Shown here: positions 1 through 64,000 of the stretch, in pieces
How the letters are laid out: every line of letters starts with the position of its first letter
Numbering within the stretch: position 1 is the first letter of the stretch
From: Terriglobia bacterium
Lineage (GTDB): Bacteria > Acidobacteriota > Terriglobia > 20CM-2-55-15
Direction of reading: 5' to 3'
NCBI GenBank assembly: GCA_965218585.1
Contig: CBDCLE010000002.1
Span: forward strand, 256,001 to 320,000
Length of the DNA stretch: 64,000 nucleotides
Made by a program: the position numbers and the translations under genes
Notes under the pieces: model-generated
What the model was told of the DNA's origin: nothing
The model's database searches: none
The model's input: only the letters and a program-made list of their open reading frames with translations

Positions 1-35
1 GACCCAATCTCTGCTTCGTGTTACTGTAAATCGTT

Positions 36-206
36 ATGCCCAAGATCACGATCAACGGTGAGGAGTACGAGGTCGATCCGGGAAAGACGATCATCCAGGT
101 GGCGGATGAGGTCGGCGTCCCGATTCCCCGGTACTGCTACCACCCGGACATCGGTCAAAGTGTACGATCCATCCCAGGAAGTCTGCGACTACCCCTCGGC
201 GACTGA
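36..206 (+). pseudogene. nuoG: N-terminal fragment of a NuoG-like / 2Fe-2S (Fer2_4) protein
   Basis: Manual translation from ATG36: MPKITINGEEYEVDPGKTIIQVADEVGVPIPRYCYHPDIG matches the NuoG N-terminal pattern (IPxxCYHP). It loses similarity before the remaining cysteines and stops at 206. Confidence 0.6.
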
Positions 207-331
207 GCAGCGTTATTCATCTGTTGTTCATGAGTCGCTGATCAACAAACGGCAGTAAGACGATTTTTTACCGCAGAGGCAAAGAGAGCTGCGGGAGTAG
301 CCGTGGATGGATCAGGCGCGACGCCAAGAAA

Positions 332-418
332 CGGAGGAAGAGGGATTCGAACCCCCGGCGCCGTTTCCAGCGCAGTGGTTTTCAAGACCACCGCCTTCGA
401 CCGCTCGGCCATTCCTCC
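332..418 (-). tRNA. tRNA-Ser (anticodon TGA), CCA not encoded
   Basis: Reverse strand reads GGAGGAATGGCCGAGCGGTCGAAGGCGGTGGTCTTGAAAACCAC...GGGGGTTCGAATCCCTCTTCCTCCG, with a paired acceptor stem, long variable arm and TTCGAATC T-loop. Confidence 0.96.
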
Positions 419-551
419 GTGGGAAAAGCTTACCATGTAAAGCTGCTGTTTTCTTTTAGTTACTAGCCAGTGATAATGTAAACGAAGTGCCGGGTGCCCG
501 AAAATTCAGCTGCAATCAGTTCAGGCACAGGTGGACACAAGAGGAGAGTAC

Positions 552-1775
552 TTGTCGACGACCGAATCCTACGACGTGACCGTGATCGGCGCTGGACTGA
601 TTGGCCTTTCAACCGCGATGCACCTGCTGGAGCGGTATCCGGACCTGCGGGTCGCAGTCATAGAGAAAGACCCCCACCCAGCATCGCAACAGTCTGGTCA
701 CAACAGCGGTGTCATTCACTCGGGGATCTACTACAAGCCAGGCTCTTTCAAAGCGCAGTTCTGCGTGGAGGGCCGCGCCTCGATGACCCAGTTCTGCACC
801 GACAACGAGATTCCCACATGGAAATGTGGCAAGCTCATCGTTGCGACGCGAGAGGACGAATTGGGACGGCTCGAAGCGCTTCTGGAACGTGGAACAGCGA
901 ACAAGGTCAAAGGACTGGAACTTGTCGGTCCAGAACGCATCAAGGAAATCGAACCCCATGTCAGCGCGATCAAGGCTCTGTGGGCGCCGGGAACCGGTAT
1001 CGTAGACTTCCGAAAGGTTGCGGCCGTCTACTTGAACAAGGTGCGTTCGGCCGGAGGCGACGTGTACTTTGACACGAGGCTCCAACGCGTCACGAAACAC
1101 GGAAACGAGACTGTTCTCGAAGCAAACACCAATGGGTTCAGGACACGCTACGCGGTCAACTGCGCCGGCCTCCACTCCGATGTCGTGGCTCGAATGATGG
1201 GCGTTCGACCCAACCTGAGGATCGTTCCGTTTCGGGGAGAGTACTACACGCTTAAGAAGGAAAAGGAGTCACTGGTCAAAGGCCTGATATATCCAGTTCC
1301 CAATCCGGACTTTCCGTTCCTCGGCGTCCACTTTACCCAAACTATGAAGGGCTTTGTCGAGGCCGGGCCGAACGCCGTCCTTGCACTGAAGAGAGAGGGC
1401 TACCGCAAGCGGGACGTCTCACTCGGCGAAATGCTCGGTACGTTTACCTACGCGGGATTCTGGCGACTTGCGTTTCGCGAGTGGAAAATCGCCGTCTGGG
1501 AGGTCAACAGGTCATTCAGGAAAAGCGTATTCGTCAAGAGCCTCCAGCGATTGATCCCCGAAGTCACATCGAACGATCTTGGCCGGGGAGGGTCCGGCGT
1601 CCGAGCTCAGGCAGTAGCGCCTGACGGTTCGCTTCTGGACGACTTCCGCATCGAACAGGGGTCCAACACTGTCCATGTACTCAATGCACCTTCTCCAGGT
1701 GCAACGTGCTCCCTCGTCATTGGCCGTTATATCGTCGACTTGGCTGAGAAAAGCTTTTCACTGCGTCGAGCTTAG
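552..1775 (+). CDS. lhgO: L-2-hydroxyglutarate oxidase (FAD-dependent)
   Basis: GAGLIG Rossmann motif, QSGHNSGVIHSGIYY, FPFLGVHFT, GVRAQA and NAPSPGAT motifs. TTG start chosen after the GAGGAG RBS (ORF track starts at 531). Confidence 0.9.
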   Translation: MSTTESYDVTVIGAGLIGLSTAMHLLERYPDLRVAVIEKDPHPASQQSGHNSGVIHSGIYYKPGSFKAQFCVEGRASMTQFCTDNEIPTWKCGKLIVATREDELGRLEALLERGTANKVKGLELVGPERIKEIEPHVSAIKALWAPGTGIVDFRKVAAVYLNKVRSAGGDVYFDTRLQRVTKHGNETVLEANTNGFRTRYAVNCAGLHSDVVARMMGVRPNLRIVPFRGEYYTLKKEKESLVKGLIYPVPNPDFPFLGVHFTQTMKGFVEAGPNAVLALKREGYRKRDVSLGEMLGTFTYAGFWRLAFREWKIAVWEVNRSFRKSVFVKSLQRLIPEVTSNDLGRGGSGVRAQAVAPDGSLLDDFRIEQGSNTVHVLNAPSPGATCSLVIGRYIVDLAEKSFSLRRA

Positions 1776-2061
1776 AACCTCTAATCCGAAACGCTCCGGG
1801 ATTCTCACCGTGATTCATCAACGTAACTTCAAAGGACTTCAAATGAAATGATTGCAGCAATCGTTCACGCCCGGATGGGATCGAGTCGACTTCCAGGCAA
1901 GGTATTAATGGACATCTGCGGACAACCTCTCTTGTGGCACGTAATCGAACGCGTCAAAGGAGCAATGACTATCGACGAAGTCATTGTCGCAACAACCGAG
2001 GAACCTGGTGATCGCCCTTTGAGGCATTACTTGAAGCAACTCGACGTAAAAACGTTTCTAG

Positions 2062-3603
2062 GAGTCTGCGCGGCAGAGCGGAAAGAACCTGGATTTATTG
2101 GGATTTGATCGTGTTGTCGGAGGCGACCGGACCGATTCTGCCGTTATGATGAACTCAGACCGGTGCGGACTCCAGTAGTAAGCCGTGTGATAAGGGTGGC
2201 GGTCCCGGTTTTCCGGATTAGGCCCATTCGATCTTCCCGTTCATCCGTCGTAAGTTCACTGCTAGAGTCACCAGGTTCCACTCACAGGTCACCTTGTCCA
2301 AACCTCGCAGGCTGAACTGTCGGAATCCGAGCACCGATTTGATCCACCCGAAGGGCGGTTCACCAATGTGCTTTCTGGCCCGGTAGCGATCACGCCCAGA
2401 CGGGGATTTCATTTTTCTCGTCATCCGACCAAGCGCGGTATCTTGTGGCGGGAGGGGGGCATCGTCCAGGTCCTTCTCCCGCCCCATGGCGACATACCCA
2501 TCAATTTGGCGTTGTTCTAACATCCCCAGATTCGACTCGGATCGATACCCCGCATCAGCGAGCACGCGGCCTGGAGACTCTCCCAGGTTGTTGTTCACCG
2601 CATCCAGAGTCGGCTCCAACTGCCCCACATCCGACGCATTGTCGCTCACCGTGGTCGCCACGATGATCCGGGCCTCGGAATCCACCATCGCCTGCGCGTT
2701 GTAACATTGCTGGAACCCTTCCGTGGAGGTCTTCATGATCCGGCTTTCTGGATCGGTGAAGTTCTCCTGGGCCTTGGGCTTGGGCTCGCCCATGGGGCGT
2801 TTGAATGGCTTGCCCTTCTTTCCGCTTCCCGGTTCGTCGTCTCCCGGTTTCCGTCCGGCTTCCTGGTCCGCAGCCATCTGACGTTCCTCGAGTCGCTTCA
2901 TCGCCGCCTGGATCGTGGCCAGACGCTTCTTACGGGTCGCCAACCCGTCGGGTAGTTCGTCTCCGCGCCGGTCCTTGCCGTAACGCTGGTCTTCGTCCTC
3001 ATCGGTCGCGGTCGCCCGGTTCAACAGATCCCGAATCTGCTCACCCAACTCGGTCTCCTGCTTCTTCATGCGTTGATAGCTCATCGCTTTGCGTTTGCTC
3101 GCATTCGCCCGCATCTTGGTTCCGTCCACCGCTACCGTCCCCATCTTCACCAAACCCGCTTCTCGCGCCATCATCACCACTTGCACAAACAGCTTCCCGA
3201 ACTCCTCAAGATGCAGTTTGCGAAAATCCGAGATCGTTCGGTGCGCGGGAAAGTTCTCGGCTCCCAACATCCGGAACGCCACATCTTCTCTCAACTTCGC
3301 TGCGATCTTCCTGGATGAAAACACTCCGGTCCCGTACCCATAGATCATCACCTTCACCATCATCCGCGGATCGAAGGCCTGATTGCCAGGCCCGTCAGTT
3401 CCATGCCTCTGTTCGAACCCGCTCAAATCCATCGCGTCCACAGCATCCGATATGAAGTACGACAGGTGATCTTCGGCCAGCCAATCGCTCAGCGACGGTG
3501 GCATCAGCAGGCTCTGTTCTGGAATATAGGCTCGGTAAGTTCGTGGCATGCCCTATCTTCCATCCATTCCCGCCCAATTTCGGTCCTTCTGCCGCGCAGA
3601 CTC
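2062..3603 (-). mobile_element. IS1182-family insertion sequence (1542 bp)
   Basis: Terminal IRs GAGTCTGCGCGGCAGA / TCTGCCGCGCAGACTC, flanked by a CTAG direct repeat (2058-2061, 3604-3607). Confidence 0.92.
2218..3549 (-). CDS. IS1182-family transposase
   Basis: 443 aa with GVFSSRKIA, AVDGTKMRANAS, NFTDPESRIM, YNAQ, LADAGY and EPPFGWIK motifs. Confidence 0.93.
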   Translation of the reverse strand: MPRTYRAYIPEQSLLMPPSLSDWLAEDHLSYFISDAVDAMDLSGFEQRHGTDGPGNQAFDPRMMVKVMIYGYGTGVFSSRKIAAKLREDVAFRMLGAENFPAHRTISDFRKLHLEEFGKLFVQVVMMAREAGLVKMGTVAVDGTKMRANASKRKAMSYQRMKKQETELGEQIRDLLNRATATDEDEDQRYGKDRRGDELPDGLATRKKRLATIQAAMKRLEERQMAADQEAGRKPGDDEPGSGKKGKPFKRPMGEPKPKAQENFTDPESRIMKTSTEGFQQCYNAQAMVDSEARIIVATTVSDNASDVGQLEPTLDAVNNNLGESPGRVLADAGYRSESNLGMLEQRQIDGYVAMGREKDLDDAPLPPQDTALGRMTRKMKSPSGRDRYRARKHIGEPPFGWIKSVLGFRQFSLRGLDKVTCEWNLVTLAVNLRRMNGKIEWA

Positions 3604-5100
3604 CTAGGTAGCGAAGACGACGTTCTGGATCGCGTCTATCAGGCAGCGAAGCACTACAAGGTTGACACCATAGCAAGAATCACCCCCGACGACCCGTTCA
3701 AAGATCCGGAAATCATCGACCGTGCCGTAACATTGCTGACGGAAGCTACGCCCCCAGTCGACTACGTCGCCAACTGCAGCTACGACGGAAGCATTCCGGT
3801 GTCTTACCCGGAGGGAATCGATATAGAAGTAATGACGTTCGAGTGTCTGGAAAGGATGTGGAATGGTGCGAATTTAAAATCCGAGCGGGAATGCTTGACT
3901 CCTTACGCTTTCCGGAATCAGGGCGAATTCAGAAAATTGGGCTTCCAACATACCGAAGACCTCTCCCACCATCGTTGGACGATCGACTACGAGAAGGACT
4001 TGGAGTTTGCCAGAGCGGTGTATGGGCGCCTTTATCCGGGAAATCGCCTATTTCTGATGGGTGACGTACTCGACCTTCTGGAAGCCGAACCAGAACTCTC
4101 ACAGATTAATGCTGGGATCGAGCGATACGAAGGATATTGGCGGGCAGTAGAATCCGACAGTTAGTCCTAAACGGGAATTACCGGTGTTTCCCTGTTCCGG
4201 CCAACCAATTCGCACAGTTATCCTCTATGGACCACCAACTCGCCCAACCACATCTAACGACGGGCGTCTAGCTAACTTGACTCATTACAGCTACTTAGAT
4301 AAGATTGATACTGGAGAGGAATGATCCTTGTCCTCAACCTAGCAACGCGACTCATCCGATTCAACTCGGAGGCAAAATGACGAACGTCAAGCTGGATCCC
4401 GCAGCCTTCACAACGAGCCCTTGGGCCTCGGCTCAGAGAACCGAGGATTTCCTGAAAGTGAATTATCCCAGTCTGAAGGGAATGAAGGTGATGCTGATCG
4501 TTCCTGACGACCACTACCGTAAGAAACTGATGCCTCTGGGACCCGGCTACGTCGCAACCGCCATGCAGCGATGTGACATCGACGTCGTGCTCAAGGATTT
4601 TTCAGTCTACATGCATGACGACATTGAGATCGCCAAGGTGCTTGTCGAAAGCGGTATCAAGATCTTTGCGATGGGAGCGCTATATTCCATGATTCGCGAG
4701 GTCGAGAGAATATGCAACATCATCCGTGCCGTAGTTCCTGATGCGACCATTATTCTCGGTGGCTCTTTGCCAAGCCCCATTCCGGAGTTCGTTCTTAGAC
4801 GAACCGGTGCAGATATCGCGACGATCGGAGAGGCGGAGATCACGATCGTCCATCTAATGGACGCGATCGCTGGAAATCGAAATATCGAGGACGTTCAGGG
4901 TATCGCCTACATCGCAGACGGCGAGTTTGTGGACAACGGAACACCGTTATTGCCACGCCAGGCTACGAGAGAAGAGGTGGGCTGGCCAGCTCTGGACTTG
5001 TACCCAATCGAGTCGTATCTGCACACCGCCAAGTTTCATCCCTTCCACCAAAACGAACCGTGATTATGCCGATCGTCACTGGTCGGGGGTGTCCTACGCC

Positions 5101-6465
5101 GAGGTCGTTCCAATCGGTGTGTAAAAAGAGAAGGCGGTGTACGCTTTCGGTGAATTCGAAACCGTAAGCAATCCCGGCAGCAATCGGGAGAAAGGTACAC
5201 CACCCATGAAGAAGAAGAACATACCGGCATCAGTGGCGTCAACGAACGCGTATGAAGGTTTGGAGGACTGGGCGCGATCCCGGGTCCAAGTCTGGCTACA
5301 GGAGCTGCTCGAGGACGAAGTCACGCAGTTTCTGGGTCGGGAAAAGTTGGAGCGGAGTCCGAATCGACGAGGATACCGGAACGGTCACGGGAAACCGCGA
5401 CGCTTCGCAATGATGAACGGTACGATGGAGGTTCGACGACCTCGGGTTCGAAACACCGCCGAGCGGTTCGAGAGTCAGATCCTGCCGTATTTTCGACGGA
5501 AATCGAAACAGCTGGGCGAGCTACTTCCCGATCTCTACCTCCACGGCCTGGCCACAGGGGACTTCGAGCAGGCCATGCGCGGACTGCTTGGCGCTGGCGC
5601 TCCGTTGTCGCGAGCATCGATCCAACGACTGAAATCGATCTGGCAGTTGGAGTATGACGAGTGGGTCCAGCAGGACCTGTCCGGCCTCGAGGTCGTGTAC
5701 CAGTGGGCAGACGGCTTGTACGTGAAAGCGGGGATCGCGAAAGAGCGAGCGGCATTGCTGGTGATCATCGGAGCCTTGTCAGACGGGCGCAAAGTGCTGT
5801 TGGCCTGTGAGAGCGGGCAGCGGGAAAGCAAGGAGTCCTGGAGCCGCATTCTGCGCAATCTCCAGAGACGGGGCCTGAAGCTGGGACGGCTGACTGTCGC
5901 GGACGGTCACCTGGGCATCTGGTCCGCGCTGGCCGAGCAACAGCCCCAGGGCCAGGAACAACGCTGCTGGAACCACAAGTCGATCAACGTGGTCGATCAT
6001 CTGCCGAAGACCGAGCAGCCCGCGGCCAGACAGCTGCTTCATGGGATGGCCTTCGCGAACTCCCGCGCGGCCTGCGAACGAAAGCGGGATCAGTTCGTCC
6101 GCCGATATGAGAAGAACTATCCCAAAGCGGGTGAGACGCTGTTGCGGGACTGGGACCGGATGATTACTTTCTATGAGTTCCCGAAACAACACTGGGTGCA
6201 TCTGAGAACGACCAACATCGTCGAGTCGCCCTTCGACATGGTTCGTCTCCGCACCAACGCCGCTCGCCGATTCAAGCGTGTCGAGAATGCAACGGCAATG
6301 ATTTGGAAGCTACTACGTGTCGCTGAGAAGGCTTGGCGACACTTAAAAGGATCCGAACTCTTACAAGAGGTCTATGATGGCCAGCAATTCGCTGACGGCA
6401 TCAGAGTCGTGATGAAATCGAAGGCCGCCGCCTGATGACTTTTACACACCTTTTGTAATGACCTC
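5101..6465 (+). mobile_element. IS256-family insertion sequence, copy 1 (1365 bp)
   Basis: Ends GAGGTC...GACCTC with an 8-bp target duplication CCTACGCC (5093-5100, 6466-6473). Near-identical to 36698-38062. Confidence 0.93.
5206..6435 (+). CDS. IS256-family (Mutator) transposase
   Basis: GYRNG, WADGLY, ADGHLG, QRCWNH and RTTNIVES motifs. Confidence 0.93.
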   Translation: MKKKNIPASVASTNAYEGLEDWARSRVQVWLQELLEDEVTQFLGREKLERSPNRRGYRNGHGKPRRFAMMNGTMEVRRPRVRNTAERFESQILPYFRRKSKQLGELLPDLYLHGLATGDFEQAMRGLLGAGAPLSRASIQRLKSIWQLEYDEWVQQDLSGLEVVYQWADGLYVKAGIAKERAALLVIIGALSDGRKVLLACESGQRESKESWSRILRNLQRRGLKLGRLTVADGHLGIWSALAEQQPQGQEQRCWNHKSINVVDHLPKTEQPAARQLLHGMAFANSRAACERKRDQFVRRYEKNYPKAGETLLRDWDRMITFYEFPKQHWVHLRTTNIVESPFDMVRLRTNAARRFKRVENATAMIWKLLRVAEKAWRHLKGSELLQEVYDGQQFADGIRVVMKSKAAA

Positions 6466-7467
6466 CCTACGCCTGTAATTTCTGCTATCGAGCCAGCGCC
6501 TATCGGATACGGCCTTACGAGGATATCGTCGATGAAATGGCATACCTGGTCGAAAAATACCGTTTGGACGGCTTCTATATGGTCGACGATTTGTTGATGT
6601 TGAGCCAGGAGAAGATAACGAATTTCTGCCAGGCCGTTATTGAGAGGGGCCTTAGGATCCGCTACAACTGCAATGGTCGAGTGAACACGGTGACACCTGA
6701 GATAATAAGACTGCTCAAGGAATCCGGATGTATCTCCGTGTTCTATGGTTTGGAGTCCGGCAACGACGAGATTCTGAAGATGATGTCGAAGAAAACGACC
6801 ACAGACCAAATTTACAACGCGATCAGACTCACTCGCGAAGCCGGCATCTTCGCTGAATACGCATTCATGTTTGGTCAGCCGGGGGAGAACGAAGAAACGC
6901 TCAAAGACACAGTTCACATGTTGAAGAAGATTTCGTATGGCGAATTTCGGTCGAACAAGATTTCCGGATGCGTTCCGTTCCCGGGAACGGGGTTATACGA
7001 CTGGTGTAAAGAAGCGGGGCGAATCAAAGACGACCAGGACTTCTACGATCGGTATGTTTCCCAGGATTGGTCACTCGATCAGGTTCCGATTAACATGACC
7101 GAACTGGACGACGATAATCTCCGAAACATCTTCAACAAAGCCAATCGGGAACTCAGTGATTTCTTCATCAATGAGATTTCTGATCGATGGGTCGAGGCAT
7201 TCGGTGGTGATGTGCGTGAACTTCAGAAGAACAGTGGCGGTGCTAAGACCATGGATCACATCAGAGAACGAGTCGAATCCAGTGCCAGCACCTTCGATAC
7301 CAGCGGTAGAACCTAGCGACTCATTAGATCGATTCTGCTACCCCTCGCCCTCATCGCGACACTTCTTCAGTTAACACCTGCTGGGCAACCTAAGCGGAGC
7401 GAGCCTTCTGATGATTGCAAACGAGCGATTTGAGATTGCAACGGAAACGCTTCGCGAATAATCGGAA

Positions 7468-8154
7468 ATGGAATGGTCTTCGGATGCCATTCTCCATATC
7501 GCCACGGCCAGACTGCTCATCAGTTCCGACCAGTTCATCGAAGCCGACGCTTCATTGGTGGCTGCCGCGGAGTTCGTCTCTGAATCGAGTGCTTTCGCTG
7601 CTGAACTGGAAGAGCTGTGGGACCGATTCCGTATAAGAAACGGGGACTACGATCTGGCGATCGAAAGTTTTATGAGGGCTGCTGGTCTTGATCCAGCTCG
7701 ACCGGAAAACATGCTGGAACTGGCAGGGCTTTACGCTCTATCGCAGGAATGGGACGAAGCCGCCCTTTGGATGCAGAGCGCCATTCAGACCGCCCCTTAC
7801 AGGGTCGCCGACTACTGGGAATTGCTCGGAGAGTGCCTGATCGATGGCGGGCGTGAAGCTGAAGCCATTTCAGCTTTTGAAGTAGCTCTGGATATAGAGC
7901 CCTACAGGTACCTTGCCCGCTTGCGTCTGGCCGAGGCAATGGAGAGAAACGGCCAATCGGGGACGGCGATAGAACTATTGGAGTTTCTTTCCGATCTGAG
8001 CATTGATTGGAATGTCGAAGTCTACACGCGTCTTGCAGACCTTTACACATCTGCCGGTCGCGACTCGGACGCTCGAAAATCCCTGGACAAAGGAGCAAGA
8101 CTCATTCCAGACAGTGCAGAAATCGACGAGCAGCGCCAGCTGCTTGGAATCTAA
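7468..8154 (+). CDS. TPR-repeat protein, probably the 3' part of a degraded gene
   Basis: Helical TPR-like repeats. Upstream there is an in-frame TAA at 7459-7461 and a frameshifted signal-like stretch (SILLPLALIATLL) near 7330-7375. Confidence 0.65.
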   Translation: MEWSSDAILHIATARLLISSDQFIEADASLVAAAEFVSESSAFAAELEELWDRFRIRNGDYDLAIESFMRAAGLDPARPENMLELAGLYALSQEWDEAALWMQSAIQTAPYRVADYWELLGECLIDGGREAEAISAFEVALDIEPYRYLARLRLAEAMERNGQSGTAIELLEFLSDLSIDWNVEVYTRLADLYTSAGRDSDARKSLDKGARLIPDSAEIDEQRQLLGI

Positions 8155-8189
8155 TTAGATCCGGCGTTAGTTAAGATCTCAGAGCTCTC

Positions 8190-9536
8190 TCAGATCAGTC
8201 CCACCACCCACAACACGTAGACGACAGCCATCGCTACGGTTCCGTTCACAAACGTCACGCCGCCATAGGAGATCAGGGCAGACTTCAACGACATCCTCGA
8301 AAGCGAAGTGCACACCCAGAAATAACTCGAATTGGGAAACTTGATGATGATCGAACCGGCGGCGCCTGCCAGCATCGTCGCTTCAGGACTGAGACCGAGC
8401 GTGCCGGCTATCGGAGAAACCACCGAAGCTGCCGTGATCACCCCGACGGTGGTGGATCCGGTGATGACATTGCCGACAATGCCCAGAACGAAGGGCAGAA
8501 ATATAGCCGGCAGGCCCGTGAAGGCTACCGCGTTGGCGATCGTTTCAACAGCGGGTGTTCCTCGAAGAATCTGACTCAACGCCCCACCCAGGCCAGTGAC
8601 CATGATAATCATCGCGGACGTGCGGAGTGCGTTTTCCACCCATTCATTCGTCCGGACACCCACCTGCTCGCGTGTGGTGTTCCGGAACGCCAGCAGGACG
8701 CCGATACCGAGCGCAACAACCGGCCAGCCCAGGTAGAGCATCACTGCGTTCACGATATGTTCTTCGGGCAACATCAACCGCGCCGCGCTCTGCCCGGCGA
8801 TCAGGACTAGCGGGATGGCAATGGGCGCATAGGCTCGCCAGGTGGAAGGCAGCTCGGACTCCCGGCCCTGTTCGACAAAGGATTCGCCGACAAATTCCTC
8901 CGACGCCGGGGAATGGACGCGGGGACCGACCACCAGTGCGAAGACCCATCCGGCCAGTGAAGCGATCAGAGTGGCCAAACCCCCGTACACAATCACCGTG
9001 CCCAGATCGGCACCAACCAGCGCAGCGGCTGCCAAGGGACCCGGAGTCGGAGGGACCATCGCATGGGTCATCTGGAGCGCACCGACAAGTCCTGAAGCCA
9101 TCACGCTCATGTTCACGGCGCTTTTGAGAGCGGCGGAGTGCACGAGGGGATTCAAAATGACGTAGCCAACATCGGAAAAAATGGCCAGACCGATGATCCA
9201 CCCACTCATGGTCAGCGCCAGAGGCATGCGCCTTTCGCCAACCCAACGGATCATCGACGAAGTGATCCGTTCGATTCCACCTGTATGTTTGAGCGCCTCC
9301 GCCATGATCGATCCGATCACGATGACGACCGCGATGCTCTCGATCGTGCCTCCGAATCCCTGCTCGAAGGCCGTGATGAACGCGCCCCGGTTGATACCCG
9401 GCATCAGGGCGAACAATACGATCGGCACGAGTAGCGCTATGAACACATGCCATTTGAAACGGGTGATCATCAGAAACAGGAGTGCGATAACGGCTATCAG
9501 TCCCCCTATTGCGATGATGGCGCTCTCAGTGATCAT
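8190..9536 (-). CDS. GntP-family (gluconate:H+ symporter-like) permease
   Basis: Multi-TM protein with THAMVPPTPGPLAAA, GSTTV and NSSYFWV motifs. GGAG RBS lies before ATG 9536. Confidence 0.88.
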   Translation of the reverse strand: MITESAIIAIGGLIAVIALLFLMITRFKWHVFIALLVPIVLFALMPGINRGAFITAFEQGFGGTIESIAVVIVIGSIMAEALKHTGGIERITSSMIRWVGERRMPLALTMSGWIIGLAIFSDVGYVILNPLVHSAALKSAVNMSVMASGLVGALQMTHAMVPPTPGPLAAAALVGADLGTVIVYGGLATLIASLAGWVFALVVGPRVHSPASEEFVGESFVEQGRESELPSTWRAYAPIAIPLVLIAGQSAARLMLPEEHIVNAVMLYLGWPVVALGIGVLLAFRNTTREQVGVRTNEWVENALRTSAMIIMVTGLGGALSQILRGTPAVETIANAVAFTGLPAIFLPFVLGIVGNVITGSTTVGVITAASVVSPIAGTLGLSPEATMLAGAAGSIIIKFPNSSYFWVCTSLSRMSLKSALISYGGVTFVNGTVAMAVVYVLWVVGLI

Positions 9537-9803
9537 CAAGGAATCTCCTCTAGAGGTTTCCGATACTTCGGATAGCATTTACTCCGTCGAACATGCGGAA
9601 ACACAATAGTCTTCGTAGACAGATTTTCCAACGTAAACCTTCGCCGGATACCTGACAGGAGACGATTTTCTCCAATACCCGTCTAACAGACGGCGAACAG
9701 AGATAGAATTCTTTACAATTCCGGCCCTAAACGGATGCCGAACATATTGCTTCGTTTTGCTGGCCGAGGTACGCTCTAGGAACAGTTTCTGAGGAGATTT
9801 CTG

Positions 9804-10844
9804 ATGATTCCCAGACGGTTGGCCGCTCTCGTCGTCTTGATTGTGTTCGGAGTGGGTTTGGCCCTGGCTCAGGGCCCGAGGCGGGACCTCGGCGAAGACG
9901 TTCCGCTGCCGCCACTTCCGGAACCGGAAGGTGCGTTGGATCTTGACGTCGAGGACCGATTCTCACTCTCCATCGACATCGAAGTCGTCAACGTAGATGT
10001 CGTGGTGACAGACAAGCGCGACAACCCCATCTCGGGACTGCAGAAGGAACATTTTCGGGTTTTCGTCGACGACGAAGAGCAGTTGGTGACGAACTTCAGT
10101 CCCACGGACACGCCACTGACGGTAGTAATCCTGCTCGAGTTCGGAGCGAACTTCACCTATTACTATGACGACGTAATCGGTCCTTCAGCCGGATTCATCC
10201 AGTCGCTGCGCGAGAATGACTGGGCAGCTATCGTCAAGTACGACATTCGGCCCGAAATCGTGACCGATTTCACGCAGAACGGGAACGAACTCTTCAATGG
10301 CCTCCGGAGCTTGCAGTTTCCGGGCTTCAGAGAGACATCGTTCTATGATGCTGTCGTCTTTACACTGCAGCGGATGGAAAACATCGAGGGAAAGAAAGCG
10401 ATCTTCCTGCTAACTAGCGGAATCGACACTTTCAGCAAGATAAACTACAACGAAATGCTCCGGGCAGCGGAAACCTCGAACACCATAATCTACCCTGTGG
10501 GCATGGGCGAAAACTTCATGCTCTTCAACGAAAATCGTATCAGTAACATCGCCCGCATGCAGATGCTCCAGGCAAGAAACGCCCTTCAGACGTTGGCCCG
10601 GTACACGGGTGGCACACACTTCTTCCCGCGGTTCCAGGGAGAATACCCAGGTATCTATGAAACCGTCAGCGTCCATCTGCGAAACCAGTACAGTCTCGGA
10701 TTCATACCTAGAGATCTCGAACAAGACGATGATTTGCGGGAACTCCGGATCGAAGCCGCGGACGTGGATGTCGACGGCGACGGCGAACCCGACGAGTTGG
10801 AAGTTCGCCACAAGAGAGGCTTCTACAATTCGATCGAAGAATAG
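9804..10844 (+). CDS. Secreted VWA-domain protein (VWFA-related acidobacterial type)
   Basis: Signal peptide; VNVDVVVTDK...ISGL..EHF.VF, KKAIFLLTSG.DT, LARYTGG and LRNQYSLGF patterns. Confidence 0.82.
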   Translation: MIPRRLAALVVLIVFGVGLALAQGPRRDLGEDVPLPPLPEPEGALDLDVEDRFSLSIDIEVVNVDVVVTDKRDNPISGLQKEHFRVFVDDEEQLVTNFSPTDTPLTVVILLEFGANFTYYYDDVIGPSAGFIQSLRENDWAAIVKYDIRPEIVTDFTQNGNELFNGLRSLQFPGFRETSFYDAVVFTLQRMENIEGKKAIFLLTSGIDTFSKINYNEMLRAAETSNTIIYPVGMGENFMLFNENRISNIARMQMLQARNALQTLARYTGGTHFFPRFQGEYPGIYETVSVHLRNQYSLGFIPRDLEQDDDLRELRIEAADVDVDGDGEPDELEVRHKRGFYNSIEE

Positions 10845-10915
10845 CGCGATCTTCTTCGTCCATTTTCCAAGATCGACCCTTCCGGCCATCAATCTCCGCA
10901 ACTCGAGGATCACTG

Positions 10916-11722
10916 ATGACTCGTCGCCCCGCCGTAGCCGGAACGTTTTATCCGGAGGACCGTGAAGCGCTGGAAGAAACACTCCGCGGTGTAACGGACC
11001 CATCGGGGGAACGCGTCCACGCACGTGGCGTCGTCGTCCCCCACGCAGGCTACGTGTATTCGGGACATGTAGCTGGCGCCGTCTACTCCCAACTCCACCT
11101 TCCCGACCGTTTCATCATCCTGTGCCCTAACCACACCGGGCTTGGCCGGCCACTGGCCGTCATGGACTCCGGTGAATGGGAAACGCCTATGGGCAACGTT
11201 GCCATCGACGAAGACCTGGCGACGAGGCTGCTGGAACTGAATCCGGACCTCGAGGCAGACACCACGGCCCATATCTCCGAACACGCCCTGGAAGTCCAAC
11301 TGCCGTTTCTTCAGTTTCTGAAAGAGTCTGAGATTCAATTCGTCCCGATCACAGTAGGAAGATCCGATCTTGGCGCACTCGAACGCCTCGGTGAATCGAT
11401 GGCTCAGGTCGTCGATGCACATTCTGAAGAAATCCTGATTATCGCTTCGAGCGACATGAACCACTACGAAGCCGACGCGCCGACGCGCATCAAGGACAAG
11501 CGAGCGATTGACCGAATGCTGGAGCGCGATGCAAAGGGTCTCTACAACGTGGTGGTCTCGGAAGGAATTTCCATGTGCGGTTTCGGTCCAGCAACATCGA
11601 TGCTTGTGGCGGCCAACCGAATGGGCGCGTCCAATGCCGAACTGGTGCGATACGCAACGTCAGGAGACATCTTCGGGGATCGGGACCGTGTCGTGGGCTA
11701 TGCAGGGATCATCGTTTTGTAG
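10916..11722 (+). CDS. amrB: AmmeMemoRadiSam system protein B (MEMO1 family)
   Basis: RRPAVAGTFYP, PHAGYVYSG, PNHTG, EHALEVQLPFLQ, SSDMNHY, MCG and VVGYAG motifs. Confidence 0.92.
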   Translation: MTRRPAVAGTFYPEDREALEETLRGVTDPSGERVHARGVVVPHAGYVYSGHVAGAVYSQLHLPDRFIILCPNHTGLGRPLAVMDSGEWETPMGNVAIDEDLATRLLELNPDLEADTTAHISEHALEVQLPFLQFLKESEIQFVPITVGRSDLGALERLGESMAQVVDAHSEEILIIASSDMNHYEADAPTRIKDKRAIDRMLERDAKGLYNVVVSEGISMCGFGPATSMLVAANRMGASNAELVRYATSGDIFGDRDRVVGYAGIIVL

Positions 11723-11770
11723 ACCCGGTCACCACAGAGACGCAGAGTCCACGAAGATCACGAGGTTTAA

Positions 11771-12418
11771 CTATCTTTGGCCGCGGACGGGCGGATTTGC
11801 GACAGGTGGAGTCGCGGGGGGGACGCCGTACGGGAAAGGTTGGGGGTATCCCACGTAGATATTCGGGAAGTAGGGATAGCTTTCTTCTTCGCTTCTGCGG
11901 CGTATCGTGGAGCCGGCCTGATAGACGCGAGCGGCGCGCGCTCCGGGAGCTCTAAAGACGACGGCGTCTGTGTTCACGTTTTCCATCGTCAAACCTCCAG
12001 ATAACACCTGAAGGATGATGCCGCTGCCGGAGAGTTCGAAATCGGCTTCACCCGGCGCTTCCGATACCAGAAAGTCACCCACAGAGGACTCGACTCGAAG
12101 AGACCAGGCATCTGTCCGGACACGGACCCGCCCCTGCTCCAGCCGAATCGACGGCAGAGCGTCCAGAGATTCCAACCCGACTACGGAATCGGGGGACAGC
12201 GTCAAACGGATTCCCGGCTCCACGTCAATCACCACGAAAGACGCCGGACCTGTCCGAATCCTATCGCCTTCCTCCAGCGGCTCGGAAACAGACCGGCTCT
12301 GGAAAGAGAGATCGGTGATCTCAATACTGTTACCCCTGGCAACTATTCTGGCCGACTCCTGCCCAAAGGCAGGCGACCCAAGCGAGAAGGCAAGTAATGT
12401 AACTAGAGTTCGAATCAC
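11771..12418 (-). CDS. FecR-domain-like exported protein
   Basis: Signal peptide, LEEGDRIRTG...LEQGRV pattern and a Pro-rich tail. Confidence 0.6.
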   Translation of the reverse strand: MIRTLVTLLAFSLGSPAFGQESARIVARGNSIEITDLSFQSRSVSEPLEEGDRIRTGPASFVVIDVEPGIRLTLSPDSVVGLESLDALPSIRLEQGRVRVRTDAWSLRVESSVGDFLVSEAPGEADFELSGSGIILQVLSGGLTMENVNTDAVVFRAPGARAARVYQAGSTIRRRSEEESYPYFPNIYVGYPQPFPYGVPPATPPVANPPVRGQR

Positions 12419-12433
12419 GTTAATTCCTGTCGT

Positions 12434-13078
12434 TCAGTCCAGTGCTTCAATGTCTTCCTTCAATCGCGTTGCCGTCGTCCGCGCATAGTTCACTATGCGG
12501 GCGTCGGCCGCTATGCGCTCGAGCATCGGAATCAGCCGGGGGGCATCGGCCAGCCTGTCGCGGCCCAGGTCCCTTTCGATCTGATCCAGCCGCCCCGGAA
12601 TACCCAATCGATCGAACTCTAGCGCAGTCTCGATATCGAGCAGGAGCATCTCCTGCGTAATCAGCCGGTCGAAAAATCCCGTCAGTTCGGTAACTTCAAT
12701 ACGGGTCGCAAGGTAAAAGCTCGCTTCCCGGGTTCCCTGGGGGCCTTCCAGGACCATGTTCTTGCGACCGACGCTCAGCACTTCCCGCCCGGAATCGTAC
12801 TCGTCTGCCTCAGCCAGATAGTCGGTTCCGGCCAGCAGATCTATGAACTTACGGGTTCCTGAAACCGACAGATCGAGCCCCACATCTACTGTATCGGCAT
12901 CGGCGTACATGAGCATGAAGGTTCCTTCGCCCGAAGCGTCTAACCTTATGCATTGAACATCGCCGGTTCCACCGAGACCGTCGCGGCAAAAGCTGAAACT
13001 CGTAAAGTCACCCTGTGGTAAGAGCGCCAGAAGCGAAAAAAGCAGAAGACTAGTCAAGGTTGGCTGTCGCCTCCTCAA
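12434..13078 (-). CDS. Hypothetical exported protein
   Basis: 214-aa ORF with a signal-like N-terminus, co-oriented with and overlapping the end of ruvC. Confidence 0.6.
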   Translation of the reverse strand: MRRRQPTLTSLLLFSLLALLPQGDFTSFSFCRDGLGGTGDVQCIRLDASGEGTFMLMYADADTVDVGLDLSVSGTRKFIDLLAGTDYLAEADEYDSGREVLSVGRKNMVLEGPQGTREASFYLATRIEVTELTGFFDRLITQEMLLLDIETALEFDRLGIPGRLDQIERDLGRDRLADAPRLIPMLERIAADARIVNYARTTATRLKEDIEALD

Positions 13079-13548
13079 ATCGGTAACTCTGCGCGTGGCA
13101 GATCGCTACCGCCAATGCATCGGACGCATCATGAGGTTCCGGAACTTCGGCGAGCCGCAGCAGGGATTTCACCATCTGCTGAACCTGCGCCTTCTCGGCC
13201 CGGCCGTAACCGGTTACCGCACTCTTCACCTGTAGAGCGGAATACTCGTGCACGGGAAGTCCTGCCTGTGCCGCCGCAAACATAGAGACGCCTCTCACGT
13301 GACCGAGTTTGAGCGCGCTCTGCGCGTTAGCTGCATGGAAAACGCTCTCAAAGACTGCCACGTCAGGTGTGTGGTCTCGAATTACTTCCTGGAGGGCAGC
13401 ATGTATGGACTGAAGACGGAGAGCGAGCGGGTCGGCCACCTTGGTTTTGATTGCGCCACAATCGATGTAGCGACACCTGTCCAGCCCCCGTTTCGACAAC
13501 GCCGTACCCCGTCACACGGGAACCGCAATCTACTCCAAGGATGCGCAT
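13050..13548 (-). CDS. ruvC: Holliday junction resolvase RuvC (one frameshift near 13485)
   Basis: MRILGVDCGSRVTGYGVV in one frame; FESVF, LGHVRGV, VKSAVTGYGRAEKAQVQ and DASDALAVAICH in another. Lies directly downstream of yebC. Confidence 0.9.
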
Positions 13549-13563
13549 AGGCAGAACTCGCCG

Positions 13564-14310
13564 CTAAACAACCCCCGCCATTTCCGACTCTTCGATGTCG
13601 AAGTTTGCGTGGATGTTCTGTACGTCTTCGTGATCGTCGAGCACGTCCATCAGCTTGGTCATCTGCTGGGCGGGTTTGCCCTCGAGCTTGATGTAGTTCT
13701 GCGGAATCATCGATAGCTCTGCCGTAGTAGGCTCGATGCCGCTCTTTTTGAGTCCTTCCAGCACTTCGTCAAACGACTCCGGCTCAGTCAGGATTTCGTA
13801 CTGATCTTCCTGTGCCGAAAAGTCTTCCGCACCCGCCTCGATCGCCGCATTCATCGCTGTTTCTTCGTCCACGTCTCCGGCTGGAACGAGAATGTAGCCA
13901 CGCTTTGTGAACATCCAGGCTACACATCCGTTTTCACCGAGGTTTCCACCATGCTTACTGAAAGTATGACGAATTTCACCCACGGTACGGTTCCGATTGT
14001 CTGTCATCACCTCGACCATCACCGCGACACCGCCGGGTCCGTATCCTTCGTAAACGATCTCCTCGATCGAAGTGCCTTCGAGTTCTCCAGTCCCCTTCAT
14101 GATGGCCCGTTTGATGTTGTCCGCGGGCATGTTGAGGCCCTTGGCGTCGGAAACAGCCTTGCGCAACTGGGGGTTCCCTTCAGGATCTCCGCCTCCGGTA
14201 CGCGCCGCGACTGTAATTTCCTTGATCACCTTCGTGAACGCTTTCCCACGCTTGGCGTCGGTCGCCGCCTTTTTATGCTTGATGCTGGCCCACTTCGAAT
14301 GGCCGGACAT
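13564..14310 (-). CDS. yebC: YebC/PmpR family protein
   Basis: [22 protein letters not shown] and TDNRNRT motifs. Confidence 0.96.
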
Positions 14311-14440
14311 AGTGACTCCCTATACAAATCCGGTAGCGGCGTCTTCAGAACGGCGCCACCACTCGAATTTCGCTATCAGTTTAGCATAGAGGGAATCGGA
14401 GAAAGGGAGGGTTATCTACTGTGCTTGTTGGGAGTTATAG

Positions 14441-14474
14441 ACCGAACGGGCCAGTTCACAACCGGCCCGTTCGG
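14441..14474. terminator. GC-rich hairpin, probable terminator
   Basis: CCGAACGGGCC...GGCCCGTTCGG inverted repeat just after the stop codon at 14485. Confidence 0.5.
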
Positions 14475-14484
14475 GAGGCTCTTC

Positions 14485-15324
14485 TTAAGGGTTCGGAGCG
14501 ATAGGATCGGTGACGTCGGCGTCCACGTCGTCCTCGACCGCGTCACCGAATGTAAGAGTCACATCTGACGCGAACTCCTTGTAGTTTTCATACCGGATGA
14601 CCTGACGGATACGTCGGGGACCCGTAGAAAAATTCAGCGTGTCGACGGCCCGGGTATAGGTTGGGAACCAGTAGTCGTCGATCTGCTCCCGGTAGGTCTC
14701 GAAACGTGGAAACAGATTCTCCTGGTCGCCATCTATGATATCGGGAACGGCCTTGCCAAACGTCTTTACGATCTGCAGGTCAAGATCGTCGACCCAGATC
14801 TGCCCTTCAAAATAACGCTCGCCCTCTTCCAGTGTTCTTGGCCCGACCTGGAAAACATACGTATCGATCTCATCGATCAATTCCTTGCCCAGATATTCGA
14901 CATCGTAAAGGTGCAGCTCTTCCGTCGTCAGAACGAAAGGCTGGATGTCACGAATGTCGTCCAGATCCTGCGGCGTGAGCTGAATGCCCTGGAGCGTACT
15001 CTGCGGTGCGAAGATGACTTTCTCGGTCCGCTCCCGACCTCCGGGCGCGAAAAGAATGTCGCTCACCATCCTGTATTCACCGATTGCCCGGTCCCGGGCG
15101 TTCAGTTCCTGAACCGTCACGTCCTGGCGATACGTGTAGTTGCCACGCGCCACCCTGAACTCCGATTCCTTGCTGGCAAACTGTTCGATGATTTCCTCGA
15201 CAGGAATAGGGGGTTGCTCGTCCCGCAATCCACCGTCCTGTGCACCGGCCGGGATCGGTACGCTTATCAGAAAGGTGACCAACAAGCTGAACAGAAAGGG
15301 CGTTATCCTTCTTGCGTATATCAT
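14485..15324 (-). CDS. Conserved exported protein (LolA/MucB-like fold possible)
   Basis: Signal peptide; YTYRQDV, YFEGQIWVDD.DLQIVKT.GK and YWFPTYT motifs. GGAGGAG RBS lies before ATG 15324. Confidence 0.7.
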   Translation of the reverse strand: MIYARRITPFLFSLLVTFLISVPIPAGAQDGGLRDEQPPIPVEEIIEQFASKESEFRVARGNYTYRQDVTVQELNARDRAIGEYRMVSDILFAPGGRERTEKVIFAPQSTLQGIQLTPQDLDDIRDIQPFVLTTEELHLYDVEYLGKELIDEIDTYVFQVGPRTLEEGERYFEGQIWVDDLDLQIVKTFGKAVPDIIDGDQENLFPRFETYREQIDDYWFPTYTRAVDTLNFSTGPRRIRQVIRYENYKEFASDVTLTFGDAVEDDVDADVTDPIAPNP

Positions 15325-15494
15325 TCGGATCTTCTCCTCCAGCATCTCAACTCCATTTTCGTGGCGTTGGGAGGTTCCGCCCTCCAACTGCCACTCCGTA
15401 AGTAGCCGACTGTTGATTTAGAACGTCAAACCAAATACGCTAACCGGTTTAGACGAGCGATCGGCACACACGTTTAAACCCGAATATTATCTGG

Positions 15495-15558
15495 AAAAAT
15501 GGGGGACTGACACCCTTTTTCGAGCGGAAGCCGTATGACAGTCTGTGGGTCCCTTTTT
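15495..15558. repeat. Degenerate intergenic palindromic (REP/MITE-like) element
   Basis: AAAAATGGGGGACTGACACCCTTTTT...GGGTCCCTTTTT resembles the elements at 44375 and 51649. Confidence 0.35.
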
Positions 15559-15617
15559 GCCCGAAGGCCAGCGATCTCATTCCAGCCTCACTCCAGTAAG
15601 ATCTGGCTGCGCAGTTC

Positions 15618-16714
15618 ATGAAAGTACCTTTCTTCGACCTCAAAAGACAACTGGGGCCATTCGGGACGAGCTCGGCGAAGCGCTAATGGAAGTCATTGAT
15701 TCCCAGAGATTTTATATTAGGGCCAGCAGTTGAAAAGGCAGAAGCTGAGGTGGCAGCAAAGCTATCTGCCGAGCAGGCCATTGGGGTCGCAAACGGGTCG
15801 GATGCCCTCATGCTCGCTCTCATGGCCGCCGAAATCGGGCCCGGCGCGGAGGTCATCGTTCCGGCATTCAGCTTCTTTTCAACAGCCTCTTCGGCTGTCA
15901 GGCTTGGCGCCCGCGTCGTCTTTGCTGACATCGATTTTCAGACCTTCCAGATCGATCCGGATGAAATCCGCAGAAAGATAACTCCCCGGACGCGGGCCGT
16001 GATCGCCACCCATCTTTTCGGCGACTGCGCCGACATGCTTCGAATCCAGACGATCGCGGCGGATCACGGCATTCTCATCATCGAAGACGTAGCCCAGGCG
16101 TTCGGAGCAACACATCGGGGGAGAACGGCCGGGACGATGGGCTTCTGCGGTTGCCTCTCTTTCTATCCGACCAAGAACCTTGCGGCGATCGGTGATGCCG
16201 GCATGGTCGTCACGCAAGACTCCCAGACCGCCGAACGACTCCGTCTGCTTCGCGCTCACGGCCTCGAGAACGGTTACGAGCACAACCTGCCGGGGATCAA
16301 CAGCCGTCTGGACTCCCTGCAGGCGGCTGCCATATCGGTCCGGCTCCCCTACGTGGACGGATGGAACGAAAGGCGCCGCCAGACGGCAAAACGTTATTCG
16401 GCGGGTCTTCGAGGTATGGTGACACTTCCGATGCCTCCCGAACACAATGAAGCCGTATACAATCAGTTTGTGATTCGGACTTCCGAGAGGGACGCACTTA
16501 GAGAATTTTTGTCGGGACACGGGATCGGAACCGAGATCTACTATCCCATTCCCCTGCATCTCCAAAAGGTCTGGGCGCGGTCTGTGGATCTCCTGGAGAC
16601 TTCCCGCGGGCGGAGGAATCAGCTCGGACATGTCTGGCGCTGCCGATATTTCCGGAGCTCGAGGAGGAAGAGATCGACTACGTGATCGAAAAGATTCGGG
16701 AGTTTTTCGAATGA
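15618..16714 (+). pseudogene. DegT/DnrJ/EryC1/StrS aminotransferase (multiple frameshifts)
   Basis: MKVPFFDLKRQ start; NGSDALMLAL, EDVAQAFG, SFYPTKNL, NSRLD and [10 protein letters not shown] motifs. The true end overlaps the next gene's start (ATGA at 16711-16714). Frameshifts lie near 15660, 15710 and 16570-16640. Confidence 0.85.
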
Positions 16715-18034
16715 TCCGCGACGAACTCATCGGGAAGATCGAGTCCCGTGACGCCGTAGTTGGCGTCGTCGGCCTTGGGTATGTCGGTCTTCCACTCGTC
16801 CTCCGGTTCGGAGAAGTCGGATTCCATGTCGTGGGTTTCGATGTCGACCCCAGCAAAGTTGAGCAGCTCAACAAGGGTCAATCCTATATCGGACATGTTG
16901 AAGAAACCCGCGTCTTCGGGCTTCGCGACAGTGGCCGATTCGAAGCCACGTCGGATTTCTCGAAACTCGCCCAAGCCGACTGCGTGATCATATGCGTACC
17001 TACACCGCTCAACGGCAATCGCGAACCCGACATGCAATACGTAACGACGACGGCTGCCGCCGTCGGCAAGACGCTTCGCGACGGGCAGTTAGTGGTGCTC
17101 GAAAGCACGACGTATCCGGGAACGACGCGAGAGGTGTTGCTCGAAGGCTTCAAAGACTCGGGCCTCGAGGTCGGGAACAACTACTTCCTGGCCTACTCGC
17201 CCGAGCGCGAGGACCCCGGCAACACGAGTTACTCTACTCAGACAATCCCCAAGGTCGTAGGCGGAACAACCGATAACTGTCTGTCGGTAGCGAAAGCTTT
17301 GTATGGACAGGTGATCGACGAACTCGTTCCCGTGTCTTCGACAGACACAGCCGAGTTGGTCAAGCTTCTCGAAAATATCTACCGCTCGGTCAATATCGCG
17401 CTGGTCAACGAACTGAAGCTTCTGTGCGACCGGATGGACATCGACGTCTGGGAAGTGATTGATGCCGCCAAGACAAAACCCTTTGGTTTTACTCCCTTCT
17501 ATCCTGGCCCCGGTCTGGGAGGTCATTGCATTCCGATCGATCCATTCTATCTGGCCTGGAAGGCCCGAGAACATGGCTTTGCGGCGCGTTTTATCGAACT
17601 CGCCGGAGAGGTCAACACGGCCATTCCCAGGTATGTCGTCGAAAAGATCGCCTGGGGCCTTAACGACCACGGCAAGTCAATCCGCGGCGCCAAGATCTTA
17701 ATCCTGGGCGTCGCCTACAAGAAGGATGTAGACGACACACGGGAATCGCCCGCGATGGAAATCATGCGCCCTTCTAAAGGAAAAAGGTGCAGAAATCGCC
17801 TACCACGATCCGTTCGTCTCGCAGCTTTACACGATGCGACATTACGATTTTTCAGACTTGTCTTCGGTCGAACTAACCGAGGGTCTGCTCAAGGATCAAG
17901 ACGCCGTCGTGATCGCGACAGACCACTCGAAGATCGACTACGGGTGGATCGTGAATCACTCAGGACTTGTCATCGACACGCGGAACGCGACGCGGAAGGT
18001 GAAGGAAGGCCGCGAAAAAATCGTTCTCGCCTAA
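16711..18034 (+). CDS. Nucleotide-sugar (UDP-GlcNAc/ManNAc) 6-dehydrogenase, WbpA/WecC type (frameshift near 17770)
   Basis: [40 protein letters not shown] and DTRESP motifs. The C-terminus (TDH...IDTRN) is in the 17834-18034 frame. Confidence 0.88.
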
Positions 18035-18093
18035 CCACCGCTTTCATCGAAGCCGATCGATTTCCAACTTCTTGGACCGCGGATAGCGCCCAG

Positions 18094-21000
18094 TTATTCG
18101 TCTTCGTTCAGCTTGCGCACCTGATGGTTGGACCCACCTGAGACAAAGAGCTGCGTACCGTCGCCCCAGATCGTCTGTGGACTATTGAAGCCGGGCGCTG
18201 GAGCCGGAACCAACGGCAACAAAACCGGCGTTGCCGGCAGAACCGGCAGGAGTAATGACGGCTGCACTGGAAATCGCAACCTGTCGGATGACATGATTAG
18301 ACAGATCCACAACATACAGATTCGTCCCGTCGCCCCAGACACTGTGTGGGAAATTAAACTTGGCTCCGGTTCCCGTTCCGTTATTCGATCCGGACGTGCC
18401 GGACACGCCGGCAAACGTTGTTACGGCTTGATTGGAAATGACGATCTTCCGGATCGTGTGATTCCCGCCCTCGGTCACGTAGAGGTTCGTGTTGTCGCCC
18501 CAGATGCCGAGCGGGAGGTTGAAGAGCGCGGATGTACCGCTGGCATCGGTCGATCCGCTTGTGCCGGACTGGCCCGCAAACGTCGTTACGACTCCGGAAG
18601 ATACGACGATCTTGCGGATTGAGTGATTGTCCTTGTCGGCAATATAGAGTGTCGCTGCATCACCCCAAAGCGCGTGTGGAGCATTGAAGAAAGCAGCCGT
18701 CCCCGTACCGTCGGTGGTTCCTGAAGTTCCCGCGGTTCCGGCCAGAGTCGTCACGACTCCGGTCGAAATCACGATCTTTCGTATCGTGTGATTCCCCGTG
18801 TCGGTTGCGTAGAGATTACCCAGGCCATCTCCCCACAGGCCTTCCGGAAAACTGAATCTAGCCGCTGAACCCGTCCCGTCCGTCGTTCCGGAGCTACCCG
18901 CCGTCCCGGCCAGCGTCGTCGTGGCACCACCCGATATCACGATCTTGCGGATCGTGTGGTTGTTGGTATCCGAAACGTAGAGGTTGCCCTGACCGTCGCC
19001 CCACGTTCCACCCGGGAACTTGAATCGAGCCTTATCACCGGACGCGTCCGTCGAACCACTCTTGGGATTCGGGCTCCCGGCCAGCGTCGTGAAGGAAACC
19101 GAGGTGAGATCGGTTTGTCGTATCGCATGATTGAGCTGTTCCGTGACGTAGAGCTTGTTGCCGGCGCCGAAGAGATAGCTGGGATTGTCGAATTGCACCG
19201 TGCTGGCGTTGCCGTTGACGAAGCCGGCACTCCCAGTGCCCGCGAACGTCGATACAGTAGCCGACGAGATTACAATCTTCCGGATCACGTCGTTTCCAGT
19301 GCCAGCGACGAAGAGATTTCCGGAACCGTCGTACCAGATCCCCCCTAGAGATCTAAATTGGGCCGTCGCGCCGACACCCTCGACGTAACCGCCGGAGGGT
19401 GAGAATGATCCAGCCACAGACGTCACTTCAGTGGTCGAGATGACGATCTTCCGGATCTTCTTGTTCCCGGAGTCCGCAATGTACAGATTGCCCGCCCCGT
19501 CACCTGTCACGCCGGCCACGAAATTGAACTTCGCGGAAGTCCCGGTAATATTATCGACTTCACCCTGCGAGGAACCCGCCAGCGTCGTCACCGTTGCCGT
19601 CGAAATTACAATCTGGCGGATCAGATAGTTGTTACCGTCAGCGATAAAGAGATTGCCGGTGTCGTCACCCCAGAGCCCCTGTGGGAAGCGGAACTGCGCC
19701 GAAGCTCCAACCCCGTTTCCGCTGCCGGCACTCCCCGAGCCGGCCAGCGTCGTCACGACGCCGGTCGAGATTACGACCTTCCGGACGGCGTGGTTATCTT
19801 TATCCACGACGTAGAGGTTGCCGGACCCGTCGCCCCAAACACCGGTCGGTTGGTTGAACCGGGCTGCAGAGCCCGTATCGTTGACTAACCCTGTTTGACC
19901 CGGTGAACCCGCCAGCGTCGTGACCACGCCTGACGAAATCACAACCTTGCGAATCGTGTGGTTGAATTTGTCCGCGACATAAAGGTTCGTGCTGTCGGCC
20001 CAGACACCGGCCGGCTGGTTAAACGCTGCCGTCGGTCCCGTCCCGTCTTCACTGCCGAAGCCCTTGCTGCCCGCCAGCGTCTCCACCTGAAATGTGCCGG
20101 CGCTGGCGATCGCGCTGGAATTGATCGTGAAGTTGGATGTGTTACTCGAGCCCGAAGTCGTGACCGAGACGGTTCGGGTACCGGTGGCACCACTCAGGAT
20201 CAGTACGGCTGTGATCTGCGTCGCGGAGTCGATCGTAAAACCGGAAACGTAGGCACCTGTTCCGCTGACATTGACCGCGGTCCCTGAGAAGTTTGTGCCT
20301 GTGATCGTGACCGGAACGGTGGCGCCCTGTTTGCCGGATGTCGGACTGATGCTGGTGATCGTGGGGGCGGCAAGCACAACCGTGAACGTCTGCGACCCAC
20401 TTGTTCCGGCTCCCGTTGTGACGGTCACCGTGCGGCCACTGAGTGTCGCTCCGCTGCCAACCGTGAACGTCGCTGTCAGCGAGGTCGTACTCGTTACATT
20501 CACACTCGATACCGCCACGTCAGAACCGGACACTGCTACGGTCGTACCCCCCGAAACAAAACCTGTTCCGGTCAGTGTGACGGCCACGGCCGCTCCCCGT
20601 GCTCCCGAACTCGGACTGACGCTGGTCAATGTCGGTGTGCCGGTGACGACCACAGTCCTCGTAACAGCTAAGATCTGGGTACTCGGATTTGCTTTCTCGA
20701 AGATGAATCCGTTCGGAATCGTGTTCGTACCGTCATGAACGGTCGGCTGCGGTGTGGGAGTCAGGGCGCCGGTGCCGCTCTGAAGGCCGGAATTGTCGAC
20801 CCAGCCGGAAAACGCCGTAACTTCGTTCGTCGACATCCGCATGCGACGAATCACATGGTTGCGGTCATCCACAATGTAGAGATACGTCGCGTCGCCAAAG
20901 ATCGCGTTGGGGAAATCGAACCTTGCTACAGTGCCCACGCCGTCCGCAAAACCGCTGGTTCCTTTCAGACCGGCCAACGTCGTCACAGCGCCGGTCGCAA

Positions 21001-24000
21001 TGACGACCTTCCGGATCGCGTGGTTCCCCACCTCGGAGACGTACAGGTTCCCATCACCATCACCCCACAGGCCTCTGGGCCGATCCAACCCGGCCGCTCC
21101 GCCCGTTCCGTCTGCCGTCCCCGATGTCGCCGACCCCGCCAGCGTCGTAACAGCACCAGTCGAAATCACGATCTTTCGAATCGAGGCGTTCGTATCCTCA
21201 CCGACGTAGAGATTGCCGGCGTCATCGCCCCAAACACCCCATGGCTCGTGGAAGCGGGCCACCGCTCCGGTGTCGTTGACCAAGCCCGTGGCACCGAACG
21301 TCCCGGCCAAAGTCGTGACCACTCCGGTTGAAATCACGATCTTCCGGATCACATGGTTCCCGGCATCGGCCACATACAGATTGCCCGACGTGTCACCCCA
21401 GATGCCACCCAGCTCCCCGAAACGCGCGGCGGTTCCTGTGGCGTTGACCATTCCGCTAGTTCCCTTGAGCTCCGCAATCGTCGTGACCTCACCCGTCGCG
21501 ATGACGACCTTCCGGATTGCGAAGTTGTTCCGCTCGGCCACGTACAGGTTGCCGTTGCCATCTCCCCAGATCCCCGCCGTCTCATCGAATCGGGCGGCTA
21601 AACCGGTCCCGTCTGCGGTCCCCGAGATGCCGTTTCCAGCAAGTGTTGTCACGCGACCCGTCGACAGGGAGATCTGACGCACCGTATGGTTCTCCCGCGA
21701 CGTGGTGTAGAGGTTCGTCCCGTCGCTCCAAACACCATGGGGCCTTTCGTACTTCGGAACGTCGGGTGAGACGCCAACCCAGAAATCGGATTCGGTTGTC
21801 GAAACTTCGTTGTTGATATTGACGTAGCGATACTGAATCGCCCCAGTCGAGAACAGGACGATCTGGAAGGTACTCAGTCCTCCGAGTGAAGTCTTGCCAA
21901 AAAGCCCCATCTTCTCGTAAGTGATTGCGAACGCCTGCGTCCCACCCACGGTCAGGGAGTTCGTAAAGACCTTGCTCCCGGACACGATATAAAGATCTGT
22001 CGCCAGGGCGGAGATACGCGCACGTGAAAGGAAAGTGCTTTCACTGAAGTTAAACGTGCTGTCGCCGCTACCAAACGTCAGGTTGCCATTGATGTTGACG
22101 TAGAGAGAACTGTGATTCGTCCCGAAGAACGGGAAAGAGAACGGCAGAGCTGGCGTCGTGGCCGAACCGACCAATTGTGTCCCATCGTCGACCGATCCAC
22201 TGAACGTGAGGTTTGTTCCGGACGTCTGCTGCGCGACGGTCGTGGGCACGCTCACTCCAGACGGGACGAAGTTGAGAACCTCTCCGTTCAGGAGCGATGG
22301 AGCCCGGGGACCAGCCACGGTCAGCGTTGTTGAACCTACTGCAAGTGCTGAGAGCGTTCCTGTCGTCGTAAGGCTCCCACTCGAGAACTCCAGACTCGAT
22401 CCAACGCTTGCAATGCCAGTAGCCGCCGTGCTCGCACCGATTTCCAGTTCGGCACTTTCCGTGTCGCTCGATCGGGTCACAGTAAACGAGGTCGACCCTC
22501 CCTGCGGAATCGTGATCGTACCGGACAGCGTCACACTTATCGTGCCGAAAGCACTTATCACAACCAGGGGGCCCGAGATTGTTGAAACTCCGGATGTCGA
22601 AGCGCTGATAGTTGTTGTTCCTGCAACAAGGCCGCGGATGGTCGCTATCGTTGAAAGACTGCCAGCTGGAATCTGTACCGTCGTCGAACTCACGGTAGAA
22701 CCACCGACCAGGAAACCTGCGTTAGTCGGCGCACTGGAAGTCAGCGTAACCGACGTTGCAGCCGTCCGAACATTGTTGATACTGACGCTGACCGCAGAAT
22801 TCGTGCTGACAAGGATGGTCCCAAACCCGGAAAGGGACAGACTATCTGGGTCCGTGGTACTACCGGTCGTAAACGAGAAGGAATCGGAGCCCCCACCGCC
22901 ACCGGTTGAGGGTGGATTGGTGACACTCAGCGTGTGGGAGCCGTCCTTGTTGCCGTCCGTCGGTACTGTGAACTGTATGGTCGTGCTGGTGACACGCGTC
23001 GGTACGATCGCACGTCCATCCAGGGTCAACTGCAGGGTCGGCAAGAAACCGGTACCCGTGATCGTGACCGTATCGCCGTCGCTCACCGTGTCCGGATCCG
23101 TGATCGACGTGATGTCCGGGACCGGAGCCGCTGCCTGAAGTACGGTCAGCAGCAACCCGTTCGAATCCGGTGCCCCCGGACTGGCCACTGTGATCTCATA
23201 GGTCCCGGCAATCAAAAGCCCAAAGAAGGTGCCGCCGAGAGACGTCGGCCCGTTGAACCGGGTGGGAAGCGCCACCCCGTCGATCAGGATCTCGGAACCG
23301 TCAACGAAGTTCTCTCCCCCCACGTCTATGGTCTGGACTGCGCCTTCGAGAGCTCTTTCCGGTGACAGTGAAGTCAGGACCGGAGCCGCATTCGTCACCG
23401 TGAACATCACGTCGTTGGAGGTGCCTCCACCCGGCACCGGATTCGTCACCGTGATCATGTGCTCGCCGGCCGCTGTTCCTCGGGGCACGGTCACCTCGAT
23501 CGTGGTTGCATCCAGATAACGCCCATCACCCAGCGACACCGTCGAGGTCGGGATGAATCCGCTCCCGGTCAGTGTGAGGGTGACCGGTAACTGGTCGACC
23601 CGTGCCGCCACCCGGTCGATCGCCTCGATCACCGGTACCGGGTTGCCGATGGCGAACGAGAGAGCATTCGAGATCCCCCCTCCCGGGGCCGGCGTGACCA
23701 CCGTCACTGCCAGGGTCCCGGCCACGGTGACCCCAAGTGAGGTCGGGCTACCCAGCGTCAGGGCCGTCACCGCCGCATCTCCCACACTGAAGATGAGCGT
23801 CCCCGAATCCACGAACGTCGTCTCGGTCCGACTCCCATCGATGTGTACGACCGAAGTGGGCAGGAATCCACTACCGGATACGGTCACCTCTACAGGCAAC
23901 TCGGCCAGACTGACTCTTGAGGGTGACAGGTCGGACAGTTCCGGCACCGGGTTCCTCACCAGCAGCGTGCCGCCGCCGGCCTCCCCCCCGCCCGGTGGCG

Positions 24001-26710
24001 GCGTGAACACTCCGATCCCAAACTCGCCCGGCACCCTGAGCAGCGCCGACGGGATCTGACCGCTCAACTCGGTGTTACTGATAAAGTCGGTCCCAATCCG
24101 GGTCCCGGCCACCGTGATCACCGAACTGGCCTGGAAGTTGGCCCCTGTCACCGTTATGTCTGTGGCCACACCCACACCGGCTTCTGACGGACTGAAACCG
24201 GTAATCTGGGGCGGGGCCGTCAATACGCTGATCGAGAACGAGGCCGCCCCGCCTCCCGGTGTCGGGTTCGCAATCACACCGGACAATGTCCCCGGCACCT
24301 GCAACAGGTCTGCCGGAATACTGGCATCGATCGACGTCGAGGTGATCGATGCGTTCAGGGTCTGACCCCCAAGGGACACTTCCGTCTCGGGTATGAAGCC
24401 TTCGCCGCCGATCGACAACCCTGCGACACCGTGTTCTGTCCCCGGTTCGTTACCACCGCGATCCCGGTCACCGAGTTCACCGCCACTCCTGCTGGCCGGC
24501 TCCCGACCTGGATCGTGCCCGTCACCGTCAATGTGTTCAGATCGATCACGCTGACCGTCGCGTCTTCTCCGCTCACCACCACGGCCAGGTTCCGCGTCTG
24601 ATCGATGGCCAGTCCCAGCGGGAACCGCCCCACCTCCACCGTTGCGGTCACCGTCATCGTCGCCAGATCGATCACGCTCACGTCGTTGCTGCCTACGTTG
24701 GCCACCAGCGCCAGGTCCAGCTCTGCGTGGATATCCACACCTTCGCCCGGGCTCCGGCCCACCGTGATCGTCTCGGTCACCGTCAGAGTGTTCAGATCGA
24801 TCACGCTCACGTTGTCGCTGGACTCATTGCTCACCACTGCGATCTGCCGCGTCGGATGGATGGCCACTCCGGCCGGAAACGATCCCACCGATACCCGCCC
24901 TTCGATCAACGGGTTGTCCGGCTCCGGGTTCACCACAAACACCGATGCACTGGTGGTCCCCCCGCCCGGCGGCGGCGTGGTCACCGTAATCTGGGCATCA
25001 CCAATCTGGCTGAGCAGTGTGGACGGGATCACCGCCTGCAGCTCGACCGAGCTGACAAACGTGGTCTGCAGGGACTCGCCGTTGAACTGGACTACCGAGG
25101 CCGGGTTGAACTCCGACCCCAACACGGTGATGTTCAACAACTGGTTCCCCGAGAATGCCGACGAGGGCGACACAAAGCTCAAACCCGGCACCTCGGAGGG
25201 CACCACCCCGCCGGCCTGGAAGTCCTGACCGTCCACATTCTCGGTGGCCAGCTCTACGGTCCGTTCCGCTGGCACCAACTGCGCACCAATCCGGCTGGCC
25301 GTTACTGTGTAACTGCCGGGTGGCAGCTGCCCGAATATGTACCGTCCGTCTGCATCCGTGGTCCGGGTCTGGGTCACTGGGCCCGCAAGCGACACCGTCA
25401 CATCGGCTACACCCACGCCGTCCTGGGTCACACGGCCCGTGATCGCCGCTGCGATCTGGGCCGGGGGGATAAAGTCTGTCGCGATGTTCTCGGCTGGTAC
25501 ATTGGCCAGAGCAAAACCGTTGATCCCTCCAAACAGCGCCGCACTGACCACATCGACACTCGATCGCAGGTAGGCCCAGCCTCCTACCTGTTCCAGCGCT
25601 GCCGTCAGTAACTCCCGGTACAACCGGCCAATCCGTCCATTAGCCGGCACGGTGAACGTGGCCTTCCCCACCGTCGTCCCGTCCGGCAGCAAGGTGAAAA
25701 ACTCTACTTCCGCATCGGTCTCACCCGGGTTCACGATCGTCAGGCCCGTAAAGAAGCCGCTCCCCTCGGCTACCTGCGAATACACCTGAAGGCGCGATGC
25801 GCGTTCGGTCTCCGTCCCCGATACCAGTGCAAACGATGGGGTCGTCTGGTTCCCGAACCCGATATACGACGTCACAAACCCTACGGGCGTTGTGATATCG
25901 ATCCAACCCACACTCAGCTACGTGTCGTCCGTGATCGCAAACAGCTCGGCCACTGTCCCCCGCCAGCTCGCGTTCGCTCCCAGCGTGATCGTCTTCGGGT
26001 TCTCGGGCAGATCCCACAACGTCCCGTCGTCCTTCTTCGCCGTCAGCACCAGGTCCTGCGTGGTCTGCGCCGTGTTCACCAGCCCGATGAAGGACAGCCA
26101 GCCGGCACCACTGACAAACTGCGACAGGATCTGGCGCGTCGACTCGGTCGGTACCCGTCCTCCGGCCGCGATCGTCTCCCGTCTCAGTGCGGTCCCTGTG
26201 ACCTGGAAGTCCACCACCACTTCGTGTGCTACCAGGGCCCGGTCTCCGGTCACCACGACGTGGGAGGCTGTACTGAGGTCCGCTTCAGCAAACAATCCGG
26301 TCAGCGTTTGTCGCAGCAGGGCCTTCGGCTCCAAAGACACGCTGACCGTCCCCAGCTGGCTCCCGTCCATCCCGTACAGCGTCAGCGTCGCCGTCGCCGC
26401 TTCCTCCCCTGGGTTTACCACTGTCAGCTCGGTCTTTGCTGTCGCATCTTCCACCGCAAACGGCAGCACGTACTCCACCTCCGCCGAAAGCGCGATGGCG
26501 CCATCTAAATCCGTCACCGCAGGGTTCGCGTTCAGGAAAAACCCCGTCAATCCCCTCGTCGCCGAGGTCGCCTGCATCCACCCGTTGAACTCACCTGCGC
26601 CGAACAGTTCCGCATACAGCCGCGACAGCTGCCCGCCCGCGGCCACCTCCACCGTCAGCGGGTTCTCCACTCCTGTCCCGGCCACCAAGGTTCCATCCGA
26701 CCTATACGCG
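18094..26710 (-). pseudogene. Giant multidomain surface protein (carboxypeptidase-regulatory-like, IPT/TIG, YVTN propeller, NIDO-like, NHL repeats), disrupted
   Basis: Collinear ORF pieces at 25918-26710, 24355-25911, 18182-24418 and 18094-18185. There is an in-frame TAG at 25918-25920 and frame breaks near 24415 and 18190, and the 5' end is cut by IS110. Many ~55-aa repeats of the form FxxPxGxWGDGxGNLYVADxxNHxIRKxVISxGxVTTLAG. Confidence 0.85.
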
Positions 26711-26712
26711 TT

Positions 26713-28265
26713 TCTATGGAAGGGGCTGTCAAGAGAAACACGTCCCCGCCGAGCGGACCACCGGACCCAACACTGTCGTGGCAGCCAGCCCCTGTCTCCG
26801 TTGAGACGAACTGTTGATCCGGCATCGCAGAGAAGTCGATCACTCATCACAACGTGGTGTGGTTTCGAGAAACTGAAAAGCGCAAAGGGGTCGTGATTGC
26901 CGACCACGGTTCTATCTGAGCCTCGAGGGCTATCGCTTTTCCAGGTCGTGCGAGGGGGGATAGAGTATTACATGGGCCTTCAGCAAGCGCTGTGTGCCAA
27001 CCGCGTATCGGATCCTCACCCTCGACCCTACCGTTCCGACGCCTCACCGACGACGAGCGGTCGAATGCCTCGCGCTGTCGGCAGAAGTCTGGAAACGGCT
27101 ATGTCGCCAAGTTCAGTTTCTTTGCGTTAAACGTGTCTCCTTTCTTCCACATCTTCAGTGCGGTCGCTGCAATCTTCCTCGCCAGTGTCAGCCGAGCCAT
27201 CTCCTTACGCTTGCCGTCTTTCTGGAGCCCCTCCAGGTAGCTTTTCCAAGGTTCGGCCCCCATGCCTCCGGTCGCCGCCCCGATGAACACACCTTTCAAA
27301 CGTCGGTTGCCGTTGCGGTTCAGTCCCCGCGTGGCGATCGGCTTTCGACGACGTACCACACGACTCCCTTCCTGCTCATACTCCGCACTCATGTGCATTG
27401 CCACGGCCAGACCGCTGTAGTTCCAGAGCTGGCGTTTGGTTCGAAATCGATGCGGGGTGTCCCCCGTCGCTACAATCAAGGCGCAACGTATCGGTCCCAA
27501 CTGGGGAATCGTCTGCAATATCCCCACCGCACGATGCTTGCGGCTCTCGGTTAACATCGCCAGCTTCGCTTTTTTTCTTAACCCTCTCAGATGATCCAGC
27601 TCCTCATACAACCATCCGGTACGCCGCCGTGCACCGGTATTGGCGAGCTGTTCGATCCAGTGTTCCCGCTGCGATGGGAGGTAGACGCCGTGGCCCGGCG
27701 TCCGGATCCCACGTCCTCGATACATTGCCTTGATCCGAACCATCGTCCGCTGCGTATCCAGGGTCAAGGTCTCATATCCGCGGACCAGTTCTTTCAACGT
27801 CCGCGTCGCATCGTGCCCGTGGTAGACCGACCGCAGCCATCCGGCCCGGAGCAGCTCGGCCAGTTTCAGGGCATCCACCCGGTCGGTCTTGGACCCGTCA
27901 CTGAGCAGTTTGTTCCGTCTGGGATCACACACGATCACTTCGCTCACATATCCCCGGACCACGTTGTAGAGCCATTCGGCCTGCGTGGTTTCTTCAAACG
28001 TCACGTGCAGCTCACCACTCAGACTCTCCAGCAAATCAATGATTGGCCCGGCCTGGGTCTCTACGATCTTTTCCCAGACCAGTTTGCCGTCTGCGTTTAA
28101 GACCATCACCACCGTCGTTGCCTGGTGCACATCCATGCCGATATACTTGGCCTGTTTCATTTACGTGCTCCTTTGTCTTTGAATTCAACGCAGCTACGTT
28201 GAATGGGTTGTTGTCGGGAGATTTTCCTCCTGGCAACAGCCGACAAAGGGGCGTCCTTCCTTATA
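26713..28265 (-). mobile_element. IS110-family (IS1111-like) insertion sequence
   Basis: Transposase with a short upstream and a ~380-bp downstream non-coding region. Imperfect subterminal IRs (GGAAGG / CCTTCC), TTGACA near the right end and TATAAG at the left end. GCGTT occurs at both junctions (26708-26712, 28266-28270). Boundaries are approximate. Confidence 0.78.
27099..28160 (-). CDS. IS110-family DEDD transposase/recombinase
   Basis: YIGMDVH, FEET and KTDRVDA (DEDD), LQTIPQLGPI, YSGL...S, and GNRRLK motifs. Confidence 0.92.
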   Translation of the reverse strand: MKQAKYIGMDVHQATTVVMVLNADGKLVWEKIVETQAGPIIDLLESLSGELHVTFEETTQAEWLYNVVRGYVSEVIVCDPRRNKLLSDGSKTDRVDALKLAELLRAGWLRSVYHGHDATRTLKELVRGYETLTLDTQRTMVRIKAMYRGRGIRTPGHGVYLPSQREHWIEQLANTGARRRTGWLYEELDHLRGLRKKAKLAMLTESRKHRAVGILQTIPQLGPIRCALIVATGDTPHRFRTKRQLWNYSGLAVAMHMSAEYEQEGSRVVRRRKPIATRGLNRNGNRRLKGVFIGAATGGMGAEPWKSYLEGLQKDGKRKEMARLTLARKIAATALKMWKKGDTFNAKKLNLAT

Positions 28266-28359
28266 GCGTTGTATGCGCCCGCATTTGAGCGGGCCATGGT
28301 TGCGCTGACCGGGGGCCACTCAAAACAATGACGATTGAATACGAACCGATTCCTCCCGG

Positions 28360-28557
28360 GTGGAGGCCTCCGAGTTGTACATCGGCGAACCGGTCTGCTT
28401 GGTGCGTCGGGGCCGGCGAAGGGAGGGCATTATTGACGGGATTCAACTCGCAGTGGCGCCCTACGGGCGTGACACGGTCATTGTCCGGCTTGATGCCGGC
28501 GGTCGCGTTCATGCGGTCCCCGAAGAACAGCAGGGGGTCAAACGAATGGAAGAATGA
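28360..28557 (+). CDS. Small hypothetical protein
   Basis: 65-aa ORF upstream of nirK with a plausible beta-rich composition and no recognisable motif. Confidence 0.3.
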   Translation: MEASELYIGEPVCLVRRGRRREGIIDGIQLAVAPYGRDTVIVRLDAGGRVHAVPEEQQGVKRMEE

Positions 28558-28734
28558 AGAACGCAATCACCCGGAAGCACATTGTTTTCAGACGTCAGGG
28601 TTGCGTCAAGGGTGCCACCGACCAGACCAGCGATAGGGTGGTGTAAGAATTCAGTGATCTGAGGGTTTTCGAAGTCAGACTGGTCAAGTGGAATCCAATC
28701 TGTGAGGCAACGGTTACCTTAGGGAGAATCATCC

Positions 28735-29850
28735 ATGTTCAACATCAGCAGACGCCGGTTTCTGGGGGCGGCTGGCCCGTTGGCTGCCATGTCAGCCATG
28801 ACTCAAGAGGGGACAGCCGCCGCCCCCTCCGCTCAGGCCGACATTAGTGGACTGCCACGCGTCCGGCAGGAGTCGGTCGACCCGCCTTTTGTTCCCGAGC
28901 ACGAGCAGGTCGCCGCAGGCGGCCCGAAGATTATCGAGGTGGAGCTTGTCGTCCAGGAAGGCAAGAGGGTGATCGACGATGCCGGTACCGAAATCCAAGC
29001 CCTCATGTTCAACGATTCCATTCCAGGCCCTCTGATCATCTGCCACGAGGGGGACTACGTCGAGCTCACGCTGAAGAATCCGGAGGGCAATGTCTTCGGG
29101 CACAATGTCGACTTTCATGCCTCGACCGGGGCCCTGGGCGGAGGTGCCCTGACACACGTGCAACCGGGTGAACAGGTCCGGCTGCGCTGGAAGGCGGTCA
29201 AGCCGGGCACCTTCATCTATCACTGTGCGCCAGGTGGCTCGATGATTCCATACCATGTGGTTTCCGGTATGAATGGGGCCGTCATGGTGCTGCCAAGGGC
29301 CGGCCTCCAGGATCGCGATGGCACGCCCATCCGTTACGACAAAGCCTACTATGTCGGCGAGCAGGACTACTACATTCCCCGAGATTCTGACGGCAACTTC
29401 ATGAAGTACGAGGGCCCGGCGGACGGTATTGCCGATGTCCTGGAGGTGATGCGCAACCTTACGCCGACCCATGTGGTGTTCAATGGCCGGGTCGGTGCGC
29501 TGACCGGCGATGGCGCCATGAGGGCCCAGGTGGGCGAGACCGTCTTGTTCATCCACTCCCAGGCCAACCGGGATTCCAGGCCGCACCTGATCGGCGGACA
29601 TGGGGACTACGTGTGGGAACAGGGTTCATTTGCCGACCCCCCGGCTCACGGGCTTCAGACCTGGTTCGTCCGGGGCGGCTCGGCGGGCGCGGCCATCTAC
29701 ACTTTCAGGCAGCCGGGCCTCTATGCGTACCTCACCCACAACCTGATCGAGGCGGTCGAGTTGGGTGCCCTAGCCCATGTCATGGTCGATGGCGACTGGG
29801 ATAATGATCTGATGACGCAGGTTCAGGCTCCGGCGCCGATTCCGGGGTAA
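28735..29850 (+). CDS. nirK: Copper-containing nitrite reductase (Tat-exported)
   Basis: SRRRFL Tat motif; [36 protein letters not shown] and HNLIEA copper-site motifs. Confidence 0.96.
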
Positions 29851-29870
29851 GCTTCTTTCCGGGGATAGGG

Positions 29871-30697
29871 GGTTCTGGTGCAGACAGGCAACGGACTTGG
29901 CGATAATGGGTTATGGCGCATCAGAAAACTGAGCGGAATCCTCTATTTGCCGGACGTTGGTTCGAAGACGACATCATTCTCCTCTGCCTTCGCTGGTATT
30001 TTCGCTTCAAATTAAGTTACCGAGACCTGGGCGCGATTTTAGGTGAACGGGGTTTATCGATTTCGCACACCACGATTTTGCGTTGGGTCATTCGTTATGC
30101 TGAAACTTGCGAGAAGCGCTGGAACCGATTCGAGCGACAGGTGGGTGGGAGCTGGCGAGTTGATGAAACATTCATCAAGGTGCGAGGCCAGTTGATGTAC
30201 CTGTATCGAGCCGTGGATGGACAAGGCAACACCGTGGAGTTCTGTCTGAGTCGAACACGCGGCATTGCGGCGGCGAAGGCCTTCTTTCGCAAGGCACTGA
30301 AGCATCATCGGGAGCCACACAGCATCACCCTGGATGGCCACCAGCCGAGCCATAGCGCCCTGCGGCGCATGGGAATGAACGGTGAGTTCAACTTCCGGGG
30401 GCGGAACCCGGTGAAGATTCGTTGCTGTCAATACCTGAACAACGTTGTGGAGCAGGACCACCGCCGGGTGAAGAGGCGATTGCGCCCGATGTTGGGATTC
30501 AAGACGTTCGACAATGCGCGACGCGTCATTATCGGCATCGAACTGGCGCAGAAGATTCACAAACGCCAGTTCGCAATTCCGATCACATTGCAGTCGAATC
30601 CCGCAGTGACCTGGCGTCACGTCATGGCAGCATAGTCCGTCTCGCTGCGGCACACTCCTGGTCTTATCGCTCCGACAATCTTATCTGCACCAGAACC
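29871..30697 (+). mobile_element. IS6-family insertion sequence (827 bp)
   Basis: IRs GGTTCTGGTGCAGA / TCTGCACCAGAACC. No matching target duplication. Confidence 0.9.
29913..30635 (+). CDS. IS6-family transposase
   Basis: LSYRDL, WRVDETFIKV, YLYRAVD and LNNVVEQDHR motifs. Confidence 0.93.
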   Translation: MAHQKTERNPLFAGRWFEDDIILLCLRWYFRFKLSYRDLGAILGERGLSISHTTILRWVIRYAETCEKRWNRFERQVGGSWRVDETFIKVRGQLMYLYRAVDGQGNTVEFCLSRTRGIAAAKAFFRKALKHHREPHSITLDGHQPSHSALRRMGMNGEFNFRGRNPVKIRCCQYLNNVVEQDHRRVKRRLRPMLGFKTFDNARRVIIGIELAQKIHKRQFAIPITLQSNPAVTWRHVMAA

Positions 30698-30702
30698 CCC
30701 CT

Positions 30703-30885
30703 TGATCTGGAAGCTACTGCGTGTTGTTGAAAAATCTTGGCGACACTTAACCTGGCGACACTTAAAAAGGATCCGATCTCTTACAAGAGGTCTATGATGG
30801 TCAGCACTTCGCTGATGGCATCAGAGTCGTGACGAAAGCGAAGGCCGCCGCCTGATGACTTTTACACACCTTTTGTGATGACCTC
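30703..30885 (+). mobile_element. 3' remnant of a diverged IS256 copy
   Basis: Matches ~6299-6465 including the right IR (TTTTGTGATGACCTC), with substitutions and a TGGCGACACTTAA tandem duplication. Truncated next to IS6. Confidence 0.88.
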
Positions 30886-31031
30886 TCGACATGGCATTGC
30901 CTAAGTTCAACGCGATACGCCTGCTGGAGTTCAAATGACATTCTGGCGGCCCGCTCTGGCGAGGCCGCCACTACCCAGGCACAATCTAGCAGACCATCAC
31001 CAAGTCCAGACTCTCCGGTGAGCGTGGGTGC

Positions 31032-33950
31032 TCAATTGTCTCCGCCCCACGTGTAGTTCATCCGCCCGTAGTAGTAGGCGCCGTTGAAGCCGAACGGCGA
31101 GAACTGGCCGTAGTTGTTGCCGGTGCCCACGGCGGCCAGCGGATTGATCTCCGGGTAGGCGTTCAGGATGTTCTGGCCACCAAATGAAACCTTGACGAAC
31201 TCACCGATCGGGATGCCGAGTTCGATGTCGACGAGCGCCTTGCCCGAGTACAGTCCGTAGAGGGCGGACATGTTGGAGTCGCCGAGGGTTTCTGCCGCCC
31301 AGGTCCGGGCGTCCTCCCGGTCCCAGTACTGTCCGTAGAAGCTCAGGCGGGTGAGCAGGCTCCACCGGTCAGCCGTGTGGTTAACGGCAAAGTTCCACCG
31401 CGTCTCGGGTAACCCGCGCTCGAGTGCGCTGCGGCGGTCGTCGTCAATGGTGTCCGACGTGAATGCCGTGACGTTGGTCGAGGTGTAGTTGAAGACGGCG
31501 CTGAAGACGGTGTTGCTGCCGAGCGCCTCCGGGGCGTAGGTCGTCACGAAGTCGACCCCTTCCGTTTTGGTCGCGAAGTCGTTCACGAAGAAGCGGAACC
31601 TCTGCAGGTTGGCCGCCTCGGCGAACCCGGCTGCGATCAACGCCGCGGTCTCATCCCCTGTGAGCGAGAAGTTCTTCGTGATGCTGAGGCGATCGGAGAC
31701 GTTGATCCGGAAGTAGTCGGCCGTGAATGTGAACTCCCCGGTGTCGACGACCGCCCCGACCGAATAGTTGATCGACTTTTCGGGTTGGAGCGGCATCCCG
31801 CCCCGGAGTGCCGCGGCCGGGTTCGTCGACGGGACCGTGCCGTTGTTGACCAGATCTCCGATGTCGAAGTCGAACTCGGTCGTCACGTTGAACGCATTCT
31901 GCTGGCCGGGCGTCGGCGCGCGGAATCCGCTGCTGATCGCCCCGCGCACAGCGAAGGCTTCGGTGAGCGCGTAGCGCCCGGAGAGTTTGCTGTTCATCGT
32001 CGTGCCAAAGCCTTCGAAATCTTCGAGGCGGACGGCGGCGCCCAGGGTCCACGCGTCAGCGGGGGCATTCAACTCGATATCGCCGTAGACGGCGACGTTG
32101 CCGCGGTTCCAGCTGCCGGAGTTCTCGGGACGGGTGCCGTTGTAGCCGTTCGACCCGGAACTGAACCCCTGCGATGCATAGGGGCCGATGGCCCACGAGT
32201 CGGAATCGCCCGCGCCGAGATGGTACTGCTCCCTGCGCCACTCGGCGCCGCCGGCGACGTTGACCATGTCGCTGACGGCATAGGAGAGGTCCAGGTTCAG
32301 GCCGACCTCGGTCTGCTGCAGAAGGTTGGGACTGAAGCGGGACGGGCTGTCCGGACCGAGCGACGCGTTGACCGTGTCGAAGATGAACGTGTCGACCGTG
32401 TTCCGGCCCCAGCTCACGCTCGTGTCCCAGTTCAGGCCGTTTGCCATGAATCCGCGAAGCCCGGTGACCAGCGACACGTCCTCCACGTCACCGCCGAACT
32501 GCGGCGTGAACCCGCCCGGCAGACCGTCTGGCGCTCCCTCGAAGGGCTGATGGAACGTGAAACAGTTCGGATCCGCAGTGACCTGGCCGAAGGCGACCGG
32601 GTCCGGCGCATTGTCGATGATGGCGACCTCCGGGCAGTTGGCCGACCCCTGGCCGTTCGCGGCCAACACGTCGCCGACGAGCAACGTGGCTCCACCGTCG
32701 CCGCTGAAGACCGAGCCACGCGTGTTCGGGTTCCGGAAATAGAAGCCGCCGGTTACCTTCTTGGTGGCGTAGTTGTTGTGGGCGTACCACTGCAATCCGT
32801 TGTCGAACAGGTAACCGAAGTTGCCAAACATCTTGAGGTCGTCTTCGACCTTCGGTGCGCCCCAGACCTGGGCGGGGTTCCGCACGGCCGTGTTGCCGGC
32901 GGCCCGCAGCCCCGCTGCATCGTTGCGCTGGATGGCGCGGTTCGTCGGCTCCGCATTACCGTACTCGAGACTGAAGTTCGCGAACCCGTTCTGGCCCAGC
33001 GGCAGTCCGGCATTGCCCGCAAAGGCGTACGCCTGGCCGTAGCCGTCGATGCCGTTGCAGGAGGTGCCGAGTATGCCGCACGTGTTGCCGTCGCCGGTGT
33101 TCTCATCGAAGTGCCGTCCCATCCGGAACTCCATGCTGCCGCCCGAGGCGGCGTCCTTGAGCTGGAAATTCATGACGCCGGCGATGGCGTCCGACCCGTA
33201 CTGTGCCGACGCGCCATCACGGAGCACCTCGACCTGCCGTAGTGCGATCGAAGGGATGACCGAGAGGTCCGGGCCCTGTGAACCGTCGGCGATGCCGTTG
33301 CCGAGCCATGCGATGACGGCGGCCCGGTGGCGGCGCTTGCCGTTCACCAGGACGAGCGTGTGGTCGGGCGCCAGATTACGCAGGTTGGCCGGCCGGATCA
33401 CGGAGGCCGCGTCGCTGATCGGCTGCGTGTTGACGTTGAACGAGGGTACGACAGCCCGCAACTGATTGGTGAAATCAGGGTCCCCCTGGGTGGCGAAGTC
33501 CGCGCTGGAAATGACGTCGACCGGCACGGCCGAACTGGTCACCGACCGGGGCTCGGCGCGGCTGCCGACGACGACCACTTCCTGCACCAGCCCCCCCACC
33601 AGCATCTCGACCTCAAGGGTCACGGTGGCCCCGGCGCTGATCGCCACAGCGTCGCGCGTCAACACGCTGAAGCCGGGGAGGCTGAACACCACATCGTAGG
33701 TGCCCGGCGGAAGCCCGCCGACAGTGTACATGCCAGCGCCATCGCTGACGGCAACGTTGAATGGCCCGTTGGGGGCCGTGCTGGTCACCTCCACGGTCAC
33801 GCCGGGCAACACGGCGCCTGTCACGTCAGTAACTGTTCCGCTAAGGGTTCCGGTCTGCTGGGCGTTGACGTTCGGCGCCAGCAGCAGTGCGGCGCATAAC
33901 CCAAGAATGCCCAGGATCGTTGTTTTCTTACTCAACTGAAAGGACGTCAT
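31032..33950 (-). CDS. TonB-dependent receptor with an N-terminal carboxypeptidase-regulatory-like domain
   Basis: Signal peptide; GTVTDVTGAVLPGVTV, EVVVVGSR, LVLVNGKRRH, EVLRDGASAQYGSDAIAGV and GFRAP motifs; aromatic C-terminal strand. Confidence 0.92.
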   Translation of the reverse strand: MTSFQLSKKTTILGILGLCAALLLAPNVNAQQTGTLSGTVTDVTGAVLPGVTVEVTSTAPNGPFNVAVSDGAGMYTVGGLPPGTYDVVFSLPGFSVLTRDAVAISAGATVTLEVEMLVGGLVQEVVVVGSRAEPRSVTSSAVPVDVISSADFATQGDPDFTNQLRAVVPSFNVNTQPISDAASVIRPANLRNLAPDHTLVLVNGKRRHRAAVIAWLGNGIADGSQGPDLSVIPSIALRQVEVLRDGASAQYGSDAIAGVMNFQLKDAASGGSMEFRMGRHFDENTGDGNTCGILGTSCNGIDGYGQAYAFAGNAGLPLGQNGFANFSLEYGNAEPTNRAIQRNDAAGLRAAGNTAVRNPAQVWGAPKVEDDLKMFGNFGYLFDNGLQWYAHNNYATKKVTGGFYFRNPNTRGSVFSGDGGATLLVGDVLAANGQGSANCPEVAIIDNAPDPVAFGQVTADPNCFTFHQPFEGAPDGLPGGFTPQFGGDVEDVSLVTGLRGFMANGLNWDTSVSWGRNTVDTFIFDTVNASLGPDSPSRFSPNLLQQTEVGLNLDLSYAVSDMVNVAGGAEWRREQYHLGAGDSDSWAIGPYASQGFSSGSNGYNGTRPENSGSWNRGNVAVYGDIELNAPADAWTLGAAVRLEDFEGFGTTMNSKLSGRYALTEAFAVRGAISSGFRAPTPGQQNAFNVTTEFDFDIGDLVNNGTVPSTNPAAALRGGMPLQPEKSINYSVGAVVDTGEFTFTADYFRINVSDRLSITKNFSLTGDETAALIAAGFAEAANLQRFRFFVNDFATKTEGVDFVTTYAPEALGSNTVFSAVFNYTSTNVTAFTSDTIDDDRRSALERGLPETRWNFAVNHTADRWSLLTRLSFYGQYWDREDARTWAAETLGDSNMSALYGLYSGKALVDIELGIPIGEFVKVSFGGQNILNAYPEINPLAAVGTGNNYGQFSPFGFNGAYYYGRMNYTWGGDN

Positions 33951-34005
33951 GATCGAAATCTCCGGTGATTATATACTTTACACAGAAATAATGCCGATGC
34001 TACAA

Positions 34006-34182
34006 TCATTTCATGGTTGTAGCATCCGTATTTTTATCAGCACTTTCCGGTTGCTCAATCAGCTTATCCAGCTCACGTTTCACGCGCTTTCCGAAGATTT
34101 TCTCAACGATCTCCACGTCGGTCTTCTCGGTGAGATTCTTCGGGAGTCTTCGCTTTCGCTTTCTCTTGGAGTTTTGAGTCAT
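34006..34182 (-). CDS. Small basic hypothetical protein inside IS1595
   Basis: 58 aa (MTQNSKRKRKRRLPK...). Its ATG shares a CATG palindrome with the transposase start. Confidence 0.35.
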   Translation of the reverse strand: MTQNSKRKRKRRLPKNLTEKTDVEIVEKIFGKRVKRELDKLIEQPESADKNTDATTMK

Positions 34183-35083
34183 GCCTGACACCGCCTCGTT
34201 GAATCTTGTACGTTTGATTGATCGCTTTCCGAACGAAGAAAAATGCAGGGAGTTTCTTGAAAACCTGCGGTGGCCGAACAGCGTTGGCTGTCCTCGCTGT
34301 GGCGACACATCGCTTTGTGAGATCGCAAGTCGCGACCAATGGGATTGTCTCTCATGCCGCTACCAGTTCAGCGTGACGGCGGGAACGATCATGCACGATT
34401 CCCACCTGCCGCTGAGGAAGTGGTTTCTGGCGATTTATCTCATTCTCGAAGGCAAGAAGGGGATTTCGGCCAACCAGTTGAAGCGCACCATCGGTGTCTC
34501 CTACAAGACAGCCTGGTATCTCTGTCACCGCATCCGCTCCGCGATGGGACATAGCGAACCGGACGGCCCGACGCTGTTTGGGGTGGTCGAGGTCGATGAA
34601 ACCCTGGTCGGCGGCAAGGCCAAAGGCAAGGGGAGCGGCTACAGAGGCAACAAGACTTGGGTGGCCGGCGCGATCCAGCGGGGCGGGAAGGTCCGCCTGG
34701 AGCGGGTTCCAAACATCCGGCGTCACACACTCCATGCTTTCATCCGGCGCAACATCAAGGATGAGGCCGCAGCGATCTATACCGACGAACTGAAGTCTTA
34801 CCTCGGGATCGAGGATCACGACACGCGCCATGAGACCGTCAACCACTCCGCTGAGGAATGGGTTGTCGGCGATGTCCACACCAACAGCATTGAGGGCGTG
34901 TGGAGCCTGTTCAAGCGGTCTATCGTCGGATCGTTCCATAAGATCAGTGCGAAACATCTGGACCGTTATCTTGAGGAACTGGAATGGCGCTTCAACAACC
35001 GCGACAACCCTTACATCTTCCGGGATGCCTTGCGTTTGATCGTCAACGCGGACATGCTCCCCTACAAGGATCTGGTGGCCTAG
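34181..35083 (+). CDS. IS1595-family transposase
   Basis: Zn ribbon (CPRCG...CLSC), HTH (ISANQLKRTIGVSYKTAW), VEVDET, YTDE, VNHS and HTNSIEG.WS motifs. Confidence 0.94.
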   Translation: MPDTASLNLVRLIDRFPNEEKCREFLENLRWPNSVGCPRCGDTSLCEIASRDQWDCLSCRYQFSVTAGTIMHDSHLPLRKWFLAIYLILEGKKGISANQLKRTIGVSYKTAWYLCHRIRSAMGHSEPDGPTLFGVVEVDETLVGGKAKGKGSGYRGNKTWVAGAIQRGGKVRLERVPNIRRHTLHAFIRRNIKDEAAAIYTDELKSYLGIEDHDTRHETVNHSAEEWVVGDVHTNSIEGVWSLFKRSIVGSFHKISAKHLDRYLEELEWRFNNRDNPYIFRDALRLIVNADMLPYKDLVA

Positions 35084-35313
35084 TCCAGGTTTCTTTCGAG
35101 TTCTTCTTGTCCGTTCCATGTGAGATTGAGAATCTTCAGATTCTTCCCCGATTTCTGGATTTCCAGATAACCCGCTTGGTGACAAAGATCAATATGGTAA
35201 AGAACCTCTATCCGGCTGTATTCCTCATAGCGCGGCGCCGGTAGGGGCTTGCCAGTGGCATTCTCCTCTGCGTAACGCAGAATCATGAGAATCAATTTCT
35301 TATGGCGTTTCAA
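35080..35313 (-). CDS. DUF2513/YjcQ-like small winged-helix protein
   Basis: MKR..LI..IL, YHIDLC.QAGYL and LTWNGQE.L pattern. Confidence 0.7.
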   Translation of the reverse strand: MKRHKKLILMILRYAEENATGKPLPAPRYEEYSRIEVLYHIDLCHQAGYLEIQKSGKNLKILNLTWNGQEELERNLD

Positions 35314-35332
35314 TAGATCACTCCCTCTTTAC

Positions 35333-35362
35333 TTGACACAAACTTCCTTCCTGCCATAGCCT
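35333..35362 (+). promoter_or_regulatory. Sigma70-like promoter
   Basis: TTGACA-18 nt-TAGCCT directly upstream of the long hairpin that starts at 35368. Confidence 0.5.
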
Positions 35363-35367
35363 TCTTA

Positions 35368-35477
35368 TTGCCAAAACACGTTGCGTGTACGCCCATCGTC
35401 GGGCTGCTCGCTGAATACAACACCCTTCGGGGAAATAGGTGGGGCTCCGCACTACAACGCGCGGCGTGTTTTGGCAA
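35368..35477 (+). ncRNA. Putative structured RNA / leader
   Basis: 13-bp perfect closing stem TTGCCAAAACACG / CGTGTTTTGGCAA with an internal CCC-TTCG-GGG tetraloop hairpin. Confidence 0.5.
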
Positions 35478-35536
35478 ACTGGCCCGGCGGCCAATGCCGG
35501 TCGCCCGCCAACCAAAGATATGAGAGGAGACACACT

Positions 35537-36052
35537 ATGAATCACAAGAAGCAGCTTACTTTGGTAGCCCTTGTCCTTCTCGCAACGACAGCGTGTTCTT
35601 CGCGGAGAGTGAGCGTGATCATTCCAGCTACACAGCCGTTGTCGGCTTTCTCCGTCTTGGAGGTTGCAGAGATCGACACCAACGTTCCGGACGTCGAGTT
35701 TCAAGTTCCGATCAACATGAGGCAAGAGCTCGTCCAGAAGATATCCGAAATAAGAAGGTTTCGATCCGTCACCCAACAGACCGATGAAACCGAGGGGGTA
35801 TTGCGCTTGGAGAGCACGATCCTCAGCTATGAGAAGGGTTCTCGGGCGAAGCGGTACCTCATCGGATTTGGAACTGGAAAGAGCTATATGACCATGCGCG
35901 GGATCATGATCAACAAGACCACAGGGGAGAAGGTGTTCGAAGGGGACTTCGAAGGAGAGATTTCTGGCGGCTTCCTTGGTGGAAGCTCCAGATCCACCGA
36001 GAACGCCGTGGTTGATGAAGTCCGGGACTACTTCAGGGAAAGATTTCCCTAG
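35537..36052 (+). CDS. DUF4410-like lipoprotein (IS passenger)
   Basis: GAGGAG RBS, lipobox-like LATTAC and KGSRAKRYLIGFGTG motif. Confidence 0.75.
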   Translation: MNHKKQLTLVALVLLATTACSSRRVSVIIPATQPLSAFSVLEVAEIDTNVPDVEFQVPINMRQELVQKISEIRRFRSVTQQTDETEGVLRLESTILSYEKGSRAKRYLIGFGTGKSYMTMRGIMINKTTGEKVFEGDFEGEISGGFLGGSSRSTENAVVDEVRDYFRERFP

Positions 36053-36184
36053 AAATAGCGACCGTGAAACGGGGGAGAGTTTCATTCTTCTCCCCCGTCA
36101 TGATTCGCCCGCTCGGTATCGCTGGACGGGGCAATTTTTTCAAATTCATACTTTCTTGCGAATTTGAGATCCCTTCCCATTGAT

Positions 36185-36613
36185 TTAGCAAGAAGGAGGG
36201 GGAGCCAAGTTGTACCACTGTTTTGTATCCAGAACAGGAGATGGCACACCCAATGCGTTGAGCCTATCCCTAAGTCTCAGCATTTTTACCTCTGTCTTAG
36301 CTGAGATGTAGTCTCTCCTTATCGAAACGTCGACGAGCAGAGCATCAAGAACTTCTTCAATATCCTCATGGAGAACGTAAAATCGTCCACTCGGAAGCAT
36401 TCTTCTAATCGCGCTCTGCATAGTGACCACGACCCAACCTATAGACAATATCGTCACGCTGATAGCAACAATGGGAAGGAAGGCTCCCACGATTGGAATG
36501 ACCTGCGTCATTTTCGTGGTAGCCCCCTGAAAATCGACCAGTAGGCCACATGAGCCACCCAAAGCAGCGACAGCTTTCCAAGGCGAGAGTTCGCTATTCT
36601 TCCAGCGCGACAT
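36185..36613 (-). CDS. Hypothetical membrane protein (IS passenger)
   Basis: 142-aa ORF with hydrophobic segments and lower GC. Confidence 0.45.
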   Translation of the reverse strand: MSRWKNSELSPWKAVAALGGSCGLLVDFQGATTKMTQVIPIVGAFLPIVAISVTILSIGWVVVTMQSAIRRMLPSGRFYVLHEDIEEVLDALLVDVSIRRDYISAKTEVKMLRLRDRLNALGVPSPVLDTKQWYNLAPPPSC

Positions 36614-36697
36614 CGGGCCATGCTAACCCCCTGCGTTTTGTGTGTAAAGTATATAATCACCAGTTTTTCAGTCGTTACCAACCTTTCTTCAATCAAC

Positions 36698-38062
36698 GAG
36701 GTCATTACAAAAGGTGTGTAAAAGTCATCAGGCGGCGGCCTTCGATTTCATCACGACTCTGATGCCGTCAGCGAATTGCTGACCATCATAGACCTCTTGT
36801 AAGAGTTCGGATCCTTTTAAGTGTCGCCAAGCCTTCTCAGCGACACGTAGTAGCTTCCAGATCATTGCCGTTGCATTCTCGACACGCTTGAATCGGCGAG
36901 CGGCGTTGGTGCGGAGGCGAACCATGTCGAAGGGCGATTCGACGATGTTGGTTGTTCTCAGATGCACCCAGTGTTGTTTCGGGAACTCATAGAAAGTAAT
37001 CATCCGGTCCCAGTCCCGCAACAGCGTCTCACCCGCTTTGGGATAGTTCTTCTCATATCGGCGGACGAACTGATCCCGCTTTCGTTCGCAGGCCGCGCGG
37101 GAGTTCGCGAAGGCCATCCCATGAAGCAGCTGTCTGGCCGCGGGCTGCTCGGTCTTCGGCAGATGATCGACCACGTTGATCGACTTGTGGTTCCAGCAGC
37201 GTTGTTCCTGGCCCTGGGGCTGTTGCTCGGCCAGCGCGGACCAGATGCCCAGGTGACCGTCCGCGACAGTCAGCCGTCCCAGCTTCAGGCCCCGTCTCTG
37301 GAGATTGCGCAGAATGCGGCTCCAGGACTCCTTGCTTTCCCGCTGCCCGCTCTCACAGGCCAACAGCACTTTGCGCCCGTCTGACAAGGCTCCGATGATC
37401 ACCAGCAATGCCGCTCGCTCTTTCGCGATCCCCGCTTTCACGTACAAGCCGTCTGCCCACTGGTACACGACCTCGAGGCCGGACAGGTCCTGCTGGACCC
37501 ACTCGTCATACTCCAACTGCCAGGTCGATTTCAGTCGTTGGATCGATGCTCGCGACAACGGAGCGCCAGCGCCAAGCAGTCCGCGCATGGCCTGCTCGAA
37601 GTCCCCTGTGGCCAGACCGTGGAGGTAGAGATCGGGAAGTAGCTCGCCCAGCTGTTTCGATTTCCGTCGAAAATACGGCAGGATCTGACTCTCGAACCGC
37701 TCGGCGGTGTTTCAAACCCGAGGTCGTCGAACCTCCATCGTACCGTTCATCATTGCGAAGCGTCGCGGTTTCCCGTGACCGTTCCGGTATCCTCGTCGAT
37801 TCGGACTCCGCTCCAACTTTTCCCGACCCAGAAATTGAGTGACTTCGTCCTCGAGCAGCTCCTGTAGCCAGACTTGGACCCGGGATCGCGCCCAGTCCTC
37901 CAAACCTTCATACGCGTTCGTTGACGCCACTGATGCCGGTATGTTCTTCTTCTTCATGGGTGGTGTACCTTTCTCCCGATTGCTGCCGGGATTGCTTACG
38001 GTTTCGAATTCACCGAAAGCGTACACCGCCTTCTCTTTTTACACACCGATTGGAACGACCTC
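36698..38062 (-). mobile_element. IS256-family insertion sequence, copy 2 (1365 bp)
   Basis: Inverted near-identical copy of 5101-6465 with an 8-bp target duplication CAATCAAC (36690-36697, 38063-38070). Confidence 0.93.
36728..37957 (-). pseudogene. IS256 transposase with a nonsense codon
   Basis: CGA in copy 1 reads TGA here (37712-37714), splitting the ORF. Confidence 0.85.
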
Positions 38063-38875
38063 CAATCAACGCACAAGCGACGCTGGATGGAACCCAGATG
38101 GGTCTCCAACGGACACTAGCCCGACTGACCTCGGGTCTCAGAATTAACGGAGCTGCAGATGATGCCGCGGGCCTCGCGGTTGCTAATCGGCACAAACTGG
38201 ACAACACCGGTTTGTCCATTGGTATCCGGAGCGCGAATGACGCCATCAGCAAGCTCCAGATCGAAGACGGCGCGCTGACCAACATCGCGTTATTGCTGGA
38301 TCGGGCTCTGACTCTGGCGAGCCAGACCGCTTCAGATACTTTCACCGGTTCCAGATCTACGCTGGATGCCGAGTTCCAGTCCGTGATTTCAGAAATCACG
38401 AAGAACGCGACAGCTGCCGGTGTCGAGACGGGCAACGCGAACCTGAATGCCCGCTCGGTTTTCGTCGGAAACACGACGACAAACACATCGGCCAGCGTCA
38501 CTTACGTTTCGTTCGCGCTGACCTCAGCGGTCGATGGTCAGGGACTTGGCATCAGCACCCAGAACATCACGTCGCAGGCCAATGCAGCCACGGCAATCTC
38601 CAACATTCAGGCTGCCGTTGGAACGCTCGGTACCGTTCAGGGCCGCGTGGGTGCTGCGATGAACCGGTTGAGCTTCGCGATCTCGCAGGCGCAGACAATG
38701 TCTGTCAGTGTGAAGGCGTCGGAGTCTCGAATCCGGGACGCCAATATCGCAGAGGAAGCCGCTGCACTGACGAAGTTTAATATCCTGACCCAGAGTGGTT
38801 TGGCTGCACTGTCGCAGGCGAACCAGTCATCTCAATCCGTCCTGACCCTACTCCGGTAGTCCGTCCTACCCCCAC

Positions 38876-38912
38876 GGGAGCGACCTTTCTCAAACGGCAA
38901 AGCGTCGCTCCC
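38876..38912 (+). terminator. Hairpin after flagellin
   Basis: GGGAGCGAC...GTCGCTCCC inverted repeat. Confidence 0.45.
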
Positions 38913-38994
38913 GACCTCGGTTCCCTAAGACAATCCAATCTCCCAGCAGCTAAGGCACGAGGGCGGCAGTCACGAAGTCAGGGCTAGGGGTTCA

Positions 38995-39024
38995 TTGACA
39001 CTCCTTTGCCCGGGGACGGATAAT
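38995..39024 (+). promoter_or_regulatory. Sigma70-like promoter of the metal-efflux operon
   Basis: TTGACA-18 nt-GATAAT, 9 nt upstream of GTG 39034. Confidence 0.6.
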
Positions 39025-39033
39025 GATCGTACT

Positions 39034-39426
39034 GTGCAACCCCCGACTTCCTTCGTAACCGCCGTTGTAGCGCTGGCCGTCCTGTTGTCGACGCTGGCCT
39101 ACGCGCCTTTTTCGCATGTGCATTCCGAAGGGGGATACCACGGCGCGGGAGAAGTACACGGGTTCCAGGTGCATTCCCATCTTCCCGAGGCTCCCGCAGA
39201 AGGGGAAACGCACGAACCGGTCATCGGTGCTTCATCCGACGAGGGCCGTAACGTTGATCTGTTTCTTTCGCTGGCCGGCAAGCCTTTTCCGTTAGCGGAA
39301 TCTGTCGAGTTCTACACGGATGTCAGGCCGCAGTTTGAGACCAAGCAGCGTCAGGGTACCTCCCGACCCGACCGGGCTCGAGATCCCCCTGTTGCGAACG
39401 TGTCCTCCAGAGCCCCCCCTGCCTAG
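39034..39426 (+). CDS. His-rich exported leader protein ending in RAPP (putative arrest peptide, DUF2946-like)
   Basis: Hydrophobic N-terminus, HVH...H...H...HSH cluster and C-terminal RARDPP...SSRAPPA-stop. Confidence 0.7.
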   Translation: MQPPTSFVTAVVALAVLLSTLAYAPFSHVHSEGGYHGAGEVHGFQVHSHLPEAPAEGETHEPVIGASSDEGRNVDLFLSLAGKPFPLAESVEFYTDVRPQFETKQRQGTSRPDRARDPPVANVSSRAPPA

Positions 39427-39509
39427 ACCTGCCTGCGGCGCGACCGCGCCGATGTGTAGTTTCGTGCGTATTGGACGCACGGAGTTTTTCCCCGAACCGA
39501 CGAAGAAGG

Positions 39510-39935
39510 ATGATTGTGAAAATAGTTCCCGCACTGCTTGTTTTGTGCTTCGCGTTTCTAGCAAGCTGTACAACTCCCGTTCCGATCGAAGAAGAAGTTG
39601 AAGCTGAAGTGCTGTCTCGAACTGACTTTACCGACCGGATCGAGAATTTCTTCGAATATGATCCGCTGAGGTCGGGCCAGCCAAGTGCATTCTTGATTCA
39701 CCTGACCGATCTCCTCGACGGTTCTCCCGTGGGCGGGGCGCGCGTTCAATTGCTGGTCCGGTCCGAAGGCAGTCGAAATCAAGTTACGGAGACGACAGCG
39801 CTCGTCGGTCGGGTTACCGGTATTTACGTTGCGGAGTTGGCCGTGCCAAGCCCCGGAACCTATGACATTGAATTCCGGGTTCAGAACGATAGTATCGATG
39901 AGTCGATGACTCTTACCGGGTTTGAGGTCGAGTAA
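39510..39935 (+). CDS. Lipoprotein with an Ig-like (YtkA/FixH-like) domain
   Basis: Lipobox FLASC; IHLTDL.DGSPV and GIY.AEL..P.PGTY patterns; coupled to the downstream MFP gene. Confidence 0.7.
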   Translation: MIVKIVPALLVLCFAFLASCTTPVPIEEEVEAEVLSRTDFTDRIENFFEYDPLRSGQPSAFLIHLTDLLDGSPVGGARVQLLVRSEGSRNQVTETTALVGRVTGIYVAELAVPSPGTYDIEFRVQNDSIDESMTLTGFEVE

Positions 39936-39940
39936 GACGC

Positions 39941-41239
39941 ATGAAAACTGGAGAAAGTAACGACATGACGGAATCCAATGTATCTCGTGGTCACTCCGGG
40001 CCTATATGGATCGCTCTTATGGGCGTCGTGATTCTGGCGCTGCTGGTGACGCTCTACAGGAATCAGGCCGTGGAACTCGCTGCGGAAGAAGATCCCATCG
40101 AAGCCGCGTCCAGCCCAACGGTGTCCTTCTTGATGGAGCAGCAGTGGCTCATCCAGATGAAACTGGCCCAGGCCCAGCGTCGGGAACTCTCACCCCAGGT
40201 TCGTGTGGTAGGCCGAGTCATACCTGCGGATAACTACACGGCGATCATTTCTTCCCCTGTGACCGGATTGATACAGGATGCGAACCTGCCCGTTCTCGGC
40301 CAGGAGCTTCGCTCAGGCCAAGACGTTCTCACTGTCGAACAGATGCCTGAGCTATCGGATGCAGCCCAGGCGGCGCAGCTTCGCCTCGAAGCCAGTCGCA
40401 CTGAATCGGAACGGCGGCGTCTGGAGCAGTCCAAGGCAGAGGCCCAGATTCGCCTGCGGCAAGCCGAACGGGAATGGACACGGGCGAGGCGCCTGCACGA
40501 AGAGGAGTTGATGGCTCTCCAGGAAGTGGAGGCTGCCGAAACCGAATACGATGCGGCCGGGGCCGTCGTTGCCTCATACGCCGAACAGCTGACGGCTCTT
40601 GCCGAGGCACCAAGTCTGGATACCGCCATGCGGACGACCGCACCGCGACAGGTTGTCTCTGCTCCCATTGCCGGTCGGGTCAACCAGATTTTCAAAGAGG
40701 TTGGAGAACTGGTTCAACCCGGCGAACCGGTACTCGATATCGTGAATCTGGATGTCGTATGGGTCGAAGCGCCGATATTCGAAAAGGACCTTGCCGCTGT
40801 AATGGGCACCGGTGAAGTGATCTTCGAGACCATCGCGTATCCGGGCGTCGAATTCGTAGGCGAAGTCGTTGATGTCGGCGCGCGCATCGATGAAGAGACA
40901 CGAACGGCAGATGTCATCTTTTCCATACCCAATCGGGATGGCCGGCTTCGTATTGGAATGCAAGCCAACATTCGACTGGCGACCGGACCTCCCGAGGGCG
41001 TCGTTGCGATTCCGTCCGAAGCGGTTCTGGAACACGAGGGGCGTGACATCGTTTATGTCCTCCTCTCTGGCGAAGAGTTCGAACGCCGTAACGTCATATT
41101 GGGAGACCGGTACGGCGATGAAGTGGCGATTTTGGCCGGTGTGGAGCCCGGTGAGCGTGTCGTGACACAGGGGGCCTATCAGCTCAAGCTGCAGGAGTTG
41201 CAGCCGGCAGATCCGGGCGAGCATTCGCACGAGGTCTAA
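39941..41239 (+). CDS. RND efflux periplasmic adaptor (CusB/CzcB-like)
   Basis: SPVTG and APIAG lipoyl halves, coiled hairpin, VWVEAPIFEKDL, LRIGM and GERVVTQGAY motifs; His-containing tail. Confidence 0.92.
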   Translation: MKTGESNDMTESNVSRGHSGPIWIALMGVVILALLVTLYRNQAVELAAEEDPIEAASSPTVSFLMEQQWLIQMKLAQAQRRELSPQVRVVGRVIPADNYTAIISSPVTGLIQDANLPVLGQELRSGQDVLTVEQMPELSDAAQAAQLRLEASRTESERRRLEQSKAEAQIRLRQAEREWTRARRLHEEELMALQEVEAAETEYDAAGAVVASYAEQLTALAEAPSLDTAMRTTAPRQVVSAPIAGRVNQIFKEVGELVQPGEPVLDIVNLDVVWVEAPIFEKDLAAVMGTGEVIFETIAYPGVEFVGEVVDVGARIDEETRTADVIFSIPNRDGRLRIGMQANIRLATGPPEGVVAIPSEAVLEHEGRDIVYVLLSGEEFERRNVILGDRYGDEVAILAGVEPGERVVTQGAYQLKLQELQPADPGEHSHEV

Positions 41240-41249
41240 GGGGAGTAAC

Positions 41250-44200
41250 GTGCTGGACAAAATCATCCAATGGTCTCTCGACAATCGACTTCTGGTTGTC
41301 GTCGGCGCGATCGGTCTTCTTGTCTATGGCGGCATCGTCGCCGCCCGTACGCCGGTCGACGTTTTTCCCGATCTGACGGCTCCCACGGTAACGGTCCTCA
41401 CAGAGGCCCACGGCCTGGCGCCTGAAGAGGTTGAAGCTGTCGTGACCGTGCCGCTCGAGGCTGTCTTGAACGGCACGTCGGGCGTGTTTCGGGTCCGTTC
41501 GAATTCAGCCGCCGGCCTCTCGCTGATCTTTGCCGAGTTCGAGATCGGAACAGATATTTATCGTGCGCGACAGTTGGTAACGGAGAAACTCGGGCAAGTG
41601 CAGTTGCCGATTGGAGTCGAGCCTCCGGTGCTGGGGCCGATCTCTTCGACCATGGGCGAGATCATGCTCGTTTCCATGCGTTCGGAGGGCGAAACCTCCA
41701 ACATGGATCTCCGTTCGCTGGCCGACTGGGTTGTGCGGCCCCGCCTGCTCGCGATTACAGGTGTGTCCCAGGTCATTGTTATTGGCGGCGACCTGAAGCA
41801 GTACCAGGTGATCGTGGATCCCGCCTTGCTCGTTGATTACGACCTGTCTCTTGAGGACGTCACTCATGCGGTTGCCGAGGCGAACGCAGTCAGCACCGGC
41901 GGTTTCATGGAGCGAACCAACGAAGAGTTCCTGATCCGTGGGCGCGGCCGTGTGAGTCAGGTTGAAGATCTTGCGGAGTCGGTCATAACGATCAGGGACG
42001 GCAGTCCAATTCTGATCGAGCACGTCGCCGAAGTTCGTCTGGGTGCTGCAATAAAGCGGGGCGACGGAAGCTTCAACATGGAATCCGCGATCGTCGTCAC
42101 GATCCAGAAGCAGCCGAACGCCAACACGCTCGAGCTGACCTCGGAAATCGAAACGACGCTCGCATCGCTCGAACGGACGCTGCCCGAGGACGTTTCGATC
42201 GATGCCGAGGCGTTTCAACAGGCCAACTTCATCGAGCTCGCGGTCGGCAATGTCCGTCGTGCGTTGGTGGAAGGCGGACTGATGGTAAGCATCGTCCTGT
42301 TCCTTTTTCTCTGGAACTTCAGGACGACCTTCATCAGTCTGACCGCCATTCCCCTTTCTTTGCTGACCGCTATTCTCGCGATGAGCTATTTTGGCATCAG
42401 CATCAACACGATGACGCTGGGAGGTCTGGCGATCGCCATCGGGGAACTGGTAGACGATGCGATTGTGGACGTCGAGAACGTTTTCCGACGGCTCAAACAG
42501 AACGTCGGGTTGGGAAATCCTCAGAAGATTTCCACCGTCGTCTTTAAAGCGTCCAGCGAGATCCGGAATTCCATTTTTTACGCGACAGCGATCATTATTC
42601 TTGTTTTCCTCCCCCTGTTCTCACTTGCGGGATTCGAAGGGCGGATGTTTGCGCCGCTCGCGTTCGCATACATTTTTTCGATAGCGGCTTCGCTTCTGGT
42701 GGCCCTGACGGTGACGCCGGTCCTCTGCTACTGGATGCTCGGACGGTTCACACGGACCCAGGACACGGGCGATTCGCAACTGGTCGCGTTTTCTAAGCGA
42801 CGATACAGCAAGGTTCTGGGGTGGGCGCTGGCCCGTCCGTTCGAAGTCATAGCCGTCTCGGTTCTCCTGCTCGTGACGTCGGTCGCGCTGCTTCCGCTCA
42901 CCGGACGCGAGTTTCTTCCTCTGTTCAACGAAGGTGCCGTGAACGTCAACGTTACCCTGCCTCCGGGAACTTCGCTGGAAGAGTCGAATCGCGTCGGCAA
43001 CGTAGTCGAAGGAGTGTTGCATCAGATTCCAGAAGTCGTCTCAACGACCCGGCGAACGGGACGTGCCGAACAGGACGAACACGCTGCGGGAGTCAACGCG
43101 AGCGAACTGGAAGTCGTCATGCTGGCGTCGGATCGATCGCAGTTCGCGATCATGGACGAGATTCGCGAGAGTCTGGCACCCATCCCGGGAGTCGGCTTGG
43201 AGGTCGGGCAGCCGATTTCGCACCGCATCGACCATCTGTTGAGCGGCACCCAGGCTCAGATTGCCATCAAGTTGTTCGGCCCCGACCTTCCGACTCTGAG
43301 AAACAAAGCGGAAGAGATTCGCGCTTCGATGGAAAACGTTCCAGGCATCGTGGACCTGTTGGTGGAGCCTCAGGTCGGCGTGCCCCAGGTACAGGTGAAT
43401 ATAGATCGCGCCAATGCAGCAGCCGTGGGTCTGTCTGCGGGCGATCTGGCCGAGGCTGTGGAAACCGCTTTTAACGGTCGTGTGGTCGGGCAGGTCCTGG
43501 AGCAACAGCGAAGCTACGATCTCATCGTTCGCCTGGAAGACGAAGCTCGCGAATCACTGGATTCGATCCGGAACACGTTGATTGAAACACCGACCGGTGC
43601 GAAGGTTCCCATCGCTCAGGTTGCGGATGTGCGTTCTGACCAGGGGCCGAATACGATCAACCGGGAGAACGGGCAACGCCGGATCATTGTTCAGTCCAAC
43701 GTCTCGGGACGTGACCTGGGCAGCGTGATCAATGATGTTCGAGCTTCGGTGGGAAGGGAAGTCGCCCTCCCCGAAGGTTATTTCGTCCAGTATGGAGGCC
43801 AGTTTGAAGCGCAGGAGCAGGCCTCGGAGAGGATCTTCTGGTTGTCGCTCGTCGCGATCGGCGGAATATTTCTGCTGTTGTTTATCGCGTTGAAATCCGT
43901 GCGGGCTTCACTCCTTGTGATGGCGAACCTGCCTCTGGCCCTGATCGGTGGGGTCCTCATCGTCTTTCTATCGGGAGGCACGCTTTCAGTGGCTTCTCTG
44001 GTGGGTTTCATCACGCTCTTCGGTATCGCGACGCGCAACGGCATCATGCTTGTGACCCACTACCGGCATCTGATCGAGGAGGGTGTGGCCTTCCGTCAGG
44101 CTGTGATCCAGGGATCGATGGAGCGGTTGAGTCCTATCCTGATGACGGCGCTTGTTACCGGCGTCGGGTTGATACCTCTGGCTCTGGGAGTCGGCACGCC

Positions 44201-44375
44201 TGGAAAGGAAATCCAGCAGCCCATGGCCGCTGTAATTCTCGGCGGAATGCTCACTTCGACCTTTCTGAACATGATCGTCATTCCGACGCTGTATTTGAGA
44301 TATGGACGCGGGGAAGAGGAAGTCTGGGAAGACGAATGGGCAGACGGCGCGGATCCTACCCCTGCAGGCGATTGA
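41250..44375 (+). CDS. czcA: CusA/CzcA-family heavy-metal efflux RND permease
   Basis: 1041 aa with VDVFPDL, GLAPEEVE, GGLAIAIGELVDDAIVDVEN, GFITLFGIATRNG and ERLSPILMTA motifs. Confidence 0.9.
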   Translation: MLDKIIQWSLDNRLLVVVGAIGLLVYGGIVAARTPVDVFPDLTAPTVTVLTEAHGLAPEEVEAVVTVPLEAVLNGTSGVFRVRSNSAAGLSLIFAEFEIGTDIYRARQLVTEKLGQVQLPIGVEPPVLGPISSTMGEIMLVSMRSEGETSNMDLRSLADWVVRPRLLAITGVSQVIVIGGDLKQYQVIVDPALLVDYDLSLEDVTHAVAEANAVSTGGFMERTNEEFLIRGRGRVSQVEDLAESVITIRDGSPILIEHVAEVRLGAAIKRGDGSFNMESAIVVTIQKQPNANTLELTSEIETTLASLERTLPEDVSIDAEAFQQANFIELAVGNVRRALVEGGLMVSIVLFLFLWNFRTTFISLTAIPLSLLTAILAMSYFGISINTMTLGGLAIAIGELVDDAIVDVENVFRRLKQNVGLGNPQKISTVVFKASSEIRNSIFYATAIIILVFLPLFSLAGFEGRMFAPLAFAYIFSIAASLLVALTVTPVLCYWMLGRFTRTQDTGDSQLVAFSKRRYSKVLGWALARPFEVIAVSVLLLVTSVALLPLTGREFLPLFNEGAVNVNVTLPPGTSLEESNRVGNVVEGVLHQIPEVVSTTRRTGRAEQDEHAAGVNASELEVVMLASDRSQFAIMDEIRESLAPIPGVGLEVGQPISHRIDHLLSGTQAQIAIKLFGPDLPTLRNKAEEIRASMENVPGIVDLLVEPQVGVPQVQVNIDRANAAAVGLSAGDLAEAVETAFNGRVVGQVLEQQRSYDLIVRLEDEARESLDSIRNTLIETPTGAKVPIAQVADVRSDQGPNTINRENGQRRIIVQSNVSGRDLGSVINDVRASVGREVALPEGYFVQYGGQFEAQEQASERIFWLSLVAIGGIFLLLFIALKSVRASLLVMANLPLALIGGVLIVFLSGGTLSVASLVGFITLFGIATRNGIMLVTHYRHLIEEGVAFRQAVIQGSMERLSPILMTALVTGVGLIPLALGVGTPGKEIQQPMAAVILGGMLTSTFLNMIVIPTLYLRYGRGEEEVWEDEWADGADPTPAGD

Positions 44376-44477
44376 AAAAGCAGGGACAGAGCACTCTTTT
44401 TGCAACCAGGTTCGTATGCAAAATTCGTATGCAAAAGATGATTCGCTGGCAAAAAGAGTGCTCTGTCCCTACTTTTT
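44375..44477. repeat. Long palindromic intergenic element (REPIN/MITE-like), family A
   Basis: Arms AAAAAGCAGGGACAGAGCACTCTTTTTGC / GCAAAAAGAGTGCTCTGTCCCTACTTTTT; related to the element at 51649-51728. Confidence 0.75.
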
Positions 44478-44485
44478 ACCGAAAC

Positions 44486-44510
44486 GTGCGGTCATAGACC
44501 GCACCTACAG
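44486..44510 (-). repeat. GTAG-type REP element
   Basis: GTGCGGTCATAGACCGCACCTACAG, the same unit as at 55701-55774. Confidence 0.7.
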
Positions 44511-44547
44511 TATGCTTTCTGCTTCTTCATATATTTGATCCGGGAGG

Positions 44548-45863
44548 ATGAGAACTGTGAGACGACTACTTACGTTTGTTTGCCTGGTCGCTGTTGGGAG
44601 CCTTGTTATTTCAGGGGACCTCGCCGCCCAGGATCTGGTAATCACCAATGCCCGCATCATTGATGGGAACGGCGGCGTCATTGCCGACGGCACCGTGGTC
44701 GTCGAGGACGGCCGGATTTCTCAAGTGAGCCCCAGCGCGGCGACCGGTCCCGATGGCGCACGTCAAATCGATGCCCAGGGGATGACGGTTATGCCGGGCT
44801 TTATCGATGGTCACCGTCACATCATTGGCGGACCTGGAGACCAATGGCTCGCCGAGCAGGCCTCAGACCGCATGCGCGAGTTTCTGGAAGCCGGGTTCAC
44901 GTCAGTTCAGTCCGGTGGCGGTGCGATCCCACCACAGGTCGAACTCCGGCGCCGCATTGATGAAGGAGAATTGGAAGGCCCCCGTATTATTGTTTCTGTT
45001 TTTTCGCAACTGGCGGCCCCTCCAGAGGGAGGAGGTGGAGGCCGAGACAGAGGTGACCCGGCCCGTGGCGATTCGGCGCGTCCGGGCTTTCGTCCCACTG
45101 AAGCTGCGAATGTAATACCCGAAGAGGATACTCGTCGGACAGTGAGAGATGCCGTTGCAGCCGGTGTCGACGCCATCAAGGCGGTTATTCTCGTCACGCC
45201 AGGTGGTCCGGAAGAGAACACCCTGTCGGTCATCGTCGATGAAAGCCACAGCCAGGGCGTTCGCAGCATCACGCACGCCACCAGCGTTCAGGATACGGTT
45301 GCCGCTGTTCGGGCCGGAACGGATGTGCTCATGCATACGCCGCACACGGACCTGCTGGACATCTCCACGGCTCAAATGATTGCCGACGCCGGAATTCCCA
45401 TGGTTTCAACGCTTGGCGTATTTACTCCAACATTTGCCGAAGATAACCAGGCCATCCGGGAGTCGACCGGCGCTGATAACGAAGCGCGCTTCAGGGATCT
45501 GGGCCTCTTCCCCGAGGGTGCAGAACCTTGGTACAGCGTGGGACAGGGACCGGTGAATGCGCGGCTGTTCTGGGATGCGGGAGGTGTCTACGCCTTTGGA
45601 ACAGACACGACGTACCTGCCGAAGGACACGCTCGAAAACGAACTGAAGCCGCTCAGGCTCGTCTTTTCCAGACAGGACATCATCCAGATGTTGACGAAGA
45701 ATGCCGCAGCGGCCATGGGCCGAGTGACGATCTGGGTACGCTGGAGACCGGCAAACTGGCCGACATCGTTATGATCGACGGCAACCCGTTGGCGGAAACT
45801 TCAGATCTGTTGAAGGTTGCTGTTGTGATTCGTGATGGACGGGTGGTGGTTGATAAGAGGTAA
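44548..45863 (+). CDS. Secreted amidohydrolase, paralog 1 (frameshift near 45722)
   Basis: Signal peptide; MPGFIDGHRH and FGTD motifs. The C-terminal GTLETGKLAD is in a second frame; a single base is missing relative to paralog 2. Confidence 0.85.
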
Positions 45864-45897
45864 TTGAAGATGCACCCTTGGCCTCGGGGGTCGACTA

Positions 45898-45938
45898 TTC
45901 GGGGACGGAGACAGGAGAATCTGGTCTCCGTCCCCGAA
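45898..45938. repeat. Intergenic hairpin
   Basis: TTCGGGGACGGAGAC...GTCTCCGTCCCCGAA inverted repeat. Confidence 0.5.
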
Positions 45939-45986
45939 CTCGTTTACGCTATGATGACTTACTTCCTATAAGCACAGTCCCGGAGG

Positions 45987-47306
45987 ATGAGAACCGTGAA
46001 ACGACTACTTACGTTTGTTTGCCTGGTCGCAGTTGGGAGTCTCGCTGTTTCTGGAGATCTCGAGGCTCAGGATCTGGTAATTACGAATGCCCGCATCATT
46101 GATGGAAACGGTGGCGTCATCTCCGACGGCACTGTTGTTGTAGAGGACGGGCGGATTTCTTCGGTCAGTGCCGGAGATGCGACCGGCCCCGACGGTGCGC
46201 GTCAAATCGACGCTCAGGGGATGACGGTGATGCCGGGCTTTATCGATGGTCACCGCCACATCATTGGCGGTCCTGCCGACCAGTGGCTGGCCGAGCAGGC
46301 TTCAGACCGCATGCGCGAGTTTCTGGAAGCCGGGTTCACCGCCGTTCAGTCCGCTGGCGGCGCCGTGCCACCCCAGCTCGAACTTCAACGACGCATCAAT
46401 GAGGGAGAACTGGACGGTCCCCGCATTGTCGTAACCGCCCGTGCCCAGGTCGCGGCTGCTGCTGGTCGAGGTGGCGCTGGTCGCGGAGGATTCAGTGATC
46501 CGGCCCGGGGTAACGGTGCGCGTCCGGGCTTCCGTCCCACCGAACCCGCTAACGCAATACCTGAAGCCGATACCCGTCAAGCGATCAGGGCGGCGGCTGC
46601 GGCCGGTGTCGAGGCGATCAAGACGGCTATCGTTGTCACGCCCGGCGGTCCGGAGGAGAACACCCTGTCCGTCATCGCCGAGGAAAGCGCCAGCCGGGGC
46701 ATGCGGAGTGTTACGCACGCGACTGCCACTGAGGACACGCTTGCGGCCATTCGAGCCGGGACGCATGTGCTCATGCACACGCCACACACGACGATGCTGA
46801 CTATCTCCGAGGCTCAGGAGATTGCGAACGCCGGAATCCCGATGGTCTCGACCCTTGGCGTATACGTTCCGACGTTTTCCGAAGACAACTCGGCGGCTCG
46901 GGCGGCGACCGGCTCTGACAACGAGCCCCGTTTCCGCGACCTGGGCCTCTATCCGGAAGGCGCGCTGCCCTGGTACAGCGTCGGGCAGGGTCCTGTCAAT
47001 GCGAGACTGTTCTGGGATGCGGGGGGTATCTACGCCTTTGGAACAGACACCTCGTATCTGCCGAAGGACACGCTGGAACACGAACTGAAGCCACTCAGGC
47101 TCGTCTTTTCCAGACAGGACATCATCCAGATCATGACGAAGAACGCGGCGGCGGCTATTGGCCGCAGTGACGATCTGGGAACGCTCGAGACCGGCAAGCT
47201 GGCCGACATCGTGATGATCGACGGGAACCCGCTGGCCGAAACGTCAGATCTCTTGAAGGTGGCTTTAGTCGTTCGTGATGGACGAGTCGTTGTGGATAAG
47301 AGATAA
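45987..47306 (+). CDS. Secreted amidohydrolase, paralog 2
   Basis: MPGFIDGHRH, THA, MHTPH, FGTD and GTLETGKLAD motifs; tandem duplicate of 44548-45863. Confidence 0.9.
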   Translation: MRTVKRLLTFVCLVAVGSLAVSGDLEAQDLVITNARIIDGNGGVISDGTVVVEDGRISSVSAGDATGPDGARQIDAQGMTVMPGFIDGHRHIIGGPADQWLAEQASDRMREFLEAGFTAVQSAGGAVPPQLELQRRINEGELDGPRIVVTARAQVAAAAGRGGAGRGGFSDPARGNGARPGFRPTEPANAIPEADTRQAIRAAAAAGVEAIKTAIVVTPGGPEENTLSVIAEESASRGMRSVTHATATEDTLAAIRAGTHVLMHTPHTTMLTISEAQEIANAGIPMVSTLGVYVPTFSEDNSAARAATGSDNEPRFRDLGLYPEGALPWYSVGQGPVNARLFWDAGGIYAFGTDTSYLPKDTLEHELKPLRLVFSRQDIIQIMTKNAAAAIGRSDDLGTLETGKLADIVMIDGNPLAETSDLLKVALVVRDGRVVVDKR

Positions 47307-47324
47307 CCCGAAGTTGGATCTTAA

Positions 47325-47355
47325 GAAAGGCGGGTCGTAGGACCCGCCTTTTTTC
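47325..47355. terminator. Intrinsic terminator, probably bidirectional
   Basis: AAAGGCGGGTC-GTAG-GACCCGCCTTTTTT between convergent genes. Confidence 0.8.
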
Positions 47356-47377
47356 GTTGCAAGGAATCGATCGCCAG

Positions 47378-47860
47378 CTACCCCACACACCGATCCGCGA
47401 CATCCACGTATCTGGCGTGACACTCGCTGCACGAGGCGGAGAGCCGTTCGGTGGTGGCTGTGATTGCGTCCTGACTCTCTGATTCGGCAGCCTCATAGGC
47501 TGCCTCCCCCGCTTCTCTCATGTCAACGACCCACCCCTGCCAGTCTGCGGCATCGACTGGAGCTGCGGTTCCGTTGGCGCACATGCGTCCGGGAATGGTC
47601 AGCAGGTTGGCTGATTCGGCCACGGCGATCGATGCGCTCCGAACCTTGATCCATCCGCCATAGAAGTCGAACGGGTTGTCGCCCGGAGCGTTCGGATCTG
47701 TGGACTGTGCTTCAAAGACGATGTTTGAACTCGGGAATATGATCCCGATCATCACATCGTTGACCGTTCCGGAGATCTCGGGCGCGGATGACTGTGCCGT
47801 GACGGCTACTGCCAGCAGCAGCGACATCGAAAATACTGATAATACTTTTAGGATTTGCAT
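47378..47860 (-). CDS. Exported class II (c'-like) cytochrome c
   Basis: Signal peptide, helical sequence and a C-terminal CSECH heme-binding motif. Confidence 0.75.
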   Translation of the reverse strand: MQILKVLSVFSMSLLLAVAVTAQSSAPEISGTVNDVMIGIIFPSSNIVFEAQSTDPNAPGDNPFDFYGGWIKVRSASIAVAESANLLTIPGRMCANGTAAPVDAADWQGWVVDMREAGEAAYEAAESESQDAITATTERLSASCSECHARYVDVADRCVG

Positions 47861-48014
47861 CGTGGTTCCTTTCCGCTACGGTGTTTCTTAAGAGCCCGCA
47901 CCGGTCTTATTTAATATAAGGTCATATAACTACAGCCCGGAGTGAGGGTCAACGAAAGACGATGAAAGACAGAGAGAACGGGGTCGGGGGACCTGACCCG
48001 GAGGAGAATTCCTA

Positions 48015-48560
48015 ATGTTCAGATCCACGTTGGTTGCACTCATCCTCACGTGTGCGTTGATGCCGGCCATCATGGTCCAGGCTCAGAACATGCCCGACGC
48101 CGACCTTGCAGATGTGAGCTCCATCGATGCCATCGTTGCCGCACTTTACAGCGTCATCTCGGGACCCATCGGCGAAGTGCGGGATCGGGACCGATTCATG
48201 TCACTCTTTGTCGAGGGGGCGCGGCTCATTCCCGTCGGGTCCGATCCCGAGACCGGTGAGACTGGAGTGCGAATGCTGTCGCCCGAAGATTATTGGAACA
48301 GCAGCGCTGATGCGCTCGCCCGGATCGGTTTCACGGAAACCGAGATTGGTCGCACGACAGAGACATTCGGAGGCGTCACGCACGCCTTCAGTGCTTACGC
48401 GTCATATCGTTCAGACCGCGGGGACCCTCGGTCGCCGTTCAGTCGGGGAATCAACTCGATTCAACTCCTGAACGACGGCGCACGCTGGTGGATCGTATCT
48501 GTTTACTGGGATTCGGAGCGGCCGGGCATTGAGATACCGCCTCGGTACATCGCCCGCTGA
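48015..48560 (+). CDS. Exported NTF2/SnoaL-like hypothetical protein
   Basis: SIDAIVAALYSVISGP...RGINSIQL...RWWIVSVYWDSE conserved pattern. Confidence 0.72.
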   Translation: MFRSTLVALILTCALMPAIMVQAQNMPDADLADVSSIDAIVAALYSVISGPIGEVRDRDRFMSLFVEGARLIPVGSDPETGETGVRMLSPEDYWNSSADALARIGFTETEIGRTTETFGGVTHAFSAYASYRSDRGDPRSPFSRGINSIQLLNDGARWWIVSVYWDSERPGIEIPPRYIAR

Positions 48561-48665
48561 GCGACACGTCATTACTGGACACTATCCTTTCGGCTCGGTG
48601 GTTCTTTCCCCTGAGAGTTTCATTGCTTACAGATACCATCTGTAGTTGAATGCGATCACGATCCC

Positions 48666-49766
48666 ATGCATAGCGTTAAAAAACAGATCCGGTTGAAACT
48701 GGTTTCACGGGTGTTAGTGGCGGCCCTGTGCCTGATGCTCCTCGGACCGAACACGCCGGCCAGTGCTCAGGAAACCGTGCGGTTGACAGCTATCGGTGGC
48801 TATGCGCCGGCGGCGCTCTGGGTACGGGTGTTTCTGGACTACTACGTTTCCGAAGTGGATCGTCGTCTGGCTGAAACAGGGAACTACGAGGTGGACTGGA
48901 TCCATGCCTTCAGCGGTACCGTGGCAAAACCCGCCGGCGTGCTCGAAGCGCTGCAGTACGGACTGGCAGACATCGGCATCGTCACCACGCCGTTCCATCC
49001 CGACAAAGTTCCGTTTTACAACCTCAGCTTCGTCACACCTCTGGTGAGTTCGGACATGGGTCTGGTGGCCCGAACCGTGAGCGAACTGGCTGACCGCTAT
49101 CCCGAGATCAAACAGGACTGGTCCGACTACAACCAGGTCTATCTCACAACAGCGGGCTCGATAGACACGTATCAATTACTGATGTCCGAACCGCCTGCAT
49201 CTCTGGAGGACTATCGCGGGCGGAGAATCGGTGGCGTCGGGTTGAACCTGCGCTACCTGGAAGGCCTCGGTGCTGCCGGAGTGACGAGCAACCTGGGGGA
49301 TTTCTACAACAACATCGCCACAGGCCTTATGGATGGTGTCATCGGGTGGGCGGAATCCGCTGTTGCCTACAAGCTTTATGAAGTGGCCCCCTATATGGTG
49401 GACGTTCGGTTTGGAGCCGTGACTTCCAAGGTGCTTACCGTAAACCAACGCACGTGGGGCAAGCTACCCGAAGAGGTTCAGGCAGTGTTAATGGAAACCG
49501 CCAGTGATTATAGAGATGAGCTGGCCCGAGTCTCCATGCAAGTCGCCGCCGAGAGCATGGAAACCTATCAGCGCATGGGTGGAACCGTCTTGGCTCTGAC
49601 CGCGGAGGAGCGTCAGGAATTCGCCGCCACCATGCCCAACATCGCCCAGGTATGGGTGGCTGATCTGGAACAAAGAGGCCTGCCTGGAAAACAGATCCTG
49701 GAAGATTACATGGATATCATGCGCGCCAACGATCAGCCGATCGTACGTCATTGGGATCGCGAGTAG
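48666..49766 (+). CDS. dctP: TRAP transporter substrate-binding protein
   Basis: Signal peptide; GLADIG, LEDYRGRRI, TGLMDG and WGKLPEEVQ motifs; operon with small and large permeases. Confidence 0.88.
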   Translation: MHSVKKQIRLKLVSRVLVAALCLMLLGPNTPASAQETVRLTAIGGYAPAALWVRVFLDYYVSEVDRRLAETGNYEVDWIHAFSGTVAKPAGVLEALQYGLADIGIVTTPFHPDKVPFYNLSFVTPLVSSDMGLVARTVSELADRYPEIKQDWSDYNQVYLTTAGSIDTYQLLMSEPPASLEDYRGRRIGGVGLNLRYLEGLGAAGVTSNLGDFYNNIATGLMDGVIGWAESAVAYKLYEVAPYMVDVRFGAVTSKVLTVNQRTWGKLPEEVQAVLMETASDYRDELARVSMQVAAESMETYQRMGGTVLALTAEERQEFAATMPNIAQVWVADLEQRGLPGKQILEDYMDIMRANDQPIVRHWDRE

Positions 49767-49775
49767 GCGACTTCA

Positions 49776-50288
49776 GTGAGCCCTCCTCAGACCGGACCAC
49801 ACACCAGAGACATTCCTTTTCCGGCAAAGGCCTTTGCCGGAATGCTCACCGGCCTCAGCAGTCTGGGGACGCTGTGGATCCTGGGTTTGATGGTTCTGAT
49901 CAATCTGGATGTTGGGGCCCGGTATCTGTTTAACGCGCCCATCAATGGCGTGACCGAACTGGTGGAACTCTCCATCGTCGGCATCGTGTTCCTGCAACTC
50001 GGCGCCGCTGTCAGGGCCAACAGAATCACCCGTTCTGACGGTTTGTATTCGAGGCTGCTGATGCGCCGCCCCGCGCTGGGCCACGCCCTGGGACTGGCAT
50101 TCGATTTGTCGGGCGCCCTTTTCGTAGGACTCATTCTTTATGGCGGCGTCCCCCGTTTGATCGAAGCCTACCAGCATGGCTATTTCGCGGGTAACGAAGG
50201 GTTGTTCGTTTTCCCGCTGTGGCCGGTCCGCTTGATATTGGTCGTGGGTTGTTTCGTGGTCGCCGTGCAGTTCCTGATATTCGTCTGA
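49776..50288 (+). CDS. dctQ: TRAP transporter small permease (possibly premature TGA; read-through end 50330)
   Basis: Four TM segments with the DVGARYLFNAPING..EL motif. Confidence 0.85.
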   Translation: MSPPQTGPHTRDIPFPAKAFAGMLTGLSSLGTLWILGLMVLINLDVGARYLFNAPINGVTELVELSIVGIVFLQLGAAVRANRITRSDGLYSRLLMRRPALGHALGLAFDLSGALFVGLILYGGVPRLIEAYQHGYFAGNEGLFVFPLWPVRLILVVGCFVVAVQFLIFV

Positions 50289-50326
50289 CAGCACGCTGTA
50301 GCTCTCGGTAGCAGAGAAGCGCCCGA

Positions 50327-51646
50327 GTGAGCGGATTGGAAGTCGGCATTCTCTCGGTAGTGGCGATCCTTGTGCTGATCTATTCGGGCCTGTACGTACC
50401 GGTGGCCCTGGGCCTGGTCTCCTTCATCAGCGTGTGGTTGCTGCGCGGCACACTGGAGGCTCCTGTTTATCTGCTCACCCTCTCCGCTTCCAACAGCATC
50501 GAGGACTACATCTTCGGTGTGATCCCGCTATTCGTATTGATGGGGTTGCTGGTCAGTGAGTGCGGACTGGGCCAGGACATTTACGACGTTGCCAACGTCG
50601 CCCTTCGTAGGCTGCGAGGTGGGCTGGGGGTCGCGACAGTTGCAGCTAACGCTGTCTTCGCCGCTATCACCGGTGTCAGTATTGCCTCGGCAGCCGTGTT
50701 CACAAGGTTGTCGGTACCCGAGATGATCCGTTTTGGCTACCGGCCGCGCTTCGCCGTCGGTGTCGTTGCCGGAAGTTCGGTGCTGGGGATGCTGATCCCG
50801 CCCAGCGTCATGCTGATCATATACGCGCTCATCGCCGAACAGTCTGTTCGAGACATGTTTACCGCCGGTATCGTCCCCGGAGTGCTGCTCTCCCTCGCCT
50901 ACTCAGTGGCTATTATCCTCATGGCGTATCTGTTCCCGGACTACGTGGGTGGCCCGGACTCGGAAACCCGGGAGGAATTGATGCGGAAGACCATAGGCAT
51001 GCTGGAGGTGATAAGGAAACTGTCGCCGCTGGTCGTACTCGTCGTCCTGGTACTCGGCGGGATCTACGGTGGCCTGTTCACGCCGACCGAAGCGGGCGCT
51101 GTGGGTGGTTTGGGCGCGCTGGTCATTGCGCTCGTCAAACGTAAACTGGATCGGGGAAAATTTTGGGCGATCGCGGTGGAGACCGGGCACATCACGGCAT
51201 CGATCCTTTTTCTCATCGTCGCCGCGACCATGTACAGCCGCATGCTGGCCTTGTCGGGGCTGCCCAATGATCTGAGTGCGTTGATCGAGCAGTCGGCCCT
51301 TGGGCTCTATGGCATCCTGGCGATCTACGTTTTGTTGCTCATTGTCATGGGCACAATACTCGACACGACGTCGATCATCCTGGTCATGGTTCCCCTGTTT
51401 ATTCCCATCCTTTCCCAGTTCGGGATCAACCTGGTCTGGTTTGGCATCGTCACCATCGTGGGTGCCGAAATTGGCCTGCTGACCCCGCCCCTGGGAATCG
51501 CCTGCTACGTCATCAAGGCCACCCTTGCCGATGACGATATCAGCCTCTACGACATCTTTGCCGGGGCGCTACCCTTCGCGGCGATAATGCTGTTGGTGTT
51601 GATCCTGCTCATCGCTTTCCCGTCGTTGAGTCTCGTCCTCGTGTGA
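50327..51646 (+). CDS. dctM: TRAP transporter large permease
   Basis: IPLFVLMG, LGMLIPPS, FTPTEAG and EIGLLTPPLG motifs. Confidence 0.93.
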   Translation: MSGLEVGILSVVAILVLIYSGLYVPVALGLVSFISVWLLRGTLEAPVYLLTLSASNSIEDYIFGVIPLFVLMGLLVSECGLGQDIYDVANVALRRLRGGLGVATVAANAVFAAITGVSIASAAVFTRLSVPEMIRFGYRPRFAVGVVAGSSVLGMLIPPSVMLIIYALIAEQSVRDMFTAGIVPGVLLSLAYSVAIILMAYLFPDYVGGPDSETREELMRKTIGMLEVIRKLSPLVVLVVLVLGGIYGGLFTPTEAGAVGGLGALVIALVKRKLDRGKFWAIAVETGHITASILFLIVAATMYSRMLALSGLPNDLSALIEQSALGLYGILAIYVLLLIVMGTILDTTSIILVMVPLFIPILSQFGINLVWFGIVTIVGAEIGLLTPPLGIACYVIKATLADDDISLYDIFAGALPFAAIMLLVLILLIAFPSLSLVLV

Positions 51647-51648
51647 AC

Positions 51649-51728
51649 AAAAAAGTAGGGACAGGTCACTCTTTTTGCCAAGACGTAAGTCTTCAAGCAA
51701 CAAAAAGAGTGACCTGTCCCTACTTTTT
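51649..51728. repeat. Long palindromic intergenic element, family A
   Basis: Arms AAAAAGTAGGGACAGGTCACTCTTTTTG / CAAAAAGAGTGACCTGTCCCTACTTTTT between convergent genes. Confidence 0.75.
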
Positions 51729-51745
51729 CAGTGTCTGTCTCTTTC

Positions 51746-53029
51746 TTACCGTTCCGTGCCTTGCGGCCGGTTCCGAAAGATCTCGTACAACTCCGTATGC
51801 TTGCTGTCCAGGCCGACAGGCGCGCCCTCGATGAACAGGTGTTCGACGCGCGTCGTAACTTCCAGGGGATTCCCGTCCATCAGGACGATGTTCGCAAGCT
51901 TGCCCTCGGCAAGGCTACCCACACGGTCGTCGATGCCCAGAATTTCGGCAGCGTTGATCGTTACGGCCTTGAGCGCCTCCTCTTCGGGCAGTCCGAACGC
52001 GACGGCCATTCCGGCCTGGAACGGAAGGTCACGGACATGGGCTGAACTCCGGGTCGAGAACGCGAACTTCACACCGGCCTCGTGAAGCCGGGTCGCCATC
52101 GAGAAGACTGCGTCGTAGGGATCTTCGTCATATTCCGGTAGGTCCGTAACCGATCCCAGGATGACAGAAGCACCACTCTCGGCGATCAGGTTCACAACCC
52201 CCCGTGCGTATGAGCAACCGCTGAGAACGGTCTGGAGGCCAAACTCTTCGGCGATCTCCAGTGCTTCCCGGACCTCGGCATCAGTGTTGACGTTGAAGAT
52301 GACCGGCATCTCACCATTCACTACAGGTACGAGCGAAGCCAGGACAAAATTCTCGGGATCGGCGACGCCACCGTCGACCAGTTTTGCGAAAGCCTGCGCT
52401 TCAACCAGAGTGGACCGCAGCAAGTCTATCGATTCCTCCCGCTCTTCTTCACGTTCTCTTTGCCGGTCCGCCGGTGTTTCCGCAGAGAAGACCAGCTCTC
52501 TCGGAAAGTTCACAAACATAGCGGCGGTGTCTTCGACAAGTATGTCGCCGAGGACCCATCCATCCAGGTTGATGACCGCACCCTGGCCGCTGAACAGCCC
52601 TCCTGCCGGTGCAGACATGACCGTCGTGATTCCGTTCACCCGCGTTACAGCCACGTGTTCGCTCAGAGGATTGATCGCTCCCGAAGCCTTCATGTGTGGG
52701 TTGAGATCTCCCAACTCGACCGTATCGATCGTCGCTCGTATCGAATTGATCTCCTGCATTCCGACAGTTGTGTGTGGGTCGATCATTCCCGGGTATGCGG
52801 TGAGGCCTTGACCGTCGACCGTTTCCGCATCCCCCGGTACGTTCACGTTTTCCCCCATTGCGGCGATGCGCCCATCCTGCATCACGATGTTCCCTTCGGC
52901 AATGATCTCACCGGTCCCCGTAACAATCCGCACGTCTCGTATGGCGTGGGTCTGTGCCAGGCCTGCAATCGGAATCACGATGCACGCGACAACTGCGAAC
53001 AATACGACTCCGTTTGCCGTTCTACTCAT
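51746..53029 (-). CDS. Secreted amidohydrolase family protein
   Basis: YPGMIDPH, TINAAEILG and GSLAEGKLAN motifs. Confidence 0.88.
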   Translation of the reverse strand: MSRTANGVVLFAVVACIVIPIAGLAQTHAIRDVRIVTGTGEIIAEGNIVMQDGRIAAMGENVNVPGDAETVDGQGLTAYPGMIDPHTTVGMQEINSIRATIDTVELGDLNPHMKASGAINPLSEHVAVTRVNGITTVMSAPAGGLFSGQGAVINLDGWVLGDILVEDTAAMFVNFPRELVFSAETPADRQREREEEREESIDLLRSTLVEAQAFAKLVDGGVADPENFVLASLVPVVNGEMPVIFNVNTDAEVREALEIAEEFGLQTVLSGCSYARGVVNLIAESGASVILGSVTDLPEYDEDPYDAVFSMATRLHEAGVKFAFSTRSSAHVRDLPFQAGMAVAFGLPEEEALKAVTINAAEILGIDDRVGSLAEGKLANIVLMDGNPLEVTTRVEHLFIEGAPVGLDSKHTELYEIFRNRPQGTER

Positions 53030-55640
53030 CGGTCACCTCCACCGCGCGGTTAGCGAGATCCTGTTCCCGGTCAAAATACACCTGACCGTCGATCAAGGTC
53101 ATGTCAACCCGCGCGAAGTTGCTGAGCGGGTGCGCATTGAATATCGCCAGATCACCGTCCTTTCCGACTGCGATACTTCCGACCTGGCCGTCGATACCAA
53201 GCTGCAAAGCCGGGTTGATCGTGATCATCCTTAGGGCTTCGTTCTCGGGGACGTCACCATAGCGGACCACCTTCGAGGCCTCCTGGTAGAGGCGCCTCAC
53301 GGTTTCGTTGCTGTCGGAGTTGATCGATACGTTCACTCCGTACTGTTGCATGATGGCTGCGTTGTAGGGAATGGCGTCAAAAGCTTCGACTTTGTAACTC
53401 CAGAAGTCGGCGAACGTCGAAGCTCCGGCGCCATGAGCGGCAATCTCCTGAGCTACCTTGTAACCTTCGAGAACATGTTGCAGTGTCCGGATCTTGAAAC
53501 CAAATTCATCAGCCACGTTCATCAGCATCACGATCTCATCAGCGCGATAGGAATGCGCGTGAACCATGATGTTGCCGCGAAGGATTTCAGCCAGTGTTTC
53601 CAGCTTCAGGTCGCGGCGCGGCGCCAGGGGATCTTCCCCCCTATCGACTGCTGCCTCGTATCTGTCCCATGCTCGTTGATACTCTCTGGCCAGAGTGAAC
53701 GATTCCCTAAGAGCCTGTTGAATACCCATCCGCGTTCCCGGAAAACGGCGCTCTTCCGTAGACTGTGTAGAGTTGGCTCGTGTCGGGTTTTCGCCCAGAG
53801 CGAATTTGATTCCAGCAGGTGCCCCGAAGAACAGGTCCTCAGCCGGTTTGCCCCACCGGAGCTTGATCACGGCGTTCGTTCCACCGATGACGTTGGCGCT
53901 TCCGTGAAGAATGTTGACTATCGTCGTCCCTCCGGCCAGAGCCCTGTAGATCGCGATGTCGTCTTCGCGAATCACGTCCGCGATACGGACGTTCGGCGTG
54001 ATCGGCGACGATCCCTCATTGCCTCCACCTTCAATGGCCATATGCGAGTGCGCATCGATGATCCCGGGCATGACAAAACGACCCGTTGCGTCGATCACAC
54101 GGGCGCTTTCCGGCACATCCAGATTCTGCCCGACATCCACGATCTCGCCGTCGCGGATCAGGACATCGCCGTTTTCGATCGTCCCGTCTGTGATCGTCAG
54201 GATAGTCCCGTTCTGGACCAACGTTTCGGCCGGTCCCTCGGTGATGTAGTTTCCGGGCTTAATGATGGGCGAGAGTCCACCGGGATTCTCTTCTGCGGAT
54301 TCAGCGATTTCGGTGGTTTCGGTTCCCACCGCACTATCTCCTGAGTCCTGTTCGGGCACGTTGTAAGGCCGGCCGTCCACGAAGACCCGTTCGAGCACCG
54401 TGTCCGCTCCAAACGGATCACCGTTCGCGACGACAAGGTTTGCGATCTTGCCTGCTTCCAGACTTCCCAATGCGTCGTCGATGCCCAGGATTTCTGCGGC
54501 TGACAGGGTCGTCGCCCGCAATGCGTCTTCGGTCGACAGGCCGTTGTCGATCGTTGTCCGGACGTTTTCGATGAAATCAGCGGGTTCGGTAGCGAAGCCT
54601 GACTGTAAGGCGAAACGAACGCCCGCTCCAGCCAGCATGGCCGCGTTCCGGTTGAAGAGGTCGACTTCTTCCGCGCTGTACTCCACGTCTCCAGGCCCAC
54701 GGCCGAAACTCGGCTTCTGTTTCCGCCTCTCGTAGTTCACGCTGACCAGAACCGGGATGTCTCTTTCTGCGATGAGATCCGCCACGGCCGCCGCTTCCAT
54801 GCCGCCTGCAATTATCGGATTCAGTTCGAGTTCTTCAGTCAGAGCGAGTGCACGTATGATCTCGCTGGTCCAGTCCGCATGGATTACGGCCGGGATCGTA
54901 CCCTCGGTGATCGGAACGACAGCAGCAAGAACTGGATCGAATGCGGGCCGTTCGACGCCTCTCGGGCTGGCGTCGAACCGTTCCCAGGCGTTCTGGTACC
55001 ATTCCGCATCCGCGACTGTCTGCCGGATCAGGGCCATGGCCCCCATCAGGGTCGTCGGATATCCCCGGTCGGCCCTTTCGATGTTGAAATGTAGCGCGAC
55101 CGGTGTCTTGACGACGAGGTTTTCCTCGCCCGTGTTGATCAGCGCGCTTTGCCCGGTCAGGATTCCTTCACGGGAGACGACCAATGCGCTCGTAATCCCC
55201 ACGTTTCGGGCTTCGGCAACGTTCTTCCCTTCGGCATCGACCTCTGTCGCCAGCTCTCGGTCGGGATGCAATGCCTCCGTTTGCTGGAAGATAGCCTCTC
55301 GTGTCGTCCGGGGAGGCGGTAGCGCTTCGTCCTCGTCGGAGGTGTCTCGATCGACCAGACCGATATCGCTGAAGCTATCGATCAGTCCAGGAAAAACCGT
55401 CAGTCCGTCGCCTTCGATTACCGTAGCCTCCACGGGGATCGCGACGTTCTCTCCGACAGCTTCGATCAGACCGTTTCGGATGACGATCGTCCCGTTTTCG
55501 ATCATGGGACCGGATACGGGGTAGATGCGTGCGTTTGAGATCGCGTAGACGCTGCGGCTCTGTGCGGCCACAACCGGAATATTGCTCACGACCAGCATCG
55601 AGACAATCGTCACGACAATCGCGAGATGACGATTTCGCAT
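53022..55640 (-). CDS. Secreted tandem two-domain amidohydrolase
   Basis: Domain 1 has FPGLIDS and lacks the HxH motif; domain 2 has MPGIIDAHSH, KFALGENP, HSYRADE, QHVLEGY and NSD motifs. Confidence 0.9.
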   Translation of the reverse strand: MRNRHLAIVVTIVSMLVVSNIPVVAAQSRSVYAISNARIYPVSGPMIENGTIVIRNGLIEAVGENVAIPVEATVIEGDGLTVFPGLIDSFSDIGLVDRDTSDEDEALPPPRTTREAIFQQTEALHPDRELATEVDAEGKNVAEARNVGITSALVVSREGILTGQSALINTGEENLVVKTPVALHFNIERADRGYPTTLMGAMALIRQTVADAEWYQNAWERFDASPRGVERPAFDPVLAAVVPITEGTIPAVIHADWTSEIIRALALTEELELNPIIAGGMEAAAVADLIAERDIPVLVSVNYERRKQKPSFGRGPGDVEYSAEEVDLFNRNAAMLAGAGVRFALQSGFATEPADFIENVRTTIDNGLSTEDALRATTLSAAEILGIDDALGSLEAGKIANLVVANGDPFGADTVLERVFVDGRPYNVPEQDSGDSAVGTETTEIAESAEENPGGLSPIIKPGNYITEGPAETLVQNGTILTITDGTIENGDVLIRDGEIVDVGQNLDVPESARVIDATGRFVMPGIIDAHSHMAIEGGGNEGSSPITPNVRIADVIREDDIAIYRALAGGTTIVNILHGSANVIGGTNAVIKLRWGKPAEDLFFGAPAGIKFALGENPTRANSTQSTEERRFPGTRMGIQQALRESFTLAREYQRAWDRYEAAVDRGEDPLAPRRDLKLETLAEILRGNIMVHAHSYRADEIVMLMNVADEFGFKIRTLQHVLEGYKVAQEIAAHGAGASTFADFWSYKVEAFDAIPYNAAIMQQYGVNVSINSDSNETVRRLYQEASKVVRYGDVPENEALRMITINPALQLGIDGQVGSIAVGKDGDLAIFNAHPLSNFARVDMTLIDGQVYFDREQDLANRAVEVTDE

Positions 55641-55700
55641 AAGAATCCTCCTTCGGTGGGAACCAGGTCAGGTCAGACTAGCACAGCAGGTGGGGCGATA

Positions 55701-55774
55701 TCTTCTGTAGGTGCGGTCTGTGAGCGCACAGGGCGATTCTTTGACGTGCGGTCACAGACCGCACCTACAGAAGA
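55701..55774. repeat. REP doublet (REPIN) of GTAG-type REPs
   Basis: TCTTCTGTAGGTGCGGTCTGTGA...TCACAGACCGCACCTACAGAAGA inverted pair. Confidence 0.8.
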
Positions 55775-55792
55775 GGGTCGATTGATTCTACA

Positions 55793-56191
55793 TCACGGTT
55801 CGTCCAACCGTTCAACAGCCAACGTAAGTCGATCCCTCACACCGACAACTTCTACCCTGGTGCCTTTCTGCACAGGTTCTGTAGTGGCTCGTGCGCGCCA
55901 CAGTTCGCCGCGCACGCGGATGTATCCTTCCGGCCGAAGGTCCGCGGTGACGATTCCGCGAAGGCCCACCATGAGTTGGGCGCCGGACCGGGGATTTTCT
56001 TCGTATGCCTGTCGGAGGAAGGGATAGAGAGCCAGGTCTTTGACAACCCAGAAACCCAACAGCATAACTCCCACCCAGTCTGGCATCTTCACTCTTGGCC
56101 TGAGGAAAAGCAACAGGAACAAAAGGAAGAACCAGCCCGGAACCTGAATGAGCATGTATTTCCGAAAGGTTCGATCCGATAGCCAGTTCAT
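55793..56191 (-). CDS. NfeD-family protein
   Basis: Two TM segments followed by an OB-fold pattern LRPEGYIRVRGELWRA...KGTRVEVV. Confidence 0.82.
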   Translation of the reverse strand: MNWLSDRTFRKYMLIQVPGWFFLLFLLLFLRPRVKMPDWVGVMLLGFWVVKDLALYPFLRQAYEENPRSGAQLMVGLRGIVTADLRPEGYIRVRGELWRARATTEPVQKGTRVEVVGVRDRLTLAVERLDEP

Positions 56192-56315
56192 GAGGTCACC
56201 GTTTAGAGCGCTTTCGAAGGATACGAAAGGGAAGCGGCCCAGGCAACAGGCCTTGACGCCGAGTCGGGATCGTGCGGACAATTAGCCCTCGACGATCAAC
56301 GAAAGGGAGACCCCA

Positions 56316-57191
56316 ATGAAACTCGGTATTCACGTTGTCAGCCTCACATGGCCGGATAGTCCGCAAAGCCTCGCGCCCACGCTCCGCCGGATCGCGGAGA
56401 CCGCCGAAGAGATCGGTTGCTCCTCGGTTTCTGTCATGGATCACTATTTTCAGATGGAAGTCTTTTTCCCGGCCGAGCATGAAATGCTCGAAGGCTACAC
56501 AACGCTGGGGTTTCTGGCTGCCTGCACCGAACGCGTCCAATTGAGGCTTCTCGTGACCGGCGTTACATATCGGCATCCGGGCCTGTTGGCCAAGATTGTA
56601 ACAACGACGGATGTCCTCTCAGGCGGACGAGCGGAACTGGGAATCGGGGCAGCCTGGTACGATCGCGAGCATGTGGGTCTGGGCGTTCCGTTTCCGCCTA
56701 TTTCAGCGCGTTTCGAACGTCTGGAAGAGACGATCCAGATCTGTAAACAGATGTGGAGCGACAACAATGGTCCTTTCGAAGGCAAGCACTATCAGCTGGC
56801 GGAAACCCTCTGTTCACCCCAACCCATCGCCAAACCCCATCCGCCGATCATGATCGGGGGTATGGGAGAGAAGAAAACCTTGAAGTTCGTTGCCCGGTAT
56901 GCTACCGCCTGCAACCTCATTACGGGGGATCTGGACGAGGCGAAGCACAAACTCGATGTACTTCGAGAGCACTGCGCAAACGAAGGCACTGACTATGACG
57001 CGATAAAGAAGGCGGCCCTCTATAGAGGACAGGCGTTAGGCGGGGGTGATGTTGCAGCGTTTGTCAACGAAATGAAGGACTATAGTGCCGCCGGCTTTAC
57101 CGAGGTATACATCGTGCCCATGGGCCCCGACCCCGTCGCTTTCGTCGAGCAGATGCGAGGGCAGCCCATGGAAGATCTTGCCGGCTTTTAG
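56316..57191 (+). CDS. LLM-class (F420-dependent-type) oxidoreductase
   Basis: VMDHYFQ, YRHPGLLAK, DVLSGGR.ELGIGAAW and PPIMIGG.GEK motifs. Confidence 0.9.
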   Translation: MKLGIHVVSLTWPDSPQSLAPTLRRIAETAEEIGCSSVSVMDHYFQMEVFFPAEHEMLEGYTTLGFLAACTERVQLRLLVTGVTYRHPGLLAKIVTTTDVLSGGRAELGIGAAWYDREHVGLGVPFPPISARFERLEETIQICKQMWSDNNGPFEGKHYQLAETLCSPQPIAKPHPPIMIGGMGEKKTLKFVARYATACNLITGDLDEAKHKLDVLREHCANEGTDYDAIKKAALYRGQALGGGDVAAFVNEMKDYSAAGFTEVYIVPMGPDPVAFVEQMRGQPMEDLAGF

Positions 57192-57280
57192 TAGAGGCGA
57201 TCCGTCTATTTTCGTTAGTCAGTGGGCTCGAAAACCTAGCGCTTCCCCGGTCCGATCAAGAAAGACTCCCAGTCCTTCAC

Positions 57281-57565
57281 TCAAGCACCGTTCTCAGCGC
57301 CCGTAAACAGAAACAGAACCCCAAGGATGATAAATAGGACGCCGGCCCCCTGCCTGAGAAGGACGGGCGAAATAATTCGACCTACACCCTCTCCGATGAT
57401 CACAGCGATCGCTGAGGTCACTACAAGGGCGAGTGAGGCCCCTAGGAACACCATCCATCGGGATGAAGCCGACGCGGCGAACGAGAACGTCGCCAGTTGC
57501 GTCTTGTCACCCAGTTCAGCCGCGAAAATCGTAACGAAAGTCGTCAGCAGCAGTCTCCAGTCCAT
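57281..57565 (-). CDS. TMEM165/GDT1 (UPF0016) family protein
   Basis: AELGDKTQLA motif and three TM segments. Confidence 0.9.
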   Translation of the reverse strand: MDWRLLLTTFVTIFAAELGDKTQLATFSFAASASSRWMVFLGASLALVVTSAIAVIIGEGVGRIISPVLLRQGAGVLFIILGVLFLFTGAENGA

Positions 57566-57682
57566 TCTGTTGGCCTCCTGAAACGGAATGATGGCTTTGA
57601 TTGGCGACGTGTGGCAAGCTGATCCGACGATCGAACGAGCCTTGAAGTTTCTGGCTCGAGCATCAGGCTGGGAGGTGGACAG

Positions 57683-58626
57683 ATGCGGATTGTTCTGAGA
57701 GTTGTAGTTTTGTGCCTAGTCTTACTGGCCCTCGCACATCCCGCGTGGGCGCTTCAGAACGGTTGTAATGAGACGGCCCTTACGCTGCAGGTGCTCGGTC
57801 TGGCGGTCCTTTTTCCCGCGACGCCCGCGCTTCCTCGAGCTACCTGGTCTGGGTCGATGGACGTGCCCGGATCATGGTCGATGCTGGTGGCGGGGCTTTT
57901 GCACGATTCGGAGAGGCTGGAGCCCGGATCGAAGATCTGAGCCTCCTCGCGATCAGCCATTTCCATCCCGATCACGTATCGGACGTGCCCGCCTTACTGT
58001 GGACGAGCAACAACTTCAGAACTGCGACCCTTCCCTTTGTCGGTCCGTCGGGAAACGATGTGATACCCGATGCCGCCACTTTCTTGAATCGCTTGTTCAG
58101 TGACGAGGCCGGGGCGTTTCCTCCTTTGTCCGGGACCGTTGGTGGGAGGAACCGAAGCGTTCGGTTGGACGTCACTACGGTTGACACGGACGAACCTGAT
58201 CCCACCATGGTATTCGAATCCGACGGTCTGAGTGTCAGTTCGATCGGAGTGCCGCACGGCATACCGGCGCTTGCGTATCGGGTCGAGGCGGGGGACGTCA
58301 GCATTGTCTTCAGCAGCGACCAGAACGGCAGCGACCCCCGTTTCGTCGAATTTGCCCGCGACGCCACCGTTCTCGTGATGCACTTCGCCGTTTCAGAAGC
58401 TTCCCGATCCGGTATCCACGCGCGGCCAAGCGTGGTGGGTCAGGTCGCGCGCGACGCCAACGTCGAAAAACTTGTCCTCAGCCATCTGATCGGTATCGAA
58501 CCGGAAGATCAGCGGTTTTCTAACTTCAGTGCCGGCGACCTCGAGGCAAACGTAGGAGTGGTCCGCGAGTCATATTCGGGCGAACTCGTCGTCGCGGAAG
58601 ATCTGCTCTGCATCGACGTCGAATAG
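57683..58626 (+). CDS. Exported MBL-fold metallo-hydrolase (frameshift near 57800)
   Basis: Signal peptide and LQVLG in one frame; GGP...RASSSYLVW..., DAGGG, SHFHPDH and LVLSHL in the next. Confidence 0.82.
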
Positions 58627-58686
58627 GCTGCGGAATACACTAAGGTCCGCCTACGAAGCCCCCTCAAGATCGGGCCGCGCGATTCC

Positions 58687-59547
58687 CTATCTCAGCTCTG
58701 TCATGAATCCCGGCAGACTCCACTGCGTCTGCAGGCTGGTGGGTGTGTATGCGGGGTACTCCATGCCCAGTATTGCGCCGATCTCTTCCTGACTTCGGCC
58801 TTCCCGTATCAGGCCTGTTACGCGGTCCCGAAGAACCACGACGTTGTCCCGATACGTCCTAAGACCGGCGACGTCGGTGACCGTACCGTGACCTGGAATC
58901 ACGGTTTCGAAGTCGAACTCTTCCATCATTGCGTCCACACTGGTTGTCCAGTCGACGATGCTGCCGCCGCCGTTGTAATCGATCAGCGGCGTCGTTCCAG
59001 CCAGCATGTCGCCCATGTGGACCGTTCGCAGCTCGGGAAAGTAGATGATCGCGTCAGTGCCCGTGTGACCACGGCCAAAATGTCGGGCGCGCACTTCCTG
59101 ACCACCGAGGAAAATCGAGAGCTCTTCAGTGAACACAAGACGTGCGGGCACCATACCCGGGGCAGCGTTGGACTGTTTGCCTTCCAGGATGTTGGTCCGG
59201 GCATTAGTCGTCGAAATCACTTCGGCAACCTCCAGGAATCTGGAATTTCCGCCGGCGTGGTCACTGTGATAGTGCGTGTTGATGACGTAGCGGATCGGTT
59301 GGTTCGTCACGCTGCTGACATTCCTGACGATTTCATCGTAGTTTTGCTCGAACTTGTCGTCGATCAGGATCACGCCTTCGTCGGTTACCAGGACACCCAC
59401 GTTTCCACCGCTGCCGATGACGATGTAGAGATTGTCGGTCACCTCTTCGATCGTCAGTGTCGGGGCTTGCTGTCTGGCTACCGTCACTGCCGCGACGCCG
59501 GCTCCGAGAACTGCCGCCAGAGCGATGATCAGGATTCTTGTACGCAT
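58687..59547 (-). CDS. Exported MBL-fold metallo-hydrolase (cyclase-like)
   Basis: NTHYHSDHAGGN, GHT, HMGD and IPGHG motifs; GGAGG RBS before ATG 59547. Confidence 0.88.
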   Translation of the reverse strand: MRTRILIIALAAVLGAGVAAVTVARQQAPTLTIEEVTDNLYIVIGSGGNVGVLVTDEGVILIDDKFEQNYDEIVRNVSSVTNQPIRYVINTHYHSDHAGGNSRFLEVAEVISTTNARTNILEGKQSNAAPGMVPARLVFTEELSIFLGGQEVRARHFGRGHTGTDAIIYFPELRTVHMGDMLAGTTPLIDYNGGGSIVDWTTSVDAMMEEFDFETVIPGHGTVTDVAGLRTYRDNVVVLRDRVTGLIREGRSQEEIGAILGMEYPAYTPTSLQTQWSLPGFMTELR

Positions 59548-59825
59548 ATCGTCCTCCTTCGAGAAGATCTTCCGGGGATTGACTCGGGATTCTACAGCGA
59601 TTGTCTCCGCGAATCCAAGGGTCGTTGGGATTGACCTGTGTTCGCCTAAGCCGGCAAGTAGCAGGAATTCATCACATGAACCGGACTCGAAACTTTCCTT
59701 GCTTACAAATTCCACCTGTAGTTAGATTTACCCGTATTCTTACAGTTCAGTTCTGTCGAAGGTGAAACGGCCTCGGCTTGGCCGCCCCACGCTCGCTACT
59801 CGAGCTCTCACCGGGAGGAGGAACG

Positions 59826-61742
59826 ATGAAGTTCTTTCGACTGGCGTTGATCGCGTCTTTTGCGGTCTCTCTGTCAGCCCAAAACAACAATGCGGAAGAA
59901 TCCTTGTTCCAGGCGATCCAAAGCGGTGATACCGCCGCGGTGGCGCGACTGATTGACGACGGAGTCAGCGCCAACATCACAGACGAAGAGGGCATTCCGG
60001 TACTGATGCTGGCCACTCTTTTCGCGGATGCCGAATGTGTCGAGGTGCTGTTGGAGGGTGGAGCGGATCCCAACCAGGCCGATGCTGTGGGTGCGACGGC
60101 ATTGATGTGGGCTGTTCCTGACCTCGAAAAGGTTCGGCTGCTGATCGACCACGGTGCGGACGTCAACGCGCGATCCGATGGGCTCGGTCGGACCGCACTA
60201 CTGATTGCGGCTGGATATCCGGGGACCAGTAGCGTCCTCGAGTTGCTCCTGGACCACGGAGCCGACCAGAGGGCCACAGATCCCAATGGCTTTACCGCGC
60301 TGGCGATGGCTATGCGGTCCTCCGATGTAGGGGTGTTGAGGTTCCTGGTTGACAGAGGTATGGATCCCGGCGAAGAGGTCCCTGCTGCGGCGTTGCGAGC
60401 TGTTTACGTCCGGGACCGGCCAGAGACGATCGATTACCTGATGTCCCGGGGGCTCCGCATTACCGAAGGCGCCTTGATCGATGCGTCCAACAGACGGAGC
60501 CCCGAGTTGATCGAGCAATGGATCGAGCAGGGAGCAAACGCCAATGCCGAGGGCCGCCCTTACGGCAAGACGCCGTTGCTGACGGCGGCATCTTCGGAAC
60601 TGGCGGGCCCGGAGACGTTACGGCTCCTGATCGAAAGTGGCGCCGACCCAAACGCGGAGACCACTGAAGGCGAGAGACCGCTTGATTGGGCAATCTACAG
60701 AGCGGATCAAGCAAGAATAGCCGTGCTTCGGGAGCTTGGAGCGACACGGGGCGACGGTCCGCGACAGGAAGTTTTTGCTGCGCCCCGGCCGGGGGGGATT
60801 GCCGATCCTCGACTCTCCGTAAGGCGAGGTGTTCGGCTACTGCTCGAGTCCGCTCCACCGGTGTTCGATTCGCGCGCATGTATCAGTTGTCACCACAACA
60901 CGGTACCGGCGGCCGCCGCGACTCTGGCCCGGCGTAAGGGTATCCCCCTGGATGAGGATCTGGTTTCGGAGAACATTGACGACATTCTTACCGTATCCGC
61001 GTTGGCCCGAAACCCGATGATGCAGGGAGTCGCGGCCGTTCCGGGAGGGCACGCCCTGACGCTCGGGTCCAGCCAGATGGCGCTTCACGGGGAGGGTTAT
61101 CCACTGGACAAGGTGACGGCGTCGATGACGCATTGGATCCTGGCCTCGCAGATGCCCAACGGAAGCTGGCTCGGGAACGGCGTCAACCGGCCTCCGATCG
61201 AATACAGTACCGTCACCCACACGGCGATGGGGGTCCGGGGCCTGACTCTCTATCCGACTCCGGGAGGTGCGGCTCGGATCGAGGAGGCTCTGGAGAAGGC
61301 TCGGGGCTGGCTGCTGTCTGCGGAAACCAACTCGGCCGAAGAGCGTGCCATGCGGCTCGTGGGCCTGGTCTGGGCTGACGCGCCCGTGTCCGCCTGGGAA
61401 CCAGCGATTCAGGAGATACTCCGGCAACAGACAGCGACGGGAGGTTGGTCACAACTGCCACAGTTGGATCCGGACGCTTATGCGACGGGGATATCCCTTT
61501 TTGCGCTGCATGAGGCCGGTATTCGGGTGGCCGACGAGGCATACCGGAAAGGCGTGGAGTTTCTACTGAGCACGCAATACCAGGACGGATCGTGGTTGGT
61601 CAAGAGTCGGGCTTTTCCGTTGCAGCCGTACTTTGAAAGCGGCTTTCCGTTCGGCCGGCATCAGTGGGTTTCAGCGGCCGGTACGGCCTGGGCCGCACTC
61701 GCCATCGCCCACACGTTACCGGATACCGAAAGCGTGGACTGA
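59826..61742 (+). CDS. Exported ankyrin-repeat protein with CxxCH and a prenyltransferase/squalene-cyclase-like barrel
   Basis: Signal peptide, several G.T.L..A...GAD.N repeats, CISCHH, and QW-like motifs (QMPNGSW, QTATGGW, QYQDGSW). Confidence 0.85.
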   Translation: MKFFRLALIASFAVSLSAQNNNAEESLFQAIQSGDTAAVARLIDDGVSANITDEEGIPVLMLATLFADAECVEVLLEGGADPNQADAVGATALMWAVPDLEKVRLLIDHGADVNARSDGLGRTALLIAAGYPGTSSVLELLLDHGADQRATDPNGFTALAMAMRSSDVGVLRFLVDRGMDPGEEVPAAALRAVYVRDRPETIDYLMSRGLRITEGALIDASNRRSPELIEQWIEQGANANAEGRPYGKTPLLTAASSELAGPETLRLLIESGADPNAETTEGERPLDWAIYRADQARIAVLRELGATRGDGPRQEVFAAPRPGGIADPRLSVRRGVRLLLESAPPVFDSRACISCHHNTVPAAAATLARRKGIPLDEDLVSENIDDILTVSALARNPMMQGVAAVPGGHALTLGSSQMALHGEGYPLDKVTASMTHWILASQMPNGSWLGNGVNRPPIEYSTVTHTAMGVRGLTLYPTPGGAARIEEALEKARGWLLSAETNSAEERAMRLVGLVWADAPVSAWEPAIQEILRQQTATGGWSQLPQLDPDAYATGISLFALHEAGIRVADEAYRKGVEFLLSTQYQDGSWLVKSRAFPLQPYFESGFPFGRHQWVSAAGTAWAALAIAHTLPDTESVD

Positions 61743-61867
61743 TCACGCGCCTGACCCCAAACCCTCGGTTCAAACTTTGAGCACAGCACTCGCCTGGGGA
61801 TCAAAAGACTCCCTCTCCGGTTCGCGTCCGCTTTCCTGTTGCCACGTATTCGTGTAAAAAAGAACAT

Positions 61868-62000
61868 ATGGCAGACACCGAAGTCCTACTGGAACCGGCG
61901 ATACAGCCGATGCGCCGGCTCCTTTCATACCTGACGCCCATGCGGCGCCGACTCTCCACTTCCGTTGGTTATTCAGTTGCGAACAAGATACTCGACCTAG
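61868..62000 (+). pseudogene. N-terminal fragment of an ABC transporter (TM/ATP-binding fusion), cut by IS1380
   Basis: MRRLLSYL..MRRRL...SVANKILDL resembles MdlB/MsbA-type N-termini. The frame does not continue beyond the IS. Confidence 0.45.
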
Positions 62001-63737
62001 CCCGCATGTTTCACCAGTCCGGCGATCAGGGGGATTTGGGCAGTAAGAATCGGATTCGGGAGGATCTGGGTTCGAATTGGGCATGTGTGGCGTGACTCGG
62101 CGGTGTCGACAAGCGGGAGTTGCTGCGTTTTCGGGTTCAGAAGAGGGTGACGAAACGCACTGAGACAAACCTCGGCGGAGCCGAAAAGAGCGAGTCGATT
62201 TTGGCGCAGGGGATCGGGTCGGTTCTCAGCAGCGCAGAGGAAGCGCCTGCAGGTTTCGATGGACGAGGGCAAAGACCTCGGCGTAGGGATAGGCTTCCGA
62301 CATGGAGATCCAGATGTTGCGAACCGTCAGACGGACTTGAGCTCCGATCTTGAGGAGCTTCAAGCGGATCGTCTGGCACTGAGCGCGGGCCAGATCGGTA
62401 TTCTTCAGTCCCAGACGGCGTAACGCGTGCAGGAGCATGTAGGCGGCCGAGGACAGATAGAGCCGGAGTTGATTGGCGCGCATGGTTGCCGCGCTGGTCC
62501 GGTCGGCGAATAGATCCAACTGCTGTTCCTTGATGCGATTTTCCATGTCGCCCCGCGCACAGTAAAAGTCTTCATAGAGGGCGCGGGCGTCCAGGCGTTC
62601 CGGCGACAGTGAGGTCACAACGAATCGAGGATTGGCGCCTTTCTCCAGGAACTCGGCCTTGCCGATGACGCGTCGGGTGCAGGTCCAGCTCTTCCGAGTG
62701 CGATACCGGAAATCGTTAAACACCCGCGCCGGTTTCCCGGTGTCGTTAAACTCGGCTTCGGCCTGACTCATCGATTCAGCGATCTCGCGCTTGAGCCGAT
62801 CGTTCTTGGCCAGACCCACCACGTAATCGACCTGGTGGGCCTCGCACCAACTCAGCAATTCATCCCGGCAAAAGCCCGAGTCGGCCCGGATGATAATCGA
62901 CACCTCCGGCCAGCTCTGCCGGATCTGGCCGATGATGCGGTTCAATTCCTCGACGGCGCCGTCCGCACCGTCGACATTGGAGCACCGCAACCGGGCGCAT
63001 AGCAGATGCTCTCCCGAAAAGATGTAGAGCGGCAGATAACAGTAGTTGCCGTAGTAGCCGTGAAAGAACCGTCCTTCCTGATGGCCATGGATCGGATCAT
63101 CGGTCGCATCCAGGTCCAGAACAATCTCCTCGGGCGCCGATCCGTGAGCCGCCACAAATGCATCCACCATCCAGCGGTCGATCTTGTCCGGGTCCATGGC
63201 CATCTTCTTGTACCGCTCCTTCCCATCGACTTGCTCCCCGGTCAGTTCCAACCGGTTCAGCGTACACTTGCCCGCCAACGCTTTTCCCCGGTCTCGGGCC
63301 TGCCGCCGCTTCTCCCCCAGTGGATCGGCCTTATCCACCGCCACGGCCAGCATCGGATCGGTCCGCAGTTGGTCATGATCGTTCAGATCCTCGTAGCCCA
63401 GACAGAGTCCGTAGACGCGCTGCCCCAATAACTCGCTCACCGTGTGTTCGATCAACCTCGCGTCCCGGTAATCCCTGAAACACTCGGCCAGTCCGGCGAT
63501 CAGACCCGTTCGCTTTTCCACTTCCCTCAACAGCAGAACCCCAGCGTCGGAGGTGATCTTTCCGCCGTCAAAACGCGCCTTCACTTTTCGTTGAAGAAGT
63601 CCGTGAAATTCGAACGTCGTTTGGTTACACTCTGTTCTCATAAGGGCCGTCTCCGTTTGGCTTGTTAAACGTTTATTTCAAAACGCTTTATGCCAGACAG
63701 GGCGGCCTTTTCTGGTCCTATCGGTGAAATATGCGGG
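62001..63737 (-). mobile_element. IS1380-family insertion sequence (1737 bp)
   Basis: IRs CCCGCATGTTTCACC / GGTGAAATATGCGGG, with CTAG on both flanks (61997-62000, 63738-63741). Confidence 0.9.
62226..63641 (-). CDS. IS1380-family transposase
   Basis: FDGGKITSDAG, GYEDLNDH, LDLDATDD.IHG.QEG, RADSGF and RGDMENRIKE motifs. Confidence 0.94.
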   Translation of the reverse strand: MRTECNQTTFEFHGLLQRKVKARFDGGKITSDAGVLLLREVEKRTGLIAGLAECFRDYRDARLIEHTVSELLGQRVYGLCLGYEDLNDHDQLRTDPMLAVAVDKADPLGEKRRQARDRGKALAGKCTLNRLELTGEQVDGKERYKKMAMDPDKIDRWMVDAFVAAHGSAPEEIVLDLDATDDPIHGHQEGRFFHGYYGNYCYLPLYIFSGEHLLCARLRCSNVDGADGAVEELNRIIGQIRQSWPEVSIIIRADSGFCRDELLSWCEAHQVDYVVGLAKNDRLKREIAESMSQAEAEFNDTGKPARVFNDFRYRTRKSWTCTRRVIGKAEFLEKGANPRFVVTSLSPERLDARALYEDFYCARGDMENRIKEQQLDLFADRTSAATMRANQLRLYLSSAAYMLLHALRRLGLKNTDLARAQCQTIRLKLLKIGAQVRLTVRNIWISMSEAYPYAEVFALVHRNLQALPLRC

Positions 63738-64000
63738 CTAGAAATACAGCTATAAAAAGCCGAATAAGAAGCGAAAAAAGTTGGGGGAATGTTTTCGCCC
63801 AAACGGCACTTTCTGTAACGCATTCCTTTTAAAAGACTTCGATGCCACTCTTGCTGGCCGGGTCGGCTCTTTCCACCGATCCGTAATTTCATAGTCTGTT
63901 GATCACGTTGAAGTTACCGGAACCCCACTTGTCGTTTTTCGCGCTTTAATCGCCCAAATCGCCCAGCTAGGCTCGGGTCGTGATGAACGAAATCCTCGAC

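Follow-up and report, generated by a model that had tools for sequence, protein, structure and literature searches.

A histidine-bearing leader ending in RAPP before an acidobacterial heavy-metal RND operon: a candidate metal-sensing arrest peptide

Introduction

The two metal-sensing arrest leaders with experimental support in the literature covered, CruR and CutF, use cysteines and copper. CruR is the first gene of its operon and has an export signal, a terminal RAPP motif that follows another motif at a conserved distance of 45 residues, and a C>G bubble at its 3′ end; Cu releases its arrest and shuts the operon, the target of which is a TonB importer (PMC9426467). CutF relies on CxxxC, an EF-P-rescued PPP and the melting of a Shine–Dalgarno (SD) stem, and metal-induced stalling turns the detoxification gene on (PMC9973294; bioRxiv 10.1101/2025.02.05.636593). 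CutF-like leaders have been reported upstream of CusC/CusB/CusA-type genes, often beside OEP, ACR_tran or CusB, and include two His-only clusters (14 and 17) that precede HupE/UreJ; Acidobacteria are not named in the main text of that survey (PMC9973294).

RAPP peptides were first found monitoring Sec/YidC, and ApdA, ApdP and SecM are described as protein-export monitors that precede sec genes and have no metal motif (PMC10951233, PMC12992588). A published abstract describes arrest at RAPP as strong by default and resistant to EF-P, RxPP and R/HxPP are selected stallers (PMC10951233), and arrest was seen in vitro for all seven tested Streptomyces lividans proteins with C-terminal RAPP or RGPP, as well as for CruR. 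The source data of PMC12992588 show upstream open reading frames (uORFs) ending in RAPP to be enriched before CusA/CzcA genes (50 versus 7 for AAPP, called 28-fold), and give 620 versus 148 before RND adaptors and 530 versus 380 before TolC. Small exported His-rich proteins also precede metal RND genes in the case of DUF6769 (Bacteroidota), some entries of which end in RAPP before RND genes, and of CzcI (PF28244, Cupriavidus), which is reported to be without a C-terminal proline motif (PMC9973294) and to quench the pump (PMC10127602). The general concept of a metal-sensing arrest leader is thus not new, and the novelty initially claimed for the locus described here was overstated, given that CutF stalling, CutF-like leaders and RAPP uORFs are already in print; the new part is a His-only family with four invariant histidines.

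A leader family with four invariant histidines

The window analysed here is a stretch of 64,000 nucleotides from a Terriglobia bacterium (assembly GCA_965218585.1, contig CBDCLE010000002.1), in which the leader and its promoter comprise the following features.

38995..39024, + strand: sigma-70-type promoter TTGACA-18-GATAAT, consensus agreement 11/12
39034..39426, + strand: leader ORF of 130 aa, candidate His-sensing RAPP arrest peptide
39046..39102, + strand: hydrophobic signal/anchor helix, residues 5–23 (model pLDDT 75–95)
39112..39180, + strand: two HxH motifs (H28/H30 and H47/H49), predicted β-hairpin and candidate four-His metal site
39253..39267, + strand: V-D-L-F strand, constant spacing to the arrest motif (from the alignment)
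39379..39390, + strand: upstream RDPP, possible second pause site or arrest modulator (pattern R/H-D/A/S/G-P-P/A)
39409..39420, + strand: terminal RAPP arrest motif (R, P and P in 60/60 members)

The near-consensus promoter noted 9 nt 5′ of GTG39034, from which a near-leaderless mRNA would start, was confirmed (11/12) and is the sole promoter-like match between 38000 and 45500. The same geometry (score of at least 9, in-frame start 6–9 nt after the −10 element) is common to 14 of 15 leader loci, and a score of at least 9 was attained by 24 of 1,140 random windows.

The 130-aa product indeed ends RARDPP-VANVSS-RAPPA-stop and contains seven His and no Cys. Of the 343 stop-to-stop frames of at least 80 aa in the window, only 2 have R[AGS]PP no more than 10 aa from the stop, namely the leader and a frame antisense to an amidohydrolase gene, and third codon positions are the most divergent in 7/7 leader ortholog pairs. 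The rarity of such frames, this divergence and the invariance of the motifs rule out a chance ORF. The leader belongs to a family without a name in Acidobacteriota, of which 60 members were aligned; 46 of these 60 were collected by sequence searches that favour these very motifs and are known as proteins without their gene neighbours, and P0162 (without a terminal RxPP) and the repeat protein P0157 were left out before counting. Pfam and NCBIfam profiles matched neither the leader nor 39 relatives, Rfam gave no match in 38800–40000, and a Foldseek comparison of the leader model with the PDB gave none at E 0.001 or better. By language-model features the nearest named look-alikes are DUF6769 and CzcI (0.94–0.96), which share 97–145 of 256 features, below the typical same-family level; a Pfam/NCBIfam scan of 39 members gave no match to either, for CzcI subject to PF28244 being in the Pfam set scanned. 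The literature covered, which took in few subscription papers, held no paper defining the four-His RxPP leader family.

Conservation of the terminal RAPP was borne out, with R-x-P-P invariant in 60/60 members and x being only A, S, P or G (RAPP 41, RSPP 14, RPPP 4, RGPP 1); a single residue follows the motif in 38/60. These four residues at position 2 keep arrest in the ApdA/ApdP mutagenesis of PMC12992588, the source data of which also put RAPP at 0.12 and RDPP at 0.18 of expectation in Acidobacteriota proteomes. The family therefore has the hallmarks of a RAPP-type arrest peptide (that is, invariant Arg and Pro-Pro, a permissive x and a position near the C terminus). The suggested second xxPP site was upheld as an R/H-x-P-P conserved across the family (HDPP 24, RDPP 12, RDPA 5, HSPP 5, RGPP 4, RAPP 4, HAPP 4, HGPP 1 and GSLP 1; n = 60), the first Pro of which lies 8–9 residues from the terminal Arg.

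As proposed initially, the N terminus has a hydrophobic export/transmembrane segment (Kyte–Doolittle 2.0 for residues 7–25; helix 5–23 in the model). The helix is followed by A-x-A-P, in which Pro25 is the +1 residue of a possible signal peptidase site and is kept in 57/60 members; Pro at +1 hinders signal peptidase cleavage. Of the originally described His cluster, H28, H30, H47 and H49 are each invariant in 60/60 aligned members, and the other three of the seven His are not conserved. The strands of the predicted HxH hairpin (27–32 and 43–48; pLDDT about 65–75) would present these four residues as a site that may bind metal. The structure model as a whole is of low confidence (pTM 0.33) and has the hairpin followed by a helix instead of a strand, features of the model that would count against the proposed architecture; a single-sequence fold of another leader (L017) was uninformative (pLDDT 32). 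In the alignment D75 and R126 lie 51.5 ± 0.7 residues apart, compared with 28.3 ± 2.2 for H49 and D75. D-L-F lies 51–54 residues from the terminal Arg in the family; the distance without alignment is 51–53 in 15/15, by a pattern chosen on the same sequences. The C-terminal half is of fixed length and poorly conserved.

Comparison with described arrest leaders

Like CruR, the leader is the first gene of an operon and combines an export signal with a terminal RAPP, a conserved spacing from an upstream element and a candidate C>G stretch where CruR has its C>G bubble (PMC9426467). It differs in its target, an exporter rather than an importer, and in that its His site lies about 80 residues from the Arg, with the ruler starting at the D-L-F strand. 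PF11162 (DUF2946/CruR) gave no match to the leader at E up to 1 and matched 0/39 members at E up to 0.5; a CruR-type CxxC is absent, 41/60 members lack Cys downstream of the first HxH, and Cys reaches at most 7/60 in any alignment column.

The likeness to CutF-like leaders consists in a small, exported uORF product that combines a metal motif with a Pro-rich stall motif at the C terminus, and in a short spacer before metal detoxification genes. At 130 aa, with PP at 118–119 and 128–129, a hydrophobic N terminus and an 89-nt spacer, the leader falls within the published rule set (<150 aa, PP in the last 15 residues, N-terminal signal, same-strand neighbour within 1,000 nt; PMC9973294). In contrast to CutF, the window protein has no Cys, the stall motifs are a true RAPP together with an R/H-x-P-P farther upstream, and folding in silico revealed no SD-hiding stem that a stalled ribosome would open; and whereas the His-only CutF-like clusters precede HupE/UreJ, this family precedes an RND pump (PMC9973294). 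With ApdA, ApdP and SecM the leader shares the RAPP core, the tolerated substitutions and an N-terminal localization signal (PMC10951233, PMC12992588). The list in PMC12992588 includes His-rich entries, two of which (MBZ5575594.1 and MCH8266643.1, before TolC genes) carry the leader-family motifs by eye; in its accessible part, RND targets are not discussed and the four-His family and its ruler are neither defined nor tested.

The downstream operon

Profile matches confirmed the gene order initially assigned 3′ of the leader (lipoprotein, membrane fusion protein, CzcA/CusA).

39516..39935, + strand: lipoprotein with YtkA-like Ig fold, likely start GTG39516, SD-like GAAGAAGG at 39502–39509
39941..41239, + strand: RND periplasmic adaptor, CzcB/CusB-like, with a His-bearing C-terminal tail (TIGR01730)
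41250..44375, + strand: CusA/CzcA-family heavy-metal RND pump (TIGR00914)

The YtkA-like match of the lipoprotein is weak (E 0.03), and tblastn of this protein against plasmids gave no match. Its start is supported by GAAGAAGG 6 nt upstream and by the homolog P0012, which begins there. The pump scores 855.9 bits against TIGR00914 (cut-off 701.45), has ZneA as its best solved relative and keeps His611, His658 and His662 in 56/56 loci. The CusA periplasmic Cu(I)/Ag(I) site, which we take to be the three methionines M573, M623 and M672, is not kept, the three positions aligning with Asn, Ala and His662. The 64-kb window contains no outer-membrane-factor gene. In agreement with the reported absence of a metal regulator, no such family was found by Pfam among 57 window ORF references, a scan that covered ORFs of at least 70 aa not overlapped by longer ones.

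The first position of the operon in related genomes

Using the downstream lipoprotein as an anchor, 80 genome loci were retrieved blind to the leader. The leader is present at 14 of these, a pair of BlaI-type repressor and BlaR-like protein stands in its place at 61 (two truncated), an unrelated His-rich Pro-terminal leader at 4 and neither leader nor repressor module at 1; none has two modules at that position. The mutual exclusivity of leader and repressor module at one position indicates that the slot is regulatory. A BlaR-like gene, the product of which also has a conserved His cluster, occurs in 59/80 loci with a blaI-like gene before it in 58 of the 59, and 55/55 BlaI loci, against 0/19 leader loci, have an ACTA-N7-TAGT palindrome in the promoter region. 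The choice of module tracks class (Terriglobia versus Blastocatellia), and the RxPP loci lie together on the same side of one branch (SH-aLRT 89 in a quick tree with 70/81 rows); as the tree implies only about 3–4 changes, the exclusivity rests on few events. In the literature covered, with few subscription papers, we found no BlaI/M56 pair at a heavy-metal RND operon.

Regulators adjoin three leader loci: L017 has a divergent response regulator of the OmpR type, L023 an ECF sigma factor and L019 an HTH-PBP protein. These weigh against the leader as the controller of the operon.

The leader 3′ end and spacer

Three RNA features lie between the arrest motifs and the lipoprotein start.

39367..39441, + strand: C-rich, G-poor mRNA stretch, candidate Rho loading site, beneath a stalled ribosome and directly behind it
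39436..39451, + strand: spacer hairpin 1, 6 bp
39460..39489, + strand: spacer hairpin 2, 10 bp plus five U, pause- or terminator-like

Over its final 60 nt the leader ORF has 27 C against 15 G, an excess that is not significant beyond amino-acid content (Fisher p 0.08; YC p 0.06). Across loci, which are related and not independent for such base-bias statistics, CCG is avoided at the motif prolines (3/30 versus 358/736), the final 15 leader codons are depleted of synonymous G, and the 15 nt after the leader stop are C- and pyrimidine-rich, with C minus G of 2.9 versus 0.4 at 65 control stops (p 0.001; p 0.007 with 10 less related loci).

The spacer, initially given as 83 nt and GC-rich, is 89 nt if the lipoprotein starts at GTG39516, as is more likely, and has 58–61% GC versus 58% for the window. 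Across loci the spacers measure 38–94 nt and contain hairpins; the folding z score is −2.3 in the window and below −1.8 in 3/15 loci. A conserved intrinsic terminator was rejected, as a clear hairpin plus U5 occurs only in the window among 15 loci, and hairpin 2 is not among the terminators listed by a terminator scan. The suggested occlusion of the lipoprotein ribosome-binding site (RBS) was not supported: with a ribosome footprint at RAPP, the start region in the window costs 10.0 rather than 9.5 kcal/mol to open. Among 15 loci the footprint lowers this opening energy by more than 1 kcal in three and raises it in three, and with no consistent effect of true ribosome footprints an RBS-unmasking switch was rejected. 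Pairing of leader and RBS did not differ significantly between cognate and non-cognate combinations (permutation p 0.11).

Proposed mechanism and alternatives

Taken together, we favour, with some reserve, a regulator that acts in cis, through its nascent chain, on the metal efflux operon. The leader very likely arrests the ribosome, likely regulates the operon in cis and probably senses metal through its histidines. A housekeeping promoter without a visible operator would yield the near-leaderless mRNA; the nascent chain may be anchored in the inner membrane with the four-His hairpin outside, and the ribosome would arrest at RAPP with P128 in the P site and P129 in the A site, by analogy with ApdA, ApdP and CruR. 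The D-L-F strand, 51–54 residues upstream, might set the length at which pulling or folding releases arrest, and a divalent metal on the His site (Ni, Co or Zn being likelier than Cu(I)) would alter the duration of arrest. Given that the target is an exporter, metal should prolong arrest (the polarity of CutF with the output of CruR); by analogy, however, metal-driven folding would more commonly release arrest, as in CruR. The most likely coupling would be that the arrested ribosome covers the C-rich stretch and blocks Rho termination in the spacer, and we hold this combination of Rho coupling and metal-prolonged arrest as tentative. Doubtful in its full form is a scheme in which a Cys-free tethered chain senses periplasmic Ni, Co or Zn, the ruler and tandem R/H-x-P-P brakes hold the ribosome over a Rho site to turn efflux on, and the whole is swappable, at one operon position in Acidobacteriota, with a His-bearing BlaI/BlaR-type proteolytic relay and an unrelated His/Pro leader.

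The wiring could be opposite, with default arrest keeping the operon off until metal folds the His hairpin, frees the chain and turns the pump on; the off-state would then arise because no ribosome reaches the stop or because the spacer forms a terminator-like hairpin. The reported default strength and EF-P resistance of RAPP arrest, the relief of CruR arrest by metal and the 10-bp hairpin plus U5 in the window would suit this reading, as would several loci without an obvious SD before the lipoprotein, which fit translational coupling. In addition, the leader coding region pairs strongly just 5′ of the RBS at L056 and L061 (p < 0.005 versus synonymous recoding) and similarly at L004 (p 0.06), and the resulting helix stays closed unless the upstream coding region is occupied by ribosomes. 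Yet such cognate pairing is not general, hairpin-bearing spacers of 38–94 nt are long for re-initiation and both window hairpins form with or without masking; we regard this wiring as unlikely. Translational control of the CutF type, in which metal-prolonged arrest melts a stem hiding the lipoprotein RBS, is improbable: it has been demonstrated for CutF/CutO with a similarly short spacer, the pyrimidine-rich post-stop sequence could pair with purine-rich RBSs, and the three loci with lowered opening energy (L016, L019 and L037) accord with it, but the window and the three loci with raised energy do not, and the stall site and the RBS are about 85 nt apart, with two independent hairpins in between.

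The protein might instead be a stable, membrane-anchored, metal-binding pump accessory (a chaperone or quencher) with an incidental proline tail. CzcI, upstream of czcCBA, is described as such a periplasmic quencher (PMC10127602) and its cluster is among the feature look-alikes (0.94, with only 97/256 features shared); the conserved four-His site would also fit. We nonetheless judge this quite improbable, as it leaves unexplained the invariant terminal R-x-P-P with arrest-permissive residues, the fixed-length but poorly conserved C-terminal half, the codon bias and the replacement by a repressor module, with 61/80 operons having no such protein there. Finally, the signal anchor and ruler fit force sensing, and the history of RAPP peptides as Sec/YidC monitors would allow a SecM/ApdA-like leader that follows the secretion or envelope state to tune a large envelope complex without sensing metal; four invariant His in a metal-pump context and a His-bearing BlaR-like protein in the alternative module make this very improbable indeed.

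The initial annotation of a His-based, Cys-free arrest leader controlling an export operon thus gains good comparative support, from conservation and from the position in a repressor slot, and stands as a candidate, not as proven. The family offers a sharply defined Cys-free test case (four His, ruler, tandem stall motifs and leaderless promoter) that bears on whether arrest peptides sense Ni, Co or Zn and on how metal could prolong RAPP arrest. If the proposal is true, arrest sensing would reach beyond copper to further divalent metals, and BlaR-like proteins would be indicated as metal sensors. That the leader trades places with a BlaI/BlaR-like module provides comparative evidence that such leaders replace transcription-factor control. 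Another small His/PP ORF occurs elsewhere in the locus in 4 of 59 BlaI loci.

The leader and its operon

The His-bearing ORF at 39034–39426 (+) is a genuine, conserved gene, and we regard its product as a candidate arrest peptide regulating the heavy-metal efflux operon that it heads. Most of what the initial annotation described here was borne out: a TTGACA-18-GATAAT promoter lies at 38995–39024 (the sole promoter-like match within 38000–45500 in a promoter scan), a 130-codon frame runs from GTG39034 to a C terminus reading RARDPP-VANVSS-RAPPA-stop, 3′ of it lie the lipoprotein gene, the RND adaptor gene and the gene for a pump of the CusA/CzcA family, and no metal-responsive regulator family appeared among the 57 window ORF references scanned. 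The spacer has to be revised, however, as the lipoprotein probably starts at GTG39516, which makes the spacer 89 nt rather than 83 nt, and its GC content is near that of the window rather than elevated. Because third codon positions are the most divergent in all seven leader ortholog pairs and only 2 of 343 long window frames have such a C-terminal ending, the ORF is a real gene. Its nearest relatives are in Acidobacteriota, the closest being at a locus labelled Terriglobia (L001). No outer-membrane factor gene was found in the window, including between lipoprotein and adaptor (39935–39941); this gene is also missing in four genome loci (L001, L004, L056 and L061) and is present in 10 of the 14 leader loci. 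The outer-membrane channel for the window pump must come from elsewhere.

Conserved features of the leader family

Ten close homologs yielded a profile that recovered 38 representatives at E values up to 0.001, and the family alignment (n = 60, some near-duplicates of one another) includes 14 leaders from genome loci and leaves out two protein-search matches, the repeat protein P0157 and P0162, which is without the terminal motif. Across all 60 leaders H28, H30, H47, H49, R126, P128 and P129 (four His and R-x-P-P) are invariant, and no Cys is conserved. The residue at position 127 varies among these sequences (A in 41, S in 14, P in 4, G in 1); in the mutagenesis of ApdA/ApdP reported in PMC12992588, G at this second position was fully permissive, S, D and P were partly so, and the Arg was irreplaceable. 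A second R/H-x-P-P-type motif lies 8–9 residues ahead of the terminal one, and both RxPP and R/HxPP came out of a selection as stallers (PMC10951233). Both RAPP and RDPP are underrepresented in Acidobacteriota proteomes, at 0.12 and 0.18 of the expected frequency, respectively (PMC12992588 source data).

The distance from D75 to R126 is nearly fixed (51.5 ± 0.7 residues, n = 60; 51–53 in 15/15 without alignment, by a pattern picked on these same sequences), and the linkers from His to His (s.d. 2.9) and from His to D75 (s.d. 2.2) are variable. The predicted structure (pTM 0.33) has a helix at 5–23 and a hairpin (27–32/43–48) bearing both HxH motifs, which may form a single four-His site. The leader had no match in Pfam, NCBIfam, Rfam or PDB folds.

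Modules at the first position of the operon

Loci were fetched from species-representative genomes by lipoprotein alignment, blind to the leader. Of 107 loci confirmed, the best 80 were taken. In 14 of these the lipoprotein gene is directly preceded by an R-x-P-P leader, and in 59 by the gene for a BlaR-like HExxH membrane protein, which in 58 cases itself follows a blaI-like gene; the BlaR-like position is cut by contig ends in 2 more, 4 have an exported, His-rich ORF of an unrelated kind that ends P-x-x-P-P-K, and 1 has an unrelated gene.

Modules and ORFs near the pump operon in genome loci

L002:6357–7920 and 58 other loci, BlaI/CopY-type repressor plus BlaR-like HExxH membrane protein heading the same pump operon
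L024:7425–7820, L057:7416–7826, L062:7341–7832 and L074:1371–1769, second His-rich leader with P-x-x-P-P-K end
L039:5656–6141 (−), L048:803–1288 (−) and L049:589–948 (−), Cys/His ORFs with P-P-x-x-P-P-K-like tails, divergent from blaI

Among the proteins scanned, Pfam confirmed the repressor in 3/3 and gave M48/M56-like peptidase matches in 4/4, and the leader profile matched nothing in any BlaI locus. A sigma-70 promoter with the start codon 6–9 nt past the −10 element was found in 14/15 leader loci (null, 24/1140); leaderless genes in Acidobacteria have been estimated at about 13% (PMC3160421). An ACTA-N7-TAGT palindrome, a motif derived from these BlaI loci, occurs in 55/55 BlaI promoter regions, where it sits over the −35 element, versus 0/19 leader loci. 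The BlaR-like protein has a conserved His cluster of its own, and with the repressor it is a candidate metal-sensing proteolytic relay; a literature search for such a module at a heavy-metal pump operon found nothing.

In a quick tree (70/81 rows), a single branch separates the R-x-P-P loci from the others, the second leader type falls inside the BlaI group, and 4 changes are required to account for every label. As the split also tracks class (leader 11/14 Terriglobia, BlaI 38/61 Blastocatellia, the rest mostly unlabelled), the exclusivity of leader and repressor rests on few events. Other regulators adjoin the leader in some loci (L017, L019 and L023). The second leader type has longer spacers (about 114–141 nt) and 5′ leaders, and its operons also contain a HupE/UreJ gene in at least three cases (L024, L057 and L062) and, in L057, a gene with an Fe/Mn-SOD C-terminal domain. 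The Cys/His ORF of L039 sits upstream of a second CusA-type operon.

The pump encoded in the window resembles ZneA more than CusA, is without the three CusA methionines and has invariant His611, His658 and His662. Given these features and the HupE/UreJ genes of the second-leader operons, we suggest that Ni, Co or Zn is likelier than Cu(I) to be the metal concerned.

Possible coupling to the downstream genes

Occlusion of the lipoprotein RBS, a possibility that the initial annotation raised, found no support from folding: with a ribosome footprint placed on the terminal motif, the start-region opening energy in the window goes from 9.5 to 10.0 kcal/mol, and across loci it falls in 3/15 and rises in 3/15. 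Pairing between leader and RBS showed no preference for cognate pairs (p = 0.11). A long, strong helix joins the leader coding region to sequence just 5′ of the lipoprotein RBS in L056 (7770–7932) and, in the same region, in L061, but it is weaker in L004 and absent in the window.

The feature common to the leader loci is base composition. CCG encodes 3/30 motif prolines versus 358/736 in Pro-Pro pairs of operon genes. Synonymous G is depleted over the final 15 codons, and the 15 nt past the stop are rich in C and in pyrimidines when compared with 65 control stops (p = 0.001, and 0.007 on 10 less related loci). Within the coding part, neither the C-minus-G excess (p = 0.08) nor the YC excess (p = 0.06) reached significance, and the loci are related to one another. 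The composition resembles the C>G bubble described at the cruR end (PMC9426467), although slow codons or structure avoidance would also explain it. We tentatively favour, at somewhat under an even chance, a coupling step in which the arrested ribosome would protect the transcript from Rho and metal would prolong the arrest; wiring in the opposite sense is a serious alternative.

Relation to known systems

DUF6769 and CzcI are the named look-alikes that come nearest by features, though at low counts of shared features; the leader falls within the rule set of CutF-like proteins but is not a member of DUF2946, and we regard it as a candidate for working like CruR/CutF. The 5,334 CutF-like proteins reported in PMC9973294 are frequently encoded ahead of OEP, ACR_tran and CusB genes, and two of their clusters, both His-only, precede HupE/UreJ. 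That paper also names CzcI as lying before czcCBA and shows metal-promoted stalling by which a detox enzyme is turned on (compare bioRxiv 10.1101/2025.02.05.636593). In the PMC12992588 source data, RAPP uORFs are enriched before CusA/CzcA (50 versus 7), RND adaptors (620 versus 148) and TolC (530 versus 380), and some entries listed upstream of TolC bear, as judged by eye, the motifs of the leader family. The export context, His-rich leaders and the opposite polarity have thus each been published already, whereas the literature retrieved neither defines nor tests this family, the fixed D75-to-R126 distance and the tandem motif, or the swap between leader and BlaI/BlaR-like module.

Other features of the window

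The stretch 2218–63641 holds seven or more transposase genes (DDE/DUF772, Mutator twice, IS110, IS240/IS6, IS1595 and DDE group 1). Directly 5′ of the leader promoter is a flagellin-domain gene (37638–38859), the 5′ part of which seems to have been cut by an IS of the Mutator family (36728 to about 38026). Between two IS elements lies a gene of the multicopper-oxidase family (28735–29850); its product has a twin-arginine-like signal and resembles copper nitrite reductase, and no leader-like ORF was found upstream of the gene. Two tandem paralogous secreted amidohydrolases occupy 44548–47306; the C-terminal part of the first runs on in another frame (45528–45863), which suggests that it carries a frameshift.
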